In this document: positions 1 through 64,000 of the stretch, piece after piece
Position numbering within the stretch: the stretch's first letter is position 1
Layout of the letters: each line of letters opens with the position of its first letter
NCBI GenBank assembly: GCA_034670305.1
Contig: JAXMNT010000012.1
Coordinates: 91,534-155,533 of the forward strand
DNA: 64,000 nucleotides
Source of the DNA: Deltaproteobacteria bacterium
Lineage (GTDB): Bacteria; Myxococcota_A; Polyangia; Polyangiales; Houyiibacteriaceae
Reading direction: 5' to 3'
Program-made: the position numbers and the translations under genes
Notes under the pieces: generated by a model
What the model was told of the DNA's origin: nothing
The model's database searches: none
Seen by the model: only the letters and a program-made list of their open reading frames with translations

Positions 1-1
1 C

Positions 2-100
2 TCGATGCGCGAAGACGGACTCGAGCTCGACAAGTTCGTGCTCGCGTTGGACGAGGACTTCGTGCCCGAAGGCGACGGCCCGCCGGAGACCCGGCCCTAG
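2..100 (+). CDS. 3' end of a CDS entering from the left edge; C-terminal MREDG..DK..L..D...P.G.GP motif of carbohydrate-associated beta-sandwich domains
   Basis: Frame 2 reads SMREDGLELDKFVLALDEDFVPEGDGPPETRP, TAG at 98-100; GC3-rich codons. Confidence 0.6.
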   Translation, partial: SMREDGLELDKFVLALDEDFVPEGDGPPETRP

Positions 101-208
101 TACCGGGGGGCGGCTCCGCGCCCGTCCCCGAAGGGTTGGTTTTCCACCCACCGAACCCACCGCCGGAAAAGCAGAAAGCTTCCACAGCCCGCGGTGGTAT
201 GAGAACCC

Positions 209-1069
209 ATGCGGTTGGCGGGTGACAAGCAGGTGCGCGCGTGGAGCTCAGGGCAGGTCAAAAAGCCCGAGACGTTGAACTACCGGACCTTCAAACCGGA
301 GAAGGACGGACTCTTCTGCGTGGAGATCTTCGGTTCGTTTCCGCCCCTGGAGCGCGGCGGGCCCGACACGCAGATCGGACACATCGAACTCTGCCAGCCA
401 GTGGTGCATCCGTGGTTCCGAACGAAGCTCGCACAGCTGCTCGGCGTGTCGGTGATCGAGGTGAACGCGCTGTGCCTGAGCGAGCGGGCGATGGTGATGG
501 ACCCGGGGCCGTCGTCGCTGCGCAGGGGACAGATCGTGACGATCGCGGAGCGGGAGAACCTGCTCGGCGAATGGGGTGGCGATGTGACGCTGGCCACTGG
601 TACCGCCGAACTGCGCGCGGTGCTTGGGTCCGCCGCGGACGAGGTGTGTTTGAACGCGGTGCCCGTGTGCCCGCCGTCGATCCGGCCCATGCAGTACCTC
701 GAAGGCAAGCTGATCAAGACCCACGGCTTGTGCGATCTGTACCGACGCATGGTGAACCGCGCGAACCGGCTGCGGCGGCTCGTGGAACTGAACGCGCCCG
801 AGATCATTCTCGTCAACGAAGCGCGCATGCAGCAGGAAGCGTTCGATGCGTTGATCGAGAACGGTGAGGGACCGAAGGTCATCACGGGCACCGACAAGGA
901 ACGACTCCCTTCGTTGCTCGATGCGTTCCGGGAGGTCCATGGCCCGAACGCCGACCCACTCGCCGGCGACTACCCGGACACGCCGCTCATCCGCTCGCTC
1001 GCGTTGACGCGAGGCAGCGCGGCCGCAAGTTCAGCCCCGGCCAACCCCGACGACTTCGACTTCGACTGA
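209..1069 (+). CDS. Stand-alone RNA polymerase beta-prime N-terminal (clamp, Rpb1 domain 1-like) protein; not a full rpoC
   Basis: WSSGQVKKPETLNYRTFKPEKDGLFC..IFG, GHIEL..PVVH.WF, PVCPPSIRP and DLYRRMVNRANRLRRL..LNAPEIIL.NE.RM.QEAFDAL..NG match RpoC motifs; ends before switch 2 and NADFDGD; no rpoB or ribosomal neighbours. Confidence 0.9.
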   Translation: MRLAGDKQVRAWSSGQVKKPETLNYRTFKPEKDGLFCVEIFGSFPPLERGGPDTQIGHIELCQPVVHPWFRTKLAQLLGVSVIEVNALCLSERAMVMDPGPSSLRRGQIVTIAERENLLGEWGGDVTLATGTAELRAVLGSAADEVCLNAVPVCPPSIRPMQYLEGKLIKTHGLCDLYRRMVNRANRLRRLVELNAPEIILVNEARMQQEAFDALIENGEGPKVITGTDKERLPSLLDAFREVHGPNADPLAGDYPDTPLIRSLALTRGSAAASSAPANPDDFDFD

Positions 1070-1238
1070 TCAGGGGCGCTCGGAGGTCGGCTCGAAGCGC
1101 CAGCGCCGGAGCACGAGCCGCTCGGTCTGCCATCGGGGGGCGAGGTTCACCGGATCCAGATACCACGACGCGCTCCAGACCAGAGCCACGGCGCTTGGGC
1201 GCAGAGCGGGCGCACAGGGCAGGTGGTATAGAAGCGGG

Positions 1239-2987
1239 ATGGACCGACGCGATCTTCGCTGGCTCTGCGCCTTGGTGCTCTCGATGGTCTCGCTGGGATG
1301 CGGTGGCCCAGGATCGACGACCGACGCTGGCCGAGAAGACGCGGGCGGCGTCGATGCGCCAGGCGCCGACGCACCCACCCAAGACGCACCCGGCGTGGAT
1401 GCGCCCACGGCCAGCGGCCGGTTCGTCTTGGTCGACACCGCGATGGACGAACCGCAGTGGCGCGAGACCTACCCGACGCCGTGTTACCTCGGCGACGCGC
1501 TGCAATGCGAAGCGCACGAGACCGGCGGCGGCATGGCGATCCGCGACGTGGACGGCGACGGAGACCTCGACGTGTTCTTGACCCACTTCGAAGCGGCGGA
1601 CGTGCTCTACCTGAACGACGGCGGCTTCGTCTTTCGCGCCACCACCATCGCCGCCCACGCCGAGGCGCTCTACACCAATGGCGCGGCGTTCGCGGACATC
1701 GACGAAGACGGCGACGCGGACCTGCTGGTGGGCACCGTGGGCGAAGACCGGTTTCGGCTCCTCATCGGAGACGGAGCGGGCAACTTCACCGAAGAGGCGG
1801 TCGCGCGTGGCGTCGCGCAGACCGCCGCCGACGAAGACGACTTTCACTCGACGATGAGCCACTGCTTCGCGGACTACGACCTCGATGGCTTTCTGGATCT
1901 CGCCACGAGCGAATGGCGCATCGAACGCGCGACTGGCACCTCGCGCAACGCGCTCCTTCGCAACCGAGGCACCGACATGCCCGGCTTCTTCACCAACGAA
2001 ACCGAAGCGCTCGGCATCGACATGATCGACGTGCCCGGCGCGACCGCCGGCGCGTGGGGGTTCACGCCGATCCTCGCAGACATGGACGGCGACGACCGAC
2101 CGGATCTCTTCTTCGCGTCGGACTTCGAATCGTCCCGGGTGTTCTGGAACGACGGCGCGACGTTCTCGGACGGCACCGACGTGGCCATGGTCGGCACCGA
2201 AGAGAACGGCATGGGCGGCGCGATCGGCGACTACGACGGCGACGGAGACTTCGACTACTTCGTCACCTCGATCGACAACCCCGACTGCGCCGGTTGCGAG
2301 GTCTGGGGCAAGACCGGCAACCGCCTCTACCGCAACGATGGCGGGCGCCGCTTCACCGACGTCACCGACGCCGCCGGCGTGCGCGGTGCGGGCTGGGCGT
2401 GGGGCACCCGCTTCTTCGACTACGATCTGGACGGCGACCTCGATCTCATCGCGACCAACGGCATGCGCAAGCCGCCCGCCACCACCAACTTCGCCACCGA
2501 CCCGACCCGCCTGTGGCGCAACGAAGGCGACGGCACGTTCACCGAAGTCGCCGGCGCAATGGGTCTCGACCACGTCGGCGTCGGCCGCGGGGTCGCCACC
2601 TTCGACGCGGACGGCGACGGAGATCTGGACGTGCTGATCACCCACAACCTCGACGCGCCGGTGCTCTACCGCAACGACGTCGGGGTGCCCGAAGACGGCG
2701 TCGGCCGCGCGTGGCTCGAAGTGCAGCCCCAGGGCAGCACCAGCAACCGCGACGGCATGGGCGCGATCGTGCGCGTGGTCGCCACCGACGGCGCCGCCCC
2801 GATGGTGCGGCTGAGCGGCAACGGCTGCGGCTTTCTCGCCCACACCCCCGGCACCCCCCACTTCGGACTCGGCGACCTCGAGTCCGTGGCGCGCATCGAA
2901 GTCTTCTTCCCCGCGAGCGGACGCATGGTGGTCATGACCGACGTCGCCACCCGTCAGCGTCTGGTCGTCGTCGAACCCGACGCCTGA
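1239..2987 (+). CDS. CRTAC1/ASPIC-UnbV family FG-GAP-repeat lipoprotein
   Basis: Lipobox LGC, many DxDGDGDLD repeats, GWAWG motif, C-terminal SNRDGMGA.V...HFGLG. Confidence 0.85.
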   Translation: MDRRDLRWLCALVLSMVSLGCGGPGSTTDAGREDAGGVDAPGADAPTQDAPGVDAPTASGRFVLVDTAMDEPQWRETYPTPCYLGDALQCEAHETGGGMAIRDVDGDGDLDVFLTHFEAADVLYLNDGGFVFRATTIAAHAEALYTNGAAFADIDEDGDADLLVGTVGEDRFRLLIGDGAGNFTEEAVARGVAQTAADEDDFHSTMSHCFADYDLDGFLDLATSEWRIERATGTSRNALLRNRGTDMPGFFTNETEALGIDMIDVPGATAGAWGFTPILADMDGDDRPDLFFASDFESSRVFWNDGATFSDGTDVAMVGTEENGMGGAIGDYDGDGDFDYFVTSIDNPDCAGCEVWGKTGNRLYRNDGGRRFTDVTDAAGVRGAGWAWGTRFFDYDLDGDLDLIATNGMRKPPATTNFATDPTRLWRNEGDGTFTEVAGAMGLDHVGVGRGVATFDADGDGDLDVLITHNLDAPVLYRNDVGVPEDGVGRAWLEVQPQGSTSNRDGMGAIVRVVATDGAAPMVRLSGNGCGFLAHTPGTPHFGLGDLESVARIEVFFPASGRMVVMTDVATRQRLVVVEPDA

Positions 2988-3110
2988 CATCCAGGTCCCG
3001 AAGCCGCCCCCGAAGCCGAAGGGAAGCCGGTGAAACGGCCAGCGCTCAGGAACCGGCGCTTCGGGAACGACCCTGTTCAGCATCGCCGGATCTCTGGGTA
3101 GAGTCGCGCC

Positions 3111-4148
3111 ATGTCAAAGCCTCTCCTTCTGACCTGGACGCTGGACGAGTGGCCGCTCGCGCGTCGCTGGGCGGACTACGTCGGCTTCCCCGAGTCCGCC
3201 CGAACCGCGCTCTTCTACGCGTGGTGGGGACCGAAGTCGTCGAAGCTCTCGATCTTCGAACGCATCGACGAACCGGACCTCGACGAAGCGGTGACCGACG
3301 CCGGGCTGTGGGTTGCGCAGCTCGGCTGGGCAGCCCTCGCCCACCACGGCGACGTGCATCAACGTTGGCAGGCGCCTCACACCGTGGTGGGTCAGCCGAT
3401 CAGGTTTCTCGCCGGACCGCACTTCGGGGATCACGACGCGCGCGGCGAGTTCGGGTTTCACGCCACCGCGACGTTCGACGGCGCGCGCTCGGTCGTGGAG
3501 TCCGATGGCTTCGAGGTGTGGAAGGTCGCCGAACTGCTGAAACCAACGAAGCCGCGCGAACTCGAAGCACGCATCGACTGGATGGAGGAGGAGACGGCGG
3601 AGCCCATTCGCGCGCTCTTTCGTGGCGACACCGACGAACTCGACTTCGCCTACCTCGACGGTCTGCTCGCGCTGCCCTCCGCTTGGTCCGACCTCGACCG
3701 GCGGGTCCTCACCGCCGCAGAGTCGCGGGGAACGACGGGCCGCGATGTGATGGCGACGCTGACCGGCTCGAGCACCCTCGTCGACGAAGCGGGGATCGCG
3801 GAGCGCCAACTCGCCGAGTGGGGCTTCTCCAGTGCGCTCTCGGTCTCGGGCGAAGGCGCGTGTCACCCAGAACATGGCAGGGCGTCCGCGTACGCGGCGC
3901 TCTCAGCAACCGCGGACATGGACAGATTCATCACCGGACTCGAGGCCCACGAGGAACCCGACATCGCATTCGTGGACGCGGTGCACCTGCTCGCCTACTT
4001 CGCACCGAAGAGCTCCCTGTGCGGCCTGTTCCTCGAACGCATCGACACCGTCATCGCCCGTTCACCCGACCCCGACGCCACGGCGGAGATGATCGCCGAC
4101 GACCCGGAACTGTCCGACCTGCTGGACGCGCTGCGCTCGAGCGACTGA
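3111..4148 (+). CDS. Hypothetical protein, 345 aa
   Basis: Host-like codon usage; TAGAGT 6 nt before ATG; no motif recognised. Confidence 0.7.
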   Translation: MSKPLLLTWTLDEWPLARRWADYVGFPESARTALFYAWWGPKSSKLSIFERIDEPDLDEAVTDAGLWVAQLGWAALAHHGDVHQRWQAPHTVVGQPIRFLAGPHFGDHDARGEFGFHATATFDGARSVVESDGFEVWKVAELLKPTKPRELEARIDWMEEETAEPIRALFRGDTDELDFAYLDGLLALPSAWSDLDRRVLTAAESRGTTGRDVMATLTGSSTLVDEAGIAERQLAEWGFSSALSVSGEGACHPEHGRASAYAALSATADMDRFITGLEAHEEPDIAFVDAVHLLAYFAPKSSLCGLFLERIDTVIARSPDPDATAEMIADDPELSDLLDALRSSD

Positions 4149-4173
4149 ACGGCTGAGCGACTGAACGGCTGAG
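4140..4173. repeat. 16-bp tandem duplication spanning the stop codon of 3111-4148
   Basis: agcgactgaacggctg occurs twice in tandem. Confidence 0.8.
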
Positions 4174-4181
4174 CTCGAGCG

Positions 4182-4706
4182 TCAGCGGTCGAAGGCGCGC
4201 CAGGTCAACGAGATGCGGGGCTCGGCGTAGCGCTGGCGTTTGATCGCGTGGACCCAGGTCTCTTGCACGACGTTCTCCATGTACAGCAGTGAGCCGGGTT
4301 GGAGGAGGAACGCGTGGCGTTCTTCGGGGTCGATGCGGCTTCGGTAGGTGAGGTTGCGGGCGTAGCCGAGCGAGACGATCGCGACGCCGGTGCCGGCGCG
4401 CAGCTCCGAGGTGTCGTCGGAGTGAAAACCCATCTTGCCGCGGCCATCGAGGTAGTAGTTCAAGAGGCAGTTGTTGAACTGGACGCCGAGCCGCTCCTGC
4501 AGACGCTCGACCATCGGGACGAGCAGCGGGTGCATCGGACACGCGGGGTAGACCATCTGCGCGTAGTTGTACGGCACCCCGAACGAGGCGGTGAGGCGCG
4601 CGGACATGCTGCGGTCCCAGTCGATGCCATCGGCGATCTTCTGAAACAACGCCTCCGCGTCGGGCACGAAGTTCTCTTCGAGGAGCAGCTCGGGCGGTCC
4701 GTGCAT
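4182..4706 (-). CDS. AlkB-family 2OG-Fe(II) dioxygenase (ALKBH2/3-like)
   Basis: FNNCLLNYY.DG..KMGFHSD (HxD), GSLL.M...Q..W.HAI and RISLTWR; start set at MHGPP. Confidence 0.88.
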   Translation of the reverse strand: MHGPPELLLEENFVPDAEALFQKIADGIDWDRSMSARLTASFGVPYNYAQMVYPACPMHPLLVPMVERLQERLGVQFNNCLLNYYLDGRGKMGFHSDDTSELRAGTGVAIVSLGYARNLTYRSRIDPEERHAFLLQPGSLLYMENVVQETWVHAIKRQRYAEPRISLTWRAFDR

Positions 4707-4803
4707 CGCGTGGAGCGCGAGGTTGGAATGACGTGCGTGCGTTGGCAACCTGCGCCGGGCTACACGCAGACCATCTGCGAGCGGCAGCCTGGTACGCTCC
4801 GGT

Positions 4804-5808
4804 GTGCGCATTGGGGTGTACGGCGCGGGGGCGATCGGATGTTACGTCGGCGGGCTGCTTCAGTCCGGCGGCGCGGACGTCGTATTCGTAGGGCGCGCGC
4901 GGACGCGAGACGAAGTGGCCGCACACGGACTGACGCTCGAAGACCTGCAGGCCGCGCCCGCGCGATTGCAGGCCGACGAGATCCGATACGAGACGGATCC
5001 GGAGGCGCTGGCCGACTGCGACGTGGTGCTCGTGTGCGTGAAGAGCGCGCAGACCGAAGCGGTCGCCGAACAGCTCGCGAAGACGGTGCCAAGCGCGCTC
5101 GTGGTCAGTCTGCAGAACGGGGTGCGCAACCCCGAGACGCTGCGGATCCACCTGCCCGACGTGATGGCTGGCATCGTGGAATTCAACGTGCGCTCGATGG
5201 GGGACGGCGTGTTCCGGCGCACGATGAGCGGTCCGATCCTGCTCGAGTCGACGGGGTCTCCGGGCGCGAACGCGTGGTTCGAAGCGATGGAGCGGAGCGC
5301 CATCGAACTCGAGACGAAGACGGACATCGTGCCGAGTCAGTGGACGAAGATGATCGTCAACCTGAACAACGCGGTGAGTGCGCTCTCGGGCGCGTCGACG
5401 CCGACGCTGCTCACGACCCCTGGGTACCGGCGGGTCATCGCCGACATCATCGACGAGGCCCTGCGGGTCCTGAAGGAAGCGCGCATCCAACCGGCGCGGC
5501 TTCGTGGCGTCCCGATCGGCTGGATGCCAAAGGTGCTGCGCATGCCCACTCGGATCGTTCGACTGGTCACCCGTGCGCAGATGAAGGTGGACCCAGAGGC
5601 GCGCTCGTCGATGTGGGAAGACCTGACCCGGAGGCGGCCCACGGAGATCGATTTTCTGAACGGGGAGGTGGTGCGCCTCGCGGAACGGCTCGACACCTCC
5701 GCGCCGATCAACGGCCGCGTCGTGGCGTTGATCCGCGAGGCGGAACGGGCCGGCAACGGACCTCCGGACTTCGACGCACCGACCCTCGAGCGGCTGCTGC
5801 GCTCGTAG
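4804..5808 (+). CDS. panE: 2-dehydropantoate 2-reductase (ApbA/PanE family)
   Basis: GAGAIG Rossmann motif, CVKS, LQNG, W.K..VN..N, SSMWEDL...R.TEIDFLNG. Confidence 0.88.
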   Translation: MRIGVYGAGAIGCYVGGLLQSGGADVVFVGRARTRDEVAAHGLTLEDLQAAPARLQADEIRYETDPEALADCDVVLVCVKSAQTEAVAEQLAKTVPSALVVSLQNGVRNPETLRIHLPDVMAGIVEFNVRSMGDGVFRRTMSGPILLESTGSPGANAWFEAMERSAIELETKTDIVPSQWTKMIVNLNNAVSALSGASTPTLLTTPGYRRVIADIIDEALRVLKEARIQPARLRGVPIGWMPKVLRMPTRIVRLVTRAQMKVDPEARSSMWEDLTRRRPTEIDFLNGEVVRLAERLDTSAPINGRVVALIREAERAGNGPPDFDAPTLERLLRS

Positions 5809-5830
5809 CCGCAGCGTGTTCGCGCCGCGT

Positions 5831-6616
5831 TCAGAGGTCGATGGAGAGCGTCAGCGTGCCGAGGTGTCCGCTCCCATCGGGACGCACGTCGATGAGCGTG
5901 TCGGTGTCGTAGCCGCCGTCCATCGGATTGAACGTTTGTCGGTCCGGCCGCTCCGCGTAGGGCGCGCCGGTGTAGACCATGTTGGTGTAGTCGTCGTCGA
6001 AGTACGCCTGGGTGGTCACGAGGGTGCTGCGGTCGAGCACGATCTTGAGGTGGATGTGTGCGGTCCGCACCGAGTACCAGCCGGGGTAGATGGTGAGGAA
6101 CTCGCTGATGCCGTTCGCGTCGGTCGGGCGCACACCGCGACAGAAGATCTCCGACTCGTCGGCGACGAGACCTCCGGGCGGCGGCTCATCGGGATCCGCA
6201 CCGGGAAACCCTGCGTACACCCCAAGCGCGTCGCACTGCCAGAGATCGACGATCAAACCCGGCAGCGGATTGCAGTCCGCATCCACCACCCGCACGCCGA
6301 AGCGCAAGAGCGCACCGGGTTTGCCTTCGCGGATGTCGAGGCGATCGAGCTCGACCGGGTAGTAGTACGGGCCCGATCCTTGGGTGGGCGTGAGGATGCA
6401 TGCGGCGTCGCCGAAGTCGGCGGGCGTGAGCGAGGTGCCCGCGTCCATCGAAGGTGCATCGGGAAGGAACGCGTCGGTTGCCAACGTGTCCGAACCAGGC
6501 GCATCGGCCAACGAGCCACCATCGGGGGAACCTTCGGTGCCGCCGCACGCGAGCCCCACCGCACCCGCGCCGATCAAGGTGAGGGTCTCTCGGCGGGTGA
6601 GCGTGTCGTCGGCCAT
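5831..6616 (-). CDS. Intradiol ring-cleavage dioxygenase family protein, Tat-exported lipoprotein
   Basis: TRRETL twin-Arg plus LAC lipobox; GPYY, DLWQCDA.G.Y, TIYPGWY..R.AHIHLK. Confidence 0.88.
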   Translation of the reverse strand: MADDTLTRRETLTLIGAGAVGLACGGTEGSPDGGSLADAPGSDTLATDAFLPDAPSMDAGTSLTPADFGDAACILTPTQGSGPYYYPVELDRLDIREGKPGALLRFGVRVVDADCNPLPGLIVDLWQCDALGVYAGFPGADPDEPPPGGLVADESEIFCRGVRPTDANGISEFLTIYPGWYSVRTAHIHLKIVLDRSTLVTTQAYFDDDYTNMVYTGAPYAERPDRQTFNPMDGGYDTDTLIDVRPDGSGHLGTLTLSIDL

Positions 6617-6759
6617 GCGCACATCATGCAGACCCGCGGACGCCGACGCCACGCGGATGGAGAACGTGCGTTCGTCTGGCAGGCTGCTGAAGAACGCCCG
6701 CAGGGCGTTCTCGCAGCCTGCCCCTTGCCCCTGCCCTTGCCTTTGCCCTTGCCCGCGGA

Positions 6760-6834
6760 TCAGCGGTCAGATCGCTTGATCAGCGCGACGAGCATCGCGA
6801 CGACCTGCTCAAGGTGGGCGAGAGCCCGTTCGAT
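6760..6834 (-). pseudogene. 3' remnant of a four-helix-bundle (23S rRNA IVP/bAvd-like) gene
   Basis: Reads IERALAHLEQVVAMLVALIKRSDR then stop; resembles the ..IVAML..L family end; followed by a hexamer array. Confidence 0.55.
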
Positions 6835-6971
6835 ATTGTCTGGTCTCTCGCGGGGTTCCTGCGGGCCCAGACGCCTTCGGCTTTCTTGGGGCCCTGGGAA
6901 ACGGCTCTGGAACTGCTCGTCGCTTCGCTCCTACGCGGGCCCAGAGCCTCCCTCGCGAGAGACAATATCGA
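6830..6971. mobile_element. MITE-like insert of about 140 bp with imperfect terminal inverted repeats
   Basis: Left tcgatattgtc(tggtc)tctcgcgggg versus right cctcgcgagagacaatatcga; absent from the other copies. Confidence 0.6.
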
Positions 6972-7196
6972 GGCAGACGCAAGACACAGTTCGCCGCCTA
7001 CCTGGCCGGCGCCGCATACAGCCTCCTACGCGTCGCGCGGCTGCGCGTAGCACCGACCGATGCCCGGCGGCTTCGTCCGCTGGGCATCGGGCTCCGATTC
7101 GCGGCCTCGCCGTCGCGAAACACACGGCGTCCACGACGCGGGCAAGGGCACGGGCAAGGGCAACGGCAAGGGAGCAGGTCGCTTTTCGGCAACCTG

Positions 7197-7532
7197 CTAG
7201 CGCGTCTCGGGCCGCATCTCGAAGCGGGTGAGCCGACAGCTTCCCCCCGCGCTCACGAGCCAGGCATCGGCGCCGACGTCGTCCACCTCCCACGCGCCGA
7301 TCGTCCCTTCGCCAGGAGGGGCGGCGTGCGGGAACAGCGGGGCCAGGTCGGCTTGGTCGGAGGTCGCGTTGCCCAGCACGGGCGCTGCGTGACTCGGCGG
7401 AGGTGGCGGGCGCTCGAGCAACTGGCGGAGGTGCGGTTCGAGGGCGAGGCCGAGCGCGCTCGCACCGAGGAAGAAGCCGAAAGCGAGCACACCGAGCCCG
7501 CGCAGGAACAATCCGTGGGCCGTGGGCACCAT
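7197..7532 (-). CDS. Small membrane-anchored hypothetical protein
   Basis: Hydrophobic GLGVLAFGFFLGASALGLAL, Pro linker; TAG stop lies in the element's CTAG. Confidence 0.5.
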   Translation of the reverse strand: MVPTAHGLFLRGLGVLAFGFFLGASALGLALEPHLRQLLERPPPPPSHAAPVLGNATSDQADLAPLFPHAAPPGEGTIGAWEVDDVGADAWLVSAGGSCRLTRFEMRPETR

Positions 7533-7731
7533 GGATGGAGATTGGTCGACCGCCGGGGAAGTGGGAGGGTTGGGATGGGAGGATGCTTGATTCTTCCCCG
7601 GCGGCACACCCACCCATAAAGCACGCGACGTGCCACTTGGGTGGCGACCATGTCGCACGGCTTTGCCGAGTTTCGGGGCCGGCGCGTTTCGCCAATCTGT
7701 CCGCCCCCCATCAGCGGGGTTGGACAGGCCG

Positions 7732-8901
7732 TCAGGAGGATGGGGAAGACGCGCCCATGGAGGTCGACACGTGGGTGTTGCCGTTGCGCGCGTCGAACTT
7801 GGCCGCGGTCGCGGCCACCCGCTCTGCGAAGAACGCCTCGAGCGACTTCGGTTCGTAGCGCCCGTCGGCTCGAAAGATTGGGAGCGTCTCGGGCAAGCGG
7901 ATCGCCACCTCGCCGGTGAGTCGGCCGAAGAGGTCGCGGGCGGCGCGCTCGAAGACCATCACGCGGTACGGAATGCGGTTGCCAACCGCCCAAACGAAGT
8001 GTCGCTGGAGCAATGATTGCGCCTGTTCGAGATCGTCGATCGAGAGGAGGTACTGCACGAACTCTGCGACGGACCCGACGAAGTCACGGTTCGTTTTCAC
8101 GAGCTCGTACCCGCGCGTGAACATTGACTGCGCCTTGTCCGTGTCGCCGAGCGCATGCACGGAGCGGATCAGACTCCCGAGCGTGACGTGCGGCACCTCG
8201 GCGCACGACATCGTGCCCTCCAAAAGTGGCCGGGCGATCTCGATGGCGCGTTCGTGTTCTTCGCGGTCGACGTGGAACTGCATCTGGAAGTTCACCTCGC
8301 AGGCTTGGCAGTCCGCGTAGCGATCGCGACGCGCCCACTGCCACTTGCGGTACCACTCCATCGAGAGCTCTGCGTCGTCGCCCATCTCTTGGGTGAGCCG
8401 GGTCCGCTGCATGAACACCGGCCTCAGGCTCAAGTTGTGCCGCTCGTAGCGCGCTTGCATGTCGTCGAGCGTGTCGTTCATCTGCGCGCGGGTGAGTTGC
8501 GGATACCAAGGCACCTGGAGCGTCACCCACTTGTACGCCCAGAGCAGATCGATGGCGGAGAAGAGCGACGAACGCGACTCTTGAAACGTCTCTGGATCGG
8601 CTTTGCTCTTGGCCGCGCACCACCCGAACGCGACGAGCGCTTTCTCGGGGAAGCCGCCGAAGGTCGCGGCTTCGACAAGCGCCAGCCGAGCGCCGTACGC
8701 GAGCTGCTCTTCCTTCGCTTCGTCGGTCAGCCGGACCGCTTCTTCGGTCTTCGCGATGCGCTCCGGCCCGTAGTCCAAGACCGCCGCATCCTCGAGCAGC
8801 GTGGTGACCTGCTGCTCGACCGCGCTCTTGGGTGGCGGCGCATCGCCTCCGCCACCACCACTGCCGCCCCAGCCACCGCCCCCGTTGTTCTCCCAGCCCA
8901 T
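7732..8901 (-). CDS. TPR-like helical protein with RD..ADC.ACE and SCAEVP motifs
   Basis: Gly-rich N-terminus, LW.YKW, RDRYADCQACE, MSCAEVPH; helical repeat pattern. Confidence 0.78.
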   Translation of the reverse strand: MGWENNGGGGWGGSGGGGGDAPPPKSAVEQQVTTLLEDAAVLDYGPERIAKTEEAVRLTDEAKEEQLAYGARLALVEAATFGGFPEKALVAFGWCAAKSKADPETFQESRSSLFSAIDLLWAYKWVTLQVPWYPQLTRAQMNDTLDDMQARYERHNLSLRPVFMQRTRLTQEMGDDAELSMEWYRKWQWARRDRYADCQACEVNFQMQFHVDREEHERAIEIARPLLEGTMSCAEVPHVTLGSLIRSVHALGDTDKAQSMFTRGYELVKTNRDFVGSVAEFVQYLLSIDDLEQAQSLLQRHFVWAVGNRIPYRVMVFERAARDLFGRLTGEVAIRLPETLPIFRADGRYEPKSLEAFFAERVAATAAKFDARNGNTHVSTSMGASSPSS

Positions 8902-8959
8902 GACGCAGGAGCGTAACCACGCGGCTGGCCGGACGCGAGCTAGGAAAGCCGAGTGGCCG

Positions 8960-9403
8960 CTACAGCGCCGCGTGCAGCTCGATCGCGAAGTCGTCGAGCC
9001 GGTTCTGGTACGACACCGGCGTCGTGCCGGGCGGCAACCGGGTGCACGAGGTTGCGTCGAGCCGGCCGGTGTGCGGGTTCACGCCGAGGCCTGCGTCGCA
9101 GGTGCGCAGATCCATCGCGACGCCGATGCGGGTCGAGAGCTCACCGGGCGCGATGGTGACGATGTAGCGCATCGCCCAGATCGTCCCGTCGGAGTTCTCG
9201 CCGGTGCTCTCCCAGGCGGTCTCGAGAATGCCCGAGTGGGTGTCTTTGCGCTCCACTTGCATGCCGAAGGTCGCGAGCACCTGCTCGACGTGCGCCGCTT
9301 GCCCGTCTGCGTTGGAGACATCGAACGCGGCCGGTGTCAGCTGCGACACGCAACCGGTCAGAACCAGAACAGCCAAACCAAGCGCGTGCGTGGGGAACGT
9401 CAT
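8960..9403 (-). CDS. Hypothetical lipoprotein
   Basis: Signal peptide with LTGC lipobox; GILETAW motif. Confidence 0.7.
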   Translation of the reverse strand: MTFPTHALGLAVLVLTGCVSQLTPAAFDVSNADGQAAHVEQVLATFGMQVERKDTHSGILETAWESTGENSDGTIWAMRYIVTIAPGELSTRIGVAMDLRTCDAGLGVNPHTGRLDATSCTRLPPGTTPVSYQNRLDDFAIELHAAL

Positions 9404-9448
9404 CCCCTGCGGATACGGCCCGTTCCCAACGCAGTCAACGCAACCCAG

Positions 9449-10960
9449 TCAACGCTCCGAGGGCGCCGCGACGGACCCGTTGGCGCGAAAGAGGAGGGTC
9501 AGATCGGTGGACCAGTCGCCGCCATCAGGGCCGGGCCGGAAGCGCATCGCGGAGAGGATGCGCTCGACGCATGGCGCGTCGGCGCCACGAACGATCACGC
9601 GGGTCTCACCCGCCATGGTCAACGTGGCATGGACCCGTGTTGCCCCACCCCGCGGCCCGCCGCACGACTGCAGCTCCGAGCGCCGCCCGCGCACGGCGCG
9701 CATGAACAGCGCAGGATCGTAGTCTCCCCATCCCTCGACGGTCGGTTGTGCAGGAGCGACGCGAGGAACAGGTGGGACGGGCAACCCTCCCGTGCGTACC
9801 GCCAACCGCTCCGCGTCGTTGGTCGCTGCCTCGAAAGCGATCCGATACCGTTCTCGCCCTGCCACCCATGCGAGCGCGTCGGCTACGTCCAGCACGAGTT
9901 CGGGGTGTGGCCGTTCATCGACGAACCGTCCAAGTCGACGGGTTTCGGGTCCGCAGCCGTCCGGCTGCATGTTCGTGTCGGGTGCCCGTGCCATGCGCTG
10001 CGTACAACGATGCAGGTCCGTGACCAGGTGCTCCTGAAGCGTGTCCAGGATCTGGGTCCGGCAATCCGCCCGCTCTGCCGTGGGTGCGCGGGCGCAGTCG
10101 GCGAGTCCCTCCCAGGCCACCGCGCGCGCCTTGTCCGCGTCCATGTTGCGACGATGCGCTTCGATCCACCGAAGCCAGGTCTCCACCCGGCGCGCGTTGG
10201 GCCAGCGCGCATGCAGGGTCTCTGCGACGACAGCAGCCTCGTCGTAGCGCGCGCTGTCCATGAGCCAGTCGAGCACCTGCCGGGCAATCCGCGCTGCGAC
10301 CGCTGGGTCGGCAGGGAGCACCGTCAGGTCGGGGCCGGTCCAGTCGGCGTCCGTCACGCCATCCATGTTCCGGTCGTCTTCGATCGCAAACCGCGCGAAC
10401 CATTGGATGCCGAGCTCGAGCATGGGCGGGTCCGGGTTGGCCTCGAGCAGCCGCCGCACCGCCAGCACCGCTTCGTCGTGCCGGTCCAGGCGGTACAGCA
10501 CTCGGACCCGGCCCAAGAGCGCCAGGTGTCGCAGTCGTGGGCCGTGTGCGATCCGTTCGTAGAGATGTGCGGCCGCTTCGAGTGCTTCGATGGAGTGGTC
10601 GCCCTCGAGCGCGATCGCGGTCGCGAAGACGACCGGATCGGCGCTGCAGCTCAGCGGTGACAGAGACGCGATGACTGGTTCGACGTCGTAACACGCGGCG
10701 TCGGGCGTCTCCGGCTGGCGCGATCCGGTCGGGGCGCAATGCTGGCGCAGCGAACGTGCGGGACACGGATCCTCGGACCCCACGACGACGAACCTCGGGA
10801 GCGGCAGGCGCCCAGGGTTCGAGAGTTCGTCGAGCTGAATGACGCGTGGGGTTCGTCGCCGCTGTGCACTGGCCATGCTGGCCATGCTGGGCGCGGCGAC
10901 CAGCAGCGCGATGCACGCGAACCAAACGGTCCTGAGGCAGGCTTGAAGCGGTTGCTGCAC
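9449..10960 (-). CDS. Secreted TPR-containing hypothetical protein (start uncertain)
   Basis: Hydrophobic N-terminus, TPR-like helices, Cys-containing C-terminal domain. Confidence 0.6.
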   Translation of the reverse strand: MQQPLQACLRTVWFACIALLVAAPSMASMASAQRRRTPRVIQLDELSNPGRLPLPRFVVVGSEDPCPARSLRQHCAPTGSRQPETPDAACYDVEPVIASLSPLSCSADPVVFATAIALEGDHSIEALEAAAHLYERIAHGPRLRHLALLGRVRVLYRLDRHDEAVLAVRRLLEANPDPPMLELGIQWFARFAIEDDRNMDGVTDADWTGPDLTVLPADPAVAARIARQVLDWLMDSARYDEAAVVAETLHARWPNARRVETWLRWIEAHRRNMDADKARAVAWEGLADCARAPTAERADCRTQILDTLQEHLVTDLHRCTQRMARAPDTNMQPDGCGPETRRLGRFVDERPHPELVLDVADALAWVAGRERYRIAFEAATNDAERLAVRTGGLPVPPVPRVAPAQPTVEGWGDYDPALFMRAVRGRRSELQSCGGPRGGATRVHATLTMAGETRVIVRGADAPCVERILSAMRFRPGPDGGDWSTDLTLLFRANGSVAAPSER

Positions 10961-11112
10961 AGTTGCTCCAGTGTGTCATACGGGGTGGGTGCACGAGCCC
11001 TGCCCTTCGGCGCCAGCGCGCAGCGAAGCTGCCCAAGCGCCGGTGGTGCGCCTCGGCTTCTTCCCCGGATCGGTGGCCGGATGCGCTCGCGATGTGCGGT
11101 AGACTCCCGCGC

Positions 11113-11919
11113 GTGTCGATACCCCGGTGCGCTCGAGTTCTCGCGGTCGCGTGTCTGCTCTTGGCAAACACAACTGGTTGCGGCGGCGGTCAGGTCCAGA
11201 TCACCCAGGCCCCACCGGTCGACCCCGACGGGGACGGGGTCGCGGGCAACGCCGACCAGTGTCCAGACACGCCTGAAGACCGCGACAATTTCGAGGACGA
11301 CGACGGATGTCCAGACGCCGACAACGACGCTGACGGCATGCTCGACATCCACGACCGGTGCCCGCAAGAAGCCGAAGACCCCGACGGCTTCGTCGACGAG
11401 GACGGCTGCCCAGACGTCGACAACGACCGCGATGGCATCCCTGACGTGAACGACCGGTGCCCATGCCAGGCGGAGACCTACAACGACCTCGAAGACGAGG
11501 ACGGGTGTGCCGACGGCAGCATGGTGTTGCTCATCGACAACCGGATCACGATCCGCGACCAGGTCTTCTTCAGGGTCAACCGCGCGTACATTCCCGCGGA
11601 GGCAGAAGCGCTCCTCGATGCGCTCGTGGATGTGATGCGCGCCCACCCCGAGGTGCACCACGTCGTCGTGCAGGGCCACGCCGCCCCGGGCGAACACCGC
11701 CCCCAACAACTCGCGCTTGCGCGGGCTGAGGCCGTCCACGCGCGGTTGATCTCGCTCGGTGTCGAACCCGCCCGCCTCGGATTCGCTGCGTTCTCGGACG
11801 ACCAACCCATTCACCCGACGGAACAGGACCGCAACCGGCGGGTGGAGTTCCACGTGGATGCGGCGGACGAACCACCACCGAACATTCGGCAGACCGACCC
11901 CAAGTTCGATTGTCCGTGA
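11113..11919 (+). CDS. OmpA-family lipoprotein with thrombospondin type 3-like repeats
   Basis: Lipobox TGC; D.CP...ED.D.F.D.DGCPD repeats; V.QGHA, LALARAEAV, NRRVEF; GTG 7 nt after TAGACT. Confidence 0.85.
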   Translation: MSIPRCARVLAVACLLLANTTGCGGGQVQITQAPPVDPDGDGVAGNADQCPDTPEDRDNFEDDDGCPDADNDADGMLDIHDRCPQEAEDPDGFVDEDGCPDVDNDRDGIPDVNDRCPCQAETYNDLEDEDGCADGSMVLLIDNRITIRDQVFFRVNRAYIPAEAEALLDALVDVMRAHPEVHHVVVQGHAAPGEHRPQQLALARAEAVHARLISLGVEPARLGFAAFSDDQPIHPTEQDRNRRVEFHVDAADEPPPNIRQTDPKFDCP

Positions 11920-11932
11920 CGCCGAACTGCTC

Positions 11933-13600
11933 ATGAACACGCCCAGCAAGATCGGCCCCTACGAGATCTTCGAGAAGCTCGGCGCGGGTGGCTTCGGACA
12001 GGTCTTTCGTGCGCGTCATGAGTTGCTCGGTCGAGAGGTCGCGCTCAAGGTCCTCCACGGTTCTCTCGACCACGCGCGGTTCGTGCGCGAAGCGCAAATC
12101 CTCGCGCAGCTGAACCACCCGAACATCGTCGGGGTGCACGACTGCGGCACCGCAGATGCGGGTGGCGCCACCCCCAGCCACCTCGACGACGCGGTGCACT
12201 ACATCGCGCTCGAGCTGCTCGAAGGAGAGAACCTGCTCGACCTGATCCGCCGCGGACCGGTGGCGCCCGACGAAGCGAGCTGGATCCTCGGCGAGGTGCT
12301 TCAGGGGTTGGCGCACGCGCACGCGGCCGGGGTGGTGCACCGCGATCTCAAACCATCCAACGTGCTGCTCGTGCCCAACGCGCAAGCCGGTCCATTCGAC
12401 CTGGATGTGAAGCTGCTGGACTTCGGGGTGAGCCTCGCGTCGAACCACGATCGGCTCACGCGCAAACAAGCGCTGGTCGGCACGCCGAGGTACGTCGCGC
12501 CGGAGCTCCTGCACGGACAGGAGAGCGACGTGCGTTCCGATCTCTGGGCGATCGGGGTGACGCTCGTGGAGTGTCTTGTGGGGCGGCCGGCGTACGGAGG
12601 CACCGCGGACCAGGTCATCCCACAGATCCTCGCGGGGCCGCCGGTGCTGCCGCAGGCCACCGTGATCGGTCCGCCGCTGCGCCGGGTGCTCGAGCGGTTC
12701 TTTGCGCCGCGGGAACAGCGGTTCGAAAGCGCGACGGAAGCCGCCGACGCGCTCGCGGCCGCTGCGCTGGGCAAACGCATCTCGGTCGACAAGCTCGGCA
12801 AGACGACGTTCCAGGGCAAGCGGATCGAGCTTCCCGGCAGCGAGGACCCGTTCGACGCGTCGGTGAAAGATCTGTCGGCGACCGTGGTCGACCTTCAGAT
12901 CGCCCGCCCGGTGCCCGCCACCCGGCAGCAAACACCCGAGGGCCTGCGCCGGAGTGCGTTCCCCAGCGGTTCGGCGGCGCCCGGTTCGGCAGCGCCCGGT
13001 TCGGCGGCGCCCGGTTCGGCAGCGCCCGGTTCGGCAGCACCCGGTACGGTTGCACCCGATTCGGTTCCGGCCGGCGTGGTGGCGCGTTCGGCAGCGCCCG
13101 GTTCGGCTCCGGCACCAGGGAGCCCCTCGACCCGTCAGACGAAGCACTGGTTGATCGCGCTCGCGGTGGTCGCGTGCCTGGCCGTGGCCGGCGGGGCCTG
13201 GCTCGTGTTCACCTATGCGAACTCGTACGCGCAGCAGAACGCGGCCGTCGACATCGTGGCCCTCGACGGCCCAACCGAGAGCAGCGTTCACCACGGCGCG
13301 TTCACCTCCTGCGTCGGGGACTACACCACCACGATCCACACGGAGGCGGCGACCTTGCTCCGCCTGGTCGAAGGCACCGCCCAGGTCTGTGAATGCGGCC
13401 GACCCGCAGGGGTCGCGGACATGTACGTGCTCTTCCTTGGTGGGCAGCACGCCACGTCGGCGCTCCTGAGCGAAGGCGGGCCACGCCGCGCCTGTGCGGA
13501 AGGCCTGCTCACCCCCGAGCGCATCGTGCAGCTCGGCGCGTCGCTTCCACCGGGCGGCCGGGTCGCGTGCACCGTCCGTCGGACGATCTGCCCGCCGTAG
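11933..13600 (+). CDS. Membrane Ser/Thr protein kinase
   Basis: LGAGGFG.V, VALK, HRDLKPSN, DFG, GTPRY.APE, DLWAIG; TM helix; Cys-containing extracellular domain. Confidence 0.92.
   Translation: MNTPSKIGPYEIFEKLGAGGFGQVFRARHELLGREVALKVLHGSLDHARFVREAQILAQLNHPNIVGVHDCGTADAGGATPSHLDDAVHYIALELLEGENLLDLIRRGPVAPDEASWILGEVLQGLAHAHAAGVVHRDLKPSNVLLVPNAQAGPFDLDVKLLDFGVSLASNHDRLTRKQALVGTPRYVAPELLHGQESDVRSDLWAIGVTLVECLVGRPAYGGTADQVIPQILAGPPVLPQATVIGPPLRRVLERFFAPREQRFESATEAADALAAAALGKRISVDKLGKTTFQGKRIELPGSEDPFDASVKDLSATVVDLQIARPVPATRQQTPEGLRRSAFPSGSAAPGSAAPGSAAPGSAAPGSAAPGTVAPDSVPAGVVARSAAPGSAPAPGSPSTRQTKHWLIALAVVACLAVAGGAWLVFTYANSYAQQNAAVDIVALDGPTESSVHHGAFTSCVGDYTTTIHTEAATLLRLVEGTAQVCECGRPAGVADMYVLFLGGQHATSALLSEGGPRRACAEGLLTPERIVQLGASLPPGGRVACTVRRTICPP
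12968..13057 (+). repeat. 15-bp coding tandem repeat (GSAAP)x5 plus a degenerate unit
   Basis: ggttcggc(g/a)gc(g/a)ccc units. Confidence 0.9.
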
Positions 13601-13720
13601 GAGGTTGGTCCGTCGGGGGCCCGAGCGTCTCCCAGGGTCGCGCGCGCCGTTCAATTGTGATTCTCTCACTCGGTGGGGAGGAATGCAGACGCCGCAGGTG
13701 CGGCTCTAGGGCGTTGGTGT

Positions 13721-14317
13721 GTGCCGGGTCTGATCCGGCGGCTGTTCGGTGGTCAGACCGCGTTGCTCTCGCTCGCGTTGGTGCTCGGCGGATGCCGCGG
13801 ACATCGACCTCCTCCGTTGACCGCCCGCTACGACCAGCCGATTCAATCGCGAGACATCGCGCGGGGCGGACAGATCTACTTCACGCTCTGCGCCGCGTGC
13901 CACAACGGCATGGTCAACCCACGCGGCTACCAGTGGTTGCCCGGACAGATGCGGCGCCAGATCCGTGAGGGGAACCATTTGATGCCGCCGCTCTCGAGTG
14001 CCTTCTTGACCGACGACGATGTCGAAGCGGTGCTGGCCTACCTGAACCTGCTCCGGGCGATCGAAGGCGAGCTCCCGCCTGCGTCGGTCGCACAGCAGCG
14101 GCGGGAAACCTTCGCCCGGCCACTGCCCTCCCTCGCCACGCTCCAACGTGGAGCGCCGATCGCCGAACCCGAATGGACCGACCTCGAGGTGGTGGATTCG
14201 GACACGGAGATCGGCGACGAGTTGGGCGAACCCGTGGACGCGATGGACCCGGTCGACGAGGTCGACGACCAGTTGGAGACACTGGAAACCGGCGAAGGCC
14301 TGGATCCGCCGTACTGA
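13721..14317 (+). CDS. c-type cytochrome lipoprotein with acidic tail
   Basis: LGGC lipobox; RG..IY...CAACH; distal MPP; L..DDVEAVLAYL. Confidence 0.82.
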   Translation: MPGLIRRLFGGQTALLSLALVLGGCRGHRPPPLTARYDQPIQSRDIARGGQIYFTLCAACHNGMVNPRGYQWLPGQMRRQIREGNHLMPPLSSAFLTDDDVEAVLAYLNLLRAIEGELPPASVAQQRRETFARPLPSLATLQRGAPIAEPEWTDLEVVDSDTEIGDELGEPVDAMDPVDEVDDQLETLETGEGLDPPY

Positions 14318-14350
14318 CGTGCGCGCCATCCTTCGAGACCGAGGGTTCGG

Positions 14351-15496
14351 CTACGCCCGGTAAAGCTCCGGGTCGTACATCTGGATGCGGCGTACGATCT
14401 CGTCTTCGGAGTCGGTGAGCGCCAGGAGTTCGTCGTAGATCTTGCCCTTCGCGACGTGTTGAAGCAGCGGCCAGACTGGGCGCACTTTCGTCCAGTGTTC
14501 TTCGCCGAACAAGATCATCGGCGAGCGGACGCCCTGGTTCGCGTAGTGGTTTTGGGCCGCGTCTTGGAAGATCTCCTGCGTCGTGCCGGCGCTGCCGGGC
14601 GCGAAGACGACGCCATGTCTCGCGATCGCGAGCAGGCCGTCTTCGCGCACGCTGTTGGCGAAGTACTTCCCGATCTTGGTGGCGAAGGGGGCAGGCGGTT
14701 CGTGGCCGTAGAGCCAGGTCGGGATGCCGAGGCTCTCGCACGCCTTCTCGTCTTCCGGGGCCAATGGGAACGCCTCGAGCACGGCCCACGCGCGGTGCAG
14801 CCAGTCGCGGTCCGCGTACTCCTTGCCAGGCAACGCGCCGGTGGGCCGGGTGGCCATGCGCTGGATGCCCGTGTCGAGGGCTTCGGCCGAGCGGGTGGCG
14901 AAGTACGCACCCACGTGCGTCGCTTCCATGGCGCCCGGCCCACCGCCGCTGACCATCAGAAACCCGGCTTGGGTGAGGCGGCGCGAGACGTGCGCGACCT
15001 TCGCGTAGAAGGGGTCGCTGCGTTCCATGCCGTGGCCGCCCATGACGGCGACCACTTTGCGTCCGTCGATGAGCTCTTCGATCGCGTCGGTGATGGAGTG
15101 ATCGTGCAGCCGCCGGGCCAGACTCACCCGGATGGAGCGCGCCTCTTTGCCGTGCGCCAAGTATTGCTGGTAGACGCGGTTGTCCATCGTCGCCGCGTAG
15201 CCATCGGGTTTCGAGGGATCGAACCCGCCGAAGAGCTCCTCGACCGAATAGAGCGCGCGCCGGTGGACCGCGAACTCGAGCTCGTCGAGGTCGGGGATGA
15301 CCGTGGCGCCAGTCGCCACGAGATGGCCCGCGACCTCGTTGCTCAGGACACATCCGAGAAAGAGGGAGCCGGGGAACGAACGCTGGAGGAGGCGTTCGGT
15401 GTGCGCTCCCAGATCCAGATCTTGGACCGCGGCGGGTTCGGCGGGGTCGGCGTTCAGCCAGTCGACGAGGGCGGGAATCGCATCGATCTCGAGCAT
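14351..15496 (-). CDS. LOG/SLOG-family protein with N-terminal extension
   Basis: VMGGH, SGGGPGAMEA, PTWLYGHEPP, KYFANSVREDGL, PGSAGT.QEIFQD. Confidence 0.88.
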   Translation of the reverse strand: MLEIDAIPALVDWLNADPAEPAAVQDLDLGAHTERLLQRSFPGSLFLGCVLSNEVAGHLVATGATVIPDLDELEFAVHRRALYSVEELFGGFDPSKPDGYAATMDNRVYQQYLAHGKEARSIRVSLARRLHDHSITDAIEELIDGRKVVAVMGGHGMERSDPFYAKVAHVSRRLTQAGFLMVSGGGPGAMEATHVGAYFATRSAEALDTGIQRMATRPTGALPGKEYADRDWLHRAWAVLEAFPLAPEDEKACESLGIPTWLYGHEPPAPFATKIGKYFANSVREDGLLAIARHGVVFAPGSAGTTQEIFQDAAQNHYANQGVRSPMILFGEEHWTKVRPVWPLLQHVAKGKIYDELLALTDSEDEIVRRIQMYDPELYRA

Positions 15497-15590
15497 GCCC
15501 CATCGTACCCGAGCCCGGCTCCGAGCATGGAAAACACCCACGGCACCAGGGTGGTTTGTGAGACCCTCGGCGCCTTCCACGAGGTTGCCC

Positions 15591-16682
15591 ATGGCCGACG
15601 CCCCCAAGCTGCTCAAACCGCCCGCCGAACTGGTCTACGCGGACGAACTCAAGAAGCTCGAAGAACAAGACGAGGGTCCGCGCCCGCCGGGTTGGCGGCT
15701 GTCCCCGAAGGCGGTCCGCACCTTCGTGCTCGGCGACAAGAAGCGCGGCATCGACCGCAAGTTCGTCGCGCACGCGTCGCTGGTCGATCGCGCGATGGTC
15801 GCGCTCGCCACCAACCGCGGGCTGATGCTGGTCGGGGAACCGGGCACCGCGAAGTCGATGCTCTCGGAGCTGCTCGCCGCTGCGATCTGCGGTGACTCGA
15901 CGCTCACGATTCAGGGCGGCGCCGCGACCACCGAAGATCAGATCAAGTACTCCTGGAACTACGCGCTGCTCATCTCCGAGGGTCCGAGCAAACGTTCGCT
16001 CGTGCCCGCGCCGCTGTTCCGCGCGATGGAGCAGGGCAAGATCGTCCGCTTCGAGGAGATCACCCGCTGCCCACCGGAGGTTCAGGACAGCCTGCTCTCG
16101 ATCCTGAGCGACAAGGTCATGGCGATCGGCGAACTCGAAGGCGACGACTCGATGCTCTTCGCGCGCGCCGGCTTCAACATGATCGCGACGGCCAACACCC
16201 GCGACCGCGGGGTCAACGAGATGAGCGCCGCGCTCAAACGGCGTCTGAACTTCGAGACCGTCTTCCCGATCCCGGACTTCAAGACGGAGCTCGCGCTCGT
16301 CAAATCTCAGGCGGGCAAGATGCTCGCCGAAGCCGGTGTGCCGATGATGCCGCCGGACGCGATCCTCGAGGTCCTGGTCCGCGCGTTCCGCGAGCTGCGC
16401 ACCGGCGAGAGCGAAGACGGGGCCGCCATGGATCGCCTGAGCAGCGTGATGAGCACGGCCGAAGCGGTGTCGGTCGCGTTCTCCATGGGCGTGCGCGGCC
16501 ACTACATCCGCGACGGCAAGTGCACTGGCGAAGATCTGGTGCACTGCCTTGCGGGCGCCGCGGTCAAAGACAACCTCGACGACCTCAAGAAGCTGCGCCG
16601 CTACATCGACCAGCGGGCGGGCAAGCGCACCGAAGACGCGTGGCAAGAGGTCTACGAAGCCCGAACGATCTTGCCGGAGTAG
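15591..16682 (+). CDS. yehL: MoxR-type AAA+ ATPase, YehL-like
   Basis: PPAE..YADEL, GEPGTAKS Walker A, WNYALL, RFEEITRC, TANTRDRGVNEMSAALKRR.NF. Confidence 0.9.
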   Translation: MADAPKLLKPPAELVYADELKKLEEQDEGPRPPGWRLSPKAVRTFVLGDKKRGIDRKFVAHASLVDRAMVALATNRGLMLVGEPGTAKSMLSELLAAAICGDSTLTIQGGAATTEDQIKYSWNYALLISEGPSKRSLVPAPLFRAMEQGKIVRFEEITRCPPEVQDSLLSILSDKVMAIGELEGDDSMLFARAGFNMIATANTRDRGVNEMSAALKRRLNFETVFPIPDFKTELALVKSQAGKMLAEAGVPMMPPDAILEVLVRAFRELRTGESEDGAAMDRLSSVMSTAEAVSVAFSMGVRGHYIRDGKCTGEDLVHCLAGAAVKDNLDDLKKLRRYIDQRAGKRTEDAWQEVYEARTILPE

Positions 16683-16685
16683 CCG

Positions 16686-19022
16686 ATGGTCGCTCCGCTG
16701 CACGTCGTCGGCGTCCGACACCACAGCCCTGCGTGCGCACGGCTGACCGAAGCGCAGATCCGTGCGCTCGAGCCGGCGTACGTGCTCATCGAAGGACCCG
16801 TCGACATGAACGAGCGGCTGGACGAGCTGCTGCTCGGTCACGACTTGCCGCTCGCGATCTTCAGCTACTACACGAGCGAAGAACGGACCCATGCGTCGTG
16901 GTCGCCGTTCTGCGCGTACTCGCCCGAATGGGTCGCACTCGAGGTCGGCCGCGAGCTCGGCGCCGACGTGCGCTTCTGCGATCTGCCGGCGTGGGCCGGT
17001 GCCTTCGAAGGTGTCGCCAACCGCTACCGCGACGAACACGACGGCAGCGGCGCTCGGATGCGCGCGCTCTGCGACGACCTCGGCGTCGATGGAACCGACG
17101 CGGCGTGGGACCACATGTTCGAGCAGCCGACGCCGATCGAAGAACTCGAAGCGCGCCTCGACGTCTACTTCAAGCAGCTGCGCGCCGACGACTCCGCCGG
17201 CCGCGACACGAACCGCGAAGCGCACATGGCGCAGTGCATCCGCTGGGCCCGCGCCCAGGACAAGGGGCCCGTCGTCGTGGTGTGCGGCGGTTGGCACAAA
17301 CCGGCGCTCGAAGCGGCCGGCGCACTGACCGAAGAGGGCGCCGAACACAACCCGTGGCCTGAGCCGATCTCCGCGGGCGAGGGCCGACACGGCAGCTTTC
17401 TCGTGCCCTACAGCTTCCGGCGCCTCGACAGCTTCGTCGGCTACCAGTCCGGCATGCCCTCGCCCGCCTGGTACCAGGTGCTCTGGGACGAAGGCGCCGA
17501 AGCCGCAGCCGACAAGATGCTCGAGCGCGCAGTGAAGCGCCTGCGCGAGAAGAAGCAGCCGGTCTCGCCCGCGGATGTGATCGCGGTGCAGCTGCTCGCG
17601 ACCGGCCTGCAGCGGATGCGGGGCCACGTCGCGATGGCGCGCACTGATCTGCTCGACGGACTCGCGGGCGCGCTCGTCAAGGAAGCGCTCGAAGCGCCGC
17701 TGCCGTGGAGCGGTCGCGGGCGGCTCGTCGCGGGCACCGACCCGCGCATCGCCGAGGTCGTCGCGGCGTTCTCGGGCGACGACAAGGGCACCCTGCACGC
17801 CGACACCCCGCGCCCGCCGATCATCGCGGATGTGCGCGGCCAGTTGAAGGCGCTCGGACTCGAGCCGCCCTGCGACCCCGAGCTGCAACTCGACGTGCCG
17901 GCGGACCTCGCGAAGAGCCGGGTGCTGCACCGGTTGCGGGTGCTCGGGGTGCCGGGGTTCGACCGCAAGTCCGGGCCGTCGTGGGCGCACGACGTGACCT
18001 TCACCGAACGGTGGGCCCTGCGCGAACGGTTCGAGACCGAGTCTGGGCTCATCGAAGCCGGCGCGTATGGCGCGACGCTCGAGACGGCCGCCGCCGCGCG
18101 GCTCGAAGAACAGATGCTCGCCGCGGGTGGCTCGCTCGCCAAGCTCACCGACCTCATCGGCGAAGCCACCTTCATCGGCATCGACAGCCTGGCCTCGCAG
18201 ATCCTCGATCAGGTCGCCGACGCGGTGGGCCAAGAACGTTCGCTCACGGTGCTCGGGGACGCGCTCGGCAAACTGCTCTCGCTCTGGCGCGACGACACCC
18301 TGCTCGGTGCCGCAGGCTCGGCGCATGTGCTGCGCATCGTCGAAGCGGCGTTCGTGCAAGGGCTCTGGCTCGCCGAAGGCGTGCAGGGACCGAACGCGCC
18401 GGTCGACACCGAACGGCTCCGCGCGTTCATTGCGATCCGCGACACGCTCATCGTCGACCAGACGCCGGGACAGACCGCGCTCGACGTCGACGAACTCGAA
18501 GCGTGGGAGACGATGAAGCGCATCTCACTCTCGCGCACTGCACCGCCGGGTCTGCGCGGCGCGGCGCTCGGGGTGTTGTGGTCGACCGGCTACTGGAGCA
18601 CTTCCCAAGACGCCGAGGACGAAGCCCGCGAACGGCTGCAACGTTCTTCGCACCCGTCGATCTTCGGCGACTTTCTCGCCGGTCTCTTTGCGCTCGCCCG
18701 CGAACAAGCCGTCGCGACCGAAGGGCTCATCGCCGCGGTCGACCAGACCCTCGCCAGCTTGGAGGACCACGAGTTCGTGGAGAGCCTTCCTTCGCTGCGA
18801 CTCGGCTTCGATTACTTCCCGCCCCGCGAACGCGAGGCGCTCGCCCGCCGGGTGCTCGGCTTGCATGGCCAGGAAGACAGCCAGCCGAAACAGCTGACCG
18901 GCAAACTGGATCATTCCCCCGCGGTCATCGCGCAGGGCAACACGCTCGACGCCCGCTTGCAGGCCGCGCTCGACCACCACCACCTCGGCCCGAAGCCGAC
19001 GGAGGTCTCCGATGGCGGATGA
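16686..19022 (+). CDS. yehM: DUF5682 family protein, YehM-like
   Basis: GVRHHSPACA, VLIEGP, PFC.YSPEWVAL, REAHM, VCGGWH, PYSF.RLD...GY.SGMPSP.WY. Confidence 0.88.
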   Translation: MVAPLHVVGVRHHSPACARLTEAQIRALEPAYVLIEGPVDMNERLDELLLGHDLPLAIFSYYTSEERTHASWSPFCAYSPEWVALEVGRELGADVRFCDLPAWAGAFEGVANRYRDEHDGSGARMRALCDDLGVDGTDAAWDHMFEQPTPIEELEARLDVYFKQLRADDSAGRDTNREAHMAQCIRWARAQDKGPVVVVCGGWHKPALEAAGALTEEGAEHNPWPEPISAGEGRHGSFLVPYSFRRLDSFVGYQSGMPSPAWYQVLWDEGAEAAADKMLERAVKRLREKKQPVSPADVIAVQLLATGLQRMRGHVAMARTDLLDGLAGALVKEALEAPLPWSGRGRLVAGTDPRIAEVVAAFSGDDKGTLHADTPRPPIIADVRGQLKALGLEPPCDPELQLDVPADLAKSRVLHRLRVLGVPGFDRKSGPSWAHDVTFTERWALRERFETESGLIEAGAYGATLETAAAARLEEQMLAAGGSLAKLTDLIGEATFIGIDSLASQILDQVADAVGQERSLTVLGDALGKLLSLWRDDTLLGAAGSAHVLRIVEAAFVQGLWLAEGVQGPNAPVDTERLRAFIAIRDTLIVDQTPGQTALDVDELEAWETMKRISLSRTAPPGLRGAALGVLWSTGYWSTSQDAEDEARERLQRSSHPSIFGDFLAGLFALAREQAVATEGLIAAVDQTLASLEDHEFVESLPSLRLGFDYFPPREREALARRVLGLHGQEDSQPKQLTGKLDHSPAVIAQGNTLDARLQAALDHHHLGPKPTEVSDGG

Positions 19023-20214
19023 TCCGAAGCCGACCGACCCGGACAGCGAGCCGAAACCCAGCGCCGGCAAACCCAGCGTCATCGAGGCCCTTCAAGGGTT
19101 GCCGCCGCTCGTTCGCTGGCGGTTGATCCTCGGCGAGGCGGGCGACGCCTGCACCGGAGGTGGCGCGCTCCAAGGCGACGCCGCAGCCGCCGACGCCGCG
19201 CTTGGCTGGCTCTACGACCGGGACGAAGTCGGTCAGGGCGACCGCGAGAAGGGCGCCGGAAGCGGGCCGTCGCAGATGACCGTGCCGGACTGGATCAGCG
19301 AAGTGCACCGGCTCTTCCCCAAAGAGACGATTGAGCGGCTCGAACAGGACGCCGTCGATCGGTTTCAGATCCACGACGTGGTCACGAACCCCGAGGTGCT
19401 CAAGCGCGTCGAGCCGAACCAGACCCTGCTCAAGGCGGTGCTCAAGACCAAACACCTGATGAACCCGGAGGTGCTTCAGCTCGCGCGCGACCTGGTCCGC
19501 AAGGTCGTCGAGAAGCTGATGAAAGAGCTCGCCGACGAGGTGAAGCAAGCGTTCTCCGGCGCGGTGAACCGGCAGCGGCGCACGCTCTTCAAGTACAGCC
19601 GCAACCTCGACGCGAAGCGCACCATCGCGTCGAACCTCGGCAACTACGACCGCGCGAGCAAACGTCTCTTCATCGACAAGGTGTTCTTCTTTCAGCGTTC
19701 CCAGAAGCACAACACCAAGTGGCAGATCATCCTGCTCGTCGACCAGAGCGGCTCCATGCTGGACTCGGCGATCCACGCGGCCGTCACCGCCGCGTGCCTC
19801 TACGGCATGCCGAGCGTGAAGACGCACTTGGTGCTCTTCGACACCAACGTCGTCGATCTGACGGAAGAGCTCGTCGACCCGGTCGAGACCCTGATGAAGG
19901 TGCAACTCGGCGGCGGCACCGACATCGCCAAAGCGGTCGGTTACGCGCAGCAGCTGGTCGAGGTGCCTTCGCGCACCATCCTCGCGGTCATCAGCGACTT
20001 CTACGAAGGCGGCAGCGAGGCGGATCTCTTGCGCCGCGTGAAGCTGCTGACCGACGACGGCGCGCACGTGCTCGGGCTCGCCGCGCTCGACAGCGAAGCC
20101 AACCCGAACTTCGACCACGAGCTCGGTCAGAAGCTCGTCGACTGCGGCGCGCACGTCGGCGCGATGACGCCCGGCGAGCTCGCCGCGTTCGTCGCGGAGA
20201 AGGTGCGCCGATGA
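19012..20214 (+). CDS. yehP: vWA (CoxE-like) domain protein, YehP-like
   Basis: RWRLILG, MIDAS DQSGSM, QLGGGTDI, ISDFYEG; overlaps the upstream stop. Confidence 0.9.
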   Translation: MADDPKPTDPDSEPKPSAGKPSVIEALQGLPPLVRWRLILGEAGDACTGGGALQGDAAAADAALGWLYDRDEVGQGDREKGAGSGPSQMTVPDWISEVHRLFPKETIERLEQDAVDRFQIHDVVTNPEVLKRVEPNQTLLKAVLKTKHLMNPEVLQLARDLVRKVVEKLMKELADEVKQAFSGAVNRQRRTLFKYSRNLDAKRTIASNLGNYDRASKRLFIDKVFFFQRSQKHNTKWQIILLVDQSGSMLDSAIHAAVTAACLYGMPSVKTHLVLFDTNVVDLTEELVDPVETLMKVQLGGGTDIAKAVGYAQQLVEVPSRTILAVISDFYEGGSEADLLRRVKLLTDDGAHVLGLAALDSEANPNFDHELGQKLVDCGAHVGAMTPGELAAFVAEKVRR

Positions 20215-22199
20215 GGGACGACCTCGCTGCGCTCACCCCCGATGCGCTGAGCGCGCTCTCGAGCATCGGCCTGCTCAAGCGCGCGCAGCGCATGATCGCG
20301 ACCGGACTCGGACCGCGGGTGATCGAAGAGGCCGACGACGGAGTGGTGTCCGCCACCTTCGACGACGACACCACCATCGCGCTGGCGCCAAAGGCCACCC
20401 TTGCCCAGGCGCGCTGCAGTTGTGGCGCTGTCTTCGTGTGCCGCCACGGGCTCTCGCTCGTGCTCGCCTACCAGCAGAAGCACGGCGGCGGCGCAGACGC
20501 GGCTCCGACCCATTGGAACCCCGGCGACATCCCCGACAAAGAAGTGTTCGCGCTCATCGGCACGCTTGGCCGAGGGCGGGCCAACCGCTTGATGCGGGGC
20601 GGCATCGTGGTGCGCATCGGCCACGAACCGCACCCCACCGCGCGGCTTCCGACCTGCACGCTCCAGTTCCTCGTGCCCAACGACCTGACCCACGCGCGCT
20701 GCGACTGCGAGCTCGGCACCGCGTGCGAACACGTGCTCATCGGGGTGCGTGCGTTCCGCGAAGCGCAGGGTGCCGATCAAGCGACGGTGGAGCTCGCCGC
20801 CACTGGCGAAGTCGATCTCGAAGCGACCCGCGATGCGCGGGACCTCGCGCACGAGGTCCTGTGGCACGGCATGTCCGCCACGCCCGAAGCCCTCGACGCG
20901 CGCTTCGAACGGGTGAAACAGCGGCTCGATGCCGACGGCCAAGTGTGGCCCGAGTTGGCGCTCGACAACCTGCACGATGCGCTTCGCTGGTACCGGTCCC
21001 GAAGCGCACGCTACCGGCCGGCGCTGGCCGAAGCGGCAGCGGAACTCGAAGCCCGATGCCGCGCCGCGGACACGACGTCACCGAGCGTTCCGATCGGCAT
21101 GCTGCTCGGCACCGCTGCCGCGGAAGAGACCCGGCTGGCCGAGCTGCGGTTGATCTCACTCGGTGCGCGCGTTCGATCCGAGGGGTCGACCACCCTCGCC
21201 GATGTGTTCCTGGTCGACCCCGACACGAGCAACGTGCTGGTGCTCCGCCACACCTTCACGCCGACCAGGCAGCGCTGGCAGAAGACGGATCCGGCCGCGC
21301 TCACCGGTCCCGAACTCGTGGCCCGTGAAGTCGTCAAAGGCGTGCGGCTTGGTGACGTCGCGGCGGGTCAACTGCTCACCCAGACCGGACGGCGGCGCGC
21401 CAACCGCGATCTGGTGCTCTCGGTCAAAGCCGGCACGCAGGTGGTTCGCGACGCCGGCGACTGGAGCGCACTCGGGGCACCGGTCCGCCTCACGTCGATG
21501 GCGGAGTTCGCGGAGCGTGCGTCCAAGCGGGCGCCGTCTCTGCTGCGTCCGCGGGTGCTGGCGGAGAACCTGCACGTCCTGAAGATCCAAGAGGTCCAGC
21601 AGCTCATGTGGTCGCCTGGCCAACAAGCGCTCATCGGCACGGTGTTGCTCGAGTCGGGTGAGTCGGTGCGGATCGAGCGCCGCCACCGTTCGGCCGCACC
21701 GGGCGCCATCGCGGTGCTCGCTTCCACCCTCGCAACGGCGGGCACCTGCTGGATGAGCGGCGAGGTCCGCGCGACCGAAGCCGGATTGGTGATCTCACCG
21801 ACCGCGATCCTCCCACCGAGCGGCACGATCGTCGTGCCCGACCTCATGGTCGACGCGGGCACGAAGATCGAGCTCGGCAACGTGGGTGCGCCGACTTCTC
21901 CCATCGGCGCGGCACTCGACCAGGCGGTCGCCGGCATGGACGAAGCGGCCCACGTCGGCTTGCTTCAAGCAGGGGCCGGCTGGGCCGAACGGATGCGCGA
22001 AACCCAAGCTCAGCTCGATGCGCTCGGACTCGGACGGCTGTCCAAGATCGTCGAACGTGCGACCAAGAGCGCAACCGCAGCGCGGGTTGGAGGGCGCGCC
22101 GCGTCGCCGGACGCCCCCGCCCGGTGGATGGATGCCCGAATCGCCTTGGTGCTCGCGCGTGAACTCCTGTTCCAGCCCACCGGAAACTCGGCGAACTGA
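20211..22199 (+). CDS. yehQ: Double SWIM zinc-finger protein, YehQ-like
   Basis: CSCGA..VCRH and CDC....CEH; ATGA overlap with the vWA gene. Confidence 0.85.
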   Translation: MRDDLAALTPDALSALSSIGLLKRAQRMIATGLGPRVIEEADDGVVSATFDDDTTIALAPKATLAQARCSCGAVFVCRHGLSLVLAYQQKHGGGADAAPTHWNPGDIPDKEVFALIGTLGRGRANRLMRGGIVVRIGHEPHPTARLPTCTLQFLVPNDLTHARCDCELGTACEHVLIGVRAFREAQGADQATVELAATGEVDLEATRDARDLAHEVLWHGMSATPEALDARFERVKQRLDADGQVWPELALDNLHDALRWYRSRSARYRPALAEAAAELEARCRAADTTSPSVPIGMLLGTAAAEETRLAELRLISLGARVRSEGSTTLADVFLVDPDTSNVLVLRHTFTPTRQRWQKTDPAALTGPELVAREVVKGVRLGDVAAGQLLTQTGRRRANRDLVLSVKAGTQVVRDAGDWSALGAPVRLTSMAEFAERASKRAPSLLRPRVLAENLHVLKIQEVQQLMWSPGQQALIGTVLLESGESVRIERRHRSAAPGAIAVLASTLATAGTCWMSGEVRATEAGLVISPTAILPPSGTIVVPDLMVDAGTKIELGNVGAPTSPIGAALDQAVAGMDEAAHVGLLQAGAGWAERMRETQAQLDALGLGRLSKIVERATKSATAARVGGRAASPDAPARWMDARIALVLARELLFQPTGNSAN

Positions 22200-24793
22200 T
22201 GCGTGGCGATCTACCCAAGCTGGTCTGGTCGAAGGAGATCTCCGAACGGGTCGAGATCGACGCGAAGGAGACGGTGCCGACCCACCTGCCGTTCCTGTTT
22301 CCGCGGCCTGGGGGACCACCGCCCGACCTGGACACCTGCGCCAAGGACATTCGGGGCGGCCGCCGGTCGGTTCCCATCACCGATCCGATGTCTGATGAAT
22401 CGGTCCGGTTCTGGTTCCTCGCGGCGACCGACACCTCCGTCGCGGTCGACGACGTCGTGGATGCCGCCGTCGCGAACGACCTCTCCAAACCCATTGCGTT
22501 GAAGCAGGTCGAGGAGCGGTTCCGCGCGCTCTGTGCGGCCAACCGCTGGGACATTCCCCAACCCCCGGTGGTGAGCCGACTGCTGCCGCGGCTCGTCTCG
22601 TGGGACGACACGGTTCGTCTGATCCTCGAACATCCAAGGCCCCACACGATCAACGCGATGCTGGCGGTGCTGCCGTTCCCCAAGGACTGCGGTGCGTCCA
22701 AAGAGATCGCAGATCGTGGCCAGGCCCGCCTGCGCGACTTCGTCGATTCGCGAGAGACGCAGGGCAGCTGGGAAGTCGGACAAGCGCTGCGTTTTCTGAA
22801 CTATCCGGAAGGTGTCGCCCGGTTCTTCAAGGGGAGCACGAAGAGATACGCCAAACGCATCGCGCGGGATCTCGGTGGCCCGTTGCTCGTGCAGCTGAAG
22901 GACGGCAAGGCGGCGTACACGGCGACCAAACGGTTCGGGATCCCGCTCCCCGCGGCCCGGATCCGCGACCTCGTGGAGCGGTTCGGTTACGAACACGCGG
23001 ATCTGCTCGTCGCCGCGGCGGCGAAGAACAACGCCGAGCTGAAGCTCATGATGGCCGTGCACACGCCCCACGCGGTCGCGGGTTGGCTTGGGCTTCTCAA
23101 GAAGGCGGCGCTCGTGGACTTCGCCGAGCACTACCTATTGAACGAAGGCGCCAACGCGATCGAGGGTCTGATCAAGACGGTCGGTCGGCGCGGCCAACTG
23201 CGGGACCACGCGCTCGGGTTCCTCGTGCGCATCGTCGACGCGGGCCACGAGAAGCTCGTGCGCGAGCTCATGTCGGATGAGACCAAGAAGATTCAGGAGC
23301 TCATCGAAGCCCACGTCTTCGCCGAAGACGAAGACGCGCTGCCCGAGCTGCCCGACGAAGACTGGCCGGCGTGGCTCACGAAGCTCGTCGAGGGCGCTCC
23401 GGCGAAACTCCCGCCAACCTTGAAGGCTGTTGTGCCGTCCCAGCTTCCGGAGCTGCGCACGTCGGATGGCGCGTACCGGATCCCGACCCGCGCGGTCGAA
23501 GCGCTCCTGGCCAAACTCGCCTCCGCCGTCCCCAAGACGCCACCCGTGCTCAAGCAGGCTGCGGAGGCGTGGCATCCAGACGACCAGGCCGCGTTCGCGT
23601 CGCTCTTCTTCGCACGGTGGTTTGCGGGCAAGAAGCCGCTGGATCCGAACAACGTCTGGATCCTCTCGCTGGTGGAACTCTTCGGTTCCGAACTCGAGGC
23701 GGCGCAGCTCGGCACGACCTTGACCAGCTCCAAGTGGGGGCGTTCGCTTCGACCGAAAGCCATGACCACGCTCCGGCGGATGGAGACCCGCGAAGCACTG
23801 AGCGCGCTGGAGCGCCTTCGGTTCAAGTACGCCAAATCCAAGAAGCTCCTGGAGGAACTCGAACAGAAGTGGGGCTGCTCGCACGAGGAGTTCCTCGACC
23901 GCATCGTGCCGACCTGCGGGCTGAACGAACTGCATTGCCTGGAGCTCGACTTCGGAGAGCGGAAGCCGATCGCCGCAGTGTTGCCGCCCGACCGAATCGT
24001 CATCGTGGACCGCGACAGCGGCGACGTGTTCCAGAAGCTGCCGCCCCGCCGCAAGGTCGACGACAACGACCTCTACAAGGTCGCGCGCGAGCAATACAAG
24101 GCGCTGCGCAAGTCGCACGGCAAGGTGAGCGAAGAACAGATCCCGCGCTTCGAACGCGCGATGATCAACGACCGGCGGTTCAAGAAGGATCACTGGTTGG
24201 AGTTCCTCTCGCTCCACGCGGTGCTCGGCCCGATCGTGTGCACCTTGGTCTGGAAGACCCTGCGGGATGGAGAGTGGGTGCTCTTCTTGCCGACGCACCC
24301 GGACGACACCTGCATCGACCTGAACTACGACGAGGTGCAACTCGGCGAGGAGGTCGCGCTCGCGCATCCAGCCGACATGACCCCGGAAGAAGCGCGGCGG
24401 TGGTCGGAGCTCTTGGCCGAAAACGAGATCGTGCAGCCCTTCGATCAACTCGCGCGGCTCGCGTTCCGCAAGGGCAGCCCCGACATCGAACAAGAACTCG
24501 CGCGGCTCAAACGCGAGGTGAAGACCGGGCACGACCTGAAGACGTGGCTGCAGCAGCGGCGCTGGCACATGGGGCAGCACGTCGAAGGCCTGGTCTCCCA
24601 CTTCCTGTCCGTACCCGTCGATGCCTGGCAAGGCCTCGTCACCGTGGACCCGCCGATCCAGCCCTGGAACTGGCCGCCGTCGGGAGAGCACTCGATCACC
24701 GGGGTGTCGTTCACCCGGGCGGGCGTGGAAGTCGAAGCCGCCGAGGTCCCCGCGGTCATCTACAGCGAGTGCCTTCGAAGCCTCTTCCAGTAG
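22199..24793 (+). CDS. DUF4132 domain protein (MolR/YehI-like C-terminus)
   Basis: E..DRIVP.CGL, RFE.AM...RRF, LVW, V.LAHP, W........IVQPFDQL.R; TGATG overlap. Confidence 0.85.
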   Translation: MRGDLPKLVWSKEISERVEIDAKETVPTHLPFLFPRPGGPPPDLDTCAKDIRGGRRSVPITDPMSDESVRFWFLAATDTSVAVDDVVDAAVANDLSKPIALKQVEERFRALCAANRWDIPQPPVVSRLLPRLVSWDDTVRLILEHPRPHTINAMLAVLPFPKDCGASKEIADRGQARLRDFVDSRETQGSWEVGQALRFLNYPEGVARFFKGSTKRYAKRIARDLGGPLLVQLKDGKAAYTATKRFGIPLPAARIRDLVERFGYEHADLLVAAAAKNNAELKLMMAVHTPHAVAGWLGLLKKAALVDFAEHYLLNEGANAIEGLIKTVGRRGQLRDHALGFLVRIVDAGHEKLVRELMSDETKKIQELIEAHVFAEDEDALPELPDEDWPAWLTKLVEGAPAKLPPTLKAVVPSQLPELRTSDGAYRIPTRAVEALLAKLASAVPKTPPVLKQAAEAWHPDDQAAFASLFFARWFAGKKPLDPNNVWILSLVELFGSELEAAQLGTTLTSSKWGRSLRPKAMTTLRRMETREALSALERLRFKYAKSKKLLEELEQKWGCSHEEFLDRIVPTCGLNELHCLELDFGERKPIAAVLPPDRIVIVDRDSGDVFQKLPPRRKVDDNDLYKVAREQYKALRKSHGKVSEEQIPRFERAMINDRRFKKDHWLEFLSLHAVLGPIVCTLVWKTLRDGEWVLFLPTHPDDTCIDLNYDEVQLGEEVALAHPADMTPEEARRWSELLAENEIVQPFDQLARLAFRKGSPDIEQELARLKREVKTGHDLKTWLQQRRWHMGQHVEGLVSHFLSVPVDAWQGLVTVDPPIQPWNWPPSGEHSITGVSFTRAGVEVEAAEVPAVIYSECLRSLFQ

Positions 24794-24880
24794 CGGAAGC
24801 GCGCGGCTTGGACTCACGTCCCAACCACTGAGCCAAGGGTGTTGGAGCCCGACGGTCAGACCTCTGGCTGGCTCTCAGTC

Positions 24881-26419
24881 CTAGCGGTCGAGCTCGGCGG
24901 AGAGGGTGTGCTGCGAGATCTCGCGGTGGGTCTCGCGCAGGGTCAGGGTGCCGCCGGGGATCTTCCAGATGCGTTGTGCGCCCTTGCGTTTGCCTTTGCC
25001 GAAGACGGCGGTGAACACCTCTTCGAAGGCTTGCGCCGAGCTGTAGGGGAGGTCGTAGTAGTCCAAGTAGACCGACTCGACGCGTTTGTCTTTTCCGAAC
25101 CGGAGGAACCCTTCTTTGGTCGCGCGTTTGAGATCCCAGTCCTCTGCGAGCCCGTCTCGGGTGCTGCCTAGCCGAACGCCGACAAGGCCGTCTTCGGTCG
25201 CGAGGTGGGCGCGGACCTCGTCCACGCCCGGCGCCTGCAAGAAGGGGAACTCCTTGCGGTCGATGAGTTCGAGGAGGCCGAGCTCGCTGAGCCACGCGGA
25301 CTTCTCCTTGGACTGGCGCCAATCCGGGCTCACGCGCATGGGCCGCAGCACCGCGCCGCGCTTGACCAGGTACTTCACGATGTCGAGGCGGGCCTGGCCC
25401 AACTTCTCCTCCGCGATCGAGCCCTTCATCTTCTTGTGGGAGCCCTTCTTGTCGTCCCACTCGTCCGTTTCGAACTCCATCTCTTCGGCGAGGTCGGCGC
25501 CGTGCTCGAGGAAGAGGTCGATCATCGCTTCGCTCGCGATGCCCTGCGCGTTCGCGCCGATCACGCCGGCCAACCCCGCGGTGGTGGCGCGCACACCGGT
25601 CGCGAAAAGGGCGCGGAAGGTGGCGACGTAGTCCGCTTCACCCCGTGGGTTCTTCTGATCCGCGAGCCGGAGTTTGTAGGCCCAGTACGACCAGATGGGT
25701 CCGCCCCAAGTGCCGGTGTCGGTCGGCAGTTTGGACAGATCGAGGCCGTGTTTCTCGAGCAAGGGCAACACCGCCGGATCGTGCACGCTCCAGAAGAGGG
25801 CGGGCTTGAGAGGCGCTTTCTTTCCGAGGGTTTGAAGCACCCGTTCGATGAGCGCAGCGCTCCCTCCGCGGACCGCGTCGCCCAGGTGTTCGGGGCGGAT
25901 GGCGTCGTCGCCGAACAGCGCCGCCGTCTCTTCGTTCCCGTCGCGCAGCGTCAGCCCAAAGGGGGTGACGTTCATCATCTGCACGGTGGTCGTGGCCGGG
26001 TTGTTGTACCGGAGCTCGGCCATCTTCACGGTCTTCTCCGTGTCGACCCCGTGCTCGAGCAGCGCCCGTGCGAACTCGACGTGGCCCAGACGAAGCGCGG
26101 TGGTCAACGGCGTGCCGGTCACGGTCACCGCTTCGAAATCGGCTTTGCGTTTCACCGCGCGCGCGATGCCTTCGGGGTCGCCCAAGATGGCCGCAGCGAT
26201 CGCGTCGTTCCACATCCAGCCCTTCTTCAGTGGCTTGATCTTGTTCGCGGTCGCGACTTCGACGAGAAGCACGCGCACCTCCGGATCGGTCGCGAAGAGC
26301 GCACACCACAACAAGTCGTTGATGGGCGGCCGCTTCTTCTGCGCTTCGAGCCAAGTGCGGGTGGCTTCGGCGTCGCCTTCGTGGGCGAGCCGGATCAGTT
26401 CACGGTCCATGGTGGCCAT
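24881..26419 (-). CDS. Ankyrin-repeat-like, Lys-rich protein
   Basis: GTPLTTALRLGHVEFARALLEHGVD, FLEHGADL, DIVKYLVKRGA. Confidence 0.78.
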   Translation of the reverse strand: MATMDRELIRLAHEGDAEATRTWLEAQKKRPPINDLLWCALFATDPEVRVLLVEVATANKIKPLKKGWMWNDAIAAAILGDPEGIARAVKRKADFEAVTVTGTPLTTALRLGHVEFARALLEHGVDTEKTVKMAELRYNNPATTTVQMMNVTPFGLTLRDGNEETAALFGDDAIRPEHLGDAVRGGSAALIERVLQTLGKKAPLKPALFWSVHDPAVLPLLEKHGLDLSKLPTDTGTWGGPIWSYWAYKLRLADQKNPRGEADYVATFRALFATGVRATTAGLAGVIGANAQGIASEAMIDLFLEHGADLAEEMEFETDEWDDKKGSHKKMKGSIAEEKLGQARLDIVKYLVKRGAVLRPMRVSPDWRQSKEKSAWLSELGLLELIDRKEFPFLQAPGVDEVRAHLATEDGLVGVRLGSTRDGLAEDWDLKRATKEGFLRFGKDKRVESVYLDYYDLPYSSAQAFEEVFTAVFGKGKRKGAQRIWKIPGGTLTLRETHREISQHTLSAELDR

Positions 26420-26629
26420 CCGCGAATGCTCTCCGCTCGCTTCGCGGTCGTCGAGCGGTTTTTGTCCACCGCCAGTCTCACAAAGCGAGCATCTGCGAAT
26501 GGCCCATGCACCCGGGGGAGAAGGCGGGCTGGGGAACCCTTCCCCTCAGAAGACCAGGGCACACGCGTAGGCCGCCAATCTCGAAGCGAGCCACGCCCGT
26601 CTGGGCAATGAATCAAGTATGGTGCCGAG

Positions 26630-27922
26630 ATGATTCGAATCGCATCGATGTGTCTCATCGTATTGGCCGCGTGCAGCAGCGGCGGCGACGACCTCCCCGA
26701 GTACCAGCCGCTCAGCCCCGAACGTTTGCCGATGGCGGACACCTCGACCTTCGACGTGGACTGGAACCCAGAGGTGATCGTCGCCGAAGAGTCCGACGTG
26801 CTCGCCGACGTGGAGAACCTCCAGCCGGCCAACGGCGTGTTCCGCATCCGCGCGGGCTCGCCGATGCTCGCGGGCGTCGAGGTCGGCAGCACGGTGGTCT
26901 GGCCGCAGCTCGGGCTCTTCGAGATCACCTCGATGATGGACGAGGGCGACCGCGTCGCCGTCGGTACCGAGTGGGCGCGCTTCAGCGAGTCGATGTCCCG
27001 CGCGGACATTCAGTTCGGGCACCAGATGCGCGACATGGGTCCCGGCAGCGTGATCGGGGTCGCTCCGGCGGCCGGTTCGATCGAAGGTGGGCTGCAACAG
27101 GCGCTCTTCGACGAAGCGGACTTCTACGCGCTGCTCGAACAGGGTGTCGCTTACAGCGGCGGCACCTGGAGCGTGAACCTGAGCATGGTGGGCGACGCGG
27201 GCCGGTTTCAGTTCATGAGCAGCAACGGCGGCACCTCGACCGCGTTCGAGGCCATGGCGACTGGGCTCGAGGCAGAAGGGTCGATCCAGATCGACGAGTC
27301 CGATCCCGACAGCGAACCGACGGTGCGCTTGTACTTCCCGGGCATCGACGTCACCGGCAACGTCTCGGCGAGCTTCGAAGCGGCGACCGGAAGCGCGGAG
27401 ATCTTCCCGCCCGCCACGCTGGTCTTCCCGTTCATGCTCGGACCGTTGCCGGCGTTCGTCGCCGTCAGCGTGCGGGTCGCCGTCCAGTCGACGGTGGGCG
27501 CCAGTGCGACGATGACCGTGTCCTCGGACTTCGACCTCGGCGGCACCGTCACGCTCTCGCGGGGGCCCGAGGGATTCGGCATCGAAGGCGGCATCACCCG
27601 CTTCTCCTCCAACCCGGACGTCGGCGGCTCAGCGGGTGTCACGGTCGGCGCGAGCATCGACGTCGACGCGCCGCGGGTCACGTTCGGGTTCGGACGACCC
27701 GGCATCGCCACCGCGGCGATCTACATGACCCACAGCGCCGAAGCGGTGGCGAACGTGGCGGTCGATCCATCCAGCGGCGAATTCTGCGCACGGGTCTCCG
27801 TCGGCAGCAGCGTGCTCTACGGCGGCGAGGTCACCGCGCTCGGCTGGTCGGTCGGCACCGGCGACAACATGCTCGGAGGCATCCGGTCCCCGGACACGAC
27901 CCGCGGAACCCTCTGCGAATAG
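26630..27922 (+). CDS. Hypothetical beta-rich lipoprotein
   Basis: LAAC lipobox; strand-like alternating composition. Confidence 0.75.
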   Translation: MIRIASMCLIVLAACSSGGDDLPEYQPLSPERLPMADTSTFDVDWNPEVIVAEESDVLADVENLQPANGVFRIRAGSPMLAGVEVGSTVVWPQLGLFEITSMMDEGDRVAVGTEWARFSESMSRADIQFGHQMRDMGPGSVIGVAPAAGSIEGGLQQALFDEADFYALLEQGVAYSGGTWSVNLSMVGDAGRFQFMSSNGGTSTAFEAMATGLEAEGSIQIDESDPDSEPTVRLYFPGIDVTGNVSASFEAATGSAEIFPPATLVFPFMLGPLPAFVAVSVRVAVQSTVGASATMTVSSDFDLGGTVTLSRGPEGFGIEGGITRFSSNPDVGGSAGVTVGASIDVDAPRVTFGFGRPGIATAAIYMTHSAEAVANVAVDPSSGEFCARVSVGSSVLYGGEVTALGWSVGTGDNMLGGIRSPDTTRGTLCE

Positions 27923-28031
27923 AAGGTCGCACCTTCAGGGCCGACTGCTGCATTTCAACCAGACGGCGTCTTGGTCCTGTACCGAAGAAGTACCGGCGTC
28001 TGAGCGAACCCACCTGAAGTATCCTGCGCCC

Positions 28032-30242
28032 GTGGCCACGCTGTACCCGTTCAAGTCCAACAGGTGCATCGGCCTTGCCGATGCGACCGGTCGCGTGCAC
28101 GTCGCGCCCGTCTACGACCGCATCGAACCGCTGGCCGACGGGCGGCGCCTCGTCGAGCGGGGCTTCGCCCGCGGCTTCCTCGACGCCGAGGGCAAGGTCG
28201 CGATCCCGCTCCACTTCGGCAACGCGTCGAGCTTCGCGCACGGGTTGGCCTGGGCGAGTGCAACGATCGCGGGCGCCCAGGGTCTCATCGACGTGAACGG
28301 AGAGTGGGTGTTGCCGGCGAAGTACGGCTGGCCGACCGCAGTGTCTCCGGAGTTCGCGGTCGCACGGCCGAGCGACAAGGAGACCTGGGGTCTGCTCGAG
28401 ATCGCCACCGAGAAGTGGGTTGTCGAACCGGTCTACAAAGCGATGCGCGGCATGGGCGCAGGCCTCGTCCGGTTCATCCAGAAGCGCAAGATGGGCGCGA
28501 TGACGTTCGACGGGAAGGTCTTCTTGAAAGACGCCTGGGAGTCGCTTCACCGCAACGACGACGGCACCTTCCTCGCACGTGCGAAGAAGAAGGCGCCGTG
28601 GCAGCGGCTTGATGCCAAGGGCGCGCTGGTCGACGAGCTCGAAGCGTTCCATGACCTCTACCCCTACGTGTCTGGGTTCGCGCCGGCCAAGCGCGGCAAA
28701 CTGTGGGGGCTCGTCGACAAAGACGGCGTTTGGGTGCTCGACCCAGTCGGCACGATGCCACCGACGCCATCCCCAGATGGCAGTGGCCCCTACCGCATCT
28801 TGGCCAAGAAGTACGGCTACGCGACGCCAGCCAAGGGTGTGCTCGTGGAGCCGACCTACGCACACGCGACTGTGTTCGAAGCCGGCCACGCGATCGCAGA
28901 CGGCAAGGTGCTCGATGCCGCGGGCAAGGTGGTCGCAACCGTGGACGAGTCGACGCCACCAGTCGTCGCGCCGGCGGCGCCGCCCGCGAAGGACGTGGCC
29001 GCGAAGGCCTTGGTCGCGATGTGCGGTCGGCCGAGCAAGCAGCCGGCGGACCCTGCGCTGCTGCGGGCGATCGGCGCGCTGCCAAGCGACGACCTCGCAG
29101 CGGTGCTCGATGCGTGGGCCCGCGCGGGCCAGCCGTGGATCCAGATCGGCGTGTGGGAGATCTATCGGAGCACGAGCGGCAAGGACCTCGTCGCGGCATT
29201 GCTCGCTGGCAAGAAGCGGCTGCCGTTCGGGACCGGCGACTACGACGATCCGATCGCGGTTCGTTTCCCGCGCGGCGAGCTCCAGATCAAGATCGAGAGC
29301 AACCCCGACGACACCGCCCCCCGCACGTTTCACTCGCTCGACAGCTTCGTGGACGCGGTGGTGATCGACGCCATCGACAAACTCGAGCCGGGGTCGGACA
29401 AGCCGTGGCCGCCGTCGGAGGAGATCACCAAGTGGCTCGAAGCGGCCAAACCCAGCGAGTACGTGCAGAAAGCGCTCGCGAACCACGCCCGCCTCGTCGT
29501 GATGTGGAAGGGCGTGTCTGACGAAGCACGGGAAGCCGCGCAGGCTTGGCTGGACGCCCACGAGTCCAAGCGGCTCGACCCGGCCACGCTGCCGATGACG
29601 TTCAAGACGTGCCAACCGAAGCCGGTCACGGAGCCGCCGGAGGCTACGGTGAAGCTCCTGACCGCAGGTGGGCATCTGCGTTTTCAGCGCGCCGGCGACC
29701 GCTGGATCGCGCTCTCCAACAAAGGCATCCGGTTCGAGGTGAAAGGCAAACGCAAGACCGCGGGCCTGACCTCCGGCCCAGCACAGCTCGGACCCGCGGT
29801 CGCGGTGCAAGGCGACGTGGCCCTCGTCGGAGGCCGGTGCGAAGTGCTCCGGGTGGATCTGGCCACCGGCAAGAAGTCGACGATCTTCCAGCGCATGTAT
29901 GGCGACGTGCACGCCGTCGCGCCCATCGCCGACGCGGACCGTCTGGTCGTGGCGGCCCGCGGCGAAGAGTTCGCGTGCACGCACCTCGAGGTGCTCGACA
30001 TCGAGGGCAAGGTCCTCTCCAGGATCACGATGCCGCCGGGGGTGAAACTCGTGCGCGGCTTGCTGCCCCTGAGCGACGCGCTCGTGCTGCTCGCCAGCAG
30101 CGGCGCGGTGCACATCGTCGACGTCGCTGCGAAGAAGGTCGTGGCGCTGTTCGACCGCACCGCCAAGTCGGTCGCGTTCGACGGCAAGCGCCTGGTCCTC
30201 ACCGACTTCGGCGACAAGGCGTTCGAGCTCACGAAGCGGTAG
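28032..30242 (+). CDS. WG-repeat (KWG-like) protein with central domain and C-terminal beta-propeller-like region
   Basis: GFLD..GK..IP..F..A.SF..GLA and KWGLVDK.G.WV repeats; no signal peptide. Confidence 0.8.
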   Translation: MATLYPFKSNRCIGLADATGRVHVAPVYDRIEPLADGRRLVERGFARGFLDAEGKVAIPLHFGNASSFAHGLAWASATIAGAQGLIDVNGEWVLPAKYGWPTAVSPEFAVARPSDKETWGLLEIATEKWVVEPVYKAMRGMGAGLVRFIQKRKMGAMTFDGKVFLKDAWESLHRNDDGTFLARAKKKAPWQRLDAKGALVDELEAFHDLYPYVSGFAPAKRGKLWGLVDKDGVWVLDPVGTMPPTPSPDGSGPYRILAKKYGYATPAKGVLVEPTYAHATVFEAGHAIADGKVLDAAGKVVATVDESTPPVVAPAAPPAKDVAAKALVAMCGRPSKQPADPALLRAIGALPSDDLAAVLDAWARAGQPWIQIGVWEIYRSTSGKDLVAALLAGKKRLPFGTGDYDDPIAVRFPRGELQIKIESNPDDTAPRTFHSLDSFVDAVVIDAIDKLEPGSDKPWPPSEEITKWLEAAKPSEYVQKALANHARLVVMWKGVSDEAREAAQAWLDAHESKRLDPATLPMTFKTCQPKPVTEPPEATVKLLTAGGHLRFQRAGDRWIALSNKGIRFEVKGKRKTAGLTSGPAQLGPAVAVQGDVALVGGRCEVLRVDLATGKKSTIFQRMYGDVHAVAPIADADRLVVAARGEEFACTHLEVLDIEGKVLSRITMPPGVKLVRGLLPLSDALVLLASSGAVHIVDVAAKKVVALFDRTAKSVAFDGKRLVLTDFGDKAFELTKR

Positions 30243-30261
30243 AGCGAGCGTCCCACCCACG

Positions 30262-32373
30262 TCAGCGAAGGCCGACGACCGGACCCCTGCCTCTGCGACG
30301 TCGGCGGTGAAGGCCGACGAGCGCCGCGAACAAGAGCCATTCGGGCAGGCGGCCGTCGGTCCCCGCAGCGCAGCCGCCAGAGAGCCCCGAGCCGCGCGGC
30401 ACCACCGGCGGATCATCGATGGGCTCGGGCTCTTCTTCTTCGTCGGGTCCGAGCGGATCGGTGTCGCCCGTTTCGCCTTCCAGGCAGTCCAGGTCTTCTC
30501 CGTCGCAGTCCTGGTCGATGCCGTCGCCGCACACTTCGTACGCAAGCGGGTAACGCAGCGGATCGGCGTCGTCGCAGTCTTCTTCTTCGCCACTCCCGTC
30601 TCCGTCCGCATCGACGGGCGGTGGTGGCGGCGGTGTGACGCCTTCTTCGAAGGAGTCCGCGATCGGCGGGCTCACATCCGGATCGCTGCCCGCGCCGTAC
30701 CAGAGGATGTCGTCGTCGCCGTCGCCGTCGAAGTCGCCCACGTGCGGGCTGTAGGTGCCGCCCACGTTGATGGACGGACTCGCGTAGGTTCGGTCGCTCG
30801 AGAAGCGCCAGTAGAAGTCGCGGTCTTCGCCTTGCGCGTACCAGACCAGATCGTCGGTGCCGGACCCATCGAAGTCGCCGACCAGCACCCGCGCGTAGCT
30901 GCCGTTGACGTCGAAGGACGAGTCGGTGAACGACCCGGACGCGTCGCCGTACCAGAGGTAGTCCGTGCTTGCGCCCGCCCGGTACCAGAGCACGTCGCCG
31001 CGGTCGTCGCCGTCGAAGTCGCCGGTCGACACGACGTACGTTCCGTTGACGGAGACGCTCTCGGTGTCGAACGTGCGGTCCGCGCGGCCGCGGTAGATCG
31101 CGTCGCTCGGTTCACCGGCCGCGTACCAGAGGATGTCGTCCCGTCCGTCGCCGTTGAAGTCCTGGACCTGTGGCGCGTAGGTGCCGACGATCGACTGCGG
31201 CCGGTCGGTGAACGAGCGGTCGGCTTCGCCGAACCAGATCGTGTCCGCCGCGGCACCAGGCGCGTACCAGAAGAGATCGCTGCGACCGTCTCCGTCGAAG
31301 TCCCCGGTGAACGGTTGGTAGGTGCCGCTCACGGGACGGGGCGTGGACTCGAAGGTGCCGTCGGCGTTGCCGAACCAGAGGAAGTCGGGCGCGGACGGAG
31401 TGGTGTTGTAGAAGAAGATGTCGTCGCGTTCGTCGCCATCGAAGTCCGCGACGACCACCGTGTAGTGCCCGTTCACTTCGAGGCTGCGTGATCGGAACGA
31501 ACCGTCGGTCTGACCGAGCCATACGAAGTCCTCGCGGCTGCCCCAGCCGTACCAGAAGATGTCGTCCGCACCGTTGCCGTCGAAGTCGCCGATGTGCGGC
31601 AAGTAGAGTCCGTTGACGTCGATGGCGCGGCTGACGAACTCACCACTCGGCGTGCCGTACCAGAGGTGGTCCGGCCGGCTGCCGCACTGGCAGGCGTGTT
31701 CTTCGCAGCCACAGCCGTAGAGGAAGCCGCACTCGGCGATCTCGAAGTCGTTGCAGGTGGGCGGTGGCGGCGCGACGCCCGGCGGCCCTTCGGTGAAGAA
31801 GCGGGTGCCGCGGCTGGCCGCTTGCAAGGTGATCTCGACGTGCAGGTGGTCGTGGTGTGGATGTGGTCCACCGTACGAACGCTCGCGCGAACCAGACCGC
31901 GTTCCGCTCCAGGAGGTGCGGTCCCAGATCACGTACTGCACCCCGATGTACGCAGAGTGTTCGAGCAGCCAGTTCGCGACCGGGTCGCCGAGATCGTTGT
32001 CGGCCGCGCCTGCGTGCAATGGAATGAAGATGTCGATCGCGCGACCGGTGCCGTGCACCGAGGTCTTGCTCAGGTTCGCGGTGTTCTGCCGACACGCGTA
32101 ACCCTGGATGGAGGTGATCTGCGGGAACGCGGCCATGAGGTGTGCACGGAGCTCCTGGGCACCCGGCGTGAAGCTGCCGCTGCAGTTGCGGCCTCCATCC
32201 CAGTTCGGCGCGCCGTCGTACCCGACCGAGTCGCCGGCGTTGTCTGGGATCCAGCGGCCCGGATGGCTGACCGCAGCTTCGAGGTCGTCCACCGAGGTCG
32301 GCGCCACACACCCCCACCCGCACAAGAGACTCACGAGGAACGGAACGACGCGGGGAAGAGACGAGAGGGGCAT
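30262..32373 (-). CDS. Surface lipoprotein: M15/DD-peptidase-like Zn domain, FG-GAP repeats, MopE-like repeat, MYXO-CTERM-like tail
   Basis: S.H..GRAID and H.DHLHV; GDFDGDG.DD..WY repeats; [19 protein letters not shown]..hydrophobic..RRRRR. Confidence 0.82.
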   Translation of the reverse strand: MPLSSLPRVVPFLVSLLCGWGCVAPTSVDDLEAAVSHPGRWIPDNAGDSVGYDGAPNWDGGRNCSGSFTPGAQELRAHLMAAFPQITSIQGYACRQNTANLSKTSVHGTGRAIDIFIPLHAGAADNDLGDPVANWLLEHSAYIGVQYVIWDRTSWSGTRSGSRERSYGGPHPHHDHLHVEITLQAASRGTRFFTEGPPGVAPPPPTCNDFEIAECGFLYGCGCEEHACQCGSRPDHLWYGTPSGEFVSRAIDVNGLYLPHIGDFDGNGADDIFWYGWGSREDFVWLGQTDGSFRSRSLEVNGHYTVVVADFDGDERDDIFFYNTTPSAPDFLWFGNADGTFESTPRPVSGTYQPFTGDFDGDGRSDLFWYAPGAAADTIWFGEADRSFTDRPQSIVGTYAPQVQDFNGDGRDDILWYAAGEPSDAIYRGRADRTFDTESVSVNGTYVVSTGDFDGDDRGDVLWYRAGASTDYLWYGDASGSFTDSSFDVNGSYARVLVGDFDGSGTDDLVWYAQGEDRDFYWRFSSDRTYASPSINVGGTYSPHVGDFDGDGDDDILWYGAGSDPDVSPPIADSFEEGVTPPPPPPVDADGDGSGEEEDCDDADPLRYPLAYEVCGDGIDQDCDGEDLDCLEGETGDTDPLGPDEEEEPEPIDDPPVVPRGSGLSGGCAAGTDGRLPEWLLFAALVGLHRRRRRGRGPVVGLR

Positions 32374-32535
32374 GCCCTGGACGCAGCACGAATGGTGCCA
32401 GCCGATAGAGCCAGAGATCAGCCGATCTACCGACCCGGTACCGCCCAGGGATTGAACACCTGTATGGGCAATCCCGCGCAGCCCCCGATGCGCGAGATTG
32501 CTGGGTCTCTCCCGGGGTCGCGTCGTTTCAGCTCT

Positions 32536-33396
32536 TCACTCGGCGTCGTCGTCGTCGTTCTCGTCCGCGGTGTCGACGTCGCTGGAGCTGTGGTGTTCGC
32601 GAGCCCGGTCCCCGAGCCGGCGCAGGGCATCGACGGTCCCTTCCTCGTCCTCGCTCGACTCGTCCTCTTCGGTATCTACTTCCCTCGAGTCGTGGTGTTC
32701 GCGGGCGCGGTCCCCGAGCCGGCGAAGGGCATCTGCCGTCCTGTCCTCGTCCTCGCTCGACTCCTCTTCTTCCGCCGGGGGGTCGGTGCGCGGGGGCCGC
32801 GGCCCGTAGTCGGTGCGGCCAGCCAACCGGATCAGCACGCCCAGACCGGTCTCGAACTGCCGCACGTTGGTGCCTTCGAGGATGGTGCGCTCGTACCCGA
32901 CCGGAATGTAGACGCTCACTCGACCAGCGAGCATGAGACCGATGCGCAGTTGCCCGCCTATCACCACGGCACGGGTGGCGTCGTCGGACGGTGCACCGGC
33001 GACCCAACCGGCACCTCCATCGATGCCGAGCGAGACATACGGCACGACGAGGCGTCGGTAGGCGCTGCTCGGGACGAGCGCCAGCTGCAACCGCGCCCGA
33101 ACCCGGAACGTGGTCGCCCGGTCGCCGATGGGTTGGGGCAGGGCTGGCAGCGGTTGGCTCCGCACCACCAGGCCCACCGCCAGCACGTCCAGGGCGACGT
33201 ACTCGAGCGTCCCTTCTCCCGCGAACGAGCTGGCCGATGTGTCTTGTCCGCGGCCGACGAGTCCGGAGAAGGCCCCGCCGATGTGAAGGCTCTTCGGGAA
33301 GTTGAACTTGAAGTTGAAGCCGGCGGATGCCGACGACGGTGCAACGAAGAAGAGCAGCGCCAGAGTCGAGGCGAGCAGTCCGCGGCGGGCGATCAT
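32536..33396 (-). CDS. Secreted beta-barrel-like protein with acidic duplicated tail; paralog of 36952-37761
   Basis: Signal peptide; amphipathic strands; 34-aa repeat in the tail. Confidence 0.7.
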   Translation of the reverse strand: MIARRGLLASTLALLFFVAPSSASAGFNFKFNFPKSLHIGGAFSGLVGRGQDTSASSFAGEGTLEYVALDVLAVGLVVRSQPLPALPQPIGDRATTFRVRARLQLALVPSSAYRRLVVPYVSLGIDGGAGWVAGAPSDDATRAVVIGGQLRIGLMLAGRVSVYIPVGYERTILEGTNVRQFETGLGVLIRLAGRTDYGPRPPRTDPPAEEEESSEDEDRTADALRRLGDRAREHHDSREVDTEEDESSEDEEGTVDALRRLGDRAREHHSSSDVDTADENDDDDAE

Positions 33397-33630
33397 CGTG
33401 CTTCGTACCCGTGGCCCTGGAGGGCGCAAGCCCGGCCCGCCCAGGAGTCCTCGAACGGGGTACGCACACGATGGACCCGCAGGCGCTTGAACGCGCTCGG
33501 ATCGATTCGGTGGGACGCTCGCGATGTGAGTGCACTTCGAACGGGCAGACGCCAAACGCTGCGCAGAGTGAGGGATGAAGCGGGGTGGCACGGCTCTGCG
33601 GACGATTGCGAGGCCCCGCGGATTCACTGG

Positions 33631-34437
33631 TTACTGAGGCGACGATGCGAGGCGCGGCGGACGCAGAGGAGGAGCGCACACAGCAGGGCTTTCGACCGCC
33701 TGCGTGGGCGCACACAAGTCGGAGGAGACGCGCACAGCCACCGTCTTCCCAGACTTCACGGCTGGCTTCAGGGCTGGCTTCACGGCGGGCTCCCCGGCGG
33801 GCTTCACGGGTGCACTCACGCGGCGGATGAAGAGCGGCGCGTCTTCGGTGCCGACGAACGCGAGCGGGGTGCCGCCGCGGTAGCTCGAGGGCATGGACCG
33901 CACGGCGCGACGGCGCAGGCGGTGCGGGCATGGCACGGGTGCGCCGCTCAGTTCGATCTCGCTGCCGAGTTCGATCGGGTCGAGGTCCCACACGAGCACG
34001 CAGCGAGAGTCCACGATGGCGAAGCGGCCGTCGTGGAGGCGCACGAGGAACTGGCGGACGCGGGCGATGCTTCGTTCGAGCACGGGACGTTCGGTGCCGA
34101 GCGACTCGCAGTGGGCGGCCACGGCGGGCTTGTCTTCGTCGAGGACACGGACCACCCGGCCGCGGAAGCTCGGCGCGCGGGACGCCTGGCGGCTGAGGCG
34201 GTGGTCGAGCAGTTCGCGGTCCACGGCCGCACGCAGACCGAAGAAGAGACCCCACGCGACGAACAGCCCGAACCCCACGCCGAGACGTGCGACCGGTTCC
34301 GACGAACCCATCAGCGCGATGCTCGCCAAGAGCAGGGCACACATCGCGACGGCGCTGGCACCGACGTACGCACGGCTTCCGCCATCGAGCGGCGTGACGC
34401 GGAGCGAGCCCAGGAGATCTTCGTTGGGGATCCACAT
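33631..34437 (-). CDS. Hypothetical membrane protein with two N-terminal TM helices
   Basis: Two hydrophobic segments; 3 nt downstream of 34441-35424. Confidence 0.6.
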   Translation of the reverse strand: MWIPNEDLLGSLRVTPLDGGSRAYVGASAVAMCALLLASIALMGSSEPVARLGVGFGLFVAWGLFFGLRAAVDRELLDHRLSRQASRAPSFRGRVVRVLDEDKPAVAAHCESLGTERPVLERSIARVRQFLVRLHDGRFAIVDSRCVLVWDLDPIELGSEIELSGAPVPCPHRLRRRAVRSMPSSYRGGTPLAFVGTEDAPLFIRRVSAPVKPAGEPAVKPALKPAVKSGKTVAVRVSSDLCAPTQAVESPAVCAPPLRPPRLASSPQ

Positions 34438-34440
34438 GGC

Positions 34441-35424
34441 TCAGCGGATCCCAACCGTGTGCGCGGCCTGCTGGAACGCTTCGCGCCGCTCTTCCACCGC
34501 GTGGTGGATCTCGCGGGCGAGGAAGAAGCCACCCACGGCGACGACGAGCGGCAGCGCCACTCCGGCTGCCGCGGCTGCGCCCCCGTGCATTGCATGCGCA
34601 AGGTGGACCGCACCGTGGGCGATCTCGAGACCTTCGGCGACCTCGAGCGCAGCGTGGACCTGGTCCGCCGGCACGTGGCTGCGGTGCGAGAGCGTCTCCG
34701 CCATGAAGGTGCCCGCGGCCCCGGCGCCCATACCCGCGTCGAACGCGAGCCGGCGGGTGGTTTGGTCGAAGTCGCCTGGCGACCAGGTCTGTCCCTGGAA
34801 CTGGGAGAGCAGCGCGCGGTAGCCGTCGGACGCGTCCTGCACGTGCTCGCGGATGCGGCCGACGTCGCCGGCGTCGCCGCGAACCCCGAACGCGGCCGCG
34901 ACGCGCCCCTTCGGACTGTCGGCGGGCGCGTCGCGGTACGCGTCGAGGTTCTGCTCGAGGTCGTGACCGACCCGGCCGAGCAGCGAGAGGCGCTCGTTCA
35001 CGTTCGAGCGGACCTCGCCGATCACCATCTGTCGAAGGTGCGCGTCGACGTGATCCTGCAGCTCCTCCATGACCGCGCCGGCGGAGCCACCGATCGACCG
35101 CTCGAGCTGCGCCTCGACCTGGTCGCGCGAACTGCCTGCCAGACCGGCGACGACTTCCGGATGGGTCTCGAGGAACCCGGAGACCGCATGGATCCCGCCG
35201 CGCTCGTAGACGTTGGCGACCGCGGTGCCGAGGCGGGCGGCGGGGGTCCGGGTGGGGCGACCTGCCCGGCCTGCGCCACCGGCACGGCCGGCGTGCACCT
35301 GATCGGTCGCGGCCTCGCGGACGGTCTCAGGCGACTCGGACTCGGGAGACGAGGGCGGTGCGGTGGGCGCGGAAGCGGGGTCGAAGGTGGGTTGCGTGGA
35401 CGTGTTTCGAATCGGCGTAGGCAT
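34441..35424 (-). CDS. Hypothetical helical protein with C-terminal hydrophobic segment
   Basis: Host codon usage; Pro/Ser-rich N-terminus; AAAAGVALPLVVAVGGFFL. Confidence 0.68.
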   Translation of the reverse strand: MPTPIRNTSTQPTFDPASAPTAPPSSPESESPETVREAATDQVHAGRAGGAGRAGRPTRTPAARLGTAVANVYERGGIHAVSGFLETHPEVVAGLAGSSRDQVEAQLERSIGGSAGAVMEELQDHVDAHLRQMVIGEVRSNVNERLSLLGRVGHDLEQNLDAYRDAPADSPKGRVAAAFGVRGDAGDVGRIREHVQDASDGYRALLSQFQGQTWSPGDFDQTTRRLAFDAGMGAGAAGTFMAETLSHRSHVPADQVHAALEVAEGLEIAHGAVHLAHAMHGGAAAAAGVALPLVVAVGGFFLAREIHHAVEERREAFQQAAHTVGIR

Positions 35425-35598
35425 CGAGGATCCTCCAGTGGGTAGGCGCCCTCCTCGACCGGTCCGTGCGTCGATTGCGTCCGAACTGCCCACGGTGCCC
35501 ACCGCGAATGACGCGTTCTTGGTGATCGTCTTGCTGGTGCTCTAGCGACCGTTTCCGTTCGGATTCCTCGAATCCACGGCTCCGCCTTCAGCGGCCCG

Positions 35599-36909
35599 TC
35601 AGCGGCACCAGGTGGGGCCGGGGCCTTCGCCTGCGGGCATGCAGGCCGAGCCGTCCTCGCCGATGCAGACGAGTCCGCTCCCGTCTTCGCCTGGGAAGTA
35701 GGTGTCGGTTCCGACGCCGCACGCATCTTCTTCGACGGTTTGGGATTCGGAAAGGAACCCCTCGCACACCGGGGCGGTTCCGCCGCAGCCGATGCGGGGA
35801 GCGGTCTCGATCCGATCGTCGCAGTTGCGGTCCCATTGGGCCGGCACCGGAATGACTTCGAGGCACCCACCGGGACCCACGCAGACCCAGTCGCCGCCGC
35901 ACCTTCGGGTCTCGACATCGAACGCCACATCTCCTCGAATGAACGAGGCTGGACACGCCGGTTCGGAAGCGTAGCCGCCCTCCGGGTTCACCTCCGGCAG
36001 GTCGTCTCGGCAGTCGCCGGGGAAGCGGGTCCAGCGGCCTGGTGGCGGCGCGCAGGACACCCGCGCGCGGTCGGTCACGCCCCAGCCATCGAGATCCTCG
36101 TCCGGGTAGTACGTGATCAGATCCACGGCCCCGGACTCGGCGTCCGGACCGAACTCGTCCACCGCTCCGTCGCAGTCCTCGTCGATGCCCGCCGGTGCGC
36201 AGCGTTCCGCGCCGCCCGGCCGAGCGAACGCGGAGTCGTCGTCGCAGTCGCCCCCGGCCAGCGCGTAGCGGTCCGGCCGTTCGCACGCTTCGAGCGTCGG
36301 CATCGCGTCGTCGCCGAAGCCGTCCTCGTCTGCATCCACGTAGAACGTGAGCGTGACACCTTCGTCCGAGAGGCCGTCGCAGTCGTCGTCTCGCCCGTTG
36401 CAGACCTCGGTCGCACCTGGGAAGGACCCGCGAGAGAGATCGTCGCAGTCGGTTCCGCACGCGCTGCCGTTGCAGCAGCGGTCGCCGACGAACCCGTCGC
36501 CGTCCACGTCGAACCCGAAGGTGGTCGGGTCGCAGTCCTCGTCGTGTCCACCCGGATCACAGACCTCGGCGTTGCCGGGAAAGCGGTTGGGATCCATGTC
36601 GTCGCAATCGTCGCCGCCGCACCCGATCGCGTCCGCACCATCCGAGTCCGCGTCGGGGTCGACGCACTCGCCGACGCACATGTCGGCGGCTTCGTCGCAC
36701 GTCTCCAAACACGGCGGCGAACCCGAGACGCAGCCCTCTCCGTCGGCGGCCGGGTCCGCGGGCAGGCACTGTTCGGCGCCGTTGCAGAAGAGCCCGTCGT
36801 CGCAGTCGGCGGGGGTCGAACAGAGCGGACCGCCGTCGAACGACCCCATGCCTGGGTCGCCGCAGCCGAGCATACAAACGAGGAAGATGGCGGCGCCCGT
36901 GCGGAACAT
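35599..36909 (-). CDS. Cys/Asp-rich MopE-like metal-binding repeat lipoprotein
   Basis: LGC lipobox; CDDGLFCNG; DCDD....FPG..EVC.G.D.DCDG repeats; TATGCT 7 nt before ATG. Confidence 0.85.
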   Translation of the reverse strand: MFRTGAAIFLVCMLGCGDPGMGSFDGGPLCSTPADCDDGLFCNGAEQCLPADPAADGEGCVSGSPPCLETCDEAADMCVGECVDPDADSDGADAIGCGGDDCDDMDPNRFPGNAEVCDPGGHDEDCDPTTFGFDVDGDGFVGDRCCNGSACGTDCDDLSRGSFPGATEVCNGRDDDCDGLSDEGVTLTFYVDADEDGFGDDAMPTLEACERPDRYALAGGDCDDDSAFARPGGAERCAPAGIDEDCDGAVDEFGPDAESGAVDLITYYPDEDLDGWGVTDRARVSCAPPPGRWTRFPGDCRDDLPEVNPEGGYASEPACPASFIRGDVAFDVETRRCGGDWVCVGPGGCLEVIPVPAQWDRNCDDRIETAPRIGCGGTAPVCEGFLSESQTVEEDACGVGTDTYFPGEDGSGLVCIGEDGSACMPAGEGPGPTWCR

Positions 36910-36951
36910 GCGCGCGAGCATAGCCCACCGACCCACTGAACTCGGAGCTGT

Positions 36952-37761
36952 TCAGTCGTCGTCCTCGGCTTCTTCTTCTTCTTCTTCGTCGTCGTCTTCT
37001 TCTTCCTCGTCGTCGTCGGGTGCCTCACTCCCGTGTTCGTGGTGCCCGCGCGAGTGTTCTCCGAGCCGGCGCAGGGTATCCACCGTCCGGTCCATCCGGC
37101 CTCGGTCTTCGCGTTCATCTTGTTCGCGCGACCCGGTGCGCGTGGGCATGGGGCCGTACGCGGTGCGGCCGGCCAACCGGATCAGCACGCCGAGTCCGGT
37201 CTCGAACTGCCGGACGTCGGGTCCGTCGAGGATGGTTCGGTCGTACCCGATCGGCACGTACAGGCTCACACGACCCCAGAGGATGATGCCGATGCGCAGT
37301 TGGCCGCCGAGCCCGACCACGCGGGTGGTCGTGCCGGATGCCGCCCCAGCGACCCAACCGAGCCCGCTGTCTATGCCGATCGAGGCGTAGGGCACGACGG
37401 GGCGCCGGTGTGCGCTGCCGCCGACGAGTGGCACCTGCAACCGCAACCGGAAGCGCACCGTGTTGGCGCGGTCGCCGATGGGTTGCGGCAAGGTCGGCAA
37501 CGCGTGGCTCCGCATCACCAAGCCGAGCGCCAACACGTCCAGGGCGAGGTACTCGAGCGTCGCCTCTCCAGAGAACGAGTTCGCCGCCGTGCCTTGCCCT
37601 CGACCGAAGAGTCCAGCGAACGCACCGCCCATGTGAAGGCTCTTCTTGAAGCTGATGTTGATGCCGCCCGAGGGACCGTAGGGGCCAGCGAACGCCGCCG
37701 AGGGCACGACGAAGAAGAGCAGCGTCACGATCGACGCGGTGAGTGCACTCCGGGCAAGCAT
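36952..37761 (-). CDS. Secreted beta-barrel-like protein with poly-acidic tail; paralog of 32536-33396
   Basis: Shares KSLH.GGAF.GL.GRGQ, LPQPIGDRA and RQFETGLGVLIRLAGRT.YGP with the paralog. Confidence 0.72.
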   Translation of the reverse strand: MLARSALTASIVTLLFFVVPSAAFAGPYGPSGGINISFKKSLHMGGAFAGLFGRGQGTAANSFSGEATLEYLALDVLALGLVMRSHALPTLPQPIGDRANTVRFRLRLQVPLVGGSAHRRPVVPYASIGIDSGLGWVAGAASGTTTRVVGLGGQLRIGIILWGRVSLYVPIGYDRTILDGPDVRQFETGLGVLIRLAGRTAYGPMPTRTGSREQDEREDRGRMDRTVDTLRRLGEHSRGHHEHGSEAPDDDEEEEDDDEEEEEEAEDDD

Positions 37762-37794
37762 CCCCTTCCGTACTGGGCGACCGCTGGCGCGCAA

Positions 37795-37933
37795 GCCGCA
37801 GCGCCGGCGGCTCCGAGGCGGGCGGCTGCGGGTTCGCGGTCGAGGTCGGGCCACCGCCGCAGGCGAGGCCCATGGCGAGCACCGCGAGGCCGGAGGCACG
37901 AAGGGGGTGGGTGTGGTGTTCTTGCGGGTTCAT
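37795..37933 (-). pseudogene. 5' remnant of a lipoprotein gene divergent from the LysR gene
   Basis: AGGAG RBS, then MNPQEHHTHPLRASGLAVLAMGLACGGG (lipobox); runs out of frame into the next gene's upstream region. Confidence 0.45.
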
Positions 37934-38048
37934 CGGTCTTGTCTCCTGTCGCCCGTCCATCGGGCACGAGAAGGAAGCTAGTGGCCGCAAACGAGCCATC
38001 AATGGCGAGGATTGACACAGCTATGTCCGATTTCGGACACTTGGTGCG

Positions 38049-38919
38049 ATGCCTGCCACCGATCTGGATTGGGACGACCTGCGGTTCTTCCTGGCGCTCC
38101 ACCGCAGCGGGCACGTGTCTGGGGCCGCCCGCGCGCTCGGCGTGAGCCGCTCGACCATTCACCGCCACCTCGCCTCGCTCGAGGAAGCCGCCGGTCGGCC
38201 GCTTGTGGAACGTCACGCGGAGCGGATCGCACTGACCCCGACTGGCGAGCTGCTCTTGCCGATCGCGGAGCGGGTCGAAGAGGACCTCCTCGGCGGCGCG
38301 CCTCTTCAGCGAGGAGGTCGAGTTGGCCGGGCGGGTCGACCTGGCGGCGTTCGAGGGCGCGGGGTCGTTGCTCGCGCCCGCGCTCGCTTCTTTCCAGGCG
38401 CGCTACCCGCGGATCGAAGTGCGGCTCTTCACTTCTGCGCAGGTCGTGAGCCTCACGCGACGCGAGAGCGACGTCGCGGTGCGCGCAACCGACCAACCGA
38501 GCGAACGGCTCTTCGGCCGACGGGTCGGCCACCTGCACTTCGCGGTCTACGCCAACACCGCGATCGCGCAGGACCCGGAACGCGCCGCCGCCGCACCCTG
38601 GGTGCGCTGGGATCCGCGCATGAGCGCCGCCGACGTGTGGAACCTGACCCATGCGGACCACGCACACCGCGGTGTGGCGGTGGAGGTCGACTCGATCCTC
38701 GTGCTGCGCGATCTGGTGCTCGCGGGCGCGGGCGTCGCGTACCTGCCCGTGTCCTTCGCGCGCCAACACCCCGGACTCGTAGGCATCGGTCCGATGCCGC
38801 AACCCGACGTCGGCGTGTCGGTCTGGGTGCTCACCCCCACCGACCTTCGCCGGTCGGCCCGGGTGCGCGCCTTGATGGAACACCTCTGCGATCACCTGCC
38901 CACGCTGCTCGACGTCTGA
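38049..38919 (+). pseudogene. LysR-family regulator with a frameshift near 38290-38300 (or a sequencing error)
   Basis: HTH DWDDLRFFLAL...S.AARALGVSRST..R...LE in one frame; substrate domain ..FQARYPRIEV...LTRRESDVAVR in the +1 frame to TGA 38919. Confidence 0.85.
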
Positions 38920-39001
38920 GCCGGAGTCATCGCCACGCTTCGTCGGTCAATCGCGCACAGGCTGTGAGGACGCCGTCGCCCCAACGTGCGAACCTCTGCG
39001 C

Positions 39002-40033
39002 ATGGCACGACGGATGGTTGGGGTGTTGGCGCGGCGGGGGATTCGTAGGGCGGGCATCCGTGCCCAGCTCTTGGCCTGCTTGGTGGTCGCGGTCGCGCTG
39101 ACATCGGCGGCGGCGGCGGACACCCCGTGTCCCGGCGTGAACACGGTGGTGGTCGGTCACCGCGGTACCGGGACCGACACGGACGACAACCCGTTCCCCG
39201 AGAACACGATCGCTTCGTTCACCCAAGCTGTGACCGAAGGCGCGACCATGATCGAGCTCGACGTACAGCTCTCACGCGACGGGGTGCTGGTGGTGATGCA
39301 CGACGACACGGTCAACCGCACGACCGACGGAACCGGCTGTGTGGCGGAGCTCGACCTCGTCGAACTGCAGGCACTGAACGCTGGAACGGAGACCATCCCG
39401 ACCCTCGAGGAGGTCTTCGCCGCGGTCGACGTCGACGTCAATGTGGAGATCAAGGTCGCGGACGAAGGCGGCCCCTGTCCGGCCACCGACCGGCGGGCGC
39501 TCGCCGAAGAACTCACGATGGTCCTTGGCACCAGCGCCGGTGATCGCACCATCGTCGTCAGCAGTTTCGACTTCAACCAACTCCTGGCCGTGCGTTCCGC
39601 CGACCCGGACGTGCGGCTCGCGTCCCTCTTCGTCGCACGCGACGGGTTCGCGCCGGCCCTGGCGGAGCGCATGGACGCGCACCCGCTCGTGCTCGCCGTG
39701 CGCGCGATCGAAGTCGACGCGCACCACGCCGCCGGCCTCGCCGTGCGCCCGTTCACCGTGAACGACGAGGTCACCTTGGAGCGCATGTTGCGCCTCGACG
39801 TCGACGGCATCGTGACGGACGAGCCGGCGCTCCTCGCCGCGACCAAGACTCGGATCTGCGAAGCGCACGTGTGTCCCGAAGACGCGGGCACGCCGGACGC
39901 GGGGGACGCGGGCGCCGGCGACGCGGGGGTTGCGGCGGACGGTGGCGGATGCGCGGCCGGCGGGGCCGGTGGTGGTGGTGCGGTGTGGTTCGTGGTGGCG
40001 TGCGTCGTGGGCTCTCGCCGAGGCCGACGCTGA
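39002..40033 (+). CDS. Secreted glycerophosphodiester phosphodiesterase with MYXO-CTERM-like tail
   Basis: [53 protein letters not shown]..hydrophobic..RRGRR. Confidence 0.9.
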
Positions 40034-40049
40034 CGGGGTGGCGTTTGAA

Positions 40050-40278
40050 GTCGACGCCGAAGCCGACGCCGAAGCCGACGCCGAAGCCGACGCCGAAGCC
40101 GAAGCCGAAGCCGACCCCGAAGCCGAAGCCGAAGCCGAAGCCGAAGCCGATCCCGAAGCCGAAGCCGAAGCCGAAGCCGACGCCGAAGCCGAAGCCGAAG
40201 CCGACGCCGAAGCCGAAGCCGAAACCGGAGCCGGAGCCGAATCCGAAGCCCCGAACGAAAGCCGAGGCTGAAGCCGAC
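40050..40278. repeat. Intergenic hexamer array (gccgaa/gccgac)n, about 38 units
   Basis: Directly visible; fills the gap between two convergent stop codons. Confidence 0.95.
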
Positions 40279-41658
40279 CTACTCTTCGCGTTCGAAGGCG
40301 CCGAGGTCGGGGGCGCTGCCTTCGAAGGGATCGCCGAGATCTTCGCCCTGGTCCAGGAGCGCGCTGCCGGCCGCGGGGTGCAGGAACCGGCTCGCCTCGA
40401 CGAGGGCGAGCGCTTCGGCGGCGGTCTCTTCGCCGGTCAGCGCGGGCGGGGTGACGTTCTCGAAGTCGGCGGCGACCGGCTCGATGTCGAGGTCCCAGCT
40501 GTTGCGGCGGGGCGTGTCCATCATCTCGGCGGTCGCCCGGTCCGAGTTGAACGACGCGTTGTTGTTCCACGGGTTGTTCGCGTGCCGATTGTGGAATCCG
40601 ACGCGGTCGTCGAAGCTGATGCCGTGGTCGATGGAGGTCTCTTGCGCGCAGTTGCTGTCGAACCCGCGGCGCGGATGGCCCCACGAGACATTGCGGGAGC
40701 CGCTGTTCCCGCGGGAGTCGCAGTTGCCCATCTTGAAGCCGTTGCCGTCGCCCTCGAAGCCCGCGCCGTCCCATCGGTTGATGCCGTTGCCGACCGCGTA
40801 CGAGCCTTCGATGCGGGTGTTGTTCGAGCCCCAGAAGTCGTAGCCGTCGTCCGAGTTGCCAAACGCGATCGTGCGGGTGATGAGACCGCCCTCGCAGTGC
40901 GCGAAGGAGATGCCATCCGCGCCGCCGCCGTCGGCCGGTGCGCCGTCCGCACCGAACTGGTTGTAGCTCGCGAAGATGTACGAGTTGGAGACCCGCCCGC
41001 CGGTGTTCGTCCAGAAGTTGATGCCGGTCGTGCCGCACTCCCGCAGCGTGGCGTCGTCGATCCAGGCGTGGTCTGCGAAGACCCGGATGCCTGGGCCGGA
41101 CGAGTCCTCGACCGTCACGTGCCGCACCACGTTCCAGTCTCCGCTGATCCGGATCTGCTCGGCATGCGGCTCTCCGCCGCGGCCCGGCCCGCGGAAGATC
41201 ACCGCCTCGCCGGGGTGGCCTTCCCAGCGGATCGGCGCCTCTTCGGTTCCGTCCACGGTCAGCTCCACGAGCGCGCGGTACACGCCCTCGCGCAAGTACA
41301 CGAGGTCGCCGGGGCCGACGACCTCGAGCGCGCGTGCCACCGTCGCAAACGGCTCTGATTCGGTGCCCGGGTTGGCGTCGTCTCCGTCGAGCGCGATGTA
41401 GTAGTCCGCGACTTCGGGCGGCGGCGCGTCCGGCCCGCCATCCGTGCCGGCGTCTTCGGTCCGGTCCGCGTCTTCGCCGACGCCGCCGTCTTCGAGCGTG
41501 GCGTCCGGCAGAGTCGCGTCCACGGCGCCGCCATCGCGAACCCCGGCATCTTCGCCGGGCGCGGCCGAGTCGTCGCCGCACCCCATCGCGAACGCAAGGC
41601 AGAGGACGCAGCGGACTGCGGTGAACTGGAAACGGGTGCTCGTGTCGATCGACGCCAT
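40279..41658 (-). CDS. Right-handed beta-helix lipoprotein, polysaccharide lyase family 9-like
   Basis: MGC lipobox; G.D.NPGT...[34 protein letters not shown] end. Confidence 0.83.
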
Positions 41659-41950
41659 CGGGATGCTCCTGCGCACACGGCACCACGCGCACCAACCGGC
41701 AGCAACACATCGAATCGGTCACTGACCGGGTTCCTCAGGCTGCCGATGCGTGGGAATGCGGCGGAGCCGGCGGATCTGATCGCTCGTATGCGACCCGTTG
41801 GTTCGAAGCGCGACGACAAGTGAAACTTGCATCTGGTCCGAGGAACGACGGGCCAACCGCAAGACTCCGAACGACGTCTCGAGACTTGGCCGCGTGCGTT
41901 TCGTCAATCGGGCTGGTAACCGGCGCCGAAGTGCGGCGTACTTTCACCCG

Positions 41951-42403
41951 ATGGCAACGACGTTGAACTGGGCCGAGATCGAACGACGCACGCGCGAGGG
42001 CAACGCACCGCCGCCGCGGCGGGTGGACAAGACCGAAGACGAGTGGCGCGCCGAGCTGACGCCGGAGCAGTTCGCGGTGGCACGGGCGAAAGGGACCGAG
42101 CGTCCGTACAGCTCGGAGATGTGTTCGAAGTTCGAGCCGGGCGTCTACGCGTGCGTGTGCTGCGGGACCGAGCTCTTCGACGCGACCGCGAAGTTCGAAT
42201 CGGGCAGCGGGTGGCCTTCGTTCACCGCGCCGGTCGACCTCGAAGTCGTCGCGTACATCGGCGACCGCTCGCACGGCATGATGCGCGTCGAGACCGTGTG
42301 CGCCGTGTGCGACGCCCACCTTGGCCACGTCTTCCCGGACGGCCCAAAAGACAGCACCGGCCTCCGCTACTGCATCAACGCGGTCGCCCTGCGCAAAGTC
42401 TGA
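41951..42403 (+). CDS. msrB: Peptide-methionine (R)-S-oxide reductase
   Basis: W...LTPEQ..V.R.KGTERP, two CxxC, KFESGSGWPSF, HLGHVFPDGP, RYCIN. Confidence 0.96.
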   Translation: MATTLNWAEIERRTREGNAPPPRRVDKTEDEWRAELTPEQFAVARAKGTERPYSSEMCSKFEPGVYACVCCGTELFDATAKFESGSGWPSFTAPVDLEVVAYIGDRSHGMMRVETVCAVCDAHLGHVFPDGPKDSTGLRYCINAVALRKV

Positions 42404-42595
42404 GCAGACCGCGAACCCGCGTCAGGACGCGAAGGTGGCTTTGATCGCGTTCAGATGGCCATGAACTCAGTCGCAGCCGAGCGAGATGCCGGCAAAGCCC
42501 CAGCCGGCGCCAGCCTCGCCCGTCACACGGAGGCCCAGCCGACGTCCGGTGCTGGCGGACATCGGCCGTGGGCGCAGATCGGGTATGGTTCCGCG

Positions 42596-42949
42596 ATGAA
42601 CTTCGAGTCGGTCGACGTGGACCAGATTCTGGCGCTCGATGCCGCGGGCCTCGACGCGCTTGCGTTCGGGGCGGTGGTGATGGCGCCGGGCGGCATCGTC
42701 GAGCGGTACAACCGGTTCGAGGCGAACCTTTCCGGGCTCGATCCGAAGGACGTCGTCGGGCGGGACTTCTTCGTCTCGGTGGCGCCTTGCACCAACAACT
42801 ACCTCGTGCGCGAGCGTTACTTCGGGGAGCCGATCGACGAGGTGATCGACTACGTCTTCTCGTACCGCATGAAGCCGACCCGCGTGCGCCTGCGCCTGGT
42901 GCGTCCAGCCGTTGGGTCCTGGTTGCTGCTCGTCGAGCCGCGCGGGTGA
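42596..42949 (+). CDS. pyp: Photoactive yellow protein-like PAS protein
   Basis: LD.LAFG, YN..E..LSG, GRDFF..VAPCTN, YVF.YRMKPT.V; Y42/E46/C69 equivalents present. Confidence 0.85.
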   Translation: MNFESVDVDQILALDAAGLDALAFGAVVMAPGGIVERYNRFEANLSGLDPKDVVGRDFFVSVAPCTNNYLVRERYFGEPIDEVIDYVFSYRMKPTRVRLRLVRPAVGSWLLLVEPRG

Positions 42950-42967
42950 GCGAACGGTGAACAAAGC

Positions 42968-43807
42968 GTGAGCGAAGACGCCTCGCTGCTCGAGCTGCTC
43001 TACCTCGTACCGGTCGGCATCGTCCGGTGCGATCCGAGCGGCCACGTGCAGATGCTCAATCCTGCGGCAACCGCCGTCTTGATGGAGCTCACCCGCGGCG
43101 CACCAGCCGACAACGTGTTCGACGTGTTCGAGAAGTTCGAACCGGCCATCCGGCCACCGGCCGACGCTCCCTCCGCGTACGTGCGCACGAGCCGGCTCCA
43201 GCTCGACGAAGAACGGGTGCTCGAGGTCTCGGTCACCCGGCCCACCGCGTCGGACTACATTCTCGTCTTTCGGGACGTGAGCGCGCTGGTGAGCCGCGAA
43301 CGCCAACTCGAGGTCCTGGCGACCACGGACATGTTGACCAACCTCGTCAACCGCCGCGCCATGCGCGAGCGCATCGCGGGACGGCTGGTGTCTTTGCAGC
43401 GCTATGGCGGAGAGGCCGCGCTGCTCTTTCTCGACCTCGACGACTTCAAGTCCGTCAACGACACCCATGGCCACGACGCCGGCGACGCAGTCTTGGTCGC
43501 GTTCGCGCACACCCTTCAGCAGACCGTCCGAGAGTGCGATGTCGCGGCACGGTGGGGCGGCGAAGAGTTCGCGGTGCTGTGCGAGTCCACGCCACTCGAA
43601 GGCGCGACTCGAACCGCCGAGCGCATCCGCGAGGCGGTCGAGCAGATCGCGATCTTGCACAACGGACACACCCTCCGGGTGACCGTGTCGATCGGCGTCG
43701 CGCAGCTGACCGCTGAGGAGACCGTGGACGAAGCGTGCGCACGCGCGGACGAAGCGCTCTACGCCGCCAAACACGCCGGCCGCAACACCGTCACCGTCGC
43801 GCGCTGA
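42968..43807 (+). CDS. PAS-like plus GGDEF diguanylate cyclase
   Basis: D.LT.L.NRR, DLDDFK.VND.HGH..GD, RECD I-site, GGEEF, AD.ALY.AK..GRN. Confidence 0.93.
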   Translation: MSEDASLLELLYLVPVGIVRCDPSGHVQMLNPAATAVLMELTRGAPADNVFDVFEKFEPAIRPPADAPSAYVRTSRLQLDEERVLEVSVTRPTASDYILVFRDVSALVSRERQLEVLATTDMLTNLVNRRAMRERIAGRLVSLQRYGGEAALLFLDLDDFKSVNDTHGHDAGDAVLVAFAHTLQQTVRECDVAARWGGEEFAVLCESTPLEGATRTAERIREAVEQIAILHNGHTLRVTVSIGVAQLTAEETVDEACARADEALYAAKHAGRNTVTVAR

Positions 43808-43909
43808 CGTTGTTCCCCGACGAGGACGCGGTACGATGAGGGTCATGGGGCCCTCCTCTCCGCGCTCCAGCCGCCAGTCGGAACAGACCTCTACCGCGGC
43901 GCGCCCGAC

Positions 43910-44074
43910 ATGCATGTCGTCGACGCCGGTGAGACCACAATGGTCTCGTACCTCATCGGTGGGCTCATCCTCGGTGCCGTGCTGTGCATCGTCGGCGTGA
44001 CCGTACGCGACCGCGTGCGCCGCAGTCGCGCAGCCGCGGCCGCTGAATCCAAGAAGGCGCCAACCTCCTTCTGA
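43910..44074 (+). CDS. Small single-TM protein, 44-54 aa (below the ORF-track cutoff)
   Basis: (MHVVDAGETT)MVSYLIGGLILGAVLCIVGVTVRDRVRRSRAAAAAESKKAPTSF; TM helix followed by basic residues. Confidence 0.5.
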   Translation: MHVVDAGETTMVSYLIGGLILGAVLCIVGVTVRDRVRRSRAAAAAESKKAPTSF

Positions 44075-44112
44075 CGAGCGTTCTCTCTGTCGTACGCGTG
44101 AGAAGCTGTGGC

Positions 44113-45279
44113 TCAGAGGGTGATCAGGACGCCGCCGTTGTCTGCGCAGACCGTGCCCGGCTCGGGCAAGCAGATCCCGGTGAGGCAGCCCCGTTCCGGA
44201 TCGTCGCAGGTCGCGCATCCGGGCAAGTCGGGGTGGTCCTCGCAGCGGCGGGGTGCGCAGAGCAGATCGCCGGCGCAGGCATCGGGGGACAGGCTGGGGC
44301 ACGGTTCGCCTTCGCCGGCGGGGCGGATGCAGAGGTCTTCCACACACGCGAGTCCCTCGGCGCACCGCAACGTCGACGAGCCCGGGAGACACACGTCGCC
44401 TTCGCGCGGGACCTCGACGCAGCTCGCCATCCCCGTCTCCACATCCGCGCTGCACGACAACCCTTCGGCGCACGAGACTCTGCACATCTCGCCGAGCGTC
44501 GGCGGCGGCTCGCACGTACCCGACATGCAGTTCTCGGAGAGACAATCGTCGAAGCGGCTGCACGCTCCGCCGAGTTCCACCTTCGCCGCGCACACCGGCG
44601 GCTCGACCATGAAGTCGCACCGCGCGTCGACGCACCGGAAGGCGGCATCGGGCGCACACGGCTCCCCCAGAACAGGAAGGGACTGGCATGTTTCCAGCGT
44701 CCGGTTGCAGTACAGCGCCGGGTCACACGTGCCGAGGACCGACTCGCCGTTCCAGCATCGCTCGCCTTCGGCGAGTAGGCCCGCCGTCGGGATCTGACAC
44801 GGCAGCTGACAGGTTCCAAAACAGATCAGGCCTTGGGCACAGTCGCTCGCGGACGGGCGTCCGGTGCATGCGCCACCTTCGGGAACGTCCCCGTGGAAGA
44901 CCAGGCAGGTCTCGGGCCCGCAGTCGTGCGACACCGGGCCGACCTCGCAGCCTCGGTCGCGCATCGCGTTCAGACGGCGCGCAAGGCAGTCGCCGTCGTA
45001 GGTCAGCCCAAGCGCGGCTGCTTCTTCGACCGTGTCCTGCCAGACGAAGCGCATCCCGATCGCGCATGTGTCGAGTTCGAGGTCCACGCCGGCGAACTCG
45101 CCGCACGCGCATCGGCCCCAGGCGGTGCAGAGCCGGTGCGACATCGCGTCCGCGGCACGCGACTCATCGATCGGTCCATCGACCGGACCGGGGTCCGGGA
45201 ACCGCGACTCGGGCGACCCGGAGTCACCGCACCCGACGAACACGAAGAGACTCAAGCCCAAAGCCACGGCTACACGCAT
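44113..45279 (-). CDS. Cys-rich repeat lipoprotein
   Basis: VGC lipobox; repeated GE.C....C..GL.C units. Confidence 0.8.
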   Translation of the reverse strand: MRVAVALGLSLFVFVGCGDSGSPESRFPDPGPVDGPIDESRAADAMSHRLCTAWGRCACGEFAGVDLELDTCAIGMRFVWQDTVEEAAALGLTYDGDCLARRLNAMRDRGCEVGPVSHDCGPETCLVFHGDVPEGGACTGRPSASDCAQGLICFGTCQLPCQIPTAGLLAEGERCWNGESVLGTCDPALYCNRTLETCQSLPVLGEPCAPDAAFRCVDARCDFMVEPPVCAAKVELGGACSRFDDCLSENCMSGTCEPPPTLGEMCRVSCAEGLSCSADVETGMASCVEVPREGDVCLPGSSTLRCAEGLACVEDLCIRPAGEGEPCPSLSPDACAGDLLCAPRRCEDHPDLPGCATCDDPERGCLTGICLPEPGTVCADNGGVLITL

Positions 45280-45491
45280 TCGAACAGCGTGCCAGCCCGC
45301 CCAATGCGTCGACAAGTCCGGTGGATCGGTGTCCCTGGTTGCGGCCAGCGCGAGTTGGGAGTTCGACTCGGCGCGTAGCGTACCCGACGGCCAGCCTCGC
45401 GCAGAGCCAGCGGTGTCACACCGGACGGGGTTTGGGCTGTGCCCCCAAGAATACCGGAGTGCGCGGGAGGCGGTGGCGCGGTAGAAGGCGC

Positions 45492-45920
45492 CATGGGCAG
45501 GACGGAGCCGGCGCGTCGTCGAAGCTCGGGTCCGAGGGGGCCACCGAGGTCGTGGTCACCCCGATCGACAAGCTGGTCGTCGATCACCAGCTTCCTCGGA
45601 TCGACGTCGTCAAACTCGACGTCGAAGGCGCCGAACGAGAAGCGCTCGAGGGCGCACGTGCGTCGCTCGAGCGCTACCGTCCGCAGGTCCACATCAGCAT
45701 CTACCACCGCTTCGACGATCTCTTCGAGCTGCCCCTGATGCTGGCCGAGTGGTTGCCCGGCTACCGGTGGTACCTCGGACACCACAGCTACTACCAGATG
45801 GAAACCGACATCTACGGGATCCCGATCGAGAAGTGGGTCCGGGGCCGGGCACGCCGGGCCGGACGGAGGATGAAGAAGCGAATTCAGACCCGCCTCGGAC
45901 GGGTGCTGCGTCCCAGCTGA
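45492..45920 (+). pseudogene. C-terminal half of an FkbM-family methyltransferase
   Basis: ID.......IDVVKLDVEGAE..AL.GA...L.RY.P...ISIYH..DDL..LP; no SAM-binding N-half upstream. Confidence 0.72.
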
Positions 45921-45936
45921 ACAGGCTCCTGCAGTC

Positions 45937-46200
45937 CTAGCGCTTCATCGTGAGGATCGTGTCCCAAGGTTGGTCGTCGAAGATCGGATCGATCGCGTCT
46001 TCGCCGACGATCGGGAGCCCGAGCGCCTTCGCTTCTTCGAGCTGCTTGCCGGCACCGCGGCCCGCGATGACGAGATCCACCTTCTTGCCGATCTTCTTCA
46101 CGACCTCGGCGCCGATGTCGTAGAGGCCGAACTCGATCTCGTTGCGCGGTTGGCTGTCGAACTCACCGATCACACAGACCGTCTTGCCCTCGATGCCCAT
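45937..46200 (-). CDS. Stand-alone BRCT domain protein (LigA C-terminal type)
   Basis: GKTVC..GEF....R.E......IGA.V...I.KKVD.VIAG..AG.QL..A..LGLPIV.E. Confidence 0.82.
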   Translation of the reverse strand: MGIEGKTVCVIGEFDSQPRNEIEFGLYDIGAEVVKKIGKKVDLVIAGRGAGKQLEEAKALGLPIVGEDAIDPIFDDQPWDTILTMKR

Positions 46201-46366
46201 CGTTCGAATGCTGCGGCCGGGACGGCCCAACGTCCAGCCTGAACCGATGCCGTCTCTGTCGGCGTCAAGGACGGCGGGGCGACGCTCAGAGAAAGCCCCA
46301 CGGCGAAGTGCACCGGAATCTGCTCGAGCTGGTGGGCTGCAACACCTTGCTTCGCCGGCGGTGGGT

Positions 46367-47899
46367 TCACTCTTCGGCGCAGCGGCCGGTGCGGAGGATG
46401 CGGCGGGCGGCGACGCTGATCGCGAGGCGGGGTTCTTGGAAGTCGTCTTGGCAGATCGAGCGCACGACCGCGTTGGCGCCGCCGGTCTCGAGGCCCTGCG
46501 CGAGTTCGACGAACCGGCGAGAAGGAAAGGCGAGGTGCTCGGGGTCCGGGCACGCATACGCCAACTGCGACGGCATCTCGTCGGAGGGCCGCTCTTCCAT
46601 GCCGGCATGTTCGAGGATCGCTTCGAAGGCTTCGTCCACTGGTATCTCGGGCGGGATCCCGACCAGGCTGACGACCAGGAGCGTCGACGGATCCTCGCGG
46701 AGTCGGAGCAATCCCTCGACGTAGCGGTCCACCGGATGCACCGCCCCTGGATGCCTGAAACAGCGCAGGTTCAGGTCCGGCGTGAACCGTGGGCTGGTTC
46801 GGTCCAACAGCTCTGAATCGGACACGGAACAGTCGTTCTCGTCCGTCAAGAACAGCACGACGAGCAGTGAATCCGGACGCAGAAAGCCAGCGTTGACGCC
46901 GTCGCCGTGTCCAACGGTCTCGTCGAAGAACCTCAGGTCGGAAGACGCTGGGGTCAGCGCTTTGAGGGTGGCTTCGAACTGCTGCTCGTACCCACAGCCT
47001 CCGGTGCCGAGCCGCGCCAGACAGGCCGCATCGGCGCCGAGCAGGGCGGCATCGTCTCTGCCCGGGACGAAGTCGAGAAAGGAGGGGGCAGTCACCGTAC
47101 AGTCCGGGCCCCGCGAGGATCCGATCAAGATCCCGTCGTCTCCGAACTCGGGCTCGACACAAGTCGACATCTCGAACCCGCCCGTGCCCATGTCGGTGGA
47201 GACGACGCCGACGTGCACGCTCTCGAGCGATTCGAACTCCGCCGTGTCTGCCGTGATCTCCGCGATCAGGGCGGGCAACTGCTCCGCGAGTTCGTCTTGC
47301 TCTTCTCCCATGGAGTTGGAGTTGTCGACGACCAAGAGCAGGTCGAGGTTTGGGATCGCCACGCGCCGGCAGGGCATGTCGGGGGTCGGGTCGTAAAGCG
47401 GGAGGTCGGAGGCGACCACGTCCGCGTCCGTGCAGCCGGTGGCGTCGCACGATTCCTGTGGGCTGCACGGAGCATCTTCGCAGGAGGCATGGAAATGAAG
47501 CGCGAGCGCACGCTGGGTGCCTGAAGCGAAGTGGCCGAACCCGCGCACATGCCCGATGTGATCGCCGTCTCCTCCGCCCGCTGCGTACGCATACGCATCG
47601 TACTCGAACGCACGGGAGCCGTCGTTGTCGCGTGGCACGATCGAGGTCACGAGCGGGAACGTGGGAGACGAGATGCTTCGGGTGTCCGTCGTCTCCAGCG
47701 CCGCGGTGGTCGCACCGCCACGCACGGTGATCTCGACCCGCGCGATCGGGAGCGCCGAGTCCGCGGTCAGTTCGACGACCACCTGCGTCGTCGCGGGCGA
47801 TGGTTCGTCTCCGCACGCCACCGCCACGCAGAGGACGAGAAAGGTCTGGCAGGCGCGGCGGGCGCGGGTCGGGAAAGAAGAGATCAAAGCGGGCTCCAA
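46367..47899 (-). CDS. Lipoprotein with myxobacterial vWA-like domain (start uncertain)
   Basis: VAC lipobox; DLLLVVDNSNSM.EEQ, VGVVSTDMG, GT.GCG.EQ, N.GFLR..S.L....TDE.DCS. Confidence 0.8.
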   Translation of the reverse strand: MEPALISSFPTRARRACQTFLVLCVAVACGDEPSPATTQVVVELTADSALPIARVEITVRGGATTAALETTDTRSISSPTFPLVTSIVPRDNDGSRAFEYDAYAYAAGGGDGDHIGHVRGFGHFASGTQRALALHFHASCEDAPCSPQESCDATGCTDADVVASDLPLYDPTPDMPCRRVAIPNLDLLLVVDNSNSMGEEQDELAEQLPALIAEITADTAEFESLESVHVGVVSTDMGTGGFEMSTCVEPEFGDDGILIGSSRGPDCTVTAPSFLDFVPGRDDAALLGADAACLARLGTGGCGYEQQFEATLKALTPASSDLRFFDETVGHGDGVNAGFLRPDSLLVVLFLTDENDCSVSDSELLDRTSPRFTPDLNLRCFRHPGAVHPVDRYVEGLLRLREDPSTLLVVSLVGIPPEIPVDEAFEAILEHAGMEERPSDEMPSQLAYACPDPEHLAFPSRRFVELAQGLETGGANAVVRSICQDDFQEPRLAISVAARRILRTGRCAEE

Positions 47900-47954
47900 C
47901 GGCGCCCACTGTACCGGGGACCCCCTCTTCGGGGAAACGCGATAGTCTTGCCGC

Positions 47955-49358
47955 GTGAACGCGCAGGCCGAGGCGGAACTCCGGTTGCCCGAAGTGGGCA
48001 CCGTGATCGCCGGCAAGTACGAGCTCGTGGGAGAACTCGGGCGGGGCGGCATGGGCGCCGTGTTCGAGGCGCGTCACAAGGTGACGGGCAAACCCTTCGC
48101 GCTGAAGTGGATGATGCCGTCCCTCGCCGAAGACGACCAAGCGATGAAGCGGTTCGTGCGCGAGGCGAAGACGACCTGCGCGATCGAACATCCGAATGTC
48201 GTGGAGGTGTACGACGTCGGGATCGAAGACGGGGCGATGTTCCTCGTCATGCAGTTCTTGCTGGGGGAGCCGCTCAAGGACCGCATCGTGCGCGAGCCCC
48301 TCGTTCCGGAGGAGTTCGAGTCTTTGGTGCTGCCGGTGTTGGCGGGTCTCGCCGAAGTGCACGCGGCCGGCATCGTGCACCGGGATCTCAAACCGGAGAA
48401 CATCTTCCTCGCCAAGGAGCCCGGCACCGGCGAGATCGTGCCGAAGCTCCTCGACTTCGGCATCTCCAAGCTCAACACCGAGACACCCGAAGAGAGCGCG
48501 CTCCGGTTGACGGGTGCCGGCGTGATGATGGGCACGCCGATGTACATGGCGCCCGAACAGATGCGCGACGCGGCCAACGTCGGGCCGCGTGCCGACATCT
48601 ACTCGTTCGCGTGCGTGCTCTACGAAGCGCTGACCGGGCAGGTGCCCATCGAGGCCCAGACGTTTCCGGACCTCATCTTCCGCATCGCGACCGAGACGCC
48701 GGACGACGTGCGCACCCACGCGCCGCATGTCTCGCCGCAGCTCTCCGACGTGGTCATGCGTGGTCTGGCCAAGGTGCCAGAGGACCGGTTCGAGTCCGCG
48801 GAGCATTTCGCCGACGCGCTCCGCCGAGCGCTGCGTGCGCCCCGCGATTCGCTCTCCTTCGGGGACACCATGCCCACCGGCGAGCAGGTGCTGGTGCCGC
48901 CGTCGCCCGGCAGCCCGGCGATCGAGGCAAAGCGCACGCCCTGGTTCGCGGTGCTGGCCACGGCGGGGTTGCTCTGCGCGGTCGTGGCCGGGGTGGTGGT
49001 GTTCGGAGGCGACGACGGCGAGCCCAGCGTGGCGGCGGAGCTGGACTCGACTGCGGAAGCAGAAGCAGCCGCTTTGGCAGAAGCAGAAGCAGAAGCAGAA
49101 GCAGAAGCAGAAGCAGAAGCAGAAGCAGCAGCAGCGGCGGAAGCAGCGGCAGCAGCAACGGCAGAAGCAGCGGCAGAAGCAGCGGCGGAAGCAGCGGCGG
49201 AAGCAGCGGCAGAAGCAGCGGCCGCTGAGACCGTGGCCGAATCCATGGCTCCGCGGATGCGGGTTCGGATGCGCGCGGTGCCGGTGATGGAAGACGTCAT
49301 GCGGGAGATCCCCATGGTCGGCCGCCTCACCGTGATGTCTTCTCTCGACGACTTCTGA
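47955..49358 (+). CDS. Membrane Ser/Thr protein kinase with Ala/Glu repeat tail
   Basis: LGRGGMG.V, ALK, HRDLKPEN, DFGISK, GTP.YMAPEQ; TM helix; (AE)n/(EAAA)n. Confidence 0.93.
   Translation: MNAQAEAELRLPEVGTVIAGKYELVGELGRGGMGAVFEARHKVTGKPFALKWMMPSLAEDDQAMKRFVREAKTTCAIEHPNVVEVYDVGIEDGAMFLVMQFLLGEPLKDRIVREPLVPEEFESLVLPVLAGLAEVHAAGIVHRDLKPENIFLAKEPGTGEIVPKLLDFGISKLNTETPEESALRLTGAGVMMGTPMYMAPEQMRDAANVGPRADIYSFACVLYEALTGQVPIEAQTFPDLIFRIATETPDDVRTHAPHVSPQLSDVVMRGLAKVPEDRFESAEHFADALRRALRAPRDSLSFGDTMPTGEQVLVPPSPGSPAIEAKRTPWFAVLATAGLLCAVVAGVVVFGGDDGEPSVAAELDSTAEAEAAALAEAEAEAEAEAEAEAEAAAAAEAAAAATAEAAAEAAAEAAAEAAAEAAAAETVAESMAPRMRVRMRAVPVMEDVMREIPMVGRLTVMSSLDDF
49053..49226 (+). repeat. Coding (gcagaa)n/(gaagcagcggc.)n low-complexity repeat
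   Basis: Directly visible. Confidence 0.88.
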
Positions 49359-49402
49359 GCATCGGGATGCTTTCAACCGGGCGCATCGTCTATGCTCGCG
49401 GC

Positions 49403-50221
49403 GTGCGTGTGGGCGTCCTCGTGTGGTTGTTGTTCGGTTCCGCGGTGGTGCACGCGCAGCCGGAGCCCACCGAACCGCCCGAACCCTCCGCGGAAGAAGC
49501 CGAGCCGGCGATGCCCGAGGGGTTCGCCGCGCTCGTGCGCGAAGGGCTCGCCGAGTACGGCGCCGGACGCTGGGCCGAAGCGCGGGTGCTCTTTCTCGCC
49601 GCGTACGAAGCGCGCGAGAGCGCCGAGGCACTGCGCATGGCCGGCAACGCATCCTACGAGCTGCGGGACTACGTCGCGTCGGTCGAGTACCTCGAGCGCG
49701 CGCTCGCCGCGACCGAACACGGACTGCGGGCTGAACGGGCGGCCGAAGCCGAAGTCGTGCTGGAGCGGGCACGGCGTTTCGTCGGTGTCGTCCGCTTCGA
49801 GGTCACGGCCGACGTCGGCGCGCGGGTGCGGATCGACGGCCGCGAGGTCGACGTCGCGTCCCCGCTGCTCCTGGCCGAAGGCACCTACCGACTGCGGGCC
49901 GACGCCGACGGCCATCTGCCGATCGACCGCCCCCTCGACGTCCACCCCGGCGAGCAGACCGTGCCCGTGACGCTGAGCGTCGAGCCGGAACCCGACCCGG
50001 TGCCTACGCCCCGCGAAGTCGCCGTGATGGCGCAACCGGCCCCCGAGCCCGAGCCCCCTTCGCGGGTGGGTCTGTGGGTGGGTCTCAGCGGGGCCGCGGT
50101 CGCAGTCGCGGTGCTGGTGGTCGTGCTCGTGCTGGCGCTCGGCGGCGACAGCGGTGGCCAAGGCCTCGACCTGCCGCCCGGCGAGAACACCTTCGGCGCA
50201 CACGTCGAAGCGCTGCGCTAG
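49403..50221 (+). CDS. TPR plus PEGA domain membrane protein
   Basis: Signal peptide, TPR-like helices, GARVRIDG...L.EG.Y.L, C-terminal TM; GTG 6 nt after TATGCT. Confidence 0.8.
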   Translation: MRVGVLVWLLFGSAVVHAQPEPTEPPEPSAEEAEPAMPEGFAALVREGLAEYGAGRWAEARVLFLAAYEARESAEALRMAGNASYELRDYVASVEYLERALAATEHGLRAERAAEAEVVLERARRFVGVVRFEVTADVGARVRIDGREVDVASPLLLAEGTYRLRADADGHLPIDRPLDVHPGEQTVPVTLSVEPEPDPVPTPREVAVMAQPAPEPEPPSRVGLWVGLSGAAVAVAVLVVVLVLALGGDSGGQGLDLPPGENTFGAHVEALR

Positions 50222-50449
50222 CAGGTCGCTGAAAAGCGACCTGCTCCCTTGCCGTTGCCCGTGCCCTTGCCCGCGTCGTGGACGCCGTGTGTTTCGCGAC
50301 GGCGAGGCCGCGAATCGGAGCCCGATGCCCAGCGGACGAAGCCGCCGGGCATCGGTCGGTGCTACGCGGCGCAGCTCCGCAGCCGCGCGACGCGTAGGAG
50401 GTTGTATGCGGCGCCGGCCAGGTAGGCGGCGAACTGTGTCTTGCGTCTG
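50218..50449. mobile_element. Element copy 2 (one end plus transposase 3' remnant)
   Basis: ctagcaggtcgctgaaaagcgacctgct...; minus strand RRKTQFAAYLAGAAYNLLRVARLRSCAA, stop at 50362. Confidence 0.85.
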
Positions 50450-50550
50450 AGGGGGAAGGGTTCCCGCCGGCCGGCCTGCGGCCCACCCGGCGACGATTGC
50501 AGCTCCGTTTTGCAGTTCCGTTTTGGGCAGCGCGATCTTAGTCTCGGGGC

Positions 50551-50895
50551 ATGACGATCACGATCGACGAAGCGTTCATGTCTGAGTACTTGGAGACCGT
50601 GGGGTACGACCTCTTCGAGATGGAAGAAGGCTGGCAGGGCAAGTTCGAAGAACCGTTCGGCGCGTGGGTCAAAGCGAACCACGAGTGGATCTTTGGCGAG
50701 CAGCCGGACGATCCCTCGATGATGGAACGCTTGATGAAGGATGAAGAAGAAGGCGGCACGATCGCCCAGTTCATCAACGGGCTGTCCGAGGCCGACAAGC
50801 GGATCGCCGTCGAAGGCATGATGGGTCTGTTGGTGCTCGACGAGCAGGACGACACCGAGCTCTACACCCAGCTGAAGGCGATGCTCGCCGGCTGA
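50551..50895 (+). CDS. Small acidic hypothetical protein
   Basis: Host codon usage; TAGTCT 6 nt before ATG. Confidence 0.75.
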   Translation: MTITIDEAFMSEYLETVGYDLFEMEEGWQGKFEEPFGAWVKANHEWIFGEQPDDPSMMERLMKDEEEGGTIAQFINGLSEADKRIAVEGMMGLLVLDEQDDTELYTQLKAMLAG

Positions 50896-51210
50896 GTTCG
50901 CCCTCCATCCCGGTCGACGCGCTGCAACACCGGCCGCCGCCTGCACTCGTCGGCCACTCTCTGGAGCGGATGCAGATGGAACGCGTCGACATTGGGACCG
51001 CTCGCCATCGCCGCGCTCGAACCCCAGCGTCTCGAGTACCGAAGCGAATCGATCCTCGAACCCGCGCGGAACCGGAAGCGACCTGGGCACCGAGGTCGGA
51101 TCGATGAACGTCATGCCCCCCAAGCGTAGCGGAACGTCACGATCGGCGAAGACTCATCCGCCCCTCGAGGTCGCACTACGGCAGCGACGCGCTGCGTGCG
51201 ACACTGGGCC

Positions 51211-51702
51211 GTGGCCCATCGATCTCTCTGCGCGCTCACCACCGCTCTGCTCTTGCTCGGAACGAGCCTCGCGGTGGGACAACCCTCGACCTGGTTCCGG
51301 ATGGAAGGGGATGGGGTGGCCGTGATGGTCGACCGCGACGGGTGGGTGCATCTCGCGGGACGGCGAAGCCCGTTTCGGTTTCATCAGAACCAGATGATGC
51401 GGGACGGCCGAACGCTGTTGCAGGTGATGCCAGACGGACGACTCCAGAACCCGTCGGGGCGAGAAGTCGCCCGGTTGAACGGGTCGGGCGAAGCGCGCCG
51501 CGGGGAGGGTCGGTTCTTCTTCGACGACACCGGCGAGCTCGTGGGCGTCGGTCCTGCCGGCGAACGACACCCCACGGACTTTCGTCTGATCGGCGCCGCC
51601 GATGCGCAAGCAAGACAAGCAGCGATGGTGATCTCGCTGATGTTCATGCTCGGGATGGAGGGCTCCTCCGGAGCCCCAGAGCCGCCCGTCCCCGGCCGCT
51701 GA
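51211..51702 (+). CDS. Secreted hypothetical protein
   Basis: Signal peptide, short beta-hairpin repeats. Confidence 0.62.
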   Translation: MAHRSLCALTTALLLLGTSLAVGQPSTWFRMEGDGVAVMVDRDGWVHLAGRRSPFRFHQNQMMRDGRTLLQVMPDGRLQNPSGREVARLNGSGEARRGEGRFFFDDTGELVGVGPAGERHPTDFRLIGAADAQARQAAMVISLMFMLGMEGSSGAPEPPVPGR

Positions 51703-51762
51703 CCAAGCGACTCGCTCGGATGTTGTCGAGATGAAGCGAGCGCCGACTTCGGGCGTGTGCGT

Positions 51763-52296
51763 CTACGTGCCGCTCGGGGCGTCGCAGTCCTCGTAGCGGT
51801 AGTGGTAGTGCCAGTCGTCCGAGCCGCTGGCCGATGGATCCCAGACGACGCGCACGGTGCGGTCTCGCGCGTCGAAGGAGTAGTGGAGCCGTTCGCCTTC
51901 GTCTCCGGCCGGCACCAGCACTCCGTCGCCCGCCGCTTCTCCGAGCGCGACCGCCTCGGTGCGGGTGAGCGGTGTGGGCGCGGCGTGGCAGGCAAGGTCA
52001 CTCGGCATGTCCGGGCACTCGGTCGCGGGGCCCTCGTGCCACCAGACGTCCTCCCAGTCCGACCGGAACTCGGTCGCGCGGTGTTCGATGCGCGGCACCC
52101 GTTCGGGTTCGCCATCGATGGCGTACTGCAAATGCACCACGTCGACCTGACACGGCTCGAGGGCGATCGACTGTGCGGGTTCCGCCAACGGAGCGGACTC
52201 TCTCGGTGCGGCGTGTTCGGTTGGTGCTGCGACCGAACTCGGGGGGGCCCCACACGCGATCAGAACAGCGACGATGGCGATGGACCCGTGGTTCAT
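51763..52296 (-). CDS. Hypothetical lipoprotein
   Basis: MNHGSIAIVAVLIAC lipobox. Confidence 0.65.
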   Translation of the reverse strand: MNHGSIAIVAVLIACGAPPSSVAAPTEHAAPRESAPLAEPAQSIALEPCQVDVVHLQYAIDGEPERVPRIEHRATEFRSDWEDVWWHEGPATECPDMPSDLACHAAPTPLTRTEAVALGEAAGDGVLVPAGDEGERLHYSFDARDRTVRVVWDPSASGSDDWHYHYRYEDCDAPSGT

Positions 52297-52307
52297 GAGG
52301 GGGCGAT

Positions 52308-52886
52308 CTACCACGGCCGGCCCTCGCGCGAGTTCGCGGCGTCGCGCCGGCGCGTGAGTACACCGAGAACGATGCCTGCGAGCACCCCAGAGCCGGGGCC
52401 GGGGCCGCCGTCGCTCCGGCAAGCGCACCCCGCCGATTCCGGTTCGCCTTCCATGAGCTGGTCGAGTTCCGAGGGGATCGGCGCGGCAACGCATGCTCGC
52501 TGCACTTCACATTCGACGGGCCCGAACTCGGTCGGCCCACGAGGATGCGGCACCGCCCAACCCGTGCACTCTTCCTCGGGAGGGCAGGAGTTCACGACCG
52601 CGCGGTCGCTTTGCTCGACCGGTTCCAATTGTGGCCCGCGCGTCTGATAGGTGATCTCCACGGTGCACAATCGCCAGCTTCGACACCCGCCGCCCGCACA
52701 ATCGCAAGGATCACCATGCAGGCAGGCGTCGGCGCACGACTTCCCCGCGCACCACGCACCGGCGTGCGAGAACGTCTCGACCGAGCCCCTCGGACACTCG
52801 TACCCGGTGCCGAAGATCACATCCGCACGCCCGGCGGAGGGAGGCAGCGCGAGCAGCACGGAAGCCGCGAGAACCCATCGGAGCAT
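52308..52886 (-). CDS. Secreted Cys-rich protein with MYXO-CTERM-like tail
   Basis: Signal peptide; GCACR..hydrophobic..RRR; TAGAAT 5 nt before ATG. Confidence 0.75.
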   Translation of the reverse strand: MLRWVLAASVLLALPPSAGRADVIFGTGYECPRGSVETFSHAGAWCAGKSCADACLHGDPCDCAGGGCRSWRLCTVEITYQTRGPQLEPVEQSDRAVVNSCPPEEECTGWAVPHPRGPTEFGPVECEVQRACVAAPIPSELDQLMEGEPESAGCACRSDGGPGPGSGVLAGIVLGVLTRRRDAANSREGRPW

Positions 52887-52958
52887 GGCTCATTCTACAC
52901 AGCGTCGCGATCCCAGCGCCGCTGGCGTTGCCAACGCCCGCAGCCGAACGAGGGGCGA

Positions 52959-53126
52959 TCACGCGCTGAGCTGTAGCGGCTCCCGGCGTTCGATCATGGT
53001 GGTCGGGAGCGCGTTGCCCGGTCGCGCGCCGAGCAGACCGCCGACAATGGCCGCGTGGGTGTCGCGGTCGCCCCCGACGCCGACCGTTTCCCAGAGCGCG
53101 CGTTCGAGGTCGTCCGAGAACCGCAT
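52959..53126 (-). pseudogene. C-terminal remnant of an ADP-ribosylglycohydrolase (DraG/ARH)
   Basis: MRFSDDLERALWETVGVGGDRDTHAAIVGGLLGARPGNALPTTMIERREPLQLSA; in-frame stop shortly upstream. Confidence 0.75.
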
Positions 53127-53227
53127 CGAGGCTGGCCAGCACCCGCGTTCGGCGATCGTTCACCGGCGCAAGATGGGTCCGCGCGGCCAGGTGACAACCG
53201 GGTGCTGTCGATCCACCCGAAGCGGTA

Positions 53228-54145
53228 CTACGCGTTCAGTGCCTTCTCGAGCAGGGGGATGATCTTGGTCTGGCCGAGTTCACGGGCGCTCTCGAGCATG
53301 GTCTTGCCTTCGTTGTCCTTCGCGTGAAGGTCCGCGCCCTTGGCGATGAAGTACGCCACCGCCGTGTGGTTCCAATACATCTGGGCGGTCATGATCACGG
53401 TCGACCCGTGGCTGCGATCTTCGAGCCCGCAACCGAGCGCCAAGAGTTTGTCCCAGAGCGCCGTGTCCTTGTCGTGGGTGCCCACGCAGTAGTGAAGCGG
53501 CGTCGAGCCGTACTTGCTCTTGGTCGGTCGGGCCCCCGCGGCGAGGAGTGCGTCGAGCAACGGGCGGCAGCCGCTCCCGGCGGCGAGGTGCAGGGTGCCC
53601 GCGCCGTCTTCGTTGACGGTGTTGAGGTCGGCGCCCTCCGAGATGAGCCAGAGCGCGTTGGCTTGTTCGGTCGCGTTCATCTCACCGCTCTCCGTCCGCA
53701 GAAGATGCATGAGCGGCGTCTCTTGCTTCTCCGTGCACTTCACGTCGAGGTCGGCGCCGTGTTTGACGAGCGCCTCGGCGAAGTCGCGCTTCTTGAACCG
53801 CACCGCGTGGTGAAGGGGCGCCCAGCCTTGGAACTTGACGGTGTCGACCGCATCGAGCGCCGCCCCGGCAGCGACCACCGAGTCCAAGATCTTGGGGTCG
53901 CGCAGGAACTCGGCGAGGTAGTGGATCGCCGCCCGACCCTGCCTGTCCATCGCCTTCACGTCGGCGCCCGCCTTCACGAGCAACTTGACGATCGTCTTGC
54001 TCTTCGTCTCGATCGCCGCGCACAGCAGGGGCACCCCCACCGAGTTGGTGGCGGACACGTCCGCGCCATCCGCGATGGCCGCCTTCGCAGCTTTGCCGTC
54101 CTTGTTCGTGATCGCGGTCTGAAGCGCCTTGGTGGAATCACTCAT
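53228..54145 (-). CDS. Ankyrin-repeat protein
   Basis: Repeated G..PLH.A.......V..L...GAD units. Confidence 0.92.
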   Translation of the reverse strand: MSDSTKALQTAITNKDGKAAKAAIADGADVSATNSVGVPLLCAAIETKSKTIVKLLVKAGADVKAMDRQGRAAIHYLAEFLRDPKILDSVVAAGAALDAVDTVKFQGWAPLHHAVRFKKRDFAEALVKHGADLDVKCTEKQETPLMHLLRTESGEMNATEQANALWLISEGADLNTVNEDGAGTLHLAAGSGCRPLLDALLAAGARPTKSKYGSTPLHYCVGTHDKDTALWDKLLALGCGLEDRSHGSTVIMTAQMYWNHTAVAYFIAKGADLHAKDNEGKTMLESARELGQTKIIPLLEKALNA

Positions 54146-54341
54146 GGCATGAGCCTACCGGAGCGCCGGCGGCCGTGGAACATGACCGCGTTCGTCTGGG
54201 TGCGCACAAGGGACCATCGTACCCGAACGACCCCACGTACCGAGTACCTCGACCGCGAGCTCACCGAGCTCCACGCGCCCACGACAACGACCAGACGACG
54301 GACCTCGACGACTGAACACGACTCGACGACTGAACGACCCG

Positions 54342-57300
54342 CTACGGGAAGTCGGGGATGGCGGCGGGCGCCACCACGCTCGAGGTGGTGCCCTGTCCCG
54401 CCTGCCCTCCGCTGTTGCCGCCCCAGCACCACATCTCTGGGGTGCCGCCCATGTCGCGCAGCGCGCAGACATGGTTGGTGCCGCTCGCGATGTGAAGCAC
54501 GTTGTCGATGGGTGAACCGCCCGCATCCATGACTCGGATCGGGACCGTCGAACTCCCTTGCCCCGGTCCGAGCGCCTCGGCCGGCGCCACCCCCCAACAC
54601 CACGCCTCGCGCGCGCCGTCCGCGTGCCGGATGACGCATGCGACGCCTTGAACGACTCCGTTCGGGTCCATCGGCGAGATGTGACCGCCCACCGCATCGT
54701 CAATGCCCGCCACCACCGCGGGAAGCGGGTCGTCGCCACTCACGCTGCCGGAGCCTGTCTGAGTGCCCCAGCAATAGACGCGGCGCGACGCGGTGCGCAC
54801 GCAGGTCCGCGAACCCCCGCCCGGCATCAGCTCGATCACGTCCGCGGGCAAACCCGGAACCCGCCCGGGCGCATCGCGCGAGCCGCCCGCGAAGCCGTCG
54901 CCCAGCTCGCCCTCGGTCTGGTTGCCGAAGCAGACGACGAAGCTCCCGTCGACGGGGTTCGAGCGCAGGATGCAGGTGTGATCGTTGCCAGCGTGCACCC
55001 GCACTGCGTCGTCGATGTCTGGGATTCGAACCGGATTGGGCGAGTCGCCGCCCGGGCCATCGGGTCCCAGCTGACCGCGCGCGTCTCTTCCCCAGCAGTA
55101 CACCCGCTGGACGGGGGTGCCGCCCGCGTCTTCACGAACGACGGCACAGGCGTGCCTCGTGCCCATCTCCGCCTGCACCACATTCGTGAGTCCAGAGATG
55201 TAGTTGCCGGCGGGCACGCCGACCGGCCCCAAGATCCCGCACTGTGCGTCTTCGTTCCAGCCCCACGCGAACGCGCGCCCGTCTGCGGTGACGCCGATGC
55301 CACCGGCCCACCCCGCGCTCACGTCGACGAGGCGTGGTGCGACACCGAGGGTCGGTGACAGCTCCGGAACCAACGTCCCGGCGCCATGGGCTCCCGCGGA
55401 TCCTTGTTGGGCGCCCCAGACCGCGAGGTGGCCGCCCGCGCGCCGCGCGTACGTGAAGCCGGCGCCGGCGACCAGCTGCACGATGGGCGCGTCGTCGCAA
55501 CCGACGCCGGTCGCACCACACGTATCGCCGGCGGTGCACTCCGTGAAACACGCGCCGCAGTTGAGCGGATCGGTCGCGGTGGAGGTCTCGCAACCGTTGG
55601 TGACGTCGTCGTCGCAGTCGCCTTGTCCTCCGTCGCAGGTGAGTACGCAGGCGCCGCTCATGCACACGCCACCCGTGCCGGGGAGCGCGTCGCAAAACGC
55701 GTCGGTCCCTTCGTCGAGGGTGCCGTCGCAGTCTTCGTCGGACAGGTCGCAGGTCTCCACCCCGCCCGGAAACGAGCGCGCGTCGTCGTCGTCGCAGTCG
55801 GTGTCGTTGGACACGTAGCCGGCGGGCGGCGCGCAGCCGACGAGATCCGCGAGCGCGCCTCCGAAGCCGTCCCCGTCGGTGTCTTCGTACCAGGGGCGGT
55901 CGCTCGTTTCGTCGACCGTTCCGTCGCAGTCGCTGTCCGCGCCGTTGCATCGTTCGTCCGCGCCCGGAAAGATCATCGGGTCCGCGTCGTCGCAGTCGAG
56001 CGGTCGGTCGCTCGTGCCAGGGGGCGGGCGGCACGCGAGCACCGACTCGGTGCCGACGCCCCAGCCGTCCCCATCGCTGTCCACGTAGTAGGCGATCCGG
56101 GGCGCGCTCTCGTCGAGCACGTCGTCGCAGTCCGCGTCGATGCCGTCACAGCCGTCCGGCACACCGGGGTGAACCGAAGCGTCGAGGTCGTTGCAATCGC
56201 CCGCGCGTCCAGCGCGTCCAGCCGGCCGTGCGACCGCTTCGATCGAAGGTTCGTCGTCGGTTCCGTAGCCGTCGCCGTCGCGGTCGATCCACCACGGCAC
56301 GGTGCCGGGCGCTTCGTCGATGGTGCCGTCGCAATCGTTGTCGACCGCGTCCATCTGTTCGGGCGCGCCTGGGCGCACGTCGATGTCGGCGTCGTCGCAG
56401 TCCCCGCCGCCGCAGCGCATGTCGGCCACTCCGTCGCCGTCGTCGTCTTCGGTGTCTGGTCCGCCGTCGATGAAGAAGTTCGCGCGGCCATCGCAGTCGT
56501 CGTCGACGCCGTTGCAGCGTTCGTCGGCGAGCGGGTTGATGCGGGCGTCTTCGTCGTTGCAGTCACCGAGCCGGAGCACGTGGCCAGCCGGCGGGATGCA
56601 GCTCACCATCGTGCCGGATTCGGCGCTGCCGAACCCGTCGGCGTCTGCGTCGCGGTACCAGGTCGTCGACGCCGGTGACTCGTCGGTGATGCCGTCGCAG
56701 TCGTTGTCGATCTCGTCGCACACCTCGACCTGCCCTCCGTGCCGCGCACCGTTGGTGTCGTCGCAGTCGTCGCCCACGGTGGAGAAGCGAGGCAGGCCGG
56801 GGCACGAGGCGGTTGGCGCGCCAGGGTCGCCATGCAGATCCGCGTCTTCGTCGCGGAACCCTTCCACGAGCACGCCTTCGTCGACCAAGCCGTCGCAGTC
56901 GTTGTCGAACCCGTCGCAGACTTCGGGCAACCCGGGCCGGGCATCGCGGCGCATGTCGTTGCAGTCGGTGCCGCAGAACGAGGTGCCACCCTCCGGGTCC
57001 AGGTTGCAGCACGCCGCGTCGAACGCGCCGTCGCCATCGCGGTCGACGTCGCCGGTCGTGCGCGGGTCACAGTCTTCGTCGTGCCCGTCGGGGTCGCAGA
57101 CCTCCGCGTTGGCTGGGAAGCGGTTCGGGTCGGTGTCGTCGCAGTCGGCACCACCGCACCCGAGCACGACCGCGCCGTCGCCGTCGGCGTCGCCACCCGC
57201 GACGCCGCATTCCACCATGCACGTCTCGGCCGCCTCGTCGCAGAGCATGCCTTCCTCACAGGGCGGAGCGGACGCCACGCAGCCGCTCGGGTCGGCGCCT

Positions 57301-57470
57301 TCGACGTCCGGAAGACACTGCTCGCGGCCGTTGCAAAAGAGCCCGTCGTCGCACTCCGCGTGGGCGGTGCATTGGCTTCCGCCGTCGCCGCCCATCATCG
57401 GCATGTCGTCCCCACACGCGGCGGCGATTAGCACCACCAGCCCCCAAGCGCTCCACGTTCTGATGGCCAT
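54342..57470 (-). CDS. MopE-like repeat plus RCC1/BLIP-II repeat lipoprotein
   Basis: AAC lipobox; DCDD...PG..E.CDG.DNDCDG repeats; G..H.C....YCWG.N..GQLG repeats. Confidence 0.9.
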   Translation of the reverse strand: MAIRTWSAWGLVVLIAAACGDDMPMMGGDGGSQCTAHAECDDGLFCNGREQCLPDVEGADPSGCVASAPPCEEGMLCDEAAETCMVECGVAGGDADGDGAVVLGCGGADCDDTDPNRFPANAEVCDPDGHDEDCDPRTTGDVDRDGDGAFDAACCNLDPEGGTSFCGTDCNDMRRDARPGLPEVCDGFDNDCDGLVDEGVLVEGFRDEDADLHGDPGAPTASCPGLPRFSTVGDDCDDTNGARHGGQVEVCDEIDNDCDGITDESPASTTWYRDADADGFGSAESGTMVSCIPPAGHVLRLGDCNDEDARINPLADERCNGVDDDCDGRANFFIDGGPDTEDDDGDGVADMRCGGGDCDDADIDVRPGAPEQMDAVDNDCDGTIDEAPGTVPWWIDRDGDGYGTDDEPSIEAVARPAGRAGRAGDCNDLDASVHPGVPDGCDGIDADCDDVLDESAPRIAYYVDSDGDGWGVGTESVLACRPPPGTSDRPLDCDDADPMIFPGADERCNGADSDCDGTVDETSDRPWYEDTDGDGFGGALADLVGCAPPAGYVSNDTDCDDDDARSFPGGVETCDLSDEDCDGTLDEGTDAFCDALPGTGGVCMSGACVLTCDGGQGDCDDDVTNGCETSTATDPLNCGACFTECTAGDTCGATGVGCDDAPIVQLVAGAGFTYARRAGGHLAVWGAQQGSAGAHGAGTLVPELSPTLGVAPRLVDVSAGWAGGIGVTADGRAFAWGWNEDAQCGILGPVGVPAGNYISGLTNVVQAEMGTRHACAVVREDAGGTPVQRVYCWGRDARGQLGPDGPGGDSPNPVRIPDIDDAVRVHAGNDHTCILRSNPVDGSFVVCFGNQTEGELGDGFAGGSRDAPGRVPGLPADVIELMPGGGSRTCVRTASRRVYCWGTQTGSGSVSGDDPLPAVVAGIDDAVGGHISPMDPNGVVQGVACVIRHADGAREAWCWGVAPAEALGPGQGSSTVPIRVMDAGGSPIDNVLHIASGTNHVCALRDMGGTPEMWCWGGNSGGQAGQGTTSSVVAPAAIPDFP

Positions 57471-57610
57471 CTGGCGTCCCCCCGCAGCGAGTCTACCAGC
57501 CGCTCCGACCCATCCGAAGACCACCACAAGCGTGGAAGAACCTACGACCCGTGTTGGCTCGCCGGCCTGCGGTTCGCCGCCGTGCGTCGAAACTCAGAGA
57601 TCGCCGAAAC

Positions 57611-60600
57611 TCAGAGATCCCAGACGACGCTGGGGGTGTTGCGGCCCACCTCGGTGCCGTCGCCGAGCTGTCCGAAGTCGTTGGCGCCCCAGCAAAACAC
57701 GAAGCCATCGTCTTGCACCGCGCAGGCGAACCCAACGCCGGCCGAGAGGCTGATCACGCCATTTAGGCCTGGGACCGGTGTCGCGTGGAAACGAGCGACC
57801 GAAGCCCCGTCGCCGATCTCGCCATCGAGTCCGTCACCCCAGCAGTACACCGCGCCGGTGTCCGTTCGAGCGCACGCGAAGTGGTATCCGACCGCGAGCT
57901 CATCCACCGAGGCGAGCCGCGTGTCGTCTGACAGCACCACCCCGACCGGGTCGAGTGAGCTGTCGGTCGAACCGTGGCCCAGCCTTCCGAGCGCTCCTGC
58001 GCCCCAGCAGGAGACGAGGCCGCCATGCAGCGCGCAAGTGGAGCGCGCACCGGTGCCGATCGCCGTCGCGCCCGTGAGCATCTGCACCACGACTGGTGAG
58101 AGTCGGCGCGCGGTGGTCGTGCCGTCACCGGTTTGCCCCTCGTGGTTCGCGCCCCAGCAGTTGGCCGTACCGTCGGTGAGGACCGCGCAGCTGTGCAGGC
58201 CACCGGTGTCGATCGCAAGCGCTGGCGCGGTGAGCGGGTTGGTCGCGCGGGGCCGATTGCGCTGGGTACGCGTTCCATCGCCGATGGTGCCGTGGGAGTT
58301 CGTACCCCAGCACGCGACCGTGCCATCGTCGAGGCGCACACACGCGGTCGCGCCGCCGGACGAGAGTTCGACGGGTGTCGCCACGAACGCCGAGAAGTCG
58401 ACGGGGCCAGGGATCGGCCGGTCGGCGGAGCTGCCATCGCCGAGCTGTCCGCTCGTGTTGCTGCCCCAGCAGTGCACGCTGCCATCCTCGAGGCGCGCGC
58501 AGGTGCTGGCGAAGTTGGCGCGGATCTCGACCACGCCCGTGAGCGGCGCGCCGCCCGCGTTCCGAACGACGACGACGGGGCGGCGATCGCTCTCGGTCGT
58601 ACCGTCCCCGAGCTGGCCTCGGTCGTTGGTCCCCCAGCACCGGGCGGTGCCATCGCTCATGCGCGCGCACGCATGCGTCCTACCAGCACTGACGGACGTC
58701 GCCTTCACACTGAGCGCGGGCACGAGGCCAGGGACAGAGCGACGGTCGACCGTCGTGCCATCGCCGAGCTGTCGCCGGACGTTGCTTCCCCAACACCAGA
58801 CGCCCACCTCGTCGAGCGCGCAGGTATGGCCGTCGCCCGCGGACACAGCGCTCACGTAGCCAAGGCCTGGAACGGCCGTCGGGTCGCTCGCCATCGGCGG
58901 GGTGTCGCCCACCCCGAGCTGGCCACCACCGTTGTTGCCAAAACACGCAAGCGCGCCATCCGCGCTCACGCAGCTGTGGAACGCACCGAGCGCCATCGCC
59001 TCCACGCCGTCGATCCCCGGCACGGCGGTTGGAGACGCGACCTCGTCGCTGGCGTCTGGACCGAGCCCGAGCTGGCCGAAGGTGTGGTCTCCCCAACAGT
59101 GGAGCTGCCCGCCCGCGTCGGTCACGCAGGCGTGCCAAAACCCAACAACGACGTCGGTGGCCAGCACGGAACCCGCGACCTCGACCGGGTCTTCGGTGTC
59201 GCCCCACGCCCAGATCCGGCCCTCGGCCGAGAGCGCCGCCGCGCGAAGCGCTCCTGCCGCCACCTGGGTGAACTCTCCGGAGAGCAGAGGAGACACCGGA
59301 AGCACGCTCGAGACTCGGGTCCCGTCGCCGAGCTGGCGTTGTCGATTGCTCCCCCAGCACCGCACCGCGTTGTCCACGACCGCGCACCCGTGGCTGATCC
59401 CGAGCGCGAAGTTGTCCACGGGCGGCAACACCGTGGGCATGGCGAGCGACTCGTCAGGAGAGATGGTCCCCAGACCGAGCTGTCCATCGGCGTTGCCGCC
59501 GAAGCAGCGCAGTGTGCCATCCGCGAGCTGAGCGCAGGTGCCCGTGCCGCCGGCCACCATGTGCACGATGGGCTCGGCCAGGATCACCTGCGCCGGTGTG
59601 CTCCAAGCGCTGGTGCGGCCCAGGCCGAGTTCGCCGCGGATGTTGTTGCCCCAACAGTACGCGTTCCCGTTCGCCATCCACGTGCAGGTGTGCTGGCTGC
59701 CCGACGTCAGCCCCACGGGGACCGGTCCGCGCCCACAGGTGGCGTCCGGGTGGCAGTACGCGCCGTCGGGACAGCGCAGGCCGACCTCGCGGGTGGCGGG
59801 CTGACAGTCATCGTCCACGCCGTTGCAACGCTCGGGTGCGCCCGGCCGAACCAAAGGATCGTCGTCGTCGCAGTCGCCGTTCGGCCAGCCGCCTTCGCAG
59901 ACGTCCGCCGGTGCGAAGCCGTCTCCGTCGGCGTCTTCGTCGGTGGTCGCGCCGCCACCGGTGGAGCAGTCGCGGTCGATGCCGTCGCAGAGTTCGGGCG
60001 CGCCCAGGTACGCCCGCACGTCGGTGTCGTCGCAGTCGTCGCGCACGAATGCGTCGTCGGGCACCCCGGCCTCGCCACGTTGCGCGCAGGCGGCGCCAGT
60101 GGCTGCGTGCCCGTCTCCGTCCGCGTCCTCGTCGAAGGCGATCCGGGACGTGCGCTGCGAGCAGTCGTTGTCGATGCGGTCGCACCACTCGCGGTGCCCG
60201 GGGTGGGTGTCTGCCGCGTCGTCGTCGCAGTCGTCGCAGACCGTGACGAAGCCGTCCGGTCGCGCGCACTCGGCGATCGTCTCGACGAAGCGCGGGTCGC
60301 CGTGTCCGTCGCCGTCCGTATCCGGGCAAATGATCTGCTCGCGGTCGTCGATCACCCGGTTGCAATCCTGGTCGATGCCGTCGTCGCAGATCTCGGGCGC
60401 GCCCGCGTACGTGTTCGGGTCGTCGTCGTCGCAGTCGTCTTTGAGGAACTCGAAGCCGAGCGCCGCCGGTTCGCCGCGTCCGAGGCACGCCGCGGTGGGC
60501 GACGCGTGCCCGTCTCCGTCCGCGTCCTCGGAGGGGTCGAGGCCGCCCGCCATGTCGCCGGGCAAGGAGCAGTCGTTGTCTCGGCCGTCGCAGCGCTCGC

Positions 60601-61294
60601 GCGCCGGCACCGCGCCGCCGTAGGTCTCGCTTCGGGTGTCGTCGCAGTCGTCCGCGTTCGACACGTAGCCCGCCTGGCAGGCGCCCTCCATCGACTCGTT
60701 CGGATCGCCACGTCCGTCGTTGTCGAGGTCGAGGTAGAGCAGCCCGCCCTCGTCGGTGGCACCATCGCAATCGTTGTCGCGCCCGTCGCCGCAAACTTCC
60801 GGCACCGCGGGATGGGTGCCCGGGTCCGTGTCGTCGCAGTCCGTGCCGCAGCGCTCCCCATTGCAGCACGCCGCGTCCGGGTATCCGTCCGCGTCGCGGT
60901 CGCGCGCGCCGAACGTGGCGGGGTTGCAGTCCTCGTCGTGGCCGTCGGGATCGCAGAGCTCGGCGTTGCCGGGGAAGCGGTTCGGGTCCGCGTCGTCGCA
61001 GTCGGCTCCGCCGCACGCGATCGAGTCGTGCCCGTCCCCGTCGGCATCCGCGGTGCCGGTGCAGAGATCGATGCACGACTCGGGTTCTTCGTCGCAGCGG
61101 GTCCCCTCTGGACACGGCGGCGCGCCTGGCGCGCACAGACCCTCCACGCAGCGCTCGGGGCCGTTGCAAAAGAGGCCATCGTCGCACTCGGCGTGCTCGG
61201 CACAATCGACCCCGCCGTCGCCCGTGCCGGGCGGCATGTCGTCTCCGCACGCGAGCCCCAGCACCAACGCCACACCCCATCCCCACCGTCCCAT
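57611..61294 (-). CDS. MopE-like repeat plus extended RCC1 repeat lipoprotein
   Basis: LAC lipobox; same N-terminal module as 54342-57470; many CWG.N..GQLGDG repeats. Confidence 0.9.
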   Translation of the reverse strand: MGRWGWGVALVLGLACGDDMPPGTGDGGVDCAEHAECDDGLFCNGPERCVEGLCAPGAPPCPEGTRCDEEPESCIDLCTGTADADGDGHDSIACGGADCDDADPNRFPGNAELCDPDGHDEDCNPATFGARDRDADGYPDAACCNGERCGTDCDDTDPGTHPAVPEVCGDGRDNDCDGATDEGGLLYLDLDNDGRGDPNESMEGACQAGYVSNADDCDDTRSETYGGAVPARERCDGRDNDCSLPGDMAGGLDPSEDADGDGHASPTAACLGRGEPAALGFEFLKDDCDDDDPNTYAGAPEICDDGIDQDCNRVIDDREQIICPDTDGDGHGDPRFVETIAECARPDGFVTVCDDCDDDAADTHPGHREWCDRIDNDCSQRTSRIAFDEDADGDGHAATGAACAQRGEAGVPDDAFVRDDCDDTDVRAYLGAPELCDGIDRDCSTGGGATTDEDADGDGFAPADVCEGGWPNGDCDDDDPLVRPGAPERCNGVDDDCQPATREVGLRCPDGAYCHPDATCGRGPVPVGLTSGSQHTCTWMANGNAYCWGNNIRGELGLGRTSAWSTPAQVILAEPIVHMVAGGTGTCAQLADGTLRCFGGNADGQLGLGTISPDESLAMPTVLPPVDNFALGISHGCAVVDNAVRCWGSNRQRQLGDGTRVSSVLPVSPLLSGEFTQVAAGALRAAALSAEGRIWAWGDTEDPVEVAGSVLATDVVVGFWHACVTDAGGQLHCWGDHTFGQLGLGPDASDEVASPTAVPGIDGVEAMALGAFHSCVSADGALACFGNNGGGQLGVGDTPPMASDPTAVPGLGYVSAVSAGDGHTCALDEVGVWCWGSNVRRQLGDGTTVDRRSVPGLVPALSVKATSVSAGRTHACARMSDGTARCWGTNDRGQLGDGTTESDRRPVVVVRNAGGAPLTGVVEIRANFASTCARLEDGSVHCWGSNTSGQLGDGSSADRPIPGPVDFSAFVATPVELSSGGATACVRLDDGTVACWGTNSHGTIGDGTRTQRNRPRATNPLTAPALAIDTGGLHSCAVLTDGTANCWGANHEGQTGDGTTTARRLSPVVVQMLTGATAIGTGARSTCALHGGLVSCWGAGALGRLGHGSTDSSLDPVGVVLSDDTRLASVDELAVGYHFACARTDTGAVYCWGDGLDGEIGDGASVARFHATPVPGLNGVISLSAGVGFACAVQDDGFVFCWGANDFGQLGDGTEVGRNTPSVVWDL

Positions 61295-61526
61295 GCCGCG
61301 AGAATACCGGAGACGGTCTGGGTTGCGCGAGCCCCCCTCGCTTGAGGCCCTCCGCGTCCGAAGGTGACTCTCGAACCGTGCGGTGTCGGTTCGAGAGCAC
61401 TGGGTAGATGGTCGCCCGCCCAGGCGCGACATCGTTTGGGGGCGCGGAGGTCGTCGGCCACGCACGCGGGTCTTGTACCTGTTCGTGGACTGTTCAGTCC
61501 GCGCCACGTTTTGCACCCTACCCTCC

Positions 61527-63059
61527 ATGACCGATCTTCGACTCGCCGAGTTGCTCGCGTCGCTCGCCCACGCTGCGGATGCCTCCGCGGGCCAACCGCT
61601 CGGTTGTTCGCTCGGGGCCACGATCATGGCGGTTCGGATCGCGCGGGCAGTCGGCGTCGCGCCGGAAGCGCAACCCGCTGTCTTCTACACCGGACTGCTC
61701 CGGTTCACCGGCTGCAGCTCGACCGCCCCCGAGACCGCTGCGTTCGCGCTCGGCGACGATCTCACCGCGAACTACGCGCTGACGATGGCCGACCCAGCCG
61801 ACCCGGTCAGTGTCCGCGCCTCGCTCGAGGCACGCTTCGCGCCGGACGCCGATCCGGCGGAACGCGCGGCTGTCATCGACGCCGCGATCGAAGCGCTCCC
61901 GCACCTGGTCGCGGGGGGTGTGCTCCACTGTGACCAAGCCCGCGCGCTCGCCAAACGGCTGCCCTTGCCGCCTCTGGTCGACCGCTTGCTCCGCACGCTC
62001 GAGTCCCGATGGGACGAGCGCCACCCGGTACACCCGAGCGGTGTCGAGGTCCCCCTCGAATCGCGCATCGTCGAGTTCGTCGCGGTCGCTGAACTCTACC
62101 GGCGGGCCGGCGGGATGGCGGCGCTGCATGAGCTCGCCCGCGCACGCGCGGGGGGCCAGTTCGACCCAGAGATCTGCCAAGCGGCGATCGACCTCGGCCC
62201 GGCGCTGATCGACGGCCTCGACCCACCGCATGGACTGCTCGAGGTACTGCTCGACGAAGAACCCGGCGTCGCGAACGTCGTGACCGCGGAAGGGCGCGCC
62301 AAAGTCGCCGAGGTCATCGCCGACTTCACCGACAACAAGAGCGCGTGGCTCGTCGGACACTCGAGGCGGGTCGCGAAGCTCGCGCGTCTCGCGGGCCTCG
62401 AGCTCGGGGTCGGCGATGCGCAGACGCTCTACATCGCGGGTCTGGTGCACGACGTGGGGCGCTGCGCGGTTCCCAACGGCGTGTGGGACCAGCCGGGCGA
62501 ACTCTCGCGCACCCAGCGGCGCGCAGCCGAGAGCCACAGCCGACACACCGAAGACATGCTGGCCGTCTCACCCGCGTTCGACGACGTGCGACTTCTCGCC
62601 TCGTCCGCGCACGAGCGCGGAGACGGCAGCGGCTACCATCGACGCCAGCGCGGACACGAAGTCGCGCCTGCGCTCGTGGCCGCGGCCGATGTGTACTGCG
62701 GTTTGACCGACCGGCGTCCGTGGCGCGACGCGCTGACCGACAAGGACGCGGCCGGACACCTGCTCGGGCTGGCCGATCAGGGTGCCCTGTCACGCGAAGC
62801 GGTGCGCGGGGTGCTGCGCGCTGCCGGTCACGGCAAACGGCTCGCGGACCGGGCGTACCCCGATGGTCTGACGGCTCGGCAGGTGGAGGTGCTTCGTGAA
62901 CTCGCGCGCGGTCGGACCACCAAGGAGGTGGCCGCGACCTTGGATATGGCCACCAAGACCGCCGACAACCACATCCAAGCGATCTACGAGAAGATCGACG
63001 CGCAAACCCGAACCCACGCGGCCCTCTACGCCCTGGAGCACGGGCTCTTCGACGACTAG
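61527..63059 (+). CDS. Tandem HD/HD-GYP-like domain protein with C-terminal LuxR HTH
   Basis: LRLAELL..L, E.RWD, GHS.RVA, HDVG, HER.DGSGY, AAD.Y..L...RPWR, LT.RQ.EVL..LA.G.T.KE.A. Confidence 0.9.
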   Translation: MTDLRLAELLASLAHAADASAGQPLGCSLGATIMAVRIARAVGVAPEAQPAVFYTGLLRFTGCSSTAPETAAFALGDDLTANYALTMADPADPVSVRASLEARFAPDADPAERAAVIDAAIEALPHLVAGGVLHCDQARALAKRLPLPPLVDRLLRTLESRWDERHPVHPSGVEVPLESRIVEFVAVAELYRRAGGMAALHELARARAGGQFDPEICQAAIDLGPALIDGLDPPHGLLEVLLDEEPGVANVVTAEGRAKVAEVIADFTDNKSAWLVGHSRRVAKLARLAGLELGVGDAQTLYIAGLVHDVGRCAVPNGVWDQPGELSRTQRRAAESHSRHTEDMLAVSPAFDDVRLLASSAHERGDGSGYHRRQRGHEVAPALVAAADVYCGLTDRRPWRDALTDKDAAGHLLGLADQGALSREAVRGVLRAAGHGKRLADRAYPDGLTARQVEVLRELARGRTTKEVAATLDMATKTADNHIQAIYEKIDAQTRTHAALYALEHGLFDD

Positions 63060-63231
63060 CAGGTCGCTGAAAAGCGACCTGCTCCCTTGCCGTTGCCCTT
63101 GCCCGTGCCCTTGCCCGCGTCGTGGACGCCGTGTGTTTCGCGACGGCGAGGCCGCGAACCCGATGCCCAGCGATCTGACCGCCGATCCGCGGGCAAGGGC
63201 AACGGCAAGGGCAGGGGCAGGCTGCGAGAAC
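63056..63231. mobile_element. Element copy 3, internally deleted
   Basis: Left part matches the copy 2 end; right part matches the reverse complement of about 6705-6776. Confidence 0.88.
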
Positions 63232-63252
63232 CGCTGCCGAAGAGCCAGTGGC

Positions 63253-63651
63253 TCAATCCAAGACGGCGACGAGCTTCACCTCGATCACCAGTTCGGGCAT
63301 CACGAGCGCCGCCACCTGCACGCAGGTCTGGGCGACGTCCGGGCGTTCTTTGCCGTACGCCTCCGCGCGTGCGGTGAAGATCGGCTCGACGTTGGCCATG
63401 ACCTCTCCCGCGTCGGTGACGAACCAGGTCTCGTCGATGACGTCCTGCATGCCGGCGCCCATGGCCTCGAGCGTCTTGGCGATGTCGCCGTAGATGTTCT
63501 TCAGCTGGGCGATGAGGTCGCCCGGATCGCGGGGGGCGCCCGCGTCGTCCACGCTGACGTGGCCGGTGAGCGTGATCAGCGACCCCTTCTGCACGGCTGC
63601 TGGAAAGAGCTGAACGAACGGTCCGATGTTGGCGACTTTTTTCTGACTCAT
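63253..63651 (-). CDS. RidA/YjgF/UK114 family protein
   Basis: G.V..D, Q......I...L...GA...DV, R..........T.VQV.AL..PE..IEV. Confidence 0.88.
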   Translation of the reverse strand: MSQKKVANIGPFVQLFPAAVQKGSLITLTGHVSVDDAGAPRDPGDLIAQLKNIYGDIAKTLEAMGAGMQDVIDETWFVTDAGEVMANVEPIFTARAEAYGKERPDVAQTCVQVAALVMPELVIEVKLVAVLD

Positions 63652-63875
63652 GATGGGTCTCCCTGTTTCCGGCCGCCCCTCGCGGCCACAACCCAACCAT
63701 GCCTACAGCCCGCCGCCCGCTCCATAGGGTGAACACCCCAGAAACGGCTGGAACATGACCGACGCTGTGCCCGAGGATCCGGCCGACCCGAGTCGACCCG
63801 GCGCCGAACGCAGGTTCGCGGGCCGTGCGCTCGCCTCCGCACGCAGGACATCCGACAGCGTGTGCCCCAAGGAAC

Positions 63876-64000
63876 CTAGCAGGTCGCTGAAAAGCGACCT
63901 GCTCCCTTGCCGTTGCCCTTGCCCGTGCCCTTGCCCGCGTCGTGGACGCCGTGTGTTTCGCGACGGCGAGGCGCGAATCGGAGCGCGATGCCCAGCGGAC
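63876..64000. mobile_element. Element copy 4, cut by the window end
   Basis: ctagcaggtcgctgaaaagcgacctgctcccttgcc..., near-identical to copies 2 and 3. Confidence 0.88.

Follow-up and report, generated by a model that had tools for sequence, protein, structure and literature searches.

We describe here a stand-alone paralog of the N-terminal clamp of the RNA polymerase beta' subunit, designated P0001, from which the zinc ribbon and a helical hairpin have been lost in frame and in which the clamp helices are well preserved. Its gene occupies positions 209–1069 of the forward strand of the window, i.e. of the whole 64,000-nucleotide stretch of DNA analysed (part of contig C12 of a 7.9-Mb assembly, 96% complete), with the stop codon at 1067–1069. 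The 286-amino-acid product is not RpoC itself, since the cut-off of the NCBIfam rpoC model (TIGR02386, equivalog) was missed, with 179 bits against the required 963.5, and since the real rpoC is located elsewhere in the same genome. We put at roughly 45% the probability that P0001 is a functional docking decoy or regulator, acting off the polymerase on sigma-type or NusG-type partners. This reading is based on the nature of the surviving surface, which is the clamp coiled coil, and on its co-folding onto region 2 of RpoD.

Identification of the clamp paralog

The 286-codon open reading frame is preceded by just two open codons upstream of the ATG (open frame of 288 codons), and its in-frame GC content at third codon positions is 0.85 vs 0.886 in the rpoC gene of the same genome, a value typical for a coding frame of the host. 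The sole Pfam family found in P0001 was PF04997 (RNA_pol_Rpb1_1), matched in two stretches with 99.6 bits (cut-off 39.7; E-value 2.9e-28). Searches against solved beta' chains with phmmer gave an E-value of 4e-51 in three stretches, with residues 3–44, 55–141 and 139–253 of P0001 corresponding to chain residues 24–65, 101–191 and 230–344; the breaks fall exactly at the two gaps described below. In E. coli beta' numbering, residues 140–253 equal 231–344 (offset +91). With PF04997 as its only Pfam domain, P0001 is without the catalytic domain and the metal-binding aspartate motif, and it ends about 30 residues past a stretch resembling switch 2. The gene would descend from a duplicated rpoC, probably within Myxococcota.

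The genuine, full-length rpoC (1386 amino acids) of this organism lies on contig C47 in a normal rpoB-rpoC pair, and a third beta'-like gene was found on contig C50. The same genome encodes a 976-amino-acid chimera composed of the C-terminal part of beta, the beta' clamp and the C-terminal domain of alpha (alpha-CTD), with an acidic end similar to that of P0001.

Missing parts of the clamp

An earlier note on this DNA had claimed two clean, in-frame excisions of protruding subdomains and had proposed an alignment with RpoC. Such alignments were run against the RpoC of the same genome and against 118 RpoC sequences, and both gaps were seen. Behind the N-terminal strand and zipper region (residues 1–42, positions 209–334, approximately E. 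coli-numbered beta' 22–63), P0001 has 14 residues, 43–56 (SFPPLERGGPDTQI), encoded at exactly 335–376 between the motifs IFG and GHIEL. This loop is free of Cys, in contrast to the genome's own RpoC, in which 39 residues with a four-Cys ribbon (CxC...CxxC) lie between IFG and GH. The ends of the ribbon loss can be placed to within approximately 10 residues, the remaining loop being aligned differently in two MAFFT runs. Positions 45–54 of the loop are the same in P0001 and its two close orthologs, 0 of 10 being variable. At the second site the four residues SAAD (141–144, exactly 629–640) form the junction left by the loss of some 41 residues of a helical hairpin, the organism's own RpoC being longer there by about 41–43 residues. 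The claim that the losses were in frame and followed domain edges is supported.

Both excisions are real, but they are not the sole losses: P0001 also lacks approximately the first 21 residues of beta' and all that follows about beta' 345–375. The rest of P0001 follows RpoC through the lid, the clamp helices and the rudder into a degenerate switch 2. The site of the second gap is a place of lineage-specific insertions in the beta' subunits of other bacteria, so that loss of the hairpin would be structurally cheap; the differing chain offsets of the phmmer matches fit an insertion site at this gap without proving it.

Conserved and degenerate regions

Positions with at least 90% agreement among the 118 RpoC sequences were considered as RpoC-invariant. 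In the N-terminal strand and zipper (residues 1–44), P0001 has kept 27 of 35 such positions, including the zipper motif NYRT (residues 24–27), as the note had observed. The clamp core (residues 57–140, positions 377–628; phmmer match 55–141 with chain residues 101–191, pLDDT approximately 84–94) has retained 13 of 27 (residues 55–100) and 4 of 10 (residues 101–139). The clamp helices, which form the coiled coil (residues 173–217, positions 725–859, E. coli-numbered 264–308), are the best-kept part, with 26 of 36 invariant positions and a pLDDT of 92–95; the mean fraction kept there by the other 20 paralogs is 0.80. The helices also vary little among the three close orthologs, with 3 of 45 positions variable vs 9 of 45 just after them.

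Survival of invariant positions is poorest in the lid, the rudder and switch 2. The lid (residues 158–172, positions 680–724, E. coli-numbered 249–263) is degenerate, with 5 of 14 invariant positions kept, whereas the other 20 paralogs keep 0.75 of them on average. The rudder-like stretch (residues 218–234, positions 860–910) is without the basic residues and, as had been noted, reads NGEGPK (residues 218–223); 6 of its 13 invariant positions are kept, and its net charge is 0 vs +6 in the RpoC of the same genome (NGRRGK). It is followed by a degenerate stretch resembling switch 2 (residues 235–258, positions 911–982, E. coli-numbered 326–349), in which 7 of 21 invariant positions survive, the mean of the other 20 paralogs being 0.36. 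The remainder (residues 259–286, positions 983–1066) consists of a short C-terminal helix, a linker of Ala, Ser and Pro, and an acidic-aromatic end, DDFDFD. Similar ends were found in P0002, P0003, P0124, P0259, P0121 and P0254; a comparison of the P0001 tail with the C-terminus of RpoC (blastp-short) gave no significant similarity, the best match (E-value 0.30) falling elsewhere in RpoC.

As regards individual residues of the clamp helices, R184, E204, A211 and I199 of P0001 are kept equivalents of E. coli R275, E295, A302 and I290. The first three of these E. coli residues are determinants of sigma binding. The fourth, I290, is described in a passage of one article as contacting sigma (PMC7430646). 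Ten RpoC-invariant positions of the helices are changed in P0001, e.g. the equivalents of N266, N276, R293 and K296, and these changes could weaken or retarget any binding of sigma, which counts against the docking reading.

Relatives of P0001 and recurrence of the losses

Among 5.8 billion clustered proteins, two close orthologs of P0001 were detected (291 and 287 amino acids, with full-length identities of 87% and 86%). The two gaps of P0001 are present in each of them, and the next matches are ordinary rpoC fragments with 33–38% identity. The mutual identities of P0001, P0002 and P0003 are 86–89%, with no insertion or deletion in residues 1–262, indels being confined to the tail. A more distant relative, P0124 (identical with P0123; 306 amino acids, approximately 40% identical to P0001), belongs to genome G021, the only other genome of the family with a short relative (88 genomes searched, that of P0001 included); the source names this protein 'hypothetical protein [Myxococcota bacterium]'. 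Across the order, at least 3 of the 401 genomes searched reach an E-value of 1e-29 or lower, a count that is a lower bound, at most six candidates per genome having been scored.

A profile built from four short proteins and searched against 1.84 billion representatives gave 18 single-stretch matches among the best 150, P0003 included. They added two short proteins, P0126 (297 amino acids) and P0255 (301 amino acids); the rest, apart from P0003, measure 521–1269 amino acids, and the longer paralogs scanned with Pfam carry C-terminal domains of beta before the clamp and, in some, an alpha-CTD behind it. Among these representatives the short clade amounts to three clusters at 50% identity. We define here the group of short stand-alone clamp paralogs as P0001, P0002, P0003, P0124 and P0126 (286–306 amino acids). 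They start at approximately beta' 22, are without the hairpin and end after a degenerate switch 2, all of which is seen in P0001. The ribbon is not a feature of the group: P0124 and P0126, at approximately 40% identity, keep it and P0001–P0003 are without it.

Four further short proteins with PF04997 only, encoded on long contigs (P0279, P0281, P0029 and P0116), were rejected as members, being ordinary rpoC cut short. Scans for orthologs were flooded by real rpoC: the 80 of 580 confirmed relatives from genome contigs were all 32–38% identical, and the same range was found for the 80 of 568 from metagenome contigs. A 195-base piece with approximately 87% identity (positions 325–519) occurs in the contigs of X5, with 12 differences listed, six of them at third codon positions. 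A search of the ESM Atlas with P0001 returned clusters of RpoC fragments only.

The note had further suggested checking whether homologs share the deletion endpoints. In an alignment of 23 paralogs with the 118 RpoC sequences, the ribbon is missing from 11 of the 23 (P0001–P0003, P0255, P0207, P0247, P0212, P0235, P0262, P0269 and a protein of genome G218), and in all 11 the gap falls between the IFG motif and a point about eight residues ahead of GH; the four Cys are kept in the other 12. At the second region all 23 fall short of RpoC, nine of them by approximately 41 residues and 14 by approximately 16–38. Nearly the same endpoints therefore recur for the ribbon and shortening is general for the hairpin, but P0124 and P0126, close in architecture to P0001, retain the ribbon. 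In a tree calculated from the 23 paralogs together with 15 RpoC sequences, after removal of the columns of both deleted regions, presence and absence of the ribbon require four changes, at least three of which are forced by well-supported branches; P0001–P0003 are sister to the ribbon-bearing pair P0124 and P0126 (SH-aLRT 97). The branches of the paralogs are long. In the tree just described, the larger of two, the paralogs fail to form a single group; in the other the short forms and chimeras stand apart from real RpoC with support of 92/89, to be read with the usual caution for long branches.

Because the short relatives at approximately 40% identity keep the ribbon, and from the tree, these comparisons indicate that loss of the hairpin is old and general to the paralogs and that loss of the ribbon came later in the P0001 lineage, with parallels elsewhere. 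The streamlining under selection that the note had suggested is thus putative, and the two losses differ in age, that of the hairpin being old in the whole paralog group and that of the ribbon later.

Genomic context

Upstream of P0001 lie genes for a secreted GH115_C-like protein and an efflux pump, and downstream an unassigned ORF. The relative in G021 adjoins a gene for a Ser/Thr kinase; the neighbourhood is thus not conserved, which counts against the docking reading, as does the finding of no sigma or anti-sigma gene near P0001. The genome as a whole has 39 matches to region 2 of sigma-70. Neither promoter-like nor terminator-like sites were detected in positions 1–1400 of the window, and searches of the whole window for tRNAs and Rfam families returned none. 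RpoB and the chimera aside, the genome contains no dedicated beta-like partner gene. The clamp of the polymerase depends in addition on C-terminal parts of beta and beta', and with no separate beta-like partner at hand this requirement likewise argues against an off-polymerase docking role.

The stretch encoding P0001 was found in full in four DNA sequencing runs, possibly of the source samples, and to a small share in one more. It was found in 0 RNA runs, which is no evidence either way on expression.

Predicted structure

With an alignment of 122 sequences, which were mostly real RpoC, AlphaFold2 (AF2) modelled P0001 with a pLDDT of 79.4 and a pTM of 0.82; without an alignment the pLDDT was 39.5 and the model unusable. 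Low confidence is limited to residues 26–35, 45–53 (the replacement of the ribbon), 158–164 (the lid) and 270–286, with pLDDT below 50 at 45–53 and 158–164. The SAAD junction falls within a helix and turn that were modelled with confidence (blocks 131–150, pLDDT 84–90). Foldseek matched the model to beta' chains with probability 1.00 (TMq 0.68–0.74), and VIA-align superposed it on the best beta' chain with Z 23.0 and rmsd 3.7 over 253 residues. P0001 is therefore predicted to fold as a beta' clamp, as had been expected in the note, when the model is given an alignment.

The VIA-align range extends to approximately beta' 1342–1347 in full-length chains and stops at model residue 248 in cyanobacterial gamma. 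The short C-terminal helix of P0001 may accordingly occupy the place of the C-terminal clamp segment of beta' in the model, and there is no sequence similarity between the two; we regard this placement as a lead only.

Predicted contact with sigma

The clamp coiled coil is a docking site for NGN domains of the NusG type as well as for sigma. For the latter, a published study describes region 2 of sigma on the beta' clamp helices as the main contact between core and sigma and states that binding of region 2 to the clamp helices raises the affinity of sigma for single-stranded DNA of the –10 element (PMC12000874). Co-folding of P0001 with residues 186–540 of the RpoD of the same genome gave a score of 0.82, the best control having 0.12; the mark applied is attained in 58 of 80 solved complexes, as against 2 of 110 mismatched pairs. 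Agreement between the runs extended to at least 89% of contacts, and the pLDDT of the partner was 80 or higher. The predicted interface joins P0001 176–210 to RpoD 464–479, a conserved stretch of region 2, and further contacts are predicted with RpoD 192–203, 439–450 and 512–526. It should be noted that this result may reflect memory, since holoenzymes have been solved and the alignment was mostly RpoC. The co-fold is thus to be read as a predicted likeness of P0001 to the sigma-docking clamp and not as binding by P0001. The suggestion in the note that a surface for protein docking was kept is in line with this prediction.

Possible function of P0001

According to the docking reading, P0001 has shed the catalytic body, together with the ribbon, the hairpin and the basic rudder, and its lid has degenerated. 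The ribbon, the hairpin and the rudder are modules that touch nucleic acid or other subunits. The clamp coiled coil has been retained and, most likely by target mimicry, its helices would bind a factor of the sigma-70 family or, less likely, a NusG-like one; a bound sigma would be titrated, stored or primed away from the core enzyme, the regulatory outcome itself being putative. The acidic-aromatic end may serve as a second contact motif. That the architecture is long-lived is suggested by the relatives of approximately 40% identity, which begin at the same beta' position as P0001 and end in the same region.

A structural role in which P0001 assists assembly or acts as a scaffold is unlikely in our estimation. 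In this role it would bind the part of the clamp formed by the C-terminus of RpoB, or that of the chimera, as the N-terminus of beta' does in the enzyme, where its strand region packs against beta; P0001 would then modulate assembly of the polymerase or complete a non-catalytic pseudo-core. The good preservation of that region in P0001 (27 of 35 positions) would suit such a role, as would the presence in the genome of a chimera with the C-terminal part of beta and the existence of paralogs with a fused beta part and of others without one; however, the first approximately 21 residues of beta' are absent, no dedicated beta-like gene is available other than RpoB and the chimera, and the latter has a clamp of its own already. 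It is still less probable that P0001 serves as a decoy or sensor for attackers of the clamp, either phage inhibitors of the beta' N-terminus or antibiotics against the clamp or switch region. Myxobacteria make switch-region inhibitors, target mimicry suits a copy of an exposed surface of the polymerase that is devoid of catalysis, and the recurrent loss of the same modules would suggest that only a surface must stay. Yet no family of PADLOC-DB matched P0001 or P0124 (0 at E-value up to 0.01), neither defence nor biosynthetic genes adjoin the gene, and switch 2 is degenerate. The switch-region pocket includes parts of beta and of C-terminal beta'. An antibiotic pocket of that kind was considered for P0001 and is unlikely, given the degenerate switch 2, with 7 of 21 positions kept, and the absence of those parts.

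The possibility to which we would give the least credence is that the gene is a decaying, functionless relic of a partial rpoC duplication, kept in frame by luck. Its rarity (3 of 401 genomes of the order at E-values up to 1e-29, as a lower bound; three clusters at 50% identity), the long branches, the degenerate lid, rudder and switch 2, and the missing promoter-like and terminator-like sites in positions 1–1400 would all agree with decay. The relic is disfavoured because the frames are intact in three orthologs at 86–89% identity, with no indel in residues 1–262, because the boundaries are shared with relatives at approximately 40% identity, and because substitutions are uneven (3 of 45 in the clamp helices vs 9 of 45 after them); the GC3 of 0.85 and the confident modelling of the fold by AF2 with an alignment also speak against it. 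Whatever the case, we prefer the docking reading. A wider version of it, which is tentative and on balance doubtful, would unite P0001 and the chimeras as 'pseudo-core' regulators of sigma, an undescribed class acting by target mimicry as dead copies of the surfaces on which sigma or activators dock. The C-terminal part of beta, the beta' clamp and the alpha-CTD are all docking sites for sigma or activators. As part of this wider proposal, the endpoint-precise losses of the ribbon would mark the shift from a clamp engaged with nucleic acid to a protein-docking module, and the shared acidic-aromatic end would tie the members to a common partner.

Sigma factors are controlled by dedicated anti-sigma proteins. 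A free-standing copy of the sigma-docking helices, if the docking reading is true, would represent a different principle, i.e. regulation by mimicry of an enzyme surface. Furthermore, the paralog group may be viewed as a natural experiment on which modules of the clamp are dispensable, with the ribbon lost at least three times and the hairpin shortened in 23 of 23. The full-text literature search, which covered main texts, returned no account of clamp paralogs that stand alone or of beta/beta'/alpha-CTD chimeras; their absence from print is not established by it.

Comparison with known systems

Among the closest known counterparts of P0001 is the N-terminal clamp of RpoC (PF04997, E. coli-numbered approximately 22–345), with which it has homology, the predicted fold, the clamp helices and the zipper motif in common. 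RpoC, however, has approximately 1400 amino acids against the 286 of P0001, which is without the catalytic domains, the ribbon and the hairpin and has an acidic tail of its own. In cyanobacteria and plastids, beta' is split into gamma (RpoC1) and beta' (RpoC2), and gamma, like P0001, starts with the N-terminal clamp; the NCBIfam gamma models match P0001 with an E-value of 4e-39 and 134.8 bits, below their cut-off of 1117. Gamma, an obligatory subunit of the polymerase with approximately 620 amino acids, has both the ribbon and the catalytic site. P0001, in contrast, stops before the catalytic domain and, having no catalytic part, is not a split subunit of the gamma type.

Laboratory fragments of beta' containing the N-terminus or the coiled coil bind sigma-70 by themselves, as Young et al. 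reportedly found in 2001. They are isolated pieces with the clamp helices, as is P0001, and the predicted contact of P0001 with region 2 of sigma is of the same kind. The fragments, however, were engineered from the real subunit, whereas P0001 is a natural, diverged gene product with its own boundaries and tail, and its contact is a predicted one. Anti-sigma and other sigma-sequestering proteins (Rsd, FlgM and class I anti-sigma domains) would have the same outcome as proposed here, with sigma kept off the core; they have no homology to P0001 (PF04997 is its only Pfam family), for which mimicry of the docking site, and not an anti-sigma fold, is proposed. Features are also shared with the uncharacterised chimeras of beta, beta' clamp and, in some, alpha-CTD (P0121, P0254, P0259, P0212 and others), found in this genome and in relatives, which like P0001 are non-catalytic and have a shortened hairpin. 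Several of them have lost the ribbon at the endpoints seen in P0001, and several end in a similar acidic-aromatic tail; they differ in their length of approximately 520–1270 amino acids and in carrying beta parts, further beta' parts or an alpha-CTD, whereas P0001 consists of the clamp alone.

Acidic-aromatic C-terminus and the chimeric paralog P0121

The stand-alone beta' clamp paralog P0001 terminates in an acidic-aromatic stretch (window 1049-1066), an ending held in common with its close orthologs P0002 and P0003, the 306-aa relative P0124 and the longer paralogs P0259, P0121 and P0254; it is found in both short and alpha-CTD-bearing proteins. In these paralogs, 2-5 acidic residues alternate with Phe, Leu or Ile and the last residue is Asp, unlike the C-terminal end of the real RpoA of the same genome.

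Outside the window, on another contig of the same genome (C50, locus L007, 5051-7981, minus strand), lies the gene for P0121, a 976-aa chimera. Its beta-derived portion, from the C-terminal part of beta, carries Pfam Rpb2_6 and Rpb2_7; this is joined to a beta' clamp in which the zinc ribbon is present and the hairpin shortened, to a remnant of beta' domain 2 lacking the catalytic motif and to an alpha-CTD, with an acidic-aromatic tail at the C-terminal end. Among the 88 family genomes searched, own genome included, P0121-like genes were seen in sequence in two (G005 and G022) and by match only in a further two (G004 and G020); many 50%-identity cluster representatives are likewise chimeras of this type. 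Long Glu-Ala, Lys-Arg and Pro-Lys/Thr dipeptide runs occur in several frames at approx. 4700-5650 and 10750-11400 of locus L007, which points to simple GC-rich DNA repeats next to the P0121 gene.

Gene neighbourhoods and occurrence in public sequencing runs

Upstream of the P0001 gene, on the plus strand, is encoded a 321-aa protein with a hydrophobic stretch at its N-terminus and a GH115_C-like domain (locus L009, 11135-12100, reaching into window 1-100); farther upstream, an efflux pump of approx. 1015 aa and a two-component pair were read by eye from the translations. Downstream, two overlapping frames of 952 aa (plus strand) and 698 aa (minus strand), either of which may be the real gene, occupy window 1239-4156, neither with a Pfam family. 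On contig C323 of genome G021 (locus L090/L103), a 546-aa membrane Ser/Thr protein kinase is encoded approx. 70 nt downstream of the 306-aa relative, on the same strand; the window holds no such kinase neighbour.

Window 1-1300 was found in full, at the DNA level, in only four public runs, all from one study and labelled plastic metagenome; these may be the samples from which the assembly came. In a different study, one run contained a fragment approx. 87% identical to window nt 325-519, and this sequence match indicates that a further relative exists elsewhere.

C-terminal helix of the P0001 model

In the structural alignment with full-length beta', the C-terminal helix of the predicted P0001 model (residues 259-277, window 983-1040) would fall on the C-terminal clamp segment, the chain range ending at approx. 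1342-1347; no sequence similarity backs this placement. The alignment of the model with the gamma chain, the cyanobacterial RpoC1-type split beta', ends at model residue 248; unlike full-length beta', the gamma chain is devoid of the C-terminal clamp segment.

Follow-up and report, generated by a model that had tools for sequence, protein, structure and literature searches.

Binding of σ region 2 to the clamp helices of β' is an established docking step, and it raises the affinity of σ for single-stranded −10 DNA, as described in PMC12000874 with reference to Young et al. 2001 and 2004. The same paper describes how β' N-terminal fragments bind σ region 2 via the clamp helices and thereby raise its −10 single-strand binding. 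A separate gene for the N-terminal part of β' occurs in the split β' of cyanobacteria and plastids (γ, RpoC1); γ is ~620 aa long, includes the active site, is the sole copy and pairs with RpoC2. Fragments of the N-terminal part of β' were reportedly used together with σ70 in vitro by Young et al. (Cell in 2001 and Science in 2004).

Here we describe a 286-aa stand-alone paralogue of the β' part of the RNA polymerase (RNAP) clamp, encoded at positions 209–1069 (forward strand, stop codon included) of a window of 64,000 nucleotides, that is, the whole stretch of DNA analysed; the assignment is based on the open reading frame (ORF), coding GC, Pfam family PF04997, matches to β' and an AF2 model. 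The protein is a colinear homologue of the N-terminal clamp region of RpoC (β' ~24–344), in which the clamp helices, the lid position and the N-terminal block can be aligned. However, RpoC has ~1400 aa, and the 286-aa protein lacks its active-site domain, switch 2, the zinc-binding Cys residues and β' ~192–229; unlike the basic RpoC segment, it is acidic and carries its own C-terminal motif and an acidic tail. Nearly the same piece of β' is present in the engineered fragments, whereas the gene in the window is natural and separately evolving; its product starts ~20 residues later, has neither the zinc stretch nor the basic charge, and carries the acidic tail in addition. The NCBIfam γ models gave weak matches to it (134.8 and 131.5 bits; cut-offs, 1117 and 975.9), and in contrast to the γ arrangement, a full rpoC is present and no complementary half was found. 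Its proposed effect, occupation of the core-binding surface of σ, would resemble that of anti-σ factors of any described family; these show no sequence relation to it (Pfam gave PF04997 only), and the putative surface here is no dedicated domain but the docking site of the polymerase itself. A search of the literature open without subscription returned no paper on stand-alone or dead β' clamp paralogues, in agreement with an earlier reading made from the DNA alone (hereafter the sequence-only reading), which knew of no described counterpart.

The ORF is intact and begins with ATG. The N-terminus of the protein is fixed by an in-frame TGA at 200–202, the stop-to-stop frame being 203–1069. GC fractions at codon positions 1, 2 and 3 were 0.66, 0.45 and 0.85 in 209–1069, as in the neighbouring genes, and thus the sequence-only reading was right to see an intact 286-aa ORF with its own start and stop. 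The hexamer TATGAG, which it had called −10-like, is literally there at 198–203 on the forward strand, overlapping the in-frame TGA; its interpretation as a promoter found no support, and a consensus scan of window positions 1–1400 called neither σ70-type promoters nor terminators. Upstream of the gene are those for an RND efflux set and a lipoprotein, and downstream of it is one for an FG-GAP lipoprotein, consistent with the earlier statement that there are no further RNAP genes nearby; the genomic context of the short gene likewise showed no link to σ or anti-σ genes. There was no Rfam match in window positions 1–1500 at E ≤ 0.1, and no notable repeats occur near the gene. Farther downstream, no coding-like ORF exceeds 876 aa before window position 54342, judged by size alone; an antibiotic self-resistance setting was considered and rejected on these ORF sizes. 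The earlier reading had also raised the possibility of an assembly chimera, and in this respect a separately assembled contig of 21,188 nt covers window positions 1–1400 and spans the locus without a single difference, although it probably derives from the source sample itself.

The same genome carries a full rpoC with the NADFDGD motif on another contig (C47, a 1395-aa frame), so the clamp gene coexists with a complete copy, as had been expected. A search of the genome with an N-terminal HMM gave three loci. When RpoC residues 401–1395 were compared by phmmer with all six-frame ORFs of the genome, only rpoC and a weak match to a long paralogue were obtained. A split rpoC, the other origin that had been raised, was accordingly rejected: the six-frame ORFs contain no complementary C-terminal half, and a full-length copy exists. 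The 286-aa protein scored 179 bits with the RpoC equivalog model TIGR02386, whose cut-off is 963.5, and it ends at a position equivalent to β' ~344, before the active-site domain with NADFDGD. Its PHROGs matches were to rpoC-like profiles only, and neither it nor its relative from genome G030 matched any family among the PADLOC defence models. In the genome, there were 41 Sigma70_r2 matches and one NusG-family match, with no specialised NusG paralogue.

PF04997 (RNA_pol_Rpb1_1), the sole Pfam family matched, was found in two stretches with 99.6 bits against a gathering cut-off of 39.7 (E = 2.9e-28). A sequence search of the PDB yielded 77 distinct sequences at E ≤ 0.01 (best E = 4.4e-51), and the best 60 of these 77 are all RNAP large subunits, nearly all of them β'. 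The matches to β' fall into three ordered pieces, in which residues 3–44, 55–141 and 139–253 correspond to β' 24–65, 101–191 and 230–344, respectively; in the E. coli chain 10ma_J, residues 140–253 correspond to β' 231–344. The colinearity with N-terminal RpoC that had been noticed from the letters alone is therefore confirmed for β' ~24–344, with the addition of two internal deletions that had gone unmentioned. The first removes β' 66–100, the four-Cys zinc-binding stretch, and leaves 10 residues without Cys in its place; the second removes β' ~192–229 and is, in some form, common to all of the paralogues.

The N-terminal block (residues 3–44; 215–340, all features being on the forward strand), which we take to be the clamp-core or 'zipper' element, is identical to the RpoC of the same genome at 28 of 42 positions, and residues 20–53 are modelled with a pLDDT below 50. 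It is followed by the 10-residue linker (residues 45–54; 341–370), recognised as the gap between residues 44/55 and β' 65/101, and by residues 55–139 (371–625), which correspond to β' 101–191 in the alignments and are modelled with a pLDDT of 85–94; the second deletion comes next. Residues 140–172 (626–724; β' 231–263 by the PDB match and the RpoC alignment) presumably form the lid region, and contain the short-family changes RPM, and [TS]H where RpoC has ATSD. The clamp helices, a coiled coil, occupy residues 173–217 (725–859; β' 264–308) and are modelled as helices at 173–193 and 198–217. Residues 218–253 (860–967; β' 309–344) comprise the rudder (10/19 identical) and then a degenerate start of switch 2: similarity dwindles over β' 328–344 (3/17 identical), and the motif GKRVDYSGRS is missing, so that the protein indeed stops before switch 2, as had been proposed. 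Because everything from switch 2 onward is missing, the protein has no catalytic part, and its description as a catalytically dead, clamp-only module holds. Beyond the region of similarity are the motif PDTPLIRSLAL (residues 256–266; 974–1006), which is common to the short family described below (PDAPLVSALAL in P0142, degenerate in G030), a low-complexity linker and the acidic-aromatic tail DDFDFD (residues 281–286; 1049–1066), which is kept in orthologues across in-frame linker indels.

The AF2 model of the 286-aa protein (mean pLDDT 77.8, pTM 0.78) shows the two-helix coiled coil, and the pLDDT falls below 50 at residues 20–53 and at 271–286. The net charge is −6 (pI 5.4), compared with +20 (pI 9.6) for the aligned RpoC segment, and ranges from −7 to −15 in the short-family relatives. 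Both rudder arginines are gone (NGEGPK compared with NGRRGK in RpoC). The acidic charge and the loss of these arginines suggest a protein-binding rather than a nucleic-acid-binding character.

Identity to the RpoC of the same genome is concentrated in the clamp helices (31/45) and the N-terminal block (28/42), compared with ~30% elsewhere, and the coiled coil is thus among the best-kept blocks, as the sequence-only reading had stated. The counterparts of R275, E295 and A302 of E. coli are R184, E204 and A211; all three are retained, in line with the manual alignment of these σ-binding residues in the sequence-only reading, and none of them varies among the four short proteins in alignment A1. 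More broadly, the window protein keeps the equivalents of R275, R278, R281, E295, R297, Q300, E301 and A302; seven of them are present throughout the five-member short clade, the exception being E301, which is T in P0142. At two further positions, both of which affect σ binding in E. coli, R293 is replaced by V and N266 by C. ELNAPEII, the clamp-helix tip, is identical to that of RpoC and is presumably the site of NusG/RfaH. The conservation of the clamp helices does not single out σ, because NusG docks on them too and they form the structural core of the fragment.

The gene has relatives with the same boundaries. We refer to the window protein, P0002, P0003, P0140 (the G030 protein) and P0142 as the short clamp paralogue family: all start with M-R-x-A, end just past the rudder, share the RPM, [TS]H and HG signatures and form a single clade (support 99/98). 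A lack of homologues with these boundaries had been named as a sign of a decaying duplicate, and five intact short homologues were found at 37–91% identity with the same start. The orthologues P0002 and P0003 are 87% and 86% identical to the window protein, and all three start with MRLAGD; their indels are in-frame and confined to the linker, and the D[FL][DE]FD end is kept. P0142 shares 37% of its residues with the window protein over the full length, and 47% with P0140. The four-Cys zinc stretch (β' ~66–100) is missing from the window protein, P0002 and P0003 and is still present in the G030 protein and in P0142. Four of the five members have an acidic tail (DDFDFD, DDLDFD, DDLEFD and EEEFD), and P0142 ends earlier. 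In the genome under study, such an ...FD-type acidic end occurs in only 4 of 4466 coding-like ORFs, two of which are the two clamp paralogues.

The short form is rare, being present in 2 of 88 genomes of the family and 2 of 401 of the order; in the phylum sample of 401 genomes, it was found in its own genome only. Two other short frames (G376:C37 and G374:C4) were rejected as true rpoC genes broken by frameshifts. Among the matches listed in nucleotide searches of genomes and of metagenome contigs (80 loci each), all were ordinary rpoC (32–38% identity), as rpoC conserves one of the search patterns. Most of the X5 and X6 pieces are likewise rpoC of other organisms, matching on the conserved block 255–334, and one X6 piece is orthologue-like. 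This apparent orthologue, 207 nt long and obtained in an unrelated study, has differences at 25 of 195 bases; those listed, 12 in number, lie in 10 codons, 6 of them silent and 4 amino-acid-changing, a tiny sample. The stem branch of the short clamp proteins measured 2.28 and 1.18 substitutions per site in two trees. An origin of the window trio by recent duplication of the rpoC of its lineage was rejected, as its grouping with the order's RpoC gave a p-AU of 0.002, and the same grouping of the whole short clade was borderline (p-AU 0.049, LG+G4), both values being suggestive only because the groups were named after the tree had been seen and the branches are long. In summary, the short gene is real and conserved, has lost the catalytic parts of β' and has kept the σ-docking helices.

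The sister group of the short clade (joint support 94/94) consists of longer dead fusions from Myxococcota (G000:C50 with 975 aa, P0275 and P0269 are examples), one of which is encoded in the same genome. These join the β flap (β ~834–939), the β C-terminus (β 1239–1337), the β' N-terminus (β' 2–487) and an α-CTD, and so retain the remaining modules for σ and promoter docking. Genome G012, a single contig, encodes a long form together with a mini form of 213 aa. In the long fusions, the first segment contains EEKLLRAIFGE, which we take to be the flap tip, and the active-site motif reads LAAGES where RpoC has NADFDGD. Like the window protein, the long fusions lack the stretch of β' before the lid, and some carry the same kind of acidic tail (the long paralogue of the same genome ends in HDFDDLDDID); unlike it, they have the flap-like segment and the C-terminus of β, the part of β' up to the dead active site, and the α-CTD. 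For one long relative, the NCBI name is only 'RNA polymerase subunit alpha C-terminal domain-containing protein'. Neither the two internal deletions nor the acidic tail at the C-terminus nor this larger dead flap/clamp/α-CTD family had been noticed in the sequence-only reading.

Since the gene encodes only the σ-docking piece of the clamp, its product probably has a regulatory role and does not itself transcribe. We tentatively propose, as the likeliest reading, an inert clamp paralogue that competes with core RNAP for σ, and give this rather less than even odds. The gene encodes a conserved, inert, stand-alone β' half of the clamp that arose within an old family of dead RNAP-module paralogues, its ancestor having been trimmed to the N-terminal clamp-core block, the lid, the clamp helices and a rudder stump, with a disordered linker and an acidic ...DFD tail. 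A near-native clamp-helix coiled coil would then be offered to region 2 of σ70-family factors away from core polymerase, and would therefore compete with core for σ. The effect could be that of a σ sink or an anti-σ-like buffer, which may concern only some of the 41 σ-family genes in the genome, and the acidic tail might serve as a partner-binding or self-masking peptide. Several points stand against this reading: residues 3–44, the other best-kept block, are not the main σ site; the clamp helices may be conserved for reasons other than σ; R293 and N266 are replaced; the neighbouring genes suggest no tie to σ or anti-σ functions; and the gene is very rare.

In RNAP, the N-terminal block of β' packs against the C-terminus of β, and hence a β-like partner is also possible. 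According to this alternative, which we consider unlikely, the protein is a β-binding or assembly factor whose N-terminal block docks on the C-terminal clamp segment of β (free β or α2β) and holds, chaperones or blocks RNAP assembly. The high identity of residues 3–44 (28/42), together with the low pLDDT of residues 20–53, would be expected of a segment that folds on its partner, although this low pLDDT may reflect merely the deleted zinc stretch. The long paralogues fuse β 1239–1337 directly ahead of the N-terminal block, which suggests that these segments make up a single unit of which the short form has only one half; however, no separate gene resembling the β C-terminus was found beside the short genes examined. 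In addition, the site is already filled by β' in assembled RNAP, and the equal conservation of the clamp helices is left unexplained.

A positive role for the protein as a σ cofactor has only a slim chance of being correct. Here, the protein would activate the −10 single-strand binding of σ away from core, and the pair would mark, occlude or pre-melt particular promoters, as nature's version of the engineered pairing of σ with a β' N-terminal fragment. The β' N-terminal fragments used with σ in vitro have nearly the same boundaries. The sister long forms carry the α-CTD, a DNA- and activator-binding module, and clamp-helix binding raises the −10 single-strand affinity of σ according to PMC12000874. 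However, the acidic short family is without the rudder arginines, and in the lineage of the window protein the zinc stretch has gone as well; moreover, no α-CTD is present in the short family, and no promoter-like target was evident. If the protein's own DNA contacts are needed, the earlier suggestion of a minimal melting partner is weakened by the net charge of −6 to −15 and the loss of the rudder arginines.

About equally improbable is a NusG decoy, in which the clamp-helix tip binds and titrates the NGN domain of NusG. The identity of the tip ELNAPEII to that of RpoC is what such binding would call for, but the single NusG-family match in the genome leaves no specialised paralogue to regulate, and titrating the housekeeping NusG looks costly; full NusG binding also needs elements of β.

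Still less probable is a decoy or guard against foreign molecules that target the clamp, such as phage RNAP inhibitors, toxins or clamp/switch-region antibiotics. The patchy, rare distribution and the fast-evolving stem branch fit a conflict gene, and myxobacteria make RNAP inhibitors. Nevertheless, no PADLOC family was matched, the genes around it are of efflux, lipoprotein and housekeeping type and not of defence, the downstream region shows no ORF longer than 876 aa before 54342 (by size only), and the protein does not contain the switch region, where such drugs usually bind. Finally, the view of the gene as a relic of rpoC duplication without function, or as an artefact of assembly, is largely refuted and scarcely credible: despite its rarity and very long stem branch, five intact homologues share its start, a similar tail is kept in three of them across linker indels, the substitutions conserved within the clade are clade-specific, the GC pattern is that of coding sequence, the separately assembled contig, though probably from the source sample, agrees with the assembly, and the topology tests (rejection for the trio, borderline for the whole clade) point the same way; the gene is thus neither chimeric nor decaying, nor is it one half of a split rpoC.

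Returning to competition for σ, we may extend this reading to the whole group, with somewhat greater doubt. Some Myxococcota may have turned the σ- and promoter-docking surfaces of RNAP (clamp helices, flap tip and α-CTD) into free dead proteins; the long fusions would be 'pseudo-holoenzyme' scaffolds, the 286-aa protein a minimal member and a new structural class of σ regulator, and the ...DFD tail a control or partner peptide. The idea is directly testable, as the protein is small and probably soluble. If the binding of σ holds true, the protein would represent a new control of σ availability, by mimicry of core RNAP instead of a dedicated anti-σ domain, and nature's equivalent of the minimal β' fragments with which promoter melting has been dissected. 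Alongside the long dead fusions (flap, clamp and α-CTD) that the same genomes encode, it would point to a layer of transcriptional control, so far unstudied, in bacteria with dozens of σ factors.

The 286-aa open reading frame described by the sequence-only reading proved intact: it occupies window positions 209–1069 (+) with an ATG start, and because an in-frame TGA lies two codons 5' of this ATG (stop-to-stop frame 203–1069), the N-terminus of the window protein is fixed. GC fractions at codon positions 1, 2 and 3 were 0.66, 0.45 and 0.85, a pattern shared by the flanking genes. A –10-like promoter element had also been claimed, and a scan of the first 1.4–1.5 kb of the window found no sigma-70-type promoter; neither a terminator, an Rfam family nor a notable repeat was found there. 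Before the window start lies an RND efflux set (locus L026:2799–12097) with histidine kinase, HlyD and AcrB genes and, on the minus strand, an outer-membrane factor. A lipoprotein gene comes next, which encodes a GH115_C-like domain and stops at window position 100. The downstream neighbour of the window gene is an FG-GAP/ASPIC lipoprotein.

The only Pfam match of the window protein was RNA_pol_Rpb1_1 (99.6 bits, cut-off 39.7), and its score against the NCBIfam RpoC equivalog model (179 bits) fell below the cut-off of 963.5. A PDB sequence search yielded 77 distinct sequences at E ≤ 0.01 (best E 4.4e-51); each of the 60 listed carried an RNA polymerase large subunit label, β' in nearly every case. 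The proposed colinearity with RpoC held for three ordered pieces in the PDB sequence alignments (residues 3–44, 55–141 and 139–253, equivalent to β' 24–65, 101–191 and 230–344), and the window protein is therefore the β' part of the clamp. It did not hold for two internal stretches: β' 66–100, which contains the four cysteines, is replaced by 10 residues, and β' ~192–229 is missing. Everything from switch 2 onward is also absent.

We took the coordinates of structural elements from alignments and refer to these elements as the zipper, lid, rudder, clamp helices and flap. Identity to the RpoC of the same genome was 28/42 in the N-terminal block and 31/45 in the clamp helices, whose tip ELNAPEII is unchanged; it was 10/19 in the rudder, 3/17 at the start of switch 2 and ~30% in the remaining elements. 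The alignments bore out the retention of the sigma-contact residues R275, E295 and A302, and the equivalents of E. coli R278, R281, R297, Q300 and E301 are likewise present, with R293 changed to V and N266 to C. The AF2 model (mean pLDDT 77.8, pTM 0.78) is confident over residues 55–270 and below pLDDT 50 at 20–53 and 271–286; in it, long helices at 173–193 and 198–217 make up the coiled coil.

Three β'-N-terminal homologues were found in the genome, an assembly of 105 contigs totalling 7.93 Mb and 96% complete: the window gene, rpoC on contig C47 (a 1395-aa frame carrying NADFDGD) and a long paralogue on contig C50 (a 991-aa frame). Since a full rpoC is thus present, the possibility that the window gene is half of a split rpoC was rejected, and RpoC residues 401–1395 as query found no further C-terminal partner gene in this genome. 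A Logan contig of 21,188 nt covered window positions 1–1400 with 0 differences, but is not independent, as its run was flagged as the probable source. We conclude that the window gene is most probably neither artefact nor remnant and does not represent one part of a split rpoC. The sole nucleotide comparison was with an orthologue-like 207-nt contig from an unrelated study (run X6), which lay on window positions 325–519 with 25 differences. The 12 differences listed of these touched 10 codons, 6 silently and 4 with amino acid changes (T72A, K73Q, I83V and S91Y), a pattern that fits purifying selection in a single contig too small for a test. The listed differences were uneven, with none over ~358–420 and 12 in 421–480.

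A word-indexed protein search with the window protein returned 2249 of 4240 candidates at E ≤ 0.001. Besides the window protein itself, the best 120 of the 2249 included P0002 (291 aa, 87% identical) and P0003 (86%), which share its start MRLAGD, have in-frame indels confined to the linker and end in DDLDFD and DDLEFD, respectively; the 117 other rows were 336–501 aa long and 33–38% identical, and the source names shown were partial β' subunits. A profile from four short proteins, searched against 1.84 billion representatives, gave 6205 matches at E ≤ 0.001 (531 at E ≤ 1e-30). Among the best 150 of these, at least four short proteins matched most or all of the profile in a single stretch: P0003 (287 aa), P0140 from genome G030 (306 aa), P0142 (297 aa) and P0271 (301 aa). 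The window protein and P0142 are 37% identical (residues 1–267 and 1–296), and P0140 and P0142 47%. Relative to RpoC, the window group, the G030 protein and P0142 share RPM for RPL, [TS]H in the lid, an HG motif and the loss of both rudder arginines; PDxPLxxxLAL is common to the window group and P0142.

In a tree of the 38 rows left after 12 had been removed (nine RpoC rows that were near-duplicates and the three longest branches, G012_short213, P0271 and G218_long), the window protein, P0002, P0003, P0140 and P0142 formed one clade (support 99/98). Its sister group was the long paralogues of Myxococcota (100/96; joint support 94/94), and the order's RpoC formed a separate clade (100/94). A recent origin from the rpoC of the same lineage, with the window protein, P0002 and P0003 held with the order's RpoC, was rejected (p-AU 0.002), and holding the whole short clade there was borderline (p-AU 0.049), in tests whose groups were picked after the first tree and involve long branches.

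At a threshold of E ≤ 1e-29, the short form occurred in 2 of 88 genomes of the GTDB family, the second being G030, where the neighbouring gene encodes a Ser/Thr kinase; no gene context is conserved between the two loci. In the order, at least 3 of 401 genomes were matched among the 150 matches listed, with 181 more beyond; the 401 include the unpublished G194, G313, G387 and G396, which enter only the denominator. The third genome, G218, was rejected as a carrier, its protein being an 848-aa long form. In a phylum-wide sample (255 genera), the window genome alone carried the short form (1/401). Two further candidates, G376:C37 (L193) and G374:C4 (L194), proved to be genuine rpoC genes in which frameshifts or a TGA leave frames of 889 and 539 aa; these are probably assembly errors, mistakable for paralogues. 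P0141, an 828-aa rpoC-like protein with a ~270-residue stretch present twice, looks like the product of a misassembled contig.

The long paralogue on C50 (P0121; L027:7051–9978, minus strand; 975 aa as translated) is catalytically dead. It joins β ~834–939 (flap-like, with EEKLLRAIFGE), β 1239–1337 and β' 2–487, in which LAAGES replaces NADFDGD, to an alpha-CTD and the acidic tail HDFDDLDDID. Of the genome's two clamp paralogues, this fusion may be the more striking one. Proteins of a similar kind were seen in G004, G012 and G218 and in the representative library, some clearly from other lineages (e.g. P0148). With the last 196 residues of P0121 as query, 17 proteins were found, some of which have no clamp helices at all; the NCBI name of one relative mentions only an alpha-CTD. 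In the alignment, neither the short nor the long forms contain the pre-lid RpoC segment ATSQAKRTKLTKRLKVVESFKDSG. An acidic-aromatic tail ends 4 of 4466 coding-like ORFs of the genome, two being the two clamp paralogues and two unrelated to them. The long flap/clamp/alpha-CTD proteins P0124–P0133 have the clamp-helix coiled coil deleted, so the clamp helices cannot be how every member of the wider family works.

Other variants were also observed. The G218 protein (C108, L192:4261–6807, minus strand), a β-C-terminus plus β'-N-terminus paralogue, has no alpha-CTD and, like the window protein, no zinc stretch; the zinc stretch may have been lost independently. A 213-aa mini version in G012 (C1, L030:6083–6724, +), a very long branch excluded from the tree, has only the N-terminal block, zinc stretch, lid and clamp helices. 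A 539-aa protein of G030 (C102, L195:5133–6752, +) shows a weak β'-N-terminal/zinc-stretch match (PF04997, 34 bits, below cut-off) and ~300 further residues without a Pfam family. P0134 and P0138 (752 and 1080 aa), with two alpha-CTD matches and a Sigma70 region 4 match, are mosaics of transcription-machinery modules as well.

The established first contact of sigma region 2 is with the clamp helices, and this docking raises sigma's affinity for the –10 single strand (PMC12000874). The net charge of the window protein is –6 and that of its short relatives –7 to –15, compared with +20 for the aligned RpoC segment, which argues against a role needing nucleic-acid contacts in the cleft and in favor of a protein-binding one. 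We tentatively favor the possibility that the window protein competes for sigma binding, because the clamp helices are kept, the protein is acidic, sigma docks there and the genome has 41 Sigma70_r2 matches. The main observation that this leaves unexplained is the N-terminal block, conserved and modelled with low confidence. A partner of the β C-terminus or of assembly is a doubtful alternative. A positive sigma cofactor is unlikely, and titration of NusG, present once in the genome, equally so. A decoy for foreign clamp binders is less probable again, and no defence-family match was found for the window protein. A functionless remnant is very improbable, and part of the probability falls on none of these readings. 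No description of stand-alone or dead β' clamp paralogues was found in full-text searches of non-subscription literature. The short family is a known RNA polymerase domain that has become an inactive protein family of its own, with an apparent regulatory role.
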